Assembly: GCA_028700115.1 (NCBI GenBank) | Contig: JAQVTI010000002.1 | Coordinates: 49,821 to 81,820 of the forward strand | Length of the DNA stretch: 32,000 bases | Reading direction: 5' to 3' | Source: Candidatus Iainarchaeum sp. | GTDB taxonomy: Archaea > Iainarchaeota > Iainarchaeia > Iainarchaeales > CSSED10-239 | Translations under genes and position numbers: made by a program | The notes under the pieces: generated by a model | The model's database searches: none | What the model saw: the letters and a program-made list of their open reading frames with translations, nothing else | What the model was told of the DNA's origin: nothing | In this document: one piece after another, positions 1-32,000 of the stretch | Layout: every line of letters starts with the position of its first letter | Position numbering within the stretch: position 1 is the stretch's first letter

Positions 1-4
1 ATTT

Positions 5-370
5 ATGTATGTTTTAACAAATATCAAATTATGGCTTCATTATACAGAAATTGAAAAAAGTTGTATAACTGAAACAAAAACAGGACTTTATTTTTATCCA
101 GAGTATGCAGGTTATTCTAGTGAGAAAGCACAAAAAGATGCAGAAACTAGAGTTTTTGAAAAAAAATTAAGTAATTTTTTAGATGATTGTGGGAATTTTA
201 GATCTATATCACTTCCATATATTGATTACATACCTATTTTAGATCAAATTATAAATGATTTAAATATTACAAAAGCACCTGCATTTTATTATAATGGTAA
301 AGTGTATTATGATGTTCCTGTAGACCCAACACAAGAATTTTATGATTCATTTGGATGTATTAAAAAATAA
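5..370 (+). CDS. hypothetical protein (possibly 5'-truncated by the window edge)
   Basis: 121-codon ORF in an AT-rich background where random ORFs are short. The frame is open to position 2, so the true start may lie upstream of the window. No motif recognised. Confidence 0.4.
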   Translation: MYVLTNIKLWLHYTEIEKSCITETKTGLYFYPEYAGYSSEKAQKDAETRVFEKKLSNFLDDCGNFRSISLPYIDYIPILDQIINDLNITKAPAFYYNGKVYYDVPVDPTQEFYDSFGCIKK

Positions 371-411
371 TATTTAACGAAAAATTGTTTTAAAATATTA
401 AAAAAAATATT

Positions 412-708
412 TTGTTATATATAGCTATTGGGGTTTTAGCTTTAATAATTTTAATATTATTATTTAGCTCGGGCTCAGATAGTTTAAATAAAAAAATCTA
501 TAAAAATTTAAATAAAAATGATTGGAAGATTTATGAAGATGAACAAATAAATCTTGCAATTGCTTATCCAAATTCTTTTTCTTATGAAAATTTAGAAAAT
601 TCAACAATTTTTCCAGATTCTCAAAAACCTGATTTTTATTATACATTTGATCCAATTGTTTTATATATTTATTTATTGTTTTCTATATTTTTTAAATTAT
701 TTTGTTAG
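412..708 (+). CDS. hypothetical small membrane/secreted protein (TTG start)
   Basis: N-terminal hydrophobic segment (IAIGVLALIILILLF) followed by a W..Y....I.YP..F-type segment common in small secreted proteins. TTG start with no clear SD, and an odd hydrophobic C-terminus. It may be a decayed gene. Confidence 0.3.
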   Translation: MLYIAIGVLALIILILLFSSGSDSLNKKIYKNLNKNDWKIYEDEQINLAIAYPNSFSYENLENSTIFPDSQKPDFYYTFDPIVLYIYLLFSIFFKLFC

Positions 709-724
709 ATAGGCATTAAGTTAA

Positions 725-943
725 ATATATTTAATAGATAATAGTTTTTGGGATGTTACAGTTTTAAATTATGGTTCTTCTGGAGCAGATAATTATGGTG
801 TAACTGGAAAAACTGCAACTGAATTAAAAACACTTGTAACATATAGTGATTGGAATATTTCTACAACACAAGGAGATAGTTCTGTTATTTGGTATATTGA
901 TGATGGAAATTATTATCCTCATTTACAATGGGAGTATCAATAA
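725..943 (+). pseudogene. start-less orphan ORF resembling the C-terminal end of a large surface/adhesin protein
   Basis: 72 sense codons between TAA (722-724) and TAA (941-943) with no ATG/GTG/TTG start. Translation: ...GKTATELKTLVTYSDWNISTTQGDSSVIWYIDDGNYYPHLQWEYQ*. This matches the widespread terminal pattern T..elk....y..W.....W.i....YP.L.W seen at the ends of big extracellular proteins. Confidence 0.35.
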
Positions 944-945
944 AT

Positions 946-1596
946 TTATTTTGTTTTATTTTTGAAATTACAAAATTTATTTATTTTACAATTTCTACAA
1001 ATTGGAGAAATAGGTTTGCATATGTTTTGGCCTAACATAACAAATAAATAATTAGTTTTATTCCATAAATCTTCTGGGATTTTTTTTCTTAAAACCATTT
1101 CTGTTTCTAAAGGATTTTCGGTTTTAATAAATTCTATTCTATTAAAAATTCTGTGAACATGCGTGTCTACACAAATACCTGGAAGATTAAAGGCAACTGA
1201 TCTTACAAGATTAGCTGTTTTTCTTCCAACTCCTGGAAGTTTAATTAAATCTTCAATTTCAGAAGGTATTTGTTCATTAAATTCGTTGTTAATTACTTCT
1301 GGTAATTTTTTTAGAAATTCTGCTTTTTGTTTATAGAAACCTACTGGGTATAATAATTTTTCTAATTTTTTAATTTCTATTTTTTCTAGGTCTTTAAAAT
1401 TTTTAATTTTTTTAAAAAGTTTATTACAAACCTTTGCAGTAGTTTCATCTTTTGTTCTAGCTGAAAGAATAGTTCCAATTAAAACAAAAAATGGTTTTTT
1501 TGTTTTAACTTGTATTTGTTCTGCAAGAGGTATTGTGTAATCTTTTAGACTTTCTTCTAAAATTTCATAAACTTCATATATGTCTTTTGAGTTCAT
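946..1596 (-). CDS. nth: endonuclease III (DNA-(apurinic/apyrimidinic site) lyase / DNA glycosylase)
   Basis: HhH-GPD signature LPGVGRKTANLV and VDTHVHR Asp motif. C-terminal 4Fe-4S ligand pattern C-x6-C-x2-C-x5-C (CKPISPICRNCKINKFC). The ATG lies 2 nt after the pmbA stop, so this is the last gene of a minus-strand operon. Confidence 0.9.
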   Translation of the reverse strand: MNSKDIYEVYEILEESLKDYTIPLAEQIQVKTKKPFFVLIGTILSARTKDETTAKVCNKLFKKIKNFKDLEKIEIKKLEKLLYPVGFYKQKAEFLKKLPEVINNEFNEQIPSEIEDLIKLPGVGRKTANLVRSVAFNLPGICVDTHVHRIFNRIEFIKTENPLETEMVLRKKIPEDLWNKTNYLFVMLGQNICKPISPICRNCKINKFCNFKNKTK

Positions 1597-1598
1597 TT

Positions 1599-2900
1599 CT
1601 AAATTAATTTTCTTTTATTTAGTTTTGCAAATGAAAATAAAGAACTTCCTGAAAATTTTTGTTCTTTAGAAAACTCGCAATTTTTATAAACATCCATTAT
1701 GTTTCCTGCAAAGTTTAAATTTGTAATTGTTTCTTTATATTTTCCATTCTCAATTACTTTTCCACTATTAATTACTAATGTAAATTCTCCTGTATCAATT
1801 TTATTAGTATGCATTCCAAGTATACTATAAACTAAAATTCCTTTTTTAGTTTTTGAAACTATATCTTCAATTGATTTTTTTCCAGGTTCTTGTAAAATAT
1901 TTGTGTGTCCTGTTAAGATTTGATTAATTAAAGTATTCCTAAATCCATTTCCAGTTGGTTTTTCTGAAAACTTAAGAGCATTTTCTTGATCGTATATTTC
2001 TTTTTTGAAAACTCCTTTTTCAAATATCTTTTTTCTTGAAGTTTTAAATCCTTCATCATCAATTGCTTGGCTTCCTAAAAAATAATCTAAAAAAGGTTCT
2101 TCGTATAAGCTAAGTTTTTCTGAAAAAATTTGTTTATTTTTTTTATCTAATAAATATGATCTTCCTTTTTTTATATCTTCTCCAATACTTGCTTCTAGTA
2201 AAAATTTACTTAGAATTTGTTTGTTAACCTCAGGAGTTAAAATTATATCATATTCTCCTTTTTTTCCTACTTTTGGAGATAATTGATTATATGCATTAAA
2301 TTTTGCTTGATTAAATACATTTTTTACATTTATATCTTTTTCTTTTGTAAAAGTTTGATAATGCCATCCATTTGAAGATTTATTATTTTTTTTTGTAACA
2401 ATGTAAGTTGATAAATCTATATATGAAGATTCTTGTTTATATGAGGTATATGGATTAAAATAACTTTCATATGAATTTATTTTATTTGCTTCACCTATAT
2501 AGTTTTTAAAATATTTTTCTTTAGTTAGATTTTTTTTAATTTCTGGAATTAGATCTCTTGCATTTAGGTCTTTTATGTCTTTGTCTTGTTTTATTTTTCT
2601 TTTAGAAGTTTGATTTCCAAAATCTGTAATTAAAGTTTTTGTTTTTAATTTAGAAATTTTTAAAGTTTTTCTAATAGCTTCAAGTATATTTTTTTTAGAA
2701 ATATCTGTAATTGTAGTATCTGCAATTTTTCCTTTATTAATTGTTCTTACAAATAGTCTTTGAGATTCTTTATTTTCTACTTTATTTATATCAAATTTTT
2801 CAAAATTTATATTTTCTGAGTTTATTTCTCTATACATTATTTCAACATGCTTGTCTTCTGCTAATTTTTTACAATAATTATAAATTTCTTCTTTATTCAT
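1599..2900 (-). CDS. pmbA: PmbA/TldE-family metalloprotease partner subunit
   Basis: Family-typical segments: AIDDEGFKT, and GILVYSILGMHTNKIDTGEFTLVINSGKVIENG. It sits immediately downstream of tldD. I moved the start from the track's TTG (2915) to the ATG at 2900 (MNKEE...), which has GGAGGT (2908-2913 on the minus strand) 7 nt upstream. The ATG overlaps the tldD stop by 8 nt. Confidence 0.8.
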   Translation of the reverse strand: MNKEEIYNYCKKLAEDKHVEIMYREINSENINFEKFDINKVENKESQRLFVRTINKGKIADTTITDISKKNILEAIRKTLKISKLKTKTLITDFGNQTSKRKIKQDKDIKDLNARDLIPEIKKNLTKEKYFKNYIGEANKINSYESYFNPYTSYKQESSYIDLSTYIVTKKNNKSSNGWHYQTFTKEKDINVKNVFNQAKFNAYNQLSPKVGKKGEYDIILTPEVNKQILSKFLLEASIGEDIKKGRSYLLDKKNKQIFSEKLSLYEEPFLDYFLGSQAIDDEGFKTSRKKIFEKGVFKKEIYDQENALKFSEKPTGNGFRNTLINQILTGHTNILQEPGKKSIEDIVSKTKKGILVYSILGMHTNKIDTGEFTLVINSGKVIENGKYKETITNLNFAGNIMDVYKNCEFSKEQKFSGSSLFSFAKLNKRKLI

Positions 2901-4260
2901 GTGTACTACCTCCAATTACAACATCTTTAATTTTCATGTATGGTCCAGAGTCATCTACATTTACTGATTGACCACCTTTTCCACAATATCCTGGTTCCCA
3001 TTCATATGTGTTTCCTATGTCTTGGATGTTGTTTAGGTATTTTAATATACTTCCAGAAATTGAAGCTTGTTTGAAGTTATCAATAACTTCTCCTTTTTCA
3101 TATTTTATAGCTTGTCTTATTCCAAACATAAAAGTTCCAACTGCAGGATCTACTTGTCCTCCAAAAGGTCTTTTTAATAGGTAACCTGTAAAGTCTTTTA
3201 ATAAGTCTTTATTTTTCTTAGTTCCTTTTTTAAAATAAGTATTACTCATTCTAACAATTGGAATGTATATGTAGCTTTGAGCTCTTGCAGATCCATTTGA
3301 TTTTTCTCCAAGAGTTGTTGCAGTTTCTATATCTTTTAGATATTCATTTACAACTCCATTTTTAATTAAATATTTTGGTCTTGATTTAAATCCTTCATCA
3401 TCATATGCAAAGTAACCATGTTTTTTAAGAGTAGGGTCATCTATTAAATTTATATTTTTATTTTTAGAAACAACTTGTCCCTTTCTTAAAACACTATCCT
3501 CTAAAACTATAGCATCAGCTTCACTAGAATGCCCTATTGCTTCATGAGCTAGAAGTCCAGAAGTTTCTGAATCAATAATTACATTTGATTTTATTGCTGG
3601 ACAAAGTTTAGCATTTATTTGTTTTTTTGAAAAATTGTAATTTTCATTTATTAATTTTGTGTAATCTGTTATATTATAAGTTTCAAGTCCACCCACATTT
3701 GCAAACTTTTGATAATTACTTTCTATTTTATTATCTTTTTTTAAATTTATAAAATTTGCAATTGTGCTTGTAGGTGTTTCTTGATATATGAATGAATAGG
3801 GGCTTACAAAGTATTTTTTTAAAATTTCCTCTTTTTTAAAAAGTTTTGTGTTTTTTACATATTCTTTTGAGAAATTTTCTGAATTAATTTTTTTAAGCTC
3901 TTTAACTTTTTTTTCAATATCTTTTTCTTCAAAATTTTTATATTTAAAAATAGCTTTTGCTTTATTTTTTGAAAAGTTTTCAAGATTTATTTTTTGAGTT
4001 ATCTTTTTTGTGTTTTCTATACATTCATTAATTATTTTTTTATAATTTTCAATTTTATTAGTTGAACAAAAACCAATTTTTTTATCTAAGTAAACTCTAA
4101 TACCAATTCCATTAATTTTTTCTTTTTTAATATCTTTTACATCTTTATTTTCTATTTCAATATAAGTTAGTTCTTTTTCTTCAATTCTAAAATCATAATA
4201 ATCTAAGTTTTTTGATTCAAGAAATTTTTTAATTTCATCAATTTTTTCTTCATAATTCAT
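2893..4260 (-). CDS. tldD: TldD-family zinc metalloprotease
   Basis: HExxxH zinc motif in LLAHEAIGHSSEAD, plus the typical YDDEGF and GxC(G)KGGQ C-terminal region (PGYCGKGGQSV). 455 aa is the typical length. Confidence 0.85.
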   Translation of the reverse strand: MNYEEKIDEIKKFLESKNLDYYDFRIEEKELTYIEIENKDVKDIKKEKINGIGIRVYLDKKIGFCSTNKIENYKKIINECIENTKKITQKINLENFSKNKAKAIFKYKNFEEKDIEKKVKELKKINSENFSKEYVKNTKLFKKEEILKKYFVSPYSFIYQETPTSTIANFINLKKDNKIESNYQKFANVGGLETYNITDYTKLINENYNFSKKQINAKLCPAIKSNVIIDSETSGLLAHEAIGHSSEADAIVLEDSVLRKGQVVSKNKNINLIDDPTLKKHGYFAYDDEGFKSRPKYLIKNGVVNEYLKDIETATTLGEKSNGSARAQSYIYIPIVRMSNTYFKKGTKKNKDLLKDFTGYLLKRPFGGQVDPAVGTFMFGIRQAIKYEKGEVIDNFKQASISGSILKYLNNIQDIGNTYEWEPGYCGKGGQSVNVDDSGPYMKIKDVVIGGSTHE

Positions 4261-4364
4261 ATTTTATCATTTTATAGATTTATATATATTATTTCTATTT
4301 TTTTAGTATTTATATTAATATAGAAATATTTATATTATATTTTATTATATATTTATATATATTA

Positions 4365-4446
4365 TTTTTTTTTAATATAATTTATTTTTTTTTAAATATA
4401 ATTTATTTTTTTTTAAATATAATTTATTTTTTTAAATATAATAAAA
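4365..4446. repeat. four phased copies of T7-9 + AAATATAATTTA (20-21 bp period) in the divergent tldD / gtrA-like intergenic region
   Basis: Direct reading: T9-AATATAATTTA, T9-AAATATAATTTA, T9-AAATATAATTTA, T7-AAATATAATAAAA. Each unit contains TTTAAATATA, which fits the archaeal TATA-box consensus TTTAWATA. Confidence 0.7.
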
Positions 4447-4509
4447 TCTTTAAATAATTTTTTAAAAATAAAATAATATAATATATAATATTTTAATAAA
4501 TATGACGCT

Positions 4510-5031
4510 ATGACACAAAAAAAAATAACAGATTTTAAATATATTTCTAATAAAAAATATAGTTTTTCAAAATCTTTACTTTCTATTAAAAAAAATTCTT
4601 TTTTACATAATGTATATTATAGATTAATTGAAATTTCTATATTGTATAAATATAAAAATAGAATAAAATATGGTTTTATTTCATTAATAGGAGAATTTAC
4701 TGATATTTTTATTTTATTTATTTTAACTCATTTTTTTAATTTTTATTATTTATTTTCTGCATTAATCTCTTATTTTTGTGCAATTTTTATTAATTTTAAT
4801 TTAAATAAAAAATTCACATTTAAATATAATGAAAAAAATTTAAAAGAATATTTTTTATGTTTTCTAAAATATTTTTTAATTTCTATTGGTGGAATGATAA
4901 TTAATTTATCTCTTTTGGCATTTTTAGTAGAATTTTTTAGTATAAATTATTTAATTTCAAAATTAATTGTAAATATTATTGTTTTTATTTTTATATATAA
5001 AGGGCATTCTTTTGTTTTAAAATTAAATTAA
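4510..5031 (+). CDS. GtrA-like polytopic membrane protein (putative glycan/lipid-linked sugar handling)
   Basis: About four hydrophobic helices. The GtrA-family loop motif is INFNLNKKFTFKY (compare nF.lnr.w.F). There is a 45-aa N-terminal extension. Confidence 0.55.
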   Translation: MTQKKITDFKYISNKKYSFSKSLLSIKKNSFLHNVYYRLIEISILYKYKNRIKYGFISLIGEFTDIFILFILTHFFNFYYLFSALISYFCAIFINFNLNKKFTFKYNEKNLKEYFLCFLKYFLISIGGMIINLSLLAFLVEFFSINYLISKLIVNIIVFIFIYKGHSFVLKLN

Positions 5032-5048
5032 TATTTTTTTGATTTTTT

Positions 5049-5103
5049 ATAATTTTGTTCTAATTTTGTCATAATTTTGTTATAATTTTGTTATAATTTT
5101 AAT
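5049..5103. repeat. five tandem copies of (A)TAATTTTGT(T), about 11 bp period, upstream of the pilin-like locus
   Basis: Read directly: ataattttgttc / taattttgtc / ataattttgtt / ataattttgtt / ataattttaat. It lies between the gtrA-like stop (5031) and the pilin-like start (5201). Confidence 0.7.
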
Positions 5104-5200
5104 TTATCTTAAAATTAAATAAATTATATACCTTTTTATTTCTTTCTATTTACATATTTTTTTATTTATTTATTATTAAAATAAAAAAGGTGATATAAAT

Positions 5201-5674
5201 ATGAATAAAAAAGCAATTTCACCACTTATTGCAACAGTTTTGTTAATTGTTGTTGCAGTTGCATTAATTGCAATTGTTTTAAGTTGGGGAAAATCATTTA
5301 CAACACAAGGACTTTCAGAAACTGGAAATGTAGTTGATACAACTTGTACTGGTGCTACTATTACTATTCCTTCATGTAGTGTTAAAGATGGGAATATAAT
5401 ATTTTATGTAACAAATAATAGTTCTACATATGATTTTGCAACATCAGATAATTTTGTATTTGATGTAACTAGTGATACTGGGGTTTATAATGCTGATAAT
5501 AATTTAAGTACATATACTTCAGAAGCATGGGCTGGATTATCAACAGGTGCAACTGTTCAAGTATCAGCATCTTTAACAACATTAGCTGTTACAGGAAATA
5601 GTTATGATGTTGCTGTAAGATCTTCTATTTGTTCTTCTGATGCAGTTTATACATTTAAGAATTGTCATAGTTAG
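5201..5674 (+). CDS. archaeal type IV pilin-like protein (class III signal peptide, archaeal flagellin N-terminal-like domain)
   Basis: N-terminus MNKKAISPLIATVLLIVVAVALIAIVLSWGKSF is the classic K-(A/G)-x-SP-(V/L)IATVLLI prepilin-peptidase substrate motif plus a hydrophobic helix. The mature part is Ser/Thr-rich with 4 Cys. GGTGAT SD at 5189-5194. Confidence 0.8.
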   Translation: MNKKAISPLIATVLLIVVAVALIAIVLSWGKSFTTQGLSETGNVVDTTCTGATITIPSCSVKDGNIIFYVTNNSSTYDFATSDNFVFDVTSDTGVYNADNNLSTYTSEAWAGLSTGATVQVSASLTTLAVTGNSYDVAVRSSICSSDAVYTFKNCHS

Positions 5675-5800
5675 ATAATTCTTTTCTTTTTTTTTAATTA
5701 ATTTTATTGCCGGGCATATTCTTAAATATAAATTTAATGTAATATATTTATGGATTATAATTTTAATAAAAAAGCAATCTCACCATAAATTGCAACTGTT

Positions 5801-7924
5801 TTGTTAATTGTTGTTTGTGTTGCAATGGTTGTAATTATTTTAAACTGGGGAAAAATGTTTACACATGATAGTGTAAAAGTTATAGATTATGCTTCTTTTA
5901 CAGAATCTGATTTAGAAGGTTATGTTTTTGTAAAAAATATATTTGAATCAACTGATGGATCAGATAGTAAATTAATTTTAGATAATAGAAATAAATTAAA
6001 AGATGCAAATATAATTGCATATAAAATATTAGATTTAGACCCTTCTAAATCTGGAATTACAGATATTTATTATGAATATGATACTCCTGTTTTATTACAA
6101 CACGGGCATTCAAAAGATCTAAATGTTATTTGTTTTCCTTCAAATGAGTTTGATATTGAGTTTTATACATCTGATGAAAAATGTTTTAAAGTAAATGTTT
6201 TTGATTCATCTCTTTCTTGTCAATCTTGTTTAAATCTCCCATATTGTGGAGATAGTTCTTGTAATGGAGATGAGACTGCAAACACATGTTATTCTGATTG
6301 TGGAAGTTGTGGAGATGGAATTTGTACATCTGGAGAAGAAAATATGACTTCTTGTTATACAGATTGTGGAACTTGTGGAGATGGAATTTGTACATTTGGA
6401 GAAGAAAATGCTACAACTTGTTATGATGATTGTGGTGAATGTGGAAATTCTATTTTAGAAGGACCAGAGACTTGTGATTCAGATACAGAAAGTTGTACAA
6501 CTTCTGTTTCAGGAATAACTTATGTTGGAACACATACTTGTTTAGGAGATTGTTCTGCATATGGAACTTGTACTACTACTAAATCTTGTGGAGATGGAAT
6601 TTGTCAAAACACAGGTGGAGATGGAGAAACTGTAAGTAATTGTGTAGTTGATTGTCATTCTTGTGGAGATGGTATTTGTAGTGATGGTTATGAAACTGAA
6701 GTTTCTTGCCCTGCAGACTGTTTACAATATACTTGTAGTCTAGGAGATACAGATAATGGTGATGGAACTTGTACTGCTTTAATAGATGCAAGTTATGATA
6801 ATAGTTTAAAATATACCACTTCTAATTTTGATTATGATGCAACTACTGGAGTAGTTAATGGTGGTACTTATGTTTCTGTAGGTTCTTATGAATTTGGAGG
6901 TGCTGCCCCTGCATTATGTGTTTTAGAAGACACTTTAATTAATGTTTTAAGAAATGATGAAGAAAAAGAAATGTTTGTTCAAGATGTTTTATTGTCTGAT
7001 TATATTTTATCTTGGGACTTTAATCAAAATGAATATATATATGTTCCTGTTTTACAAAAATTTAATAATACTATTAATGAATACTATATTATTAATAATA
7101 AATTAAAAGTTACTTCATTACATCCAATATATATTAAAGATAAAGGATTTATTTATCCAGAAGAAATTACATATAATGATTATTTATTAAATAGTAATGG
7201 TGATTTTGAGAAAGTAAATAGTGTTAAATTTGTTGAAAATGTAGATGAAAATATTTATAATTTTGAAACAGGAAATCATTTTTATTTTGCTAATGGTTAT
7301 TTAACACATAATCCAGCACCTATGTCTCCTTATTTATATTATATACATAGATCTTATTTCTTTTTTGATACTTCTTATATTTCTAGTTATGGAACTGTAA
7401 ATTCTGCAGATTTTAAATTTACTGTTAGTCAATATGATGAAATTACTAGTTATAGTTTTATTTTACAAAAAACAGATAATTCAACTTATCCTCATAATCC
7501 TTTACAAACTGGAGATTTTGATGAATCTTATTATAGTGGTAATTTAGGATCTATTTCAAATTCTAGTTTTGGTTCTCCTTCTATTGTTAGTTTAAATTCA
7601 ACAGGACTTACAGAAGTTACAAATAGTTTAGGAGATACTTTTAAATTTGTTTTAAGATCTGATTGTGATGTAGGTCATTCTTGTGATGATGAGCATAAAT
7701 TAGCTTATATTTATAGATATAATTCTGCAAATCCTCCTCAATTAGAAATAACTTATTCCCCTACATCTCAAGTATACTGTGGAAATGGTGTTGTTGAGAC
7801 AGGTGAAGATTGTGAATGTGGTGTGGGTGCTTTTGATATGGGTAATGTAGGGGAAAATAGTTGTGTAAATTATTCTTCTGATACTTGTATAAATTGTGTT
7901 TATACTGGTGGATTTGGTAATTAA
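5801..7924 (+). CDS. large Cys-rich surface protein with a pilin-type N-terminus (interrupted), an embedded Hint/BIL-like domain and a C-terminal cargo domain
   Basis: 707 uninterrupted codons in AT-rich DNA. In-frame upstream ATG at 5750 gives MDYNFNKKAISP*IATVLLIVV..., the same class III signal as the preceding gene but with TAA at 5786-5788. There are repeated CGDGIC...C..DC modules (6245-6721), a Hint domain (6917-7312) and a terminal CGNGVVETGEDCECG motif. The TTG start at 5801 is the track's call and is probably not the biological N-terminus. Confidence 0.75.
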   Translation: MLIVVCVAMVVIILNWGKMFTHDSVKVIDYASFTESDLEGYVFVKNIFESTDGSDSKLILDNRNKLKDANIIAYKILDLDPSKSGITDIYYEYDTPVLLQHGHSKDLNVICFPSNEFDIEFYTSDEKCFKVNVFDSSLSCQSCLNLPYCGDSSCNGDETANTCYSDCGSCGDGICTSGEENMTSCYTDCGTCGDGICTFGEENATTCYDDCGECGNSILEGPETCDSDTESCTTSVSGITYVGTHTCLGDCSAYGTCTTTKSCGDGICQNTGGDGETVSNCVVDCHSCGDGICSDGYETEVSCPADCLQYTCSLGDTDNGDGTCTALIDASYDNSLKYTTSNFDYDATTGVVNGGTYVSVGSYEFGGAAPALCVLEDTLINVLRNDEEKEMFVQDVLLSDYILSWDFNQNEYIYVPVLQKFNNTINEYYIINNKLKVTSLHPIYIKDKGFIYPEEITYNDYLLNSNGDFEKVNSVKFVENVDENIYNFETGNHFYFANGYLTHNPAPMSPYLYYIHRSYFFFDTSYISSYGTVNSADFKFTVSQYDEITSYSFILQKTDNSTYPHNPLQTGDFDESYYSGNLGSISNSSFGSPSIVSLNSTGLTEVTNSLGDTFKFVLRSDCDVGHSCDDEHKLAYIYRYNSANPPQLEITYSPTSQVYCGNGVVETGEDCECGVGAFDMGNVGENSCVNYSSDTCINCVYTGGFGN
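6917..7312 (+). other. Hint (intein/BIL-like) autoprocessing domain, 132 aa, inside the 5801-7924 CDS
   Basis: Block A: C-VLEDTLINVL, with Cys1 at 6917-6919. Block B: VTSLHPIY (TxxH). Terminal blocks: IYNFETGNHFYFANGYLTHN, ending His-Asn at 7307-7312. The next residue is Pro (7313-7315), not Cys/Ser/Thr. Mini-intein size with no endonuclease insert. Confidence 0.75.
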
Positions 7925-7943
7925 TAATATTTTTCTAATTTTT

Positions 7944-7971
7944 AAAAAACTTGTTTTAAAACAAGTTTTTT
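7944..7971 (+). terminator. perfect 28-bp palindrome / hairpin with a T-run after the large surface-protein gene
   Basis: aaaaaacttgtttt|aaaacaagtttttt: a stem of about 10 bp (aaaaaacttg/caagtttttt) with an AT loop, ending in T6. It lies 20 nt after the stop at 7924. Confidence 0.5.
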
Positions 7972-8015
7972 ATTAATGTCTATTTATATATTACATATTA
8001 TATATGTGATTATTT

Positions 8016-9395
8016 ATGAGTTTAGACTTAAAAAAAGAAGATATTGGTAAATTACTTGAAATAAATTTAAAAGAAAAAGCAAAAGATGGAAAACAAATTA
8101 TCCATAAGGGCTTTTTAGTTGAATTTAATTCTAATGATTTAAAAGTAAAATTAGAAGATAATGGTTATAATATAGGAATTGATTTAAAACATATAGAAAA
8201 AATTAATTTCTTAGACAAAAAAGTAACTTTAGGAAAACCTTCTAAAATAAATCTAAAAGAAAACAAAGATTTACCAAATGTTTATTATATAGGAACAGGA
8301 GGAACAATTGGAACACATGTGGACTATAATACAGGTGGAGTTTATATGTGTAGGTCTCCTGAAGAAATAATTTCAACAACTCCAGAAATTGCAAATATAA
8401 TAAATATAAAACAAACTTCTTCTGTTGTTATGAAAGGATCAGAAGACATGACTTTTAATGACTGGGCATTAATTTCAAGTGAAGTTTTTAAAGCTATAAG
8501 TGATTCAAATATAGATGGTGTTATAATTACACATGGAACTGATACTTTAAGTCTAACTGGTTCTGCAATTTCATTTATGATTGAAGGAATAAATAAACCT
8601 GTTTTATTAATTGGAGCACAGAGATCTCCAGATAGAGCTAGTTTTGATGGGTCTATGAATCTAATATGTGCATCTCATTTTATTAAAGAAAAAATACCAG
8701 GTGTATTTACTGTTATGCATGGTTCAATGAATGATGATTTTTGTTATGTTATTAGAAGTACAAAATCTAAAAAAATGCATACTTCTAGAAGAGATTCTTT
8801 TAGAGCAGTAAATGATAAGCCAATTGCTAAAGTTTATAAAAATGGAAAAATTGAATATTTAAAAGATAAAAAAGAATTAATTTTAGAATATCAAAAGAAA
8901 TTTGAAAAACCTGTTTTAAAAAATAAATTTTCTGAAAAAGTAGAAATCATTAAAGCATATCCTTCATCAAATCCAGAAGTTATTGATTTTTTTGTTGAAA
9001 AAGGTTGTAAGGGTTTAATAATTGAAGGAACTGCTTTAGGACATGTTCCTACTTTGTATGATAAAGATAAAGATTCTTATGGAAAAGAAAGTTGGATACC
9101 TTCTATTAAAAAAGCAGTTGAAAAAGGATTAATTATTATTATGACTTCACAGTCTGTTTTTGGAAGAGTTAATAGTAAGGTTTATGCAAATTTAAGATAT
9201 GCAAAAAACGCAGGGGTGAATTATTTAGATTCACACGATATGCTTTGTGATGTTGCTTATATTAAATTAAGTTTAGCTTTAGAAAGATTTAAAGAAAAAC
9301 AAGACGTTTTAGAATACATGAAAACAAATGTTTCTGGTGAGATTTCTGAAAAAGAACTTGCAGATTCATTTGAGAGTTCTTTAGAAAATTTATAA
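8016..9395 (+). CDS. gatD: Glu-tRNA(Gln) amidotransferase subunit D
   Basis: Asparaginase-type motifs GTGGTIGTHVDYNTGGV and ITHGTDT. It has the archaeal GatD N-terminal domain and is immediately followed by gatE. Confidence 0.9.
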   Translation: MSLDLKKEDIGKLLEINLKEKAKDGKQIIHKGFLVEFNSNDLKVKLEDNGYNIGIDLKHIEKINFLDKKVTLGKPSKINLKENKDLPNVYYIGTGGTIGTHVDYNTGGVYMCRSPEEIISTTPEIANIINIKQTSSVVMKGSEDMTFNDWALISSEVFKAISDSNIDGVIITHGTDTLSLTGSAISFMIEGINKPVLLIGAQRSPDRASFDGSMNLICASHFIKEKIPGVFTVMHGSMNDDFCYVIRSTKSKKMHTSRRDSFRAVNDKPIAKVYKNGKIEYLKDKKELILEYQKKFEKPVLKNKFSEKVEIIKAYPSSNPEVIDFFVEKGCKGLIIEGTALGHVPTLYDKDKDSYGKESWIPSIKKAVEKGLIIIMTSQSVFGRVNSKVYANLRYAKNAGVNYLDSHDMLCDVAYIKLSLALERFKEKQDVLEYMKTNVSGEISEKELADSFESSLENL

Positions 9396-9417
9396 ATTTA
9401 AAAAATAATGATTAGAT

Positions 9418-11337
9418 ATGAAAACAATTACAGTGCAAGATATTAAAGACTATAAAGAATATGGTTTAAGATGTGGTTTAGAGATTCATCAACAGTTAGA
9501 TACACATAAACTTTTTTGTAAATGTAAGTCTAAACTTATAAAAGAGGATAGAAAACCTGACAAAATTATAAAAAGAGAACTTAGAGCAGTTTCTTCTGAA
9601 TCTGGAGAAATGGATCTTACTGCAAAAGCTGAAAGTTCAAAGAAAAAAACTTTTATTTATCAATTTTATAATGAATGTAATTGTTTAGTAGAAACTGATT
9701 CACAGCCTCCTTTTCCAATTAATAAAGAAGCACTTGAAACTTCTGTAATTATTTCTAATCTTACACATTCTAATTTAGTAGACAAATCTTATGTTATGAG
9801 AAAACAAGTAGTTGATGGGTCTAATGTTTCTGGTTTTCAGAGAACTACTATGATTTCTACAGATGGATATTTAGATTTTGATTTTGGTAGAGTTAGAATT
9901 GATAAAATTTTATTAGAAGAAGATGCTGCAAGAGCAATTGAGAGAAAAGAAAATGAAGTTATTTATAATCTAGATAGACTAGGAGTTCCTTTAATTGAAC
10001 TTGTTGCTTGGCATGATATTTATACACCTGAAGATGTAAAGAAAGTTGCATTGTATCTTGGACAAATGTTTAGATCTACTGGTCTTACTAAAAGAGGGCT
10101 TGGAACTATTAGACAGGATATAAACATTTCAATTACAAATGGTTCAAGAATAGAACTTAAAGGAACACAAGAACTTGATTTAATTCCTGAGATTGTAAAA
10201 AGAGAAGTTATTAGACAATTAAATTTATTAGAAGTTAAAAAAGAATTAGAAAATAGAAATATTTCAAAAGTTTTTTTAGAAAAAAAAGATATAAGTGATT
10301 TGTTTAAGACTTGTGATTCTAAAATAATCTCACAAGCTTTTAAAAATTCAAAAAAAGTTTATGCTTTTTCTCTAAAAGGTTTTAAAGGAATTATTGGTTT
10401 TGAAGTTCAACCAAACAGAAGAGTTGGAACTGAACTTGCTGGGATTTTAAAAAAGCATACTTCTCTAAAAGGAATATTTCATTCAGATGAACTTCCAAAT
10501 TATGGAATTACAGAAGATTATAAAAAACAAGTTTATAATAATTTAAATTTAGATGAAAATAAGGATGCTTATCTTTTAAGTGTGTGTGATTCTAAAGAAA
10601 TTGATTTAGTTAAAGAACTACTTGAAAACAGATTAAATCAATTACTTAAAGGAATTCCAAAAGAGACTAGAATGGTAAATATTGAAGGAAATTCAGAATA
10701 CCAAAGACCTCTTTCAACTTCTTCTAGAATGTATCCTGAAACTGATTTATTACCAATTACTTTTTCTAAAGAATTTTTAGAAAAAGCAAAATCTAAAATT
10801 CCATTAAGTATAAAAGAAAGACTAGATCTTTATGTAAATAAGTTTAAAATCTCAACTCAGTTAGCAGAAAAAATGAAATTAGACAATTTTGCTCCTTTAT
10901 TTGAGAATTTAGTAAAGTCTACAAAGATCAATCCAACTACTTTGTGTGTTTTCTTACTTGAGGATTTAGTTAAAGCAAGTAGAGATAACAAACTTGATCT
11001 GGATAATTTAGATAAATCTAAAATTATTGAGTTTTTTAAATCTGAAGATATAGAAAAAGTTCCAAAACAAAGACTAATTGATGCATTTATTTATTTTGAA
11101 AATAAAGATGTATCTCTAAAACAAGTAATTAATGATCTAGGACTAGATTCATCAGACATCGATCTTGATAAAATTGTAGATGATGTGTTTAATGATAACT
11201 TAGAGTTTATAAAAAAGCAAGGACTTAGAGCAAGTGGTCTTTTAATGGGTAGAGTGATGTCAAAAACTAAGGGTTTAGTTGATGGGAAAACTGTGTCTGA
11301 GAAAATAAGTTCTAAATTAAAGGATTTTGTTAAATAG
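9418..11337 (+). CDS. gatE: Glu-tRNA(Gln) amidotransferase subunit E
   Basis: GatB/E-family N-terminus (GLRCGLEIHQQL, VDGSNVSGFQRT), an archaeal insertion domain and a YqeY-like tail. 639 aa, 22 nt downstream of gatD. Confidence 0.9.
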   Translation: MKTITVQDIKDYKEYGLRCGLEIHQQLDTHKLFCKCKSKLIKEDRKPDKIIKRELRAVSSESGEMDLTAKAESSKKKTFIYQFYNECNCLVETDSQPPFPINKEALETSVIISNLTHSNLVDKSYVMRKQVVDGSNVSGFQRTTMISTDGYLDFDFGRVRIDKILLEEDAARAIERKENEVIYNLDRLGVPLIELVAWHDIYTPEDVKKVALYLGQMFRSTGLTKRGLGTIRQDINISITNGSRIELKGTQELDLIPEIVKREVIRQLNLLEVKKELENRNISKVFLEKKDISDLFKTCDSKIISQAFKNSKKVYAFSLKGFKGIIGFEVQPNRRVGTELAGILKKHTSLKGIFHSDELPNYGITEDYKKQVYNNLNLDENKDAYLLSVCDSKEIDLVKELLENRLNQLLKGIPKETRMVNIEGNSEYQRPLSTSSRMYPETDLLPITFSKEFLEKAKSKIPLSIKERLDLYVNKFKISTQLAEKMKLDNFAPLFENLVKSTKINPTTLCVFLLEDLVKASRDNKLDLDNLDKSKIIEFFKSEDIEKVPKQRLIDAFIYFENKDVSLKQVINDLGLDSSDIDLDKIVDDVFNDNLEFIKKQGLRASGLLMGRVMSKTKGLVDGKTVSEKISSKLKDFVK

Positions 11338-11358
11338 TTATAAAATAGTGTTTATTTG

Positions 11359-11385
11359 GATATTTTATATAAAAAATATCTTTTT
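11359..11385 (+). terminator. hairpin plus T5 after gatE
   Basis: gatatttt-atataa-aaaatatc (8-bp stem) followed by ttttt. The stem is all weak A/T-rich pairs, so this is tentative. Confidence 0.35.
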
Positions 11386-11411
11386 AAATATTATTATCTT
11401 CTTTTTTAAGT

Positions 11412-12164
11412 ATGGATGCTAAGAAAAAAACTTCTGTTAAAAAAAAAGTTACTAAAAGTGCTTTAAAAAAACCTATTGTTAGAAAAAAAACTTCTGTTCA
11501 AAATAAAGTTAGTGCTTTAAAAAGACCTATTGTTAGAAAAAAAGTAAGTATTAAAAAAAAACCAATTTTAAAAGTTATTTCTAAATCCAAAACTTCTTTA
11601 TCACAACCTATTTTAATAAAAAATATTAATGATCCTTCAGAAGTAAGAAAATTTTATGAAAAGCATTATTCTCATTCAATTAAGAAAAAAAGTTTTTTTG
11701 ATATTTTTTGTAAATCTTTATGGTTTCCTATATGTGTGGTATTTTTTATTATATTTTCTGATTTTATTTTAAAATTAATACTTCATAATTTTTTTTCACC
11801 AGTTGTAATTTATTTTTCAAAGCAAAGTATATATTATGGATTTTTTATTTTATTTATGGCTATACTAGGTTTTGGGGCATATATTTCTTTATCATATGAA
11901 TCTGTTAAAAGAAGTTTTTCTTATAATAATTTTATAAGAAGTTTATTTAAAATTTCTTTAATTTTTTTATTTTGTGAATTAGTATTATTAATTTTTTCAT
12001 ATTTTACTATTTTAGTTCCTTATCTTATTTTATTTGGTTTAAATGGTAATTTATCTTATTTAATTTATTTAATTTTATGGTCTTTTATAAAATTTATTTT
12101 ATTTTTTATAATTTCAATAATTAGTTTTATTCTTTTTTCAAATGTAAATTATAACAGAGGTTAA
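11412..12164 (+). CDS. polytopic membrane protein with a lysine-rich tandem-repeat N-terminal tail
   Basis: N-terminal repeats KKKTSVKKKVTKSALKKPIVR / KKTSVQNKVSALKRPIVR / KKVSIKKKPILK, from 54-60 nt DNA repeats. These are followed by about 4-5 hydrophobic helices. The stop is 3 nt before the HIT gene ATG. Confidence 0.6.
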   Translation: MDAKKKTSVKKKVTKSALKKPIVRKKTSVQNKVSALKRPIVRKKVSIKKKPILKVISKSKTSLSQPILIKNINDPSEVRKFYEKHYSHSIKKKSFFDIFCKSLWFPICVVFFIIFSDFILKLILHNFFSPVVIYFSKQSIYYGFFILFMAILGFGAYISLSYESVKRSFSYNNFIRSLFKISLIFLFCELVLLIFSYFTILVPYLILFGLNGNLSYLIYLILWSFIKFILFFIISIISFILFSNVNYNRG

Positions 12165-12167
12165 TTT

Positions 12168-12680
12168 ATGAGTTCTATGAAAATTTTATTTGCTCCTTGG
12201 AGAGAAGAATACTGGAATTTATCAACAAAACAAGATTCTAAAAATTTAAATAAATGTGTTTTGTGTAATCCTTTAGAAGAAGAATTAATTTTAATTTCTA
12301 AATATTCTTACATTATTTCAAATAAATATCCTTATGCTTCTGGTCATTTATTAGTTTGTCCAAAAAGACATATAAATAATATAAATGATTTAACTTCTAA
12401 GGAAAAAATTGATTTATTTAATTTAATTGATTTAAGTGTTTATGCTTTAAAATTAAGTCTAAAACCAGAAGGATATAATATTGGTTGTTCTGTTGGAAAG
12501 ATTGCAGGAGAGAGTATTAATCATCTTCACTTTCATATCTTACCTAGGTTTAAAGGAGATGTTGGTTGGAATAAGCTTTGTGATTTTGAAGTTATTTCTG
12601 TTTCTCCAGAAAATTTAACTAAAGATTTAAAAAAATTAATTTTAGAAAAAAAGCTAAAAAAGAAATTTGATATAAAATAA
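12168..12680 (+). CDS. HIT-family nucleotide hydrolase/transferase
   Basis: Histidine triad HLHFHILPR, N-terminal APWREEY and NKYPYASGHLLV segments typical of the HIT/Ap4A-phosphorylase-like branch. Confidence 0.85.
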   Translation: MSSMKILFAPWREEYWNLSTKQDSKNLNKCVLCNPLEEELILISKYSYIISNKYPYASGHLLVCPKRHINNINDLTSKEKIDLFNLIDLSVYALKLSLKPEGYNIGCSVGKIAGESINHLHFHILPRFKGDVGWNKLCDFEVISVSPENLTKDLKKLILEKKLKKKFDIK

Positions 12681-12792
12681 GTTTGTTTTTTTAAATTTTT
12701 TTATGTTTTTTTAAATTTTTCTTTTAGCAAATGCTTTTTAAATATAATTAATTATTATATATATAATCTATTTATTTTAGGTGGGGCAAAAT

Positions 12793-13284
12793 ATGTTTAA
12801 GATTTTTAAAAAGACAACTGTTAGACAACATTTAGAGATTGATGATTCATTAATTTCTGAAGCAAAAAAACCAAAAAAAGAAGTTTTCTCAGATTATAAA
12901 AATTATAGAGATAAATCTATTGATTGGTTAAAAGAACATTTAAAAGTTATTGACGAAGTTGTTAATAATAAAAAACTAGGTTCTAAACAACAAGGTAATT
13001 TTATTTTAGATGGTAAAAAGATATATAAGTCAGATATAACTAGAGATTTATTTAATAAGATGTTTGATAATTATACAACTTATTATTTTGCTCTTAAAAG
13101 ATATATTAATGTTAGAAAAGAACTCGAACAAATTGAAAAAATTAAAAATGAAGAATTTTTAGTTGCTGGAAGAGCTAAAGAATATAACACAGAAGCAACT
13201 AATATTGAGCAAGAATTAAATAAATGTTTAAGCAATATTTTTAAATTAAAGCAAAAGATTAAAGAAGAAGTTTATTCTTATTAA
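12793..13284 (+). CDS. hypothetical coiled-coil protein
   Basis: I prefer ATG 12793 (MFKIFKK...) over the track's GTG 12781 because AGGTGG sits 8-13 nt upstream. The C-terminal half is Lys/Glu-rich and helical. No motif recognised. Confidence 0.5.
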   Translation: MFKIFKKTTVRQHLEIDDSLISEAKKPKKEVFSDYKNYRDKSIDWLKEHLKVIDEVVNNKKLGSKQQGNFILDGKKIYKSDITRDLFNKMFDNYTTYYFALKRYINVRKELEQIEKIKNEEFLVAGRAKEYNTEATNIEQELNKCLSNIFKLKQKIKEEVYSY

Positions 13285-13303
13285 TTTTATAAAATATAGA
13301 TTT

Positions 13304-13327
13304 AAAAGGAATTAAATCATTCCTTTT
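13304..13327. terminator. hairpin between convergent genes (candidate bidirectional terminator)
   Basis: aaaaggaat-taaatc-attcctttt: 9-bp perfect stem with a 6-nt loop. The right arm overlaps the last codons of the minus-strand 13312-13512 gene. Confidence 0.3.
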
Positions 13328-13512
13328 GCCATTCCTTTTGCAGATCTTAAACATTTTTTATGCCAGTATTGTCCACCCCATTTTTTATCACAACCAGGTT
13401 TATTACAAAGAGCACAATTTTCGGTAGGATATTTACATGTTGTTAAATCTATTTCTTGAACTTTATTTTTTTCTTCAGTTTTTTCTTTTTTTTTAAATAA
13501 ATTTAATCCCAT
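13312..13512 (-). CDS. small Cys-rich (zinc-ribbon-like) protein
   Basis: 66 aa. Lys/Glu-rich N-terminus, then C-x6-C-x2-C-x4-C ... H-x2-C (CKYPTENCALCNKPGCDKKWGGQYWHKKC). It lies 35 nt downstream of tRNA-Gln on the same strand. Confidence 0.5.
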   Translation of the reverse strand: MGLNLFKKKEKTEEKNKVQEIDLTTCKYPTENCALCNKPGCDKKWGGQYWHKKCLRSAKGMAKGMI

Positions 13513-13547
13513 ATTTCTTTTCCTTTAAATTATTTTTAAATATTAAA

Positions 13548-13620
13548 TAGTCCGGAGGAGATTCGAACTCCTGTCGCCAGGTTCAAAGCCTGAAATGCTT
13601 GGCCACTACACTACCGGACT
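13548..13620 (-). tRNA. tRNA-Gln (anticodon UUG)
   Basis: Hand-folded cloverleaf: AGTCCGG TA GTGT AGTGGCCAA GCAT T TCAGG CTTTGAA CCTGG CGAC AGGAG TTCGAAT CTCCT CCGGACT A. The 7-bp acceptor stem starts with A1:U72. The anticodon loop CT-TTG-AA gives UUG. No encoded CCA, and a T-run follows. Confidence 0.9.
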
Positions 13621-13791
13621 TTTATTTTTTAATTTTTTTTTTGATTTTATATAAATATAAGAAAAAGAAGTATTTTTATATCTTTTCAAATAACATATTT
13701 ATGAGTAGAAATATTTAAATTCTTTTAGATTCATAATTTATTTATAATTTAAATTATTTTAACTTTTTTTATAAAAAGAGATTATATTTTA

Positions 13792-13867
13792 GGGAGTTTA
13801 GCTTAGTCTGGTTTTGAGCACTCGACTGATAATCGAGAGGTCGCAGGTTCGAATCCTGCAATTCCCA
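13792..13867 (+). tRNA. tRNA-Ile (anticodon GAU)
   Basis: GGGAGTT TA GCTT AGTCTGGTTTT GAGC A CTCGA CTGATAA TCGAG AGGTC GCAGG TTCGAAT CCTGC AATTCCC A. All four stems pair (two G:U). No encoded CCA. Confidence 0.9.
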
Positions 13868-13995
13868 TTTTATATTTTTTTAATTTAATTTTTAATATAC
13901 ATTATTTTTTTTAAAAAAACCTTTCTTTTATAAATTTAATTACTATTAATTATCTAATTAAATATTGTTAATAAAATATAAAATGTGAATAAAAT

Positions 13996-14193
13996 ATGAA
14001 TAATATAGTTTTTTGTAAGTCTAATGATTTTTTAGAATATATATCCTTAGATATGGATTATAATCCTTCAGATTATGATTATGATCAAGATCCAAAAAAT
14101 AATATAGATGATGATTCTTTAGATTCTTCAGATGAAGAAATAGAAGATGATTGGGATGATGATTCTTCTGATTATGATTCTGATTCTGAATAG
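13996..14193 (+). CDS. hypothetical extremely acidic small protein
   Basis: 65 aa, with a C-terminal two thirds that is almost only D/E/S/Y (DYDYDQD...DDDSLDSSDEEIEDDWDDDSSDYDSDSE). No SD and low complexity, so coding status is uncertain. Confidence 0.35.
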   Translation: MNNIVFCKSNDFLEYISLDMDYNPSDYDYDQDPKNNIDDDSLDSSDEEIEDDWDDDSSDYDSDSE

Positions 14194-14333
14194 TTTTTTT
14201 AATTTCTTTTTTTTTCTTTTTTTTATATCATAAGATATTTAAATAGTTTGTGACTATATTATATTATATAAAATTAAGTTTATTTTTATAAATTATTTTA
14301 TAAATAAAAAAAGGGGTTTTATGGTGATTTTTT

Positions 14334-14735
14334 ATGAGTGATATAGAAAATAAAGAACAAAATAATGAAATTATAGAGCAAGATTTATCTTTAGAAGATG
14401 AAGATGTTGAAGAAGATGATGATAAACTTCCTTTTCCAAATGCAAGAGTTGTAAGATTAATGAGAGAGAGTTTAGATTCTCATAAACAAATTAAATCTAT
14501 TGTTAAGAAAGAAATGAATATTTTTTTAGGAAGACTTGTTGAAACTATTTGTAAAAAAATGAATGAATTTGATTATTCTTATGTTGATTATGGTATGTTT
14601 AAACAAGCAACAGAAACTTTTGAAAATATACAAACAATAGAGCTTGAAAAAATTAGAATTATTAAAGCTTTAGAAAAAATAAAAGCAGATTGTGATGTTT
14701 TAGTAAATGATGTTGAAAGAAAATTCCATGAGTAA
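14334..14735 (+). CDS. histone-fold protein (archaeal histone / CBF-NF-Y family-like) with an acidic N-tail and a helical C-extension
   Basis: LPFPNARVVRLMRESLDSHKQIKSIVKKEMNIFLGRLVETICKKM matches the alpha1-L1-alpha2 pattern LP.a.v.Rimk......is.da...l.....f. GGTGAT SD is 6 nt upstream. The N-terminal 30 aa are E/D-rich. The canonical L2 R-K/T-T is not evident. Confidence 0.55.
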   Translation: MSDIENKEQNNEIIEQDLSLEDEDVEEDDDKLPFPNARVVRLMRESLDSHKQIKSIVKKEMNIFLGRLVETICKKMNEFDYSYVDYGMFKQATETFENIQTIELEKIRIIKALEKIKADCDVLVNDVERKFHE

Positions 14736-14907
14736 ATCTTGTGGTTTTTATTTTTTTATTTAAAATTTATTATATTTTTTTAATAAAGGTTAGTAAAATA
14801 ATTTTTTATAATAAAATAATTATTCCTACCAATTATATTCTTTTTTTAATATTTTAAATTTTTGTTTAATTTTAAAAAATATATAAAAATTAAAAAGGGT
14901 GATTTAT

Positions 14908-16521
14908 ATGAGTTCAGAAAATAGTCAAAATAATGTGATGCTTCCAGAAGGTTCTAGAAGAGATAAAGGAAAAGATGCACAAAAAATTAATATAATGGTT
15001 GCAAAAGCAGTATCTAATGCTGTAAAATCAACTTTAGGACCAAAAGGTATGGATAAAATGCTTGTAGATGAACTTGGTGATGTAACTGTTAGTAATGATG
15101 GGGCTACTATTTTAAAAGAAATGTCAATAGAACATCCTGTTGGAAAAATGCTTGTTGAACTTGCAAAAACTCAAGATTCAGAAGTTGGAGATGGAACAAC
15201 TAGTGCTGTTGTAATTGCTGGGGAGTTAATTTCTCGTGCAGAGTTTCTTTTAGATGAAAATATTCATCCATCTTTAATTATTAAAGGATATAAAATGGCT
15301 TCTGAGAAAGCATGTCAATATTTTTCAGAAATTTCTCAGCCAATAACTTTAGATGATAAAAATTTACTTTTAGATATTGCAAAAACATCAATGACTGGAA
15401 AAGCTTCAGATTATAGTTTTTATCTTTCTGAAATTGTAGTTGATTCTGTTTTAAAAATAAATTCAAAAAATAAATTAGAAAAAGAATCTATAAAAATTGA
15501 ACCAAAATTAGGAGCTTCTCTTTCTGATACCAAATTAATTGAAGGGCTTGTTTTAGATAAAGAAATTCTTCATCCAGAAATGGAAAAGTCTTTAAAAAAT
15601 GTTAAAGTTGTAGTGATTTCTTCTGCTTTGGAAATTAAAGAGCCCGAAACAGATACTAAAGTTCAAATAAATACTCCTGAACAATTACAATCTTTTATTG
15701 ATCAAGAAGAAAATATTTTAAAAGAAATGGTCTCAAAAATAAAAGAAAGCGGTGCGAAATTTGTATTTTGTCAAAAAGGAATTGATGATCTTGCAGAACA
15801 TTTTTTAGCAAAAGAAGGTATTTCTGCAATAAGGAGAGTTAAAGCAAGTGATATTGAAAGAATTTCAAAAGCATCAGGTGCTAGAATTATTTCTAGAATT
15901 AATGAATTATCTGAAAAAGATCTTGGATTTTTTGGGAATATTTCTGAAAAAAAGATTGCTGGGGATAATATGTTGTTTTTAGAAAATGCTAAAAATCCTG
16001 GTCAAGTTACTATTCTTTTAAGAGGAAGCTCAGAACATGTTCTTGCAGAAACAGAAAGAACAATTACAGATGCAATTGGTGCAGTTATTTCTTCTATAAA
16101 AACAGGGAAATATGTTTCTGGAGGAGGTTCTAGTGAAATAGAAGTTTCATTAAAAATAAGAAATTTTGCAAAAACTGTTGGTGGGAGAGAACAACTTGCA
16201 ATTGAAGCTTTTGCAGATGTTTTAGATGTTATTCCTAAAATATTAGCTGAAAGTGCTGGAATGGATGCTATTGATACTATTGTTTCTCTTAGAAGTTTAC
16301 ATCAAGATCCTAAAAATATGTTTTTTGGAGTAAATGTTTTAAAATCAGATATTAAAGATATGAAATCTGAAAATGTAATAGAACCATTAAATTTAAAGCT
16401 TCAAGTAATAAATTCTGCTTCAGAAGTAGTAGAAATGATTTTAAGAATTGATGATATTATTGCAGCTTCTTCAAAAAATAAATCTTTTAATCAAAATCAA
16501 ATGCCTTTTTCTGGCATGTGA
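14908..16521 (+). CDS. ths: thermosome subunit (group II chaperonin)
   Basis: [29 protein letters not shown] and the helical-protrusion region are present. ATG 14908 is preferred to the track's GTG 14899 because GGGTGAT lies 4 nt upstream. Confidence 0.95.
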
Positions 16522-16655
16522 TTTTTTTTCTTTTTTTAAATTTTTTATCTTTTTTGCATATTTTTAATAAAACAAATAAATAAATATGTTTTCTTTATTA
16601 TATTTAATATATATTTATTACTTTTTAAAGTAATATTATAATTTGTGAAAAAAAT

Positions 16656-17003
16656 ATGAAATTAGAAGAAATAAAACCTTATCAAAAAAAAATAAGTTTT
16701 CTTGCAAAAGTTATTTCTAAAACTCCAGAAAGAAAAGTAGTTTCTAGATTAGATGATGTTGAACATAAAGTTTGTGAAGTTTTATTAGGTGATGATACAG
16801 GTATAGTTTATTTAACTTTGTGGGATGATTCTATTAATCTTTTAGAAATTGGAAAAGTTTATTCTTTTAAAAATTTATATTCTTCTGAATTTAAAAAATC
16901 TTTAAGATTAAATCTTGGAAGATTTGGAGAATTTGATATTTTTAATGAGGATGTAGTTGTAGATTTAGATAAAAAACTTTCAAGTGATATAGTAATAGAT
17001 TAA
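16656..17003 (+). CDS. single-OB-fold ssDNA-binding protein (NABP/SOSS-B / crenarchaeal SSB type)
   Basis: It aligns by eye along its whole length with the SSB1/NABP pattern IKP...., ...V.D.TG.I.L.LWDD.......G.......Y...FK..L.L..GR.GE. Confidence 0.7.
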   Translation: MKLEEIKPYQKKISFLAKVISKTPERKVVSRLDDVEHKVCEVLLGDDTGIVYLTLWDDSINLLEIGKVYSFKNLYSSEFKKSLRLNLGRFGEFDIFNEDVVVDLDKKLSSDIVID

Positions 17004-17133
17004 TATTTTTAAAATATTTTAGAAAACTTATAATTTGTAAAAAAACAAATGTATTTATAAATATTTTATAACTATATATTTCTATATATATCTTTTAAAA
17101 AATATGCCTTTTTTTAACATTTTTTAAAAATAA

Positions 17134-17209
17134 GGGAGTGTAGCTTAGTCTGGTTTAGAGCATTGGTCTTATACACCAAAGGTCGCAGGTTCGAATCCTG
17201 CTACTCCCA
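17134..17209 (+). tRNA. tRNA-Ile (anticodon UAU)
   Basis: GGGAGTG TA GCTT AGTCTGGTTTA GAGC A TTGGT CTTATAC ACCAA AGGTC GCAGG TTCGAAT CCTGC TACTCCC A. The anticodon loop CT-TAT-AC gives UAU. The D-arm, variable loop and T-arm are identical to the Ile-GAU gene at 13792. Confidence 0.85.
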
Positions 17210-17266
17210 CTAGTTTTTTAAATATTTTTATTTATTCTATATTTAAATATTATAGGTATTTTTAAA

Positions 17267-18676
17267 ATGGTAGATATAAATTCTAAAAATAAAATATTTT
17301 TTTGGATATTTGGTATTATTTTTTCATTAATTATTTTTATATCTATTAATATTTTTCCAAAATTAAATTATATTAAAAATAATATTGTTTTAACTCTTTT
17401 TATTATTTTAATAATTTTAATATTATTTTTTATAATAGGTTTATTTTCTTCAAAATTACCAACTTTTTTTTATAGTTTTTTGTTTAAAAAATCAACTGAT
17501 TTTGAAAATATAAAAGATGAAGTTAAAAAAATAGAAACCGAAAAAGATCTAAATGATCTTGTAAATAGATTAAAAGTTGTAATTAAAACTATAAGTTCTA
17601 ATAAATATTCTAAAAAGGCAGTAGATTCATTAATATCTGTAATTGGTCTTGATACTTATCAAGCTGAAAAAGTGTATCGAAATATATTTTTATTAAAAAG
17701 ATTAAAATTTTTATGTATTTTAATTGGATTTATTTTTTCTGTAGTGTTATATATTTTATTAAATAATCTGGATTTTTTTAATTTTATAAATCACAATTTT
17801 ATTTTAATATTTGGGATTTGTTTTGTTGTTTTTATTCTTTTCTTTTTAGAAGGTATTTTAATTACAAGACTTCCAGATTCTTTTTATCTTAGTTTAATTA
17901 ATATTAATAAGGATATATTAATTAATAATAGAAATAATATTAATTATAAAAATATTATTTTAAAAAAATTTGAAGATAAACAAAAACAAAATATTTTAGA
18001 AATTAAACATACTATTAAATATCTTTTAAAGCAAGGAATACATATTGATTGGATTAAAAAAATTTTAAAAAATTATGGGCTTCAAGATAAGATTATAGAT
18101 GTTTTTATAGATGAAGCAAAAAATGAAATTTTATCAGAAAATAATAACTTTATTAAAAAAGATATAAATATTTCAGATAAAATTAAATTTGCAACTTTGA
18201 AATTATCTCTTGCAAAAGTTCATGAAAATTTTGTAAATCTTAAAGATATTTATTCCAAAATTTCAGTTATTCAGAAAGATTTAGATTTAATTTCAAAAAA
18301 ACAAGAATCTTTAGAGAAAATTACTTCTTCAAATATTTCAAAAGATTTTAATGATTTTATTAAAAAAACAAATGAAATTAAAAAAGATGATTTAAAGAAT
18401 AGAATTCCTAAAATGAATATTAATTTTAAGGATAAATCCAAATATAAAGATTATGTAACTTTTTTATATAATCTAATACTCCCGCATGTTTCTAAATATT
18501 CTGAAAAAGAACTTATTTCTATTTTCTTATATGAAGGATATGACTATGAATTAATTGATGATGTTATTTTTAAATTTAAAAAAAATAAAATTGTTTTTGG
18601 GAAAGATAAATTATCTAAAAGTCCTAAGATTATAGATTTTTTAAATAATTTTTATGAAAAAGTTAAAAAAAAATAG
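17267..18676 (+). CDS. hypothetical membrane protein with internally duplicated architecture
   Basis: Two TM hairpins, each ending in a (K/R)LP..FY..L motif (SKLPTFFYSFL; TRLPDSFYLSL). Each is followed by Lys/Asn-rich helical regions containing short G-x-helix modules (KQGIHIDWIKKILKNYGLQDKIIDVFIDEA; YEGYDYELIDDVIFKF). Confidence 0.6.
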   Translation: MVDINSKNKIFFWIFGIIFSLIIFISINIFPKLNYIKNNIVLTLFIILIILILFFIIGLFSSKLPTFFYSFLFKKSTDFENIKDEVKKIETEKDLNDLVNRLKVVIKTISSNKYSKKAVDSLISVIGLDTYQAEKVYRNIFLLKRLKFLCILIGFIFSVVLYILLNNLDFFNFINHNFILIFGICFVVFILFFLEGILITRLPDSFYLSLININKDILINNRNNINYKNIILKKFEDKQKQNILEIKHTIKYLLKQGIHIDWIKKILKNYGLQDKIIDVFIDEAKNEILSENNNFIKKDINISDKIKFATLKLSLAKVHENFVNLKDIYSKISVIQKDLDLISKKQESLEKITSSNISKDFNDFIKKTNEIKKDDLKNRIPKMNINFKDKSKYKDYVTFLYNLILPHVSKYSEKELISIFLYEGYDYELIDDVIFKFKKNKIVFGKDKLSKSPKIIDFLNNFYEKVKKK

Positions 18677-18890
18677 TTTTTTTAAAGTAAATTTTTTTTT
18701 TAATTAATTTAATTTGTGATTTTTTTTTAAAAAAAAGACACATACATTATTAAATATATTTTATTATATATTATTATTAAATTTAAATTAATTTTAGTTT
18801 AAAATAATAATGTGAAATTTTTATATAATAATTTTAAAAATATTTTAATAAAATAATATAAATTTAGAAAGTTTATAATTTTGATAATAT

Positions 18891-20228
18891 ATGGTTGAAA
18901 CAAATATGATATTTCTTTTTATATCAGGAATATTTTTACTTGGTTTTTTTGGAACAATTATTTTTAGAAGAACAAAAGTTTCAGATATTTTTTTTTTATT
19001 AATAATTGGTTTTTTATTAGGTTCTGGTTTAAAAATAATACCAAGTGCAGAAATGACTATTTTAAGAAGTTTTTCTGATTTTTTTGGTGCTCTTGCATTA
19101 ACTATTTTAATGTTTGAAGGTGGGCTTCATTTAAATTTTTATAAAGTAATTAAAGAATTTGGGAAATCAGCTGGATTTACTATTTTAGTATTTTTTTTAA
19201 GTGTTTCTTTAACTGCTATTTTTTTACATTTTATTTTTTTAATGCCATGGGTCTATGGATTTTTAATAGGTTCTATTTTAGGGGGGGTTTCTTCTGCAGT
19301 TGTTATTCCTTTAGTAAAAGAATCTAAAGCAAAGGATAAAATTAAAATATTATTAACTTTAGAATCTGCAATTACAGATGCTTTGTGTGTAATTATAGTT
19401 ATTGCTTTAGTTCAAATTATTTTATCAAAAACAGCAAGTATTCAAGCAGTAACTTCAAGTATTTTTGCAGCTTTTGCAATTGCAACTGTTATTGGAGCTT
19501 TTGCTGGAATTATTTGGCTTAGAGTTTTAAGGGATTTTAAAGTTGCAAGAGAGTATGGTTATCTTTTAACTTTATCATTTTTATTTTTAGTATATGTAGT
19601 AATACAATTTGCAAATGGAAATGGTTCTTTTGGGGCATTAATTTTTGGTTTAGTTTTAGGAAATGGTTCTGAGATTTTAAAAATTTTTAAAATGAAAGAA
19701 TTTTCAATAGGTTCAAGTATAACTATGTTTCAAGCTGAAATTTCTTTATTTATTAAAACTTTTTTCTTTGTATATCTTGGGATAATTGTAGAATTTGTAG
19801 GTATTAATCTTAAAATTATTTTAATAGTTATTGGCCTTTTTATTATTGCACTTTTAGCAAGATTATTAGCAGTAAATATTGTATTTTCAAAAAAGAAAAA
19901 TCCTTCGGAAGATAGAGAATATGTTGCTTCTCTTCATGCAAGAGGATTAGCAGCTGCTGTTTTAGCAACTTATCCTTTAATTATGGGTATAAATAATGAA
20001 TTTACTCAAATAATTCTTCCAATTTCTTTTATGATTATTATATTAACTAATCTTTCTACAACTATTTTATTTTTTATAACTGAGCGAAAAGTAAATAAAA
20101 ATATAAAAATTAAAGATGATAATTCAAATTTTAAATATGAAAATAAAATAAACCCAGATATTGAAAAACAAGATTCTTTATCAATTCTTAAAAAAGAATT
20201 AATTAAGAATAAAAATGATAAAGAATAA
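18891..20228 (+). CDS. cation:proton antiporter (CPA1 / NhaP-type Na+/H+ exchanger)
   Basis: About 11-12 TM helices with family-typical segments LMFEGGLHLN, ESAITDALCVI and ARGLAAAVLA. Short hydrophilic C-tail. The start could also be ATG 18906. Confidence 0.75.
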   Translation: MVETNMIFLFISGIFLLGFFGTIIFRRTKVSDIFFLLIIGFLLGSGLKIIPSAEMTILRSFSDFFGALALTILMFEGGLHLNFYKVIKEFGKSAGFTILVFFLSVSLTAIFLHFIFLMPWVYGFLIGSILGGVSSAVVIPLVKESKAKDKIKILLTLESAITDALCVIIVIALVQIILSKTASIQAVTSSIFAAFAIATVIGAFAGIIWLRVLRDFKVAREYGYLLTLSFLFLVYVVIQFANGNGSFGALIFGLVLGNGSEILKIFKMKEFSIGSSITMFQAEISLFIKTFFFVYLGIIVEFVGINLKIILIVIGLFIIALLARLLAVNIVFSKKKNPSEDREYVASLHARGLAAAVLATYPLIMGINNEFTQIILPISFMIIILTNLSTTILFFITERKVNKNIKIKDDNSNFKYENKINPDIEKQDSLSILKKELIKNKNDKE

Positions 20229-20457
20229 TAGTTTTTTTTATTTTTATTTTTTTCATAAATATTTATAAACTCTTTTATAGTTATTATATATAATATGTTT
20301 AAAAATATTTTTAAAAATTTAAATTTATTTAATAAAAATTATTTCTTTGTAATCATAGTTCTAGTTTCTATAATTTTTATAATTATATAGATATTTGCTT
20401 TTCTTTAAAAATGTCTAATTTCAAAGAAAAGCTTTTAAAAAAGGAGATGACTTATAA

Positions 20458-23313
20458 ATGTTTTCAAATCAAGATGAAAAAAATATTAAACAATTTTGGA
20501 AAGAAAATAATATTCCTAAAAAAGTTAGAGAAAAAAAATCTGATAAAAAATATTATTTTATAGATGGTCCCCCATATGCTTCTGGAAGGATACATACAGG
20601 AACAGCAATGAATAGAATTTTAAAAGATATAATTATAAGATATAAAAGACAAAAAGGATTTGAAGTTTTAGATATTCCAGGATTTGATTGTCATGGAGTT
20701 CCAATTGAAATGAAAGTTCAAAAAAAATATTCTCTTAAATCAAAAGAAGATATAATTGATTTTGGTGTAGAAAATTTCATAAAAGAATGCTATGCATTTT
20801 CAACAGAACATATAAAAGATATGTCTCAAGATATAGAATATCTTGGGCAATGGATGGATTGGGAAAACCCTTATAGAACTTTAGATAAAAAATATATACA
20901 AGGTGCATGGTGGACTTTTAAAAAAGCAGTTGATAAAGGGTTATTATATCATGGTAAATATCCTGTTCATGTATGTTCTCATTGTGAGACTTCTGTTTCT
21001 TTTAATGAAATAGAATATCAAGATTTAAAAGATATTTCTATTTATGTAAAGATGCAATCTGAAGAAGATCCTAATAAATATTATGTGATTTGGACAACAA
21101 CTCCTTGGACTCTTCCAGCAAATTTAGCAATTATGGTTAATCCAAAATATGAATATATAGAAATTATAAATGGTTTAGAAAAATTAGTTGTTGCAAAAAA
21201 TCTTTCTGAAAAATTAGTTTCTGAATTTGGTTTAGAAAATATAAGTTTTGGGAAAACTTTTCTAGGTAAAGATTTACTTGGGAAAAAATATAAGCCTATT
21301 TTAGGAGAATGGATAAAGTTAGAGGAAAATCTTAAAGAAAATGCTTATAAAATAATTTCTTCTGAAAGATTTGTTCATCTTGAAGGTGGAACTGGGCTTG
21401 TTCATTGTGCTCCTGGACATGGTAGAGAAGATTTTCAAGTAGGGCAGGATAATAATATTTATCCATATTGTCCTGTTACAATTTCTGGGGAATATGATGA
21501 AACTATAATTAATGATTCTTTAAAAAATAAAAAAGTTAAAGAATTAGATCCTTATATTATTGAATATTTAGAAAATAAAAATTATATTTTAGCAAAAGCA
21601 AAAGTTAAACATAGTTATCCTACTTGTTGGAGATGTCATAGTCCATTAATACAAGTTGCTTTACCACAATGGTTTTTAAAAACTTCTGAAATGAGAGAAG
21701 AACTTTTAGAAAAAAGTAAAGAAATTTCTTGGTTTCCTACTTGGGGGAAAGATAGATTTAAAGATTGGTTAAATGGGCTTTCTGATTGGCCAATTTCAAG
21801 AGCTAGATTTTGGGGTATCCCTCTTCCTATTTGGAAATGTGATAAATGTGGGAAAATACATGTATTTGGGTCTTTAGAAGAGCTTTCTAAAAAAGCAACT
21901 AAACAAATAGATTTAGATATGGATGTTCATAAACCTTATATTGATCAAGTAGAAATTATTTGTGATTGTGGGGAAATTGTAAAAAGAATTCCAGAAATTA
22001 GTGATGTTTGGTTTGATTCTGGAGTTGCATCTTGGGCATCTTTAAACTATCCATCAGAAACAAAAAGATTTGATGAATTTTGGCCACCTGATGTTAATAT
22101 TGAAGGATCTGATCAAATTAGAGGCTGGTGGAATTCACAATTAATAACTTCTGTAATTTCATTTGGTAAAGTTCCTTTTAAACATATATCTATGCATGGT
22201 ATGGTTTTAGATGGTTCTAAAAGAAAACTTTCTAAATCTGAAGGAAATGATATTCCATTAATTGAAAGATTTGAAAAATTATCTATTGATTATTATAGAT
22301 ATTATTTTGCAAAAGCTTTTGATGGAGAAGACATTGTTTTAGATGAAAATAAATTTAAGGATATTAGAAGAATATTTAATCTTTTAGAAAATGTTTTTAA
22401 TTTTTTAGAAATTTTTTATAATAATTCTTTTAAATTTACAGAATCTCTTTTAAAAGAAGATATATGTTCTTTAACAATTGAAGATAAATGGATTCTTTCT
22501 AGATTTAATAATGTGTTTAAAGATTTTGATACTAATTTTGAAATAACTTATTTTTCTAAATCAGTTTGTGATTTAGAAAAATTTGTTTTGGAAGATTTTA
22601 GTAGAATTTATATAAAACTTTTAAGAAAGAGAGAAAATAAAAATAATGTTTTAATTTATATTTATTCTCAAATATTAAAATTATTTTCTCCAATAATCCC
22701 ACATTTTACAGAATTTATGTTTCAAAAGTTTAAAGAAAACAAAGAAGTTTCAATTCATCTTTTAAAAATAGACAATGTAGATCAGTCATTAATTTCTAGT
22801 GATATTGAAAAAAATTTTTCATTAGCACAAGAAGTAATTGTAACTATTTTAGCATTAAGAGAAGATGAAAAAAAGAGATTAAGATGGATTTTACCAAGGG
22901 TTTTTATTTGTGGTAATAATGCAACATTTTTGGATAATTATTTAGATATTATTAAAGATATGGCAAATATAGAAGAAATTTTAACTGTAAATAAAACTCC
23001 TATTGGAAATTTTTCTCAAAAAAAAATAAATAATGATCTTGTAGTTTATTTAGATAAAGATATTTCTAAAGATTATGAAAATATTTGGGAACTTTCAGAA
23101 CTTGTTAGGCTTATTCAATCTGAAAGAAAAAATAAAAAATTTAATCCAAATGATTGTGTTTCTTTAAAAATTTTTTGTAGTGATATATCTTTTTTAGAAA
23201 TAAATAAAGAAAAAATTGAAAATCTTACAAATTCAAAAATTGAAATTTTAAAAAATTTATTTGAAGAAAACAAGCAATGTTTAATAAAAAGAGAATTTTC
23301 TTTCTCTTTTTAA
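20458..23313 (+). CDS. ileS: isoleucyl-tRNA synthetase
   Basis: GPPYASGRIHTGTAMNRILKDIIIRYKRQKGF...PGFDCHGVPIE. CP1 editing motif WTTTPWTLPAN. Zn knuckle CWRCHSPL. WPISRARFWGIPLPIWKC. KMSKS as KLSKS. GGAGATGA SD upstream. At 951 aa it is shorter than most archaeal IleRS. Confidence 0.9.
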   Translation: MFSNQDEKNIKQFWKENNIPKKVREKKSDKKYYFIDGPPYASGRIHTGTAMNRILKDIIIRYKRQKGFEVLDIPGFDCHGVPIEMKVQKKYSLKSKEDIIDFGVENFIKECYAFSTEHIKDMSQDIEYLGQWMDWENPYRTLDKKYIQGAWWTFKKAVDKGLLYHGKYPVHVCSHCETSVSFNEIEYQDLKDISIYVKMQSEEDPNKYYVIWTTTPWTLPANLAIMVNPKYEYIEIINGLEKLVVAKNLSEKLVSEFGLENISFGKTFLGKDLLGKKYKPILGEWIKLEENLKENAYKIISSERFVHLEGGTGLVHCAPGHGREDFQVGQDNNIYPYCPVTISGEYDETIINDSLKNKKVKELDPYIIEYLENKNYILAKAKVKHSYPTCWRCHSPLIQVALPQWFLKTSEMREELLEKSKEISWFPTWGKDRFKDWLNGLSDWPISRARFWGIPLPIWKCDKCGKIHVFGSLEELSKKATKQIDLDMDVHKPYIDQVEIICDCGEIVKRIPEISDVWFDSGVASWASLNYPSETKRFDEFWPPDVNIEGSDQIRGWWNSQLITSVISFGKVPFKHISMHGMVLDGSKRKLSKSEGNDIPLIERFEKLSIDYYRYYFAKAFDGEDIVLDENKFKDIRRIFNLLENVFNFLEIFYNNSFKFTESLLKEDICSLTIEDKWILSRFNNVFKDFDTNFEITYFSKSVCDLEKFVLEDFSRIYIKLLRKRENKNNVLIYIYSQILKLFSPIIPHFTEFMFQKFKENKEVSIHLLKIDNVDQSLISSDIEKNFSLAQEVIVTILALREDEKKRLRWILPRVFICGNNATFLDNYLDIIKDMANIEEILTVNKTPIGNFSQKKINNDLVVYLDKDISKDYENIWELSELVRLIQSERKNKKFNPNDCVSLKIFCSDISFLEINKEKIENLTNSKIEILKNLFEENKQCLIKREFSFSF

Positions 23314-23415
23314 TTTTTTAATTTAGTTTAAGTAATGTTTATATATTATTTTAATATAAATATATATAATTAATTATTTTATAAATAAATAAAATATTTT
23401 TAAACAAAGAAAAAT

Positions 23416-23682
23416 ATGCCAAATATATCTAAAAGAACATATGTTCCTGGACTTACTAAATGTAGAAAATTTATTACTACAGAATATATTAATGCAAAAA
23501 AATTAGATTCAAAAAAATTAACAAATCTTTTAAATTCTAATATTGCAGTAAATCTTAAAGTTGATGTTTTAGAAGGTTTTTCAAATCATAATAATGTGTC
23601 TATTATAAAACTTTTAAATAATTTAGAAATAAATAAAAATTGTAAAAAAAATATTATTAATTTTCTAAAAAAAGAAATTTAA
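23416..23682 (+). CDS. hypothetical protein
   Basis: 88-codon ORF, Lys/Asn-rich, no motif recognised, no clear SD. Confidence 0.35.
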   Translation: MPNISKRTYVPGLTKCRKFITTEYINAKKLDSKKLTNLLNSNIAVNLKVDVLEGFSNHNNVSIIKLLNNLEINKNCKKNIINFLKKEI

Positions 23683-23837
23683 TTATTTTGAAGGTAATTT
23701 TGATTTTATAATTATTTTTAAAAATTTATATAAATAGCTTCCTTTTTATATATTTATATTTATTATTTATATATATTTAAAAAAATTAAACTAAAGAATT
23801 AAATAAAAGTTTATAACTAATAATTGGAAAGATTTTT

Positions 23838-25145
23838 ATGGAACAATTAGAATTTATGGATATTAAAGATATTTTAATTAAGAAACCAGCACAAATTAAT
23901 TTAAGAGGTTGGGTTTATAGAAAAAGAGATCAAAAAGATATTATTTTTATAAGTATAAGAGACCATTCTGGGGTAATACAATTAGTTGTAGATAATTCTA
24001 AAGTATCTAAAGAAATTTTTGAAAATGCAAAAAAATTAACAATTGAATCTTCTTTTAAAATTAAAGGCGTCTTAAGAAAAGAACAAAGAGCTCCAGAAGG
24101 ATATGAAATAGATATTATAGATTTAGAAATAATTAATATTGCAGAAAATTATCCTATTTCAAAAGATTTTTCTGAAGAATTTTTATTAGATGTAAGACAT
24201 TTATGGCTTAGATCTAGAAAAATGAATGCAATTTTAAAAATAAGATCATGTGTTTTTAAAGCTGTTAGAGATTTTTTTATAGAAAATAAATTTTATGAAT
24301 ATCATTCTCCAATTTTACAATCTGTAAACTGTGAAGGAGGATCTACTCTTTTTGAAGTTCCATATTTTGAAAAAAAAGGAGTTTTTTTATCACAAACTTG
24401 GCAACTTTATGCAGAACCTGCAATATTTTCATTAGGTAAAATCTTTTCAATTGAGCCTGCTTTTAGAGCTGAAAAATCTAAAACAACTAGACATTTAACA
24501 GAACTTTGGATGGCAGAAATGGAAGGGGCTTTTATAAATTTTGAAGAATTACAGAATTATGGTGAAAAATTAATTAAAAGAATTTTAAAAGAAGTTTTAG
24601 ATAAACATAAAGAAGAACTTAAAATTTTAAAAAGAGATATTTCTATTTTAGAAAGTTCTTTAGAAAAACCATTTGTTAGAATGACATATGATGAATCTTT
24701 AAATATTTTAAAAGAAAAATTTGATTTTAATATAGAATGGGGAAAAGATTTAAGAACAATTGAAGAAGATAAATTATCTAAACTTTATGATACTTTTATA
24801 ATAATTACTCATTATCCAAAAAAAGTAAAAGCATTTTATATGAAAGAAGATCCTAAAAACCCAGAAGTAGTTTTAGGATTTGATTGTATAGGTCCTGAAG
24901 GTTATGGGGAAATTATAGGTGCATCTGAAAGGGAATCAGATATTAATAAAATTAAAAAAAATCTTTTAGAACAAGGAGAAGATATATCCCAATATGATTT
25001 TTATTTAGATACTAGAAGATATGGTTCTGTTCCTCATTCTGGATTTGGGATGGGTATGGAAAGAATAATTTCTTTTATAATAGGTGCAGATACTATAAAA
25101 GATGCAATTGCATTTCCTAGAACAATGGTTAGATATAAACCTTAG
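23838..25145 (+). CDS. asnS: class IIb aminoacyl-tRNA synthetase, most likely asparaginyl-tRNA synthetase
   Basis: N-terminal OB anticodon-binding domain (LRGWVYRKRDQKDIIFISIRDHSG). Motif 2 FRAEKSKTTRHLTELWMAEMEGAF. Motif 3 GFGMGMERIISFI. QLYAE and C-terminal FPRT (rather than the AspRS FPRD..RL.P) favour AsnRS over AspRS. Confidence 0.7.
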   Translation: MEQLEFMDIKDILIKKPAQINLRGWVYRKRDQKDIIFISIRDHSGVIQLVVDNSKVSKEIFENAKKLTIESSFKIKGVLRKEQRAPEGYEIDIIDLEIINIAENYPISKDFSEEFLLDVRHLWLRSRKMNAILKIRSCVFKAVRDFFIENKFYEYHSPILQSVNCEGGSTLFEVPYFEKKGVFLSQTWQLYAEPAIFSLGKIFSIEPAFRAEKSKTTRHLTELWMAEMEGAFINFEELQNYGEKLIKRILKEVLDKHKEELKILKRDISILESSLEKPFVRMTYDESLNILKEKFDFNIEWGKDLRTIEEDKLSKLYDTFIIITHYPKKVKAFYMKEDPKNPEVVLGFDCIGPEGYGEIIGASERESDINKIKKNLLEQGEDISQYDFYLDTRRYGSVPHSGFGMGMERIISFIIGADTIKDAIAFPRTMVRYKP

Positions 25146-25327
25146 ATTTTATTTAAGGTTTTTTTATATTTTAATTAATATAAATTTATTATATATTGTC
25201 TATTTTTATTTGAATATTTTAATTTATTTTAATTAAATAAAACAAATATAAATATTAATTTATAATAATATATTTTAATGTGGTTTAAAATATTTTTATT
25301 AAATTTTGAAAAAATAAAAAATTTAAT

Positions 25328-26779
25328 CTATTCATAAGCCCAAGTAGTTTCTTCTTTACCATCAAATAAAATTATTCCATTTTCTTTAAGTTTATCTCTT
25401 ATTGTATCTGATTCTTCCCATTTTTTTTTATCTCGTAGTTTTTTTCTAGTTTCTATTAATTTTTTAATTTGTTCTTTTGAAATTTTTAATTTTTTTTCAA
25501 TGCATTCTTTTTCATTTTGTTTATTAAAGCAAAATACTTTAAAAACCATATTTACTTTTTTTAAAAAATCTAAGATTTCTTTAGATTGTTTTATGCTTAT
25601 TTTATTATTTTCTAAAGATTTATTAACTTCTTTAACTAGAAAATGAATTTCTGCCCAAGCACTAGAAGTATTTAAATCATCATCCATTGCTTTTGAAAAA
25701 TTAGAAATTGTTGTATCTATTATTTGTTGTATATTTGGATTTTCTTTTTCAGAATTTATATTTTGTATTCTTTTTATAAACATATTTAATTTTTCTAAAG
25801 TGTTTTTTGCATCTATTATAGATTTATCTGTATAATTTTGAGGTTTTCTATAATGCCCACTAGAAATTAGATATCTTAAACTTTCAGCAGAATTATTTTC
25901 TAAAAAATTTTCAATAGTTATTGAATTTCCTAAAGATTTACCCATTTTTTTTCCATTTACTGTTAAAAGTGCAGAATGTACCCAATAGTTTACAACTTTA
26001 TGTTGGAAATATCCATAATTTTGTGCAATTTCATTTTGATGATGAGGAAAAACATGTTCAACTCCTCCTCCATGAATATCAAAATGATCTCCTAAATATT
26101 TACATCCCATAACAGAACATTCAAGATGCCAACCAGGATATCCAATTCCCCATGGAGAATTCCATTTAAGAATATGATTTTCTTCTGCTTTTATCCAAAG
26201 TGCAAAATCAGCTATATTTTTTTTATTTGGATCATTTGTAAATCTTGTATTTTTTTCAAGTTCTTCTATATTTATTTTTGAAAATTTACCATAGTCTTTA
26301 AATTTTGAAATATCATAATATATATTTCCATTTATATTATATGCATATCCATTTTCAAGCATTTTTTTAATCCAATCTTGCATTTCTATAATATGCCCTG
26401 AAGCAAATGGTTCTATATTTGGTCTTGTTAATTTTAAAAGATCAAAATATTTCCACATTTTATGAGTGTAAGTATAAACTAATTCCATAGGATGTTTTTT
26501 TCTCTCTCTTGCTCTTTTTTCAACCTTGTCTTCTCCAGCGTCTTGGTCATCTGTTAAATGTCCTACATCTGTAATGTTTCTTACATATAAAATATCATAA
26601 TTATGAAAATATTTAAAATAATTTAATAAAATATCATAATAAATATAACTACAAGCATGACCTATGTGTACATCATCATAAACTGTAACTCCACATACAT
26701 ACATTTTAAGTTGTTTTTCATTTATTGGTTTGAATATTTCTTTTTTTCTTGTTAAAGTATTATATATTTTTATTGTCAT
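25328..26779 (-). CDS. cysS: cysteinyl-tRNA synthetase
   Basis: MYVCGVTVYDDVHIGHA (HIGH), PGWHLECS zinc site, KMGKSLGN (KMSKS). AGGTGGA SD is 4 nt upstream of the ATG. Confidence 0.92.
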   Translation of the reverse strand: MTIKIYNTLTRKKEIFKPINEKQLKMYVCGVTVYDDVHIGHACSYIYYDILLNYFKYFHNYDILYVRNITDVGHLTDDQDAGEDKVEKRARERKKHPMELVYTYTHKMWKYFDLLKLTRPNIEPFASGHIIEMQDWIKKMLENGYAYNINGNIYYDISKFKDYGKFSKINIEELEKNTRFTNDPNKKNIADFALWIKAEENHILKWNSPWGIGYPGWHLECSVMGCKYLGDHFDIHGGGVEHVFPHHQNEIAQNYGYFQHKVVNYWVHSALLTVNGKKMGKSLGNSITIENFLENNSAESLRYLISSGHYRKPQNYTDKSIIDAKNTLEKLNMFIKRIQNINSEKENPNIQQIIDTTISNFSKAMDDDLNTSSAWAEIHFLVKEVNKSLENNKISIKQSKEILDFLKKVNMVFKVFCFNKQNEKECIEKKLKISKEQIKKLIETRKKLRDKKKWEESDTIRDKLKENGIILFDGKEETTWAYE

Positions 26780-27001
26780 TTAATCCACCTTCTCTTAAAA
26801 TGTATATTTTGAAGTTATTTATTTATATATTTATTCAAAATATTATATATATTATAAAGATAATTTATTTAAAGCCTTTTTTTATTCAAAAAAAGGTTTA
26901 TTAAGTTAACCATATACTATATAAATAATTTGTTGATTATATTATATATAATTAATTTTATATAATTTATATTTATTTAACTTAAATAGGAGAAATTAGA
27001 G

Positions 27002-30000
27002 ATGTTATTTAATAAAAAATTTTTTGGAATTTTATTAGTTTTTATATTTACTTTTTTTGCTTTTTCTGTAAATATTTTTGCAGAAGCAACAGAATGGACT
27101 GGTGGAGATGTTGGTTTAAAGATTAACTCTTTAAAATTTAATGAAGATACTAATGTTCTTGATTTTAATTTTTCTGTAAATTCTAATAAACCTATTTACT
27201 GTGCTTTTGTTTTTGATAAAGATATTAGTCCAGAAATAGATTCTTTTTTATCTAAAAATATGTATGATAAATCAGATACTGTTTCTATGGTATTTAATAC
27301 TCCTATAAAAGTTATAAAATATAATACAGATATGTTTTCTCCAACTAATGCAGATGAATTTTTTATAAAATCATATAATTTAAATGCTGTTAATTCTAAA
27401 TTTTTAGATTTATCAAAATTTTCTAAAGTTGCTTTATATTGTGTTCAATATATAGGAGATTCTAAAGCGGATTATATGGGTAGTTCAAAAAAATTAATAG
27501 GTACTAATAAAGGATTACGAGAATATATTTCTGATAACTTAAATAAAGAAGATGATTCTTTTAAGAAAGGGACTTTGTTTAATAGAAATTCATTATTTAG
27601 AACTGAATTACATATTTTTGAAGAACCTAATCAAGAAGCTTCTAAGTTTATTTTAAATTTAGATGATTCTGATGAAACAGAAGATGAAACTGAAAAAGAA
27701 GATGATTCTAAAAATAAAATAACTACACAAACTTCATCTAAACCTATTAATCACATTTCATTTTTAGAAGTTTCTTCAAATAATGAAAATGCAATTTGTT
27801 CAAATGGAATTTGTTATATAAATACAGATTCTACAGATTCTTTTAATATTAAAAATCAAGTTAATTTTGATGATGGAAAAGAATATTTAGTTCATACAAG
27901 AATTTTATCAATTGGTATTTTACAATCTAGTTTAGAAGATTATATTTTAAATACATTTGAATATTCAAATAATGCAGCTGGGAATTTAACTGAAAATATA
28001 AATTTTATAGATAATGCTTATTTTAAAGGAAATTTAGATGAATTTAATTTAGAAGGAAAACTTGGTTCAAATCAAGTTATTTTAGTTGCAACAAGTTATA
28101 AAACAGATAATGGTTCAACTTATACAAATTATAGTATTTATATGGGAGTAGATAATTCTGAGTTTTCAAAAATTTTATTATATGAAGGAAATAGAAGTAT
28201 AATAAATGCATCTTGTCCTGATTGTTTAGGATTTTATGTTTCTTCAAGTATTATTCCTAAAGTTAAAGATACTTTAGAAAATACTTTAAATATAGAAAAA
28301 TTAGAAAATGTTTTAGAAGGATTAACTTGTAGTTATTCTCAAACTCCAATTGATCCTAAAGAAACTAAAGCAGTTCAAATTCCTGGATGTGATATTAGTA
28401 CTTTAGATCCTAAAGGATATCAAAAATGTGTAACTGATACTTTATTAGAATATAAGGACGTTAGACCAATTCAATATGGAGATAATTATATTTGTGAAGA
28501 AACAGAAGAAGTTTTTGAACCTTCTGGAGATTTAATTGATTGTTTTACAATGATTAAACTTTCTGATAAATCTGTAAGAGATGATGATAGAAATTTTATT
28601 TCTGATTCTGATAAAAATTTTGAAACAATTATAGATGGTAAGAAAAAATCAAGTTTAACTTTTTTAGAAAAATATGATGATTCTAGGATTAAAGTTATAT
28701 TTGATGATATTACTTCTAAAATGACATTTTCTGATGAAGAAAAAGCTGTGTTTTGGGCAAACATAATGGAAGAATCTGGATTTAAAAATAAATCTAGTGA
28801 CAATGGTGAGTCTGTGTCTTTATCTCAAGTTTATATTCCTTATTGGAATGATGAAGATGAATATAATATGATTGCAGATTATATGAAATTAATTAATACT
28901 GATATGACTTATCAAATTTATAAAACAGATTATATTGATACAAATTTAAAAGATATAGAAAAAAGTCTTGAAGTTGGAGCTGCAATCTTTTTATATATGA
29001 GAGATAAAATTGCAGGTAATTTTAACTGTTTAAATGAAAAAACTAGAGAATATGTAGATTCTCCTAATAGGTGTGATAAAGACGCAAATAGTTGTCTAGC
29101 AATTAATACTGCTTTTGTTACATTTTATTTGTATAATGCAGGTGAAGATGAATTACCTGATTTTACAAAAGGAATTCCAGAAGTAGGATCAGAGTATACT
29201 ATTAAGTTATATACTATAGATGAGATGAAAAATGCAAAAGATTCTAAATCAGATGGAATTTTACCTCATCATATTGTTTTGTCATCTACAAGAAAAGTTG
29301 GACATTATTTAGCATATAAAGAACATTATTATGGAGTTTCTGTTTCAAGTACATCTGCTAATAATTCAACTACAACAGGAAGTTCTGTAAAAAATGAAAC
29401 TACAACAGGAAGTTCAGCTTCAAATCAAACAAGTACTTCTTCAGAAACTGTTGAAAAAGAACTTGAAGAATTAAAAAATCCTGAAAATAATTATAGTGGA
29501 GATCCTGAAAATTATATGACAATAGGTGGATCTATTGATAATTTTTTAAAAGAAGTTAATCCTAAGAGATTTCCTGATCCTGCTTTGAGAGAATGTATTG
29601 CTAATCATTATCAATTAGGTGGTTTAGAGAATATAGAATCATTAGATTGTAGTTCTTTTCCTATTAAAAATTTACAAGGAATTGAATATTTAGAATATTT
29701 GAAGATAGTTAATTTAGATTCTGGAGATGAAATTGAAAATTTAAATTTTTTATCTAATTTAGAATATTTAAAAAAGCTTGATATTGATTCTTATGGTCAA
29801 GTAGATACTTCTTTTTTATTAAATTTATCTAGTTTAAATTATTTATCTTTAAGAGGTATAGAAAATTTAGATGTTTCCCATTTAGTAAATTTAAATAATT
29901 TAAATACTCTTATTCTTAATTATAGTAGTCTTATAAATTATTCTGAATTATCTAATTTAACAAATTTATCTGAATTTGATGCAATGAGTTCTAATATAAC

Positions 30001-30874
30001 TGATATTTCATTTATATCTAATTTAACAAAGTTAGAAATTTTAAATTTATGTTATAATTCTATTACTGATATATCTCCTATATCAAATTTAACAAATTTA
30101 AATCATTTGAATCTTCGTAGTTGTTCTACAATTACTGATATTTCTTCTTTATCAGGTTTAACTAATTTATCTTCTCTTGATGTAAGTAATAATGATATTT
30201 CGGATTTAAGTCCTTTATTTGGTATTTCAAATTTAAATTATTTAGATGTTATATCTAATAATCTAGATGCAGAAGATATTAAAGAAGTTGAAAATAATTT
30301 GACTGGATTATTACATTTTTATCATGATGAATTTGAAGAAACAGGTACTGTTAGTACTCAAAATAATTCAAATTCAAATTCAAAATTAGAATTAGATTTA
30401 GAAAATAAATTCCCTGATGAACAATTTAGATTATGTGTTAGTGATATTTTAGCTAAATCTACTGTGACTGATCCAAATTATATATTTTTAACAATTACAG
30501 AATTAGATTGTCAAAGTTATGGTGTTAAATCTATAAAAGGAATTAATTATTTTCCAAATTTAACTACTTTAAATTTAGCAGGTAATGAAATTAGTGATAT
30601 TAATCCATTAAAAGCATTATATAAATTAGAATATTTAGATTTAAAAGTAAATGAACTAAATAATAATAGTTGTGAAAAAGAATCTTGGAGAATATTTAGT
30701 AATGTGGATATTGATAATTGTTTTGATCATATGTCTAATTTAAAATCTTTAGATATTAGTCTTAATATTAATCTTGGGGAAACTGCTAATAAAGAAATTT
30801 TAGAAGATTTGCCTGAAAATTCTAAGTTAACTTGTACTGAAAATGCTATTACTAAAATTTATATTAATAAATAA
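27002..30874 (+). CDS. 1290-aa secreted multidomain protein: Sec signal peptide, unknown N-terminal domains, SLT/GH23-like segment, Ser/Thr linker, two internalin-like LRR blocks
   Basis: Signal peptide FGILLVFIFTFFAFSVNIFA|EA. AGGAGA SD. Acidic patch DDSDETEDETEKEDDS. ES...SLSQ...YNAG motif set (28721-29170). S/T linker with a duplicated TTTGSS unit (about 29340-29450). 22-residue LRRs of the type LTNLxxLxLxxNxITDISPLSN (29570-30300 and 30410-30871), each preceded by an FPD...C cap. Confidence 0.85.
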   Translation: MLFNKKFFGILLVFIFTFFAFSVNIFAEATEWTGGDVGLKINSLKFNEDTNVLDFNFSVNSNKPIYCAFVFDKDISPEIDSFLSKNMYDKSDTVSMVFNTPIKVIKYNTDMFSPTNADEFFIKSYNLNAVNSKFLDLSKFSKVALYCVQYIGDSKADYMGSSKKLIGTNKGLREYISDNLNKEDDSFKKGTLFNRNSLFRTELHIFEEPNQEASKFILNLDDSDETEDETEKEDDSKNKITTQTSSKPINHISFLEVSSNNENAICSNGICYINTDSTDSFNIKNQVNFDDGKEYLVHTRILSIGILQSSLEDYILNTFEYSNNAAGNLTENINFIDNAYFKGNLDEFNLEGKLGSNQVILVATSYKTDNGSTYTNYSIYMGVDNSEFSKILLYEGNRSIINASCPDCLGFYVSSSIIPKVKDTLENTLNIEKLENVLEGLTCSYSQTPIDPKETKAVQIPGCDISTLDPKGYQKCVTDTLLEYKDVRPIQYGDNYICEETEEVFEPSGDLIDCFTMIKLSDKSVRDDDRNFISDSDKNFETIIDGKKKSSLTFLEKYDDSRIKVIFDDITSKMTFSDEEKAVFWANIMEESGFKNKSSDNGESVSLSQVYIPYWNDEDEYNMIADYMKLINTDMTYQIYKTDYIDTNLKDIEKSLEVGAAIFLYMRDKIAGNFNCLNEKTREYVDSPNRCDKDANSCLAINTAFVTFYLYNAGEDELPDFTKGIPEVGSEYTIKLYTIDEMKNAKDSKSDGILPHHIVLSSTRKVGHYLAYKEHYYGVSVSSTSANNSTTTGSSVKNETTTGSSASNQTSTSSETVEKELEELKNPENNYSGDPENYMTIGGSIDNFLKEVNPKRFPDPALRECIANHYQLGGLENIESLDCSSFPIKNLQGIEYLEYLKIVNLDSGDEIENLNFLSNLEYLKKLDIDSYGQVDTSFLLNLSSLNYLSLRGIENLDVSHLVNLNNLNTLILNYSSLINYSELSNLTNLSEFDAMSSNITDISFISNLTKLEILNLCYNSITDISPISNLTNLNHLNLRSCSTITDISSLSGLTNLSSLDVSNNDISDLSPLFGISNLNYLDVISNNLDAEDIKEVENNLTGLLHFYHDEFEETGTVSTQNNSNSNSKLELDLENKFPDEQFRLCVSDILAKSTVTDPNYIFLTITELDCQSYGVKSIKGINYFPNLTTLNLAGNEISDINPLKALYKLEYLDLKVNELNNNSCEKESWRIFSNVDIDNCFDHMSNLKSLDISLNINLGETANKEILEDLPENSKLTCTENAITKIYINK
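28721..29170 (+). other. candidate lytic transglycosylase (SLT / GH23 lysozyme-like) domain within the 27002-30874 CDS
   Basis: IMEESGFKNKSSDNGESVSLSQV has E-S and then Q exactly 17 residues after the Ser, as in E. coli Slt70 (ESAWNPKVKSPVGASGLMQ). Downstream are D.E..L.VGAAIFLY and LYNAG (compare AAYNAG). The spacers between motifs are longer than in canonical SLT domains. Confidence 0.4.
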
Positions 30875-30887
30875 ATGATGATTAAAT

Positions 30888-31913
30888 ATGTTTAGTGTTT
30901 TTAAGAAAAAAAATAAGAACTCTAAACATAGACTTCTTTCTTTAGGTATAGAATCTACTGCGCATACTCTTGGAATTGGAATTATTGATAATTCTGGTAA
31001 AGAATATGTAAATATAAAAAGACAATTCAAACAAGAAGACACAGCAAGTGGTTTTAAACCATTTGATGCAGCTAATTTTCACTATCAAAATGCTTTGCCT
31101 TTACTAAAAGACGCATTAACTAAAGCAAATTTAAAGATGAAAGACATAGATGTTATTTCATTTTCAAAAAGCCCAGGTCTTGCACCTTCTCTTTCAGTTG
31201 GAGCTACTTTTGCAAGAACTTTGTCTATTAAATATAATAAACCAATAGTTGGTGTAAATCATTGTGTTGCGCATCTAGAGATAGGAAAAACTCTAACAGG
31301 AGCAAAAGATCCTTTATTTATTTTTACATCTGGAGCAAACACACAAATTATTGCAAGAAACTATAATAAATATAGAGTTGTTGGAGAAACATTAGATATG
31401 GGTCTTGGAAATTTACTAGATACTTTTGCAAGAGATTTAGGTTATGGTTTTCCTGGTGGACCTGTTTTGGACAAAATGTATTTTGAATCAACTAACTATA
31501 TAGATCTACCTTATACTGTAAAAGGAATGGATTTAGCCTTTTCTGGACTTTTGACATCTGCTCAGAAAAAAATTGAAAAAGTAAAAAAAGAAGATCTAGT
31601 TTATTCATTTGTTCATACAGCATACGCTATGGTTCTAGAAGTTTGTGAGAGAGCATTATCATATACTAAAAAAAAAGAAATCATGGTAGTTGGTGGAGTT
31701 GCAGCTTCAAAAGCTCTAAAAAGCATGCTTGAATCTTTTTGTAAACAAAGAGGAGTTAAGATGTTTTTAGTTCCAATTGCAGCATGTATGGATAATGGTT
31801 TAATGATTGCTGATTTAGGTTTAAAGGAATATATTGCAAATGGTTCAAATAAACTTGAAGAAACTATAATTAATCCAACAGAGAGAGTAGATCAAGTAAT
31901 TATTAACTTTTAA
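30888..31913 (+). CDS. kae1: tRNA N6-adenosine threonylcarbamoyltransferase Kae1 (t6A37 synthesis), not fused to Bud32
   Basis: LGIESTAHTLGIGIID N-terminus. Metal-binding NHCVAHLEIG. GANTQII, GGPVLDK and VVGGVAASKAL segments of the Kae1/TsaD/OSGEP family. Confidence 0.9.
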   Translation: MFSVFKKKNKNSKHRLLSLGIESTAHTLGIGIIDNSGKEYVNIKRQFKQEDTASGFKPFDAANFHYQNALPLLKDALTKANLKMKDIDVISFSKSPGLAPSLSVGATFARTLSIKYNKPIVGVNHCVAHLEIGKTLTGAKDPLFIFTSGANTQIIARNYNKYRVVGETLDMGLGNLLDTFARDLGYGFPGGPVLDKMYFESTNYIDLPYTVKGMDLAFSGLLTSAQKKIEKVKKEDLVYSFVHTAYAMVLEVCERALSYTKKKEIMVVGGVAASKALKSMLESFCKQRGVKMFLVPIAACMDNGLMIADLGLKEYIANGSNKLEETIINPTERVDQVIINF

Positions 31914-31937
31914 AAATATATATATATATAAATTATA

Positions 31938-32000
31938 TATGAAATATAAATTTTTTTTAATATTTTTTTTTATTTTATTTTTTTCAATAAATATATTTGT
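31938..32000 (+). CDS. possible 5' end of another signal-peptide protein (truncated by the window end)
   Basis: ATG at 31938 gives MKYKFFLIFFFILFFSINIF... This resembles the h-region/cleavage region (FSVNIFA) of the 27002 protein. Only 21 codons are visible, and the reading frame is T-rich low complexity. Confidence 0.2.

Follow-up and report, generated by a model that had tools for sequence, protein, structure and literature searches.

Organization of the locus and its host protein

Within the window, i.e., the whole 32,000-nucleotide stretch of DNA that was analyzed, a plus-strand gene encodes a protein with an internal HINT domain; the next gene downstream is gatD. The protein is labeled "Hint domain-containing protein" (Candidatus Iainarchaeum) by NCBI, so the presence of the module itself is not new. 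The coding region comprises the following parts.

5801..7924, plus strand: ORF predicted by gene callers (start codon TTG, length 707 aa; NCBI MDD3178378.1 / MDD3975813.1)
6209..6736, plus strand: Cys-rich stalk with five CG[DN][GS]xC repeats, holding 29 of the 42 Cys of the protein
6737..6916, plus strand: N-part of the DNRLRE-like host domain (~60 aa), with the final loop ...VSVGSYEFGGAAPAL
6917..7312, plus strand: HINT (BIL-like) domain of 132 aa, identified by translation, PF07591, PDB matches, and AF2/Foldseek
7313..7762, plus strand: C-part of the DNRLRE-like host domain (~150 aa; PAPMSPYL-YYIHRSYFFFDTS...QLEITYSP)
7775..7921, plus strand: C-terminal Cys-rich tail (YCGNGVVETGEDCECG..., 6 Cys), without Pfam match

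Stalks like the one at 6209..6736 were also found in the proteins P0002 and P0050 and in the DPANN/CPR loci L002-L006. Judged from its sequence, the host looks like an extracellular, Cys-rich pilin-type surface protein with a non-housekeeping role and very few full-length homologues. A homologue search with a 398-aa region returned only two proteins, and a word-indexed search with the HINT domain alone returned none. Scans for close relatives yielded only stalk matches and no orthologue in genome contigs, and no matches in metagenome contigs; across the homologue, genome-contig, and metagenome-contig searches, no HINT-bearing orthologue was found.

Identity and catalytic residues of the HINT domain

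Positions 6917-7312 on the plus strand span exactly 132 codons, which translate into CVLEDTLINV...VTSLHPIY...NIYNFETGNHFYFANGYLTHN, and contain no endonuclease-sized insert. The following catalytic elements can be read from the translation.

6917-6919, plus strand: Cys1 of the HINT domain (Cys373)
7112-7123, plus strand: TSLH of block B (Thr438-x-x-His441)
7250-7270, plus strand: NIYNFET of block F
7307-7312, plus strand: terminal His-Asn (His503-Asn504), closing the HINT C-terminus ...GYLTHN
7313..7315, plus strand: +1 residue Pro505, without a Cys/Ser/Thr nucleophile

Cys1, which is the single Cys of the domain, is preceded by ...AAPAL, ending in Leu372. Asn504 is followed by PAPMS, so the first Ser stands at +5. 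The initial annotation, made from the sequence alone, had described a BIL-like mini HINT domain of 132 aa in which Cys1, TxxH, and His-Asn are intact and the +1 residue is Pro, and the translation of 6917-7312 agrees with this description.

Searches against Hint models, structure prediction with Foldseek, and a survey of conservation had been proposed in the initial annotation as further checks. In the Pfam search, PT-HINT (PF07591) was the top-scoring curated family and matched the 132-aa segment alone with 29.3 bits (E 1.2e-6), above its curated cut-off of 27.7 bits; the score of the full protein was slightly below this cut-off (25.4 bits). Among PDB sequences, phmmer matched the NrdJ-1 intein (4.9e-6), the "bacterial intein-like domain" 2lwy (3.1e-5), and the Spl DnaX mini-intein (6e-3). 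An AF2 model built from a 30-sequence alignment was all-beta, with a pLDDT of 87.1 and a pTM of 0.79. The top Foldseek match of this model in the PDB was again 2lwy (E 2.5e-8, TM 0.73/0.82, rmsd 2.2 A), followed by Tetrahymena BIL2 (E 3.6e-8, TM 0.71) and then by mini-inteins and Hedgehog; all of the best 50 matches were BIL, intein, or Hedgehog HINT domains. It is hereby confirmed that 6917-7312 encodes a genuine HINT domain in a DPANN archaeon (Candidatus Iainarchaeum), with a match far beyond chance. The extracellular-looking, Cys-rich, non-housekeeping character of the host, which had been pointed out before, is found here as well, and the nearest solved structures of the HINT domain are BIL domains.

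When the window HINT domain was aligned with 29 relatives, no variation was seen at Cys1, at the Thr of TxxH, or at the penultimate His. None of these 29 relatives has Pro at +1. Regarding the age of the insertion, the GC3 of the HINT domain (0.05) equals that of the host genes, which argues for a long-resident module.

PF07591 is carried by all 42 relatives from the profile search, and a PT-HINT domain of a polymorphic toxin, which would release a C-terminal toxin domain by autoproteolysis, is suggested by this best Pfam family. However, the HINT domain is internal to a binding domain; its 3' side holds the larger part of the DNRLRE-like domain and the Cys-rich tail without any Pfam toxin match, and the following gene is gatD and not an immunity gene. 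A toxin reading is contradicted by both the downstream domain assignment and this neighbor, and we reject it as very improbable.

Nesting of the HINT domain in a host surface domain

The initial annotation had placed the HINT domain between the Cys-rich stalk and a C-terminal cargo domain. This arrangement did not hold, as the two flanks of the HINT domain, 60 residues ahead of Cys1 and 150 residues past Asn504, are parts of one DNRLRE-like domain that is contiguous in HINT-less homologues. When the HINT domain was removed in silico, the spliced flanks aligned across the junction with the HINT-less proteins P0050 (E 6e-29) and P0024 (E 1e-26), and also through the junction with 19 family members, the sole difference being a loop that is ~11 residues longer. 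The N-part (6737..6916) is collinear with the stretch that directly precedes the conserved YxIxRgxxyFDTS core of homologues lacking the HINT domain. The C-part (7313..7762) has 711 homologues at E<=1e-3; in all 150 listed ones, the homology begins at a YYIHRSY motif, directly preceded on its 5' side by a conserved N-part of ~55 aa. At the level of sequence alignment, the HINT domain is nested in a loop of one ~200-aa DNRLRE-like surface domain rather than located between two domains. The host looks secreted and poorly conserved overall, and the insertion point itself falls within a conserved folded domain. All other 149 listed members of the host-domain family lack a HINT domain at this site, and the longer loop indicates that the insertion was not traceless or precise.

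Assignment of the host domain rests on profile comparisons. A family HMM scores 128 bits on the C-part (7313..7762), and NCBIfam DNRLRE_dom matches positions 31-164 of its 164 profile positions there (E 0.008, 16.3 bits vs. a cut-off of 34). The profile reaches 5' of the junction in HINT-less members, and the window copy matches from position 31 only. Homologues of the host domain score between 16 and 62 bits, and 2 of 10 exceed the curated cut-off, namely, P0004 (61.8 bits) and P0005 (35.9 bits). Like the DNRLRE domain (NCBIfam NF033679; a CBM96 relative), the host domain is an archaeal/bacterial cell-surface domain of ~200 aa (PMC2447325, PMC9971899); unlike NF033679 proper, the window copy (16 bits) and most of the family stay under the cut-off and form a distinct subfamily with the motifs YxIxRgxxyFDTS and TYPHxPL. 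No Pfam model for the host domain was found, and its profile had no match among PDB sequences. A single-sequence AF2 prediction of residues 310-660 reached a pLDDT of 30.

A second case was found in P0071, a related bacterial-type protein with the closest relative of the window HINT domain, in which Ser takes position 1 and HN is followed by Gln. Its HINT domain precedes the final strand of another conserved surface domain, and once the HINT domain is spliced out, the flanks align with P0021 (E 1e-17) and P0005 (E 5e-13) without a break at the junction. By the same alignment approach, P0071 is a second, independent instance of a nested HINT domain.

Insertion into a conserved host domain with contiguous flanks is also a property of class 1 mini-inteins (NrdJ-1, Ssp DnaB, Spl DnaX), with which the window HINT domain further shares fold, size, and the catalytic blocks including Cys1, TxxH, and HN; mini-inteins are among its close structural matches. 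Canonical class 1 splicing, however, proceeds via a +1 nucleophile and, provided that the sequence at 7313-7315 is correct, is refuted by Pro505, with the next Ser at +5. The imprecise insertion with extra linker residues, the extracellular host that is not a replication/repair enzyme, and the missing homing endonuclease also differ from class 1 mini-inteins, and we consider this reading close to impossible.

An interrupted pilin-type signal

The region upstream of the called start contains a further set of features.

5201..5674, plus strand: pilin-like paralogue upstream of the HINT gene, class III signal intact (MNKKAISPLIATVLLIVV...)
5750..5851, plus strand: remnant archaeal class III (prepilin-type) signal, MDYNFNKKAISP*IATVLLIVVCVAMVVIILNWGK, broken by an in-frame TAA
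5786..5788, plus strand: in-frame TAA stop at signal codon 13; the paralogue has Leu (CTT) at this codon

The N-terminal class III signal of the initial annotation is present as a remnant that is readable if the TAA at 5786-5788 is ignored; the stop interrupts it, however, and the protein start set by gene callers lies after the stop. The model TIGR02537 matched the paralogue at 5201-5674 with 28.3 bits (E 8.8e-7), passing its cut-off of 20. With the stop read as Leu, the HINT gene scored 13.6 bits for the same model (cut-off 20) and 16.6 bits for UpsA.

The same TAA recurs in contig JAQUYT010000030.1 of GCA_028691725.1 and in the Logan assemblies of SRR22315503 and SRR22315505; counting the window, four assemblies share it. 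Recoding of the stop codon was ruled out, since TAA terminates 15 of the 22 ORFs in the window. With a nonsense codon in the signal peptide, the sequenced population may at present neither produce nor export the protein, and the HINT-bearing gene may be a fresh pseudogene. It is conceivable, although unlikely, that the HINT domain is an inactive relic in a dying gene, carried along and idle in vivo in this population. The recurrence of the identical TAA in a GenBank MAG contig and in two assemblies of different runs, its use as a normal stop codon, the residual N-terminus MLIVVCVAMVVIIL, which is short for a membrane anchor, and the missing orthologues in our scans are in line with such a relic. 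On the other hand, the frame stays open for 712 codons past the TAA, for which the chance probability is ~2e-31 at the 23% GC of this genome, and all catalytic residues of the HINT domain are intact; low-level read-through or reversion would also be possible. The open frame and the intact residues imply that any inactivation was very recent, and it has no bearing on the earlier action of the module.

Comparison with known autoprocessing domains

Among solved structures, the type A BIL of C. thermocellum (PDB 2lwy) resembles the window HINT domain most. Both share the HINT fold, the N-terminal Cys, TxxH in block B, "YNF" in block F, and the C-terminal His-Asn; both lack a Cys, Ser, or Thr at +1 and reside in secreted or surface proteins with non-housekeeping functions. 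In contrast to 2lwy, the window HINT domain is archaeal (DPANN), has Pro at +1, and is nested in a folded, widely conserved domain instead of a variable linker. The domain fits the residue definition of type A BILs, i.e., N-terminal Cys and C-terminal His-Asn without a +1 nucleophile (PMC4031507, PMC7664689), with the A-type-specific motifs judged by similarity to 2lwy only.

BIL2 of the Tetrahymena thermophila BUBL (PDB 6y75/6tmm) likewise combines Cys1 with a terminal Asn and works without a +1 nucleophile (PMC8616854). BIL2 is, however, flanked by ubiquitin-like domains on both sides and joins the upstream domain to Lys amines, whereas the flanks of the window HINT domain are the halves of a single surface domain.

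Proposed mode of action

BILs in general have no +1 nucleophile, and cleavage is their main reaction; those of type A, which end in His-Asn, can splice by thioester formation, Asn cyclization, and aminolysis (PMC4031507, PMC7664689). By analogy, the most likely action of the window HINT domain would be type A BIL chemistry, combining a thioester at Leu372-Cys373 with cyclization of Asn504. Our preferred reading, with a probability of about one half, is that a type-A-BIL-like autoprocessing HINT domain, together with a few linker residues, has been inserted in a surface loop of the DNRLRE-like domain of a Cys-rich pilin-type DPANN protein and acts by excision of the HINT domain.

The identity of the domain, its intact catalytic residues, and its nested position follow from the results above, whereas the entire chemistry and the question of which product prevails are matters of inference; the course of the reaction would be as follows. 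The insertion loop would lie between a strand ending in "...VG" and the "YYIHRSYFFFDTS" strand of the beta-rich host domain. In a first step, Cys373, aided by Thr438 and His441, would turn the Leu372-Cys373 bond into a thioester by an N-S acyl shift. In a second step, cyclization of Asn504, helped by His503, would break the Asn504-Pro505 bond. A branched intermediate would be impossible because the +1 residue is Pro, and the HINT domain would therefore be excised with or without religation. Religation would take place by attack of the freed Pro505 amine on the thioester, a step that has been proposed for type A BILs; if this step is missing, the host domain would persist as two chains joined through its own beta-sheet. 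Judging from intein expression systems, Pro at +1 may slow Asn cyclization or aminolysis; a literature search for such an effect of Pro gave no result.

Processing could also be confined to the N-terminal junction, similar to Hedgehog. In this case, the Leu372-Cys373 thioester would be hydrolyzed or passed to an external nucleophile, such as a Lys side chain, glycan, lipid, or host-cell surface molecule, and the Asn504-Pro505 bond would stay intact; the head, the stalk, and the first quarter of the domain would be freed or attached elsewhere, and the HINT domain would remain on the C-part. Most relatives of the HINT domain are C-terminal with tails of 4-10 aa or stand in tandem arrays, and some have HR in place of HN. 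In such positions, the reaction at the N-terminal side is the only one of consequence, so that the usual role of the clade may be N-terminal cleavage only; short tails or HR would be expected where a domain carries out just N-terminal cleavage or transfer. BIL2, the second structural match, transfers its N-extein to Lys amines and thereby forms isopeptides (PMC8616854). The penultimate His and the terminal Asn are, however, intact in the window HINT domain, one-sided cleavage would break the host domain and leave the 132 aa of the HINT domain attached to it, and no acceptor can be named. Pro505, which is unique to the window sequence among its relatives, might in turn disfavor the C-terminal step. 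Altogether, we regard processing at the N-terminal junction alone as a rather improbable alternative to excision of the HINT domain.

A broader and distinctly speculative extension, to which we give little credence, is that this HINT clade acts as an "extracellular intein" in DPANN/CPR surface proteins. It would land in loops of folded beta-domains and either splice without a +1 nucleophile or make a two-chain or thioester-armed adhesin that could form a covalent bond with a component of the host cell or of the pilus.

In secreted proteins of bacteria, BIL/PT-HINT domains are familiar self-cleaving modules, which usually occupy linkers or directly precede toxin domains. The HINT domain described here instead interrupts a folded binding domain in a surface protein from an archaeon of the episymbiotic type (DPANN). 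If the module is inactive, the locus documents well how a HINT domain is carried along in a pilin-like gene that was disabled recently. If it is active, it could be a natural example of protein splicing that needs no +1 nucleophile and takes place in an extracellular protein, and protein ligation tools would profit from it. Alternatively, an active module could serve as a built-in switch of an adhesin domain to a two-chain or reactive form, with consequences for our understanding of how DPANN archaea attach to their hosts.

Identification of the HINT Domain

Translation of the window, which has a GC content of 23%, reproduced the 132-residue segment described in the initial annotation. The relevant features are as follows:

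5201–5674: paralogous pilin-like gene (157 aa) directly upstream, N-terminus MNKKAISPLIATVLLIVV...
5801–7924: host open reading frame of the HINT, 707 codons
6917–7312, plus strand: HINT segment, 132 residues, starting with CVLEDTLI, with VTSLHPIY inside and NHFYFANGYLTHN at its end

The segment is preceded by AAPAL and followed by Pro, and Cys373 (Cys1) is its only Cys, while the whole protein contains 42. An identical protein is deposited at NCBI (MDD3178378.1/MDD3975813.1) as "Hint domain-containing protein" of Candidatus Iainarchaeum sp., phylum Iainarchaeota (DPANN). Elsewhere in the window, genes encode GatD, GatE, a thermosome subunit, and several aminoacyl-tRNA synthetases, which mark the organism as an archaeon. 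Further genes comprise two adjacent, overlapping TldD/PmbA-family metallopeptidase paralogues (1599–4260, minus strand), a GtrA-family membrane protein (4510–5031) within the stretch of lowest GC content in the window (4001–5000, 11%), and a 1290-aa protein with leucine-rich repeats (27002–30874; LRR_4, EndoS-type LRR), which is likely to be a further surface protein of the archaeon.

The Pfam model PT-HINT (PF07591; cut-off 27.7 bits) matched the segment alone with an E-value of 1.2e-6 and 29.3 bits, and scored 25.4 bits, under the cut-off, within the whole protein. [quoted passage not shown] A profile built from the HINT and the first two relatives found 42 proteins, and PF07591 is present in all of these except one. 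The segment and 29 of these relatives, once aligned, all retained Cys1, the Thr of block B, and the penultimate His. The AF2 model based on this alignment had an all-beta topology (pLDDT 87.1, pTM 0.79), and Foldseek against the PDB returned HINT folds only, led by BIL 2lwy (E 2.5e-8, TM 0.73/0.82, rmsd 2.2 Å) and followed by Tetrahymena BUBL BIL2 and then mini-inteins, with Hedgehog 1at0 at rank 36. Since family model, sequence matches, alignment, predicted structure, and fold comparison all identified a HINT, the segment is a real HINT domain, and the BIL-like interpretation proposed initially is supported. Two other readings touch on the same matches. A PT-HINT of a polymorphic toxin is very improbable, because neither a toxin gene nor an immunity gene is present, and a canonical intein is hardly credible, because Pro occupies the +1 position; both thus fail on the features tested.

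Position within the Host Domain

For the 156 residues C-terminal to Asn504, the terminal Asn of the HINT, 711 homologues (E ≤ 1e-3) were found in a library of 1.84 billion proteins, and nearly all matches started at query residue 8–9, at the YYIHRSYFFFDTS motif. In the homologues, which include single-domain proteins of ~210 aa, this motif is always preceded by ~55 conserved residues (consensus ..SDG...Y.....tG.v....l.vGQ...), whose counterpart here is the 60 residues N-terminal to Cys1 (GDTDNGDGTCTALIDASYDN...TGVVNGGTYVSVGSYEFGG). We deleted the HINT in silico, joined the flanks, and compared them with HINT-less homologues by BLASTP. The joined flanks aligned through the junction as one segment with P0050 (query 2–222, subject 211–422, E 6e-29) and with P0024 (E 1e-26). 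Aligned by MAFFT with 19 family members, they matched along the whole domain, the sole difference being ~11 extra residues in the loop where the HINT is inserted (AAPAL|PAPMSP).

Judged by sequence, the family appears to belong, as a remote branch, to the DNRLRE cell-surface domain (NCBIfam NF033679), the cut-off of which was passed by two of the ten members tested. The profile match begins upstream of the junction in HINT-less members, and here at profile position 31, directly after the HINT. DNRLRE domains are ~200-aa modules in archaeal and bacterial surface proteins, with the alginate-binding CBM96 as one relative (PMC2447325, PMC9971899). The continuous alignment of the joined flanks and the split DNRLRE match argue that the HINT is nested within a loop of a single folded domain. 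The flanks, initially taken for a Cys-rich stalk and a C-terminal cargo, are instead two parts of one domain that is contiguous in HINT-less homologues. P0050 is built like the present protein but lacks the HINT: a pilin-like hydrophobic segment at its N-terminus is followed by a CGDGxC stalk and then by the domain. Apart from the present protein, none of the best 150 family representatives carried a HINT at the equivalent site. The C-terminal tail (7775–7921, YCGNGVVETGEDCECG) resembles the Cys-rich CGDGxxxxGExCDDGN repeats (cf. L006, L010) of surface proteins from CPR (Peribacteria) and other metagenomic sources that share the CGDGxC stalk.

Relatives of the HINT Domain

The closest relative, in the 2064-aa surface protein P0071 (JGI metagenome), starts with Ser1 and ends in HN, with Gln as the next residue. 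This HINT, too, is nested (P0071 region 991–1290): the loop that carries it precedes the final strand of another conserved surface domain. The joined P0071 flanks align through the junction with P0021 (E 1e-17) and P0005 (E 5e-13), in which this domain is uninterrupted and HINT-less. The eight residues after HN are alike (QPVCPSYL in P0071, PAPMSPYL here), which hints at an inserted unit that includes a short tail.

In the wider clade, the HINT occurs in small secreted proteins or at the C-terminus of large ones (tails of 4–10 residues), in tandem arrays, and at the ends of phage-like proteins. In P0002, a CGDGxC stalk is followed by GGGG|C...HN|A and a short tail. Almost no member has Cys, Ser, or Thr at +1, and HR replaces HN in some. 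Nested copies are therefore the exception, and the common layout needs the N-terminal reaction only. The small secreted proteins (P0153–P0192; L010, L013, L016, L021) begin with a signal peptide and a Cys-rich N-terminal part, which are followed by a Gly run, CFLAGT...VHN/VHR, and a 4–10-aa tail; in VHR members, the block-B His is replaced by Gln as well. Among the arrays, L012 (open frame 2–4726) has five HINT domains and L014/L015 (883–3549/968–3634) have three, spaced by only 2–4 residues (HN|KG|C, HN|KGGG|C) and followed by a TM segment and a large C-terminal region.

Interruption of the Pilin-Type Signal

The in-frame sequence upstream of the host frame reads ATG (5750), MDYNFNKKAISP, TAA (5786–5788), and then IATVLLIVVCVAMVVIILNWGK. 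TAA is the ordinary stop codon within the window. As encoded, the pilin-type signal is broken, and the intact class III head assumed earlier is not supported. With the stop read as Leu, the gene reached only 13.6 bits against TIGR02537 (archaellin/type IV pilin N-terminal domain; cut-off 20 bits), whereas the paralogue at 5201–5674 passed with 28.3 bits. The archaeal type IV pilin N-terminus of this paralogue is intact, with a weak resemblance to UpsA, and its product may serve as the major subunit that partners the large HINT protein.

The TAA is not a one-off assembly error, since it recurs without any mismatch in a MAG contig from GenBank (JAQUYT010000030.1) and in the Logan assemblies of two different runs (SRR22315503, SRR22315505), i.e., it is identical across four assemblies and at least two sequencing runs. 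Either the nonsense mutation arose very recently, or the stop is a variant within the population. That the HINT is an inactive relic within a disabled gene is unlikely. The stop speaks for this reading; against it, the 712 codons after the TAA are open (chance probability ~2e-31), with the rest of the 2.1-kb frame intact.

Proposed Processing

BILs lack a +1 nucleophile, so that they form no branched intermediate and mostly undergo N- and C-terminal cleavage. Those of type A, which carry His-Asn, are also able to splice: a thioester forms, the Asn cyclises, and the amine thereby released attacks the thioester (PMC4031507, PMC7664689). In Tetrahymena, BIL2 passes its N-extein on to Lys amines (PMC8616854). 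Cleavage or transfer confined to the N-terminal junction, which would suit the common layout of the clade, is a rather unlikely outcome here; the residues required at both junctions are all present (Cys373, Thr438/His441, and His503-Asn504). No effect of Pro at +1 was found documented in the literature, and no HINT-bearing orthologue was found in homologue searches, genome contigs, or metagenome contigs.

Because the insert splits a folded domain, as a related HINT does elsewhere, excision would be the most probable outcome (roughly 50%). The HINT would be excised from the host domain, which would then be either religated (Leu372-Pro505) or left as two chains held together.

That this protein contains a Hint domain was already known from its NCBI annotation. 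The new findings are that in a DPANN archaeon the HINT is nested within a DNRLRE-like surface domain, that a second nested case parallels it, and that the signal is disrupted.

Follow-up and report, generated by a model that had tools for sequence, protein, structure and literature searches.

Evidence for a strongly diverged lysozyme-like domain, nearest to GH23, in a large and probably secreted LRR protein of a DPANN archaeon

On balance, sequence and model evidence tips towards the view that a segment of a 1,290-aa protein encoded in the archaeal window (the whole 32,000-nucleotide stretch of DNA analysed here) belongs to the lysozyme-like superfamily and forms the catalytic core of a strongly diverged member nearest to GH23, with bacterial peptidoglycan as the most likely substrate. 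A tentative SLT/GH23-like assignment, made in a first-pass annotation of the same DNA, is supported by the predicted fold, by HMM matches of relatives and by conservation of the proposed catalytic Glu. The domain is a lineage-specific, insertion-bearing subfamily, fixed between the genes for CysRS and Kae1. The archaeal origin of the DNA is confirmed by genes of the window for GatD/GatE, Kae1 and a group II chaperonin.

The gene and its parts are as follows.

27002..30874, + strand: whole gene for a multidomain protein of 1,290 aa, predicted to be secreted (sole long ORF at this position)
27002..27082, + strand: signal-peptide-like N-terminal segment MLFNKKFFGILLVFIFTFFAFSVNIFAEA (basic N-terminus, hydrophobic core of ~18 residues, A-E-A)
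28541..28663, + strand: conserved stretch leading into the domain, with CFTMIKLSD... (BLASTP alignments with homologues P0005 and P0004, starting at residue 515 and residue 476, respectively)
28664..29386, + strand: divergent GH23/SLT-type lysozyme-like domain, residues 555-795 (family alignment, hhalign, AF2, Foldseek)
28772..28777, + strand: predicted catalytic Glu591-Ser592, motif I (invariant in 17/17 homologues; C-terminal end of model helix 24-38)
28817..28831, + strand: motif II equivalent SLSQV, with Q609 at 28826-28828 (aligned with SLT GLMQ; predicted beta-hairpin)
28952..28996, + strand: motif III helix DIEKSLEVGAAIFLY, residues 651-665 (aligned with the SLT 'P..NI..G..YL' helix at high posterior confidence)
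29099..29143, + strand: AINTAFVTFYLYNAG segment, motif IV equivalent, with invariant F705 and Y709 (F151 and Y155 in domain numbering) and YNAG at 29132-29143 (alignment)
29291..29320, + strand: C-terminal helix RKVGHYLAYK, with invariant Tyr769 at 29306-29308 (Y215 invariant, K211 and L216 nearly so; model helix 202-223)
29345..29461, + strand: Ser/Thr-rich low-complexity linker (sequence reading; pLDDT <50 at the model end)
29570..30304, + strand: LRR block 1, internalin-like, residues ~857-1101 (Pfam LRR_4 5.9e-21, LRR_EndoS 4.6e-12, LRR_8)
30383..30871, + strand: LRR block 2, residues ~1128-1290 (visible LRR consensus repeats; among the LRR stretches counted by Pfam)

The order along the protein is thus signal peptide, N-terminal beta-rich region, lysozyme-like domain, Ser/Thr linker and two LRR blocks, the LRR region also being partially matched by internalin-type NCBIfam models. 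The character of the N-terminal segment suggests an export signal on the 1,290-aa protein. An 80% identical orthologue of the entire protein (P0003) and more distant relatives were found, and all public homologues that bear names are called 'hypothetical protein'. A 105-aa antisense ORF at 28486-28803 was considered spurious because it overlaps the conserved coding frame.

Translation of 28721-29170 (+) gave the peptide reported in the first-pass annotation, in frame with the 1,290-aa ORF, and the motif set covers residues 588-714. Within IMEESGFKNKSSDNGESVSLSQV (residues 588-610; 28763-28831), the ES glutamate is E591, encoded where it had been placed (28772-28774), and Q609 lies exactly 17 residues past S592 (E+18), the spacing that had been quoted for Slt70. 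The claimed D.E..L.VG..IFLY helix is present after Q609 as SLEVGAAIFLY, and the claimed LYNAG occupies residues 710-714 (29129-29143). Spacers of about twice the canonical length had also been described, and profile-profile alignment places insertions of ~20 residues between motifs II and III and between motifs III and IV; all three Cys residues of the domain in the window copy lie within one insertion.

The motifs differ in how closely they follow the canonical pattern. E591-S592 was aligned with the ES of SLT by hhalign and with E35-S36 of C-type lysozymes. For motif II, the family consensus is G-[ILV]-x-Q-[IV]-N with an invariant Gln; the Gly is kept in most members, with Ser in its place in both the window copy and P0003, and the Asn is replaced by Tyr in the window copy. 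YNAG was aligned with SLT AYN.G under relaxed hhalign settings and with low confidence, and across the family motif IV retains just Y/H (as Y/H-x-x-G) and a frequent G. Tyr769 in the C-terminal helix may correspond to the active-site Tyr that MltE and Slt70 have close to their C-terminus.

Across 17 full-length homologues at 20-34% identity, three aromatic positions were invariant, as were Ser, Gln and the ES glutamate (17/17), whose non-conservation the first-pass annotation had named as evidence against its assignment. The Glu is lost in more distant partial relatives, with Q-T-S in L012 and E-K-S in L015. The HMM support that the annotation had looked for came from relatives, whereas the window copy alone gave no SLT match: searches of Pfam, NCBIfam and PHROGs with the window protein and its domain yielded no match to a lysozyme family, SLT being absent even at E<=1, and the direct scans returned only LRR matches and PSMA-like_C (E 0.03), the latter considered spurious. 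One syntenic relative passed the Pfam SLT (PF01464) gathering threshold of 21.3 bits; the full-length member L011 scored 24.7 bits, its match spanning positions 10-108 of the 117 in the profile. SLT was matched at E<1 by 5 of the 17 members and by none of the remaining 12, and other members matched Lys, Phage_lysozyme2 or SLT_3 of the same clan. L016, a canonical SLT protein (29.6 bits), also matched the family profile (8e-6).

By hhalign, the family profile matched a set of 12 canonical SLT domains of the archaeon's phylum with a probability of 95.2% (E 2.5e-8), and the alignment paired the ES and GLMQ motifs as well as the motif III helix; the reversed control reached 0.1% (E 0.56). Nearly everything retrieved in a profile search of the PDB was a lysozyme, with E35-S36 and GI.QIN..W as the aligned motifs (best E 0.007). 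The sole match of a single-sequence phmmer search against the PDB was cytochrome b5 (E 0.045), which was attributed to chance and lies in the insertion-rich C-terminal part. A word-index homologue search recovered two relatives when started from the window protein and, when started from P0006, nothing besides that query.

Structure prediction, which the annotation had called for, points to a lysozyme-like fold: with an AF2 model as the query, the proteins retrieved were almost exclusively of the GH23 lysozyme fold, both in the PDB and in a viral structure library. In the model, built from 17 homologues (pLDDT 78.1, pTM 0.79), the Glu ends a helix, after which comes a beta-hairpin (strands 50-52 and about 55-56) that contains motif II; the motif III helix is part of model helix 98-119 (pLDDT >90). 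The top PDB matches in Foldseek were 3mgw, 5ohu, 6ghz, 2y8p, MltF and MltC (prob 0.97-1.0, TM up to 0.55), comprising goose-type (g-type) lysozyme, Slt, MltE, MltF and MltC, and most of the top 50 were GH23 (prob 0.9-1.0, TM 0.40-0.55), with the weakness that E-values were just 0.05-0.5 and rmsd 7-8 Å. Phage LT_GEWL, SLT and muramidase proteins were found in the viral library. The model replaced a first one from 7 sequences (pLDDT 68.5), in which the beta-hairpin was unresolved; Foldseek gave nothing significant for it, and its best match by TM was a GH23 chitinase (Ralstonia A-471, 3w6f/3w6d). The model lends moderate support to a lysozyme-like alpha+beta fold with a substrate cleft.

With the family profile, the domain was detected in 14 of the 21 genomes of the archaeon's own family; with PF01464, the count is 3 of 21. 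Across the phylum, 60 of 215 genomes carry canonical SLT domains scoring above the cut-off, and the ORFs concerned often measure 1,000-3,400 aa. The flanking CysRS (- strand) and Kae1 genes are kept in the window and in two other contigs, and this conservation fits a vertically inherited, retained function. A recent transfer from bacteria or phage is unlikely, as the locus is syntenic across genera and the composition of the gene (~23-25% GC) matches the window. In the genome (89% complete), neither Mur ligase, SEDS or PBP genes nor other murein-hydrolase families (canonical SLT, NlpC/P60, M23 and Amidase_2) were found. The former result rules out remodelling of the archaeon's own wall, and the target should therefore be foreign, most likely bacterial peptidoglycan; the latter means that the domain has no supporting 'arsenal' of murein hydrolases in this genome.

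In the proposed mechanism, the signal peptide would direct export of the protein, and the C-terminal LRRs may bind a ligand on a neighbouring cell. Glu591 would serve as a single general acid, assisted by Ser592, Gln609 and conserved tyrosines, and beta-1,4 bonds between N-acetylated amino sugars would be cleaved, by either lytic transglycosylase or hydrolase chemistry. The likeliest substrate would be the MurNAc-GlcNAc backbone of bacterial peptidoglycan, and the purpose may be attaching to, breaching or feeding on bacteria. More speculatively, and with considerable doubt, the gene might encode the host-contact enzyme of a cross-domain (archaeon-on-bacterium) episymbiosis in one family of DPANN archaea, with the LRRs, an addition in this species, as a host-recognition head and the cleft, remodelled by its two insertions, tuned to the chemistry of a particular host wall.

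Among other explanations, the domain could be an active GH23-like glycosidase acting on something other than murein, such as chitin or chito-oligosaccharides, a GlcNAc-rich exopolysaccharide, or an envelope glycan of an archaeal host including pseudomurein. To our knowledge, no GH23 enzyme cuts the beta-1,3 bonds of pseudomurein, which counts against that particular substrate. The chitinase match of the first model, the genome free of other murein hydrolases and the two insertions, which are predicted to reshape the surroundings of the cleft, all point in this direction, as does the archaeal nature of the known DPANN hosts (PMC8204110). Among the matches of the better model, however, peptidoglycan-active enzymes far outnumber chitinases, and the retained ES, Q and Y are residues of murein-active family-1 lytic transglycosylases, so that a non-murein substrate is considered rather unlikely.

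It is less probable still that the domain is a non-catalytic glycan-binding module, in which the lysozyme fold was kept for binding cell-wall sugars and works with the LRRs as an adhesin. The substituted Gly and Asn of motif II in the window copy, the loss of the Glu in L012 and L015 and the adhesion suggested by the LRR fusion are in line with such a role, whereas the invariance of Glu, Ser, Gln and the three aromatics in 17/17 homologues is the pattern expected of a retained active site. Finally, chance resemblance of the motifs in an AT-rich, low-complexity protein unrelated to lysozymes, which could be argued from the missing direct HMM match of the window copy and the Foldseek E-values >0.01, is highly improbable given the hhalign result against its reversed control, the family member above the Pfam SLT threshold, the invariant motif residues and the convergence of independent sequence-profile and structure searches on lysozyme-fold enzymes.

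A diverged GH23-like enzyme directed at bacterial peptidoglycan, the favoured reading, would have several implications. For DPANN archaea, few of which have a known host or way of life, a predicted secreted peptidoglycan cutter in an organism lacking such a wall is a rare sequence-level clue that some of them have bacteria, not archaea, as partners. The trait also reaches beyond standard annotation: as the domain has diverged past HMM detection in this archaeal family and its homologues are named 'hypothetical protein', surveys based on Pfam or CAZy would miss it in these genomes (3/21 versus 14/21). The LRR fusion provides a testable binding module and, if the host-contact reading were true, the gene would offer a direct way of identifying hosts of the phylum.

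Among known systems, C-type lysozymes (GH22, Pfam Lys PF00062) offer a striking local resemblance, in that E-S-x-F...G-[IL]-x-Q-I-N-x-x-W of the family recalls E35-S36...G54-I-L-Q-I-N...W of HEWL; they were also the only sequence-profile matches in the PDB, and one member matches Pfam Lys at 4.5e-4. In contrast to these enzymes, most members have Ser, and none has Asp, in the column of Asp52, the second catalytic carboxylate of HEWL in the beta-sheet (two residues ahead of the conserved Gly), the four-disulfide framework is absent from the window domain (3 Cys), and the domain, at ~220-240 residues, is ~100 larger than the ~130 of C-type lysozymes. No GH22 structure appeared among the top 50 Foldseek matches. 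The C-terminal half resembles internalin-type LRR surface proteins (InlA/InlH) and the LRR of EndoS, with matches to LRR_4, LRR_8 and LRR_EndoS and partial ones to internalin models, and EndoS is likewise a secreted enzyme that cleaves glycans and carries an LRR module. Unlike internalins, the window protein has no LPXTG or other bacterial anchor, and its score is 93 bits versus a cut-off of 1600, so that the repeat type alone is shared.

The closest likeness is to family-1 lytic transglycosylases of GH23 (Slt70, MltE and MltC of E. coli; Slt and MltF of P. aeruginosa) and to goose-type lysozymes, which share Glu-Ser at a helix end with Gln at +17, followed in the same order by a beta-hairpin, by the motif III helix and, at low alignment confidence, by a turn resembling Y-N-A-G, and which likewise have no second catalytic Asp. 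GH23 enzymes were the top Foldseek matches and SLT the best profile-profile match. The differences are that the window copy falls under every curated HMM threshold, that the two insertions double the inter-motif spacing, that GLMQ has become SLSQ in the window copy and AYNAG Y/H-x-x-G across the family, that the family has an additional conserved helix at the C-terminal end, which carries an invariant Tyr, and that the gene comes from an archaeon, which has no murein.

The general idea is not new for DPANN archaea, from which large extracellular lytic-transglycosylase proteins have already been reported (Castelle 2021, PMC8204110; Vigneron et al. 2022, PMC9723730). As described in the former, the fam00969 large murein-like LT proteins similarly combine a big secreted protein, a small genome and a GH23-type domain, and the role proposed for the published proteins, binding or degrading bacterial walls, is the same as the one suggested here. 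On a comparison with fam00969 by description only, the published proteins are recognised by standard SLT models, whereas the window subfamily mostly is not. Unlike the proteins described there, this subfamily occurs only in a single family, which belongs to another DPANN phylum, and the window gene is fused to LRRs and lies at a fixed CysRS-Kae1 locus.

The first-pass annotation had tentatively proposed an SLT/GH23-like domain at 28721-29170 (+ strand). This segment lies in frame within the sole long ORF at the locus (27002-30874, + strand; 1,290 aa), and its translation gives the peptide quoted there. The ES glutamate assigned to 28772-28774 is indeed E591 of this ORF, and the spacing of 17 residues from the Ser to a Gln is exact. 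The following features were read from the translation:

Residues 588-610, + strand: motif I-II stretch, IMEESGFKNKSSDNGESVSLSQV
E591 (28772-28774), + strand: ES glutamate
Q609, + strand: Gln 17 residues past S592
Residues 651-665, + strand: motif III helix stretch, DIEKSLEVGAAIFLY
Residues 710-714, + strand: LYNAG

A 105-aa antisense ORF (28486-28803, - strand) overlaps the start of the domain; it is probably spurious, arising from the high AT content.

Scans of the window copy against Pfam, NCBIfam and PHROGs matched only leucine-rich repeats (LRRs) in the 1,290-aa protein, with no lysozyme-type match in the segment; the domain is not assignable from this copy's own sequence, which justifies the earlier caution. 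The sole result of a single-sequence search of PDB, a cytochrome b5 match, was taken as chance. An exhaustive phmmer search identified six relatives. A profile searched across 215 genomes from the phylum detected the domain in 14 of the 21 that belong to the window's own taxonomic family and, as one weak partial match, in one of three genomes of a neighbouring family; it was not found in the rest. The relatives are mostly 700-810 aa long with the domain at the protein end, and named public copies are labelled 'hypothetical protein [archaeon]'. Six columns are invariant in the alignment of 17 domains (20-34% identity to the window copy), namely E591, S592, Q609, F705, Y709 and Y769, so that the ES glutamate is strictly kept (17/17). 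A genome-wide PF01464 search placed canonical SLT domains above the cut-off in 60 of the 215 genomes, frequently within ORFs of 1,000-3,400 aa. Only three of the 21 genomes of the window's family were among them, and there the divergent form predominates. In sister genera, four ORFs of ~1,280-1,950 aa (L012, G026:C4; L015, G033:C44; L017, G042:C19; L018, G038:C2) match the domain profile over the N-terminal third only, and may be paralogues that have lost catalysis or belong to a subfamily that has diverged further.

Four lines of evidence tie the family to lysozyme-fold enzymes. L011, a locus from the window's genus matching the family profile at 1e-15, also matches Pfam SLT (24.7 bits, gathering score 21.3, profile positions 10-108 of 117) and was recovered independently by the PF01464 search. 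Four more members have SLT matches below threshold, and others match Lys, Phage_lysozyme2 or SLT_3, all of the lysozyme-like clan. HMM support for SLT/GH23 came through relatives; the window copy itself had no match. L016, a canonical protein of a neighbouring family (RESNFNP...GLMQVN...GYNAG; SLT 29.6 bits), matches the family profile at 8e-6. When the family alignment was compared by hhalign with a profile of 12 canonical SLT domains from the phylum, the probability was 95.2% (E 2.5e-8; reversed-template control 0.1%, E 0.56), with ES, GLMQ and the motif III helix confidently aligned; relaxed settings placed YNAG of the window copy on AYN.G of SLT, with low confidence. Two insertions of ~20 residues each account for the inter-motif spacers of about twice canonical length noticed at first pass.

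An AlphaFold model from seven sequences (pLDDT 68.5) gave nothing usable in Foldseek. The model from 17 sequences (pLDDT 78.1, pTM 0.79) places E591 at a helix C-terminus, ahead of short strands, with the second insertion disordered, and retrieved GH23 enzymes almost exclusively from PDB (salmon goose-type lysozyme 3mgw; P. aeruginosa Slt 5ohu; E. coli MltE 6ghz and 2y8p; MltF, MltC and Cj0843), with probabilities of 0.97-1.0, TM-scores of 0.55 or less and E-values of just 0.05-0.5. A viral structure library yielded LT_GEWL, SLT and muramidase proteins. The models thus lend consistent but moderate support to the lysozyme-like fold. C-type lysozymes (GH22) were the only PDB sequence matches of the family profile (best E 0.007), aligning on E35-S36 and G-I-L-Q-I-N..W; however, the position of HEWL Asp52 is Ser in most family members and never Asp, the C-type disulfide framework is missing and no GH22 structure was among the top Foldseek matches in PDB, which argues for a GH23-like rather than GH22-like domain. 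It is predicted to work as a single-carboxylate GH23-type enzyme.

The gene lies between CysRS (25328-26779, - strand) and Kae1 (30888-31913, + strand). The same order was observed for the homologues P0003 (80% identical) and P0007 (724 aa, different lineage). At locus L031, CysRS is separated from the surface-protein gene by an AbiEii-domain gene and a small ORF. The position kept in different lineages indicates that the surface-protein gene was vertically inherited and retained. The C-terminal LRR extension occurs only in the window protein and P0003. On L033, the contig that carries the orthologue with 80% identity, a 1,182-aa gene without Pfam match (10935-14483 of L033, + strand) follows Kae1; its counterpart in the present genome would fall past the window end.

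The window is archaeal, encoding GatD/GatE, a group II chaperonin, Kae1 and an Ssb-like OB protein at ~17-28% GC, and the genome size (0.96 Mb at 89% completeness) fits a DPANN-type archaeon. Beside the GatD/GatE genes, a 707-aa ORF (5801-7924, + strand) matches Pretoxin HINT below threshold (PF07591; E 1.9e-5, 25.4 bits, cut-off 27.7), and its product could resemble polymorphic toxins or inteins. Tandem PmbA/TldD-type metallopeptidase genes (438 and 455 aa; 1599-4260, - strand) are an ordinary housekeeping pair. Most archaea decode AUA with a CAU tRNA modified by agmatidine, and it is unusual for the genome to encode a UAU anticodon; the window carries a tRNA-Ile with UAU (17134-17210, + strand) besides one with GAU (13792-13867), and TiaS may have been lost in this lineage.

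Canonical SLT, Mur ligase, SEDS, PBP, NlpC/P60, M23 and Amidase_2 genes were absent from the 89% complete genome, so the target cannot be the archaeon's own wall of murein or pseudomurein; the divergent domain was the only candidate murein-cleaving module found. The data show homology, the class of fold, conserved residues, the distribution of the domain and its synteny. The best-supported mechanism, in which secretion, activity, substrate and role are inferred, would be export by an N-terminal segment resembling a signal peptide, LRR-mediated binding and cleavage that depends on Glu591. What is cut would be a polymer of beta-1,4-linked N-acetyl amino sugars belonging to a different cell, with bacterial peptidoglycan the most probable candidate. 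The substrate might instead be a different glycan, as the best TM match of the seven-sequence model was a chitinase within GH23. The domain might also only bind, since the window copy has SLSQ in place of GLMQ and the catalytic Glu is replaced in two distant partial relatives (E-E-S becoming Q-T-S in L012 and E-K-S in L015). Motif resemblance by chance is very unlikely.

The general idea has precedents in the literature. Castelle et al. 2021 (PMC8204110), who cite Rinke 2013 and Castelle 2015, and Vigneron et al. 2022 (PMC9723730) report large extracellular proteins of the lytic-transglycosylase type from DPANN archaea with small genomes, interpreted as tools to bind or degrade bacterial walls. 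New in the present case are a lineage-specific subfamily diverged past standard HMM detection, two insertions within the domain, the fixed chromosomal position of the gene and the LRR fusion in the window's species.
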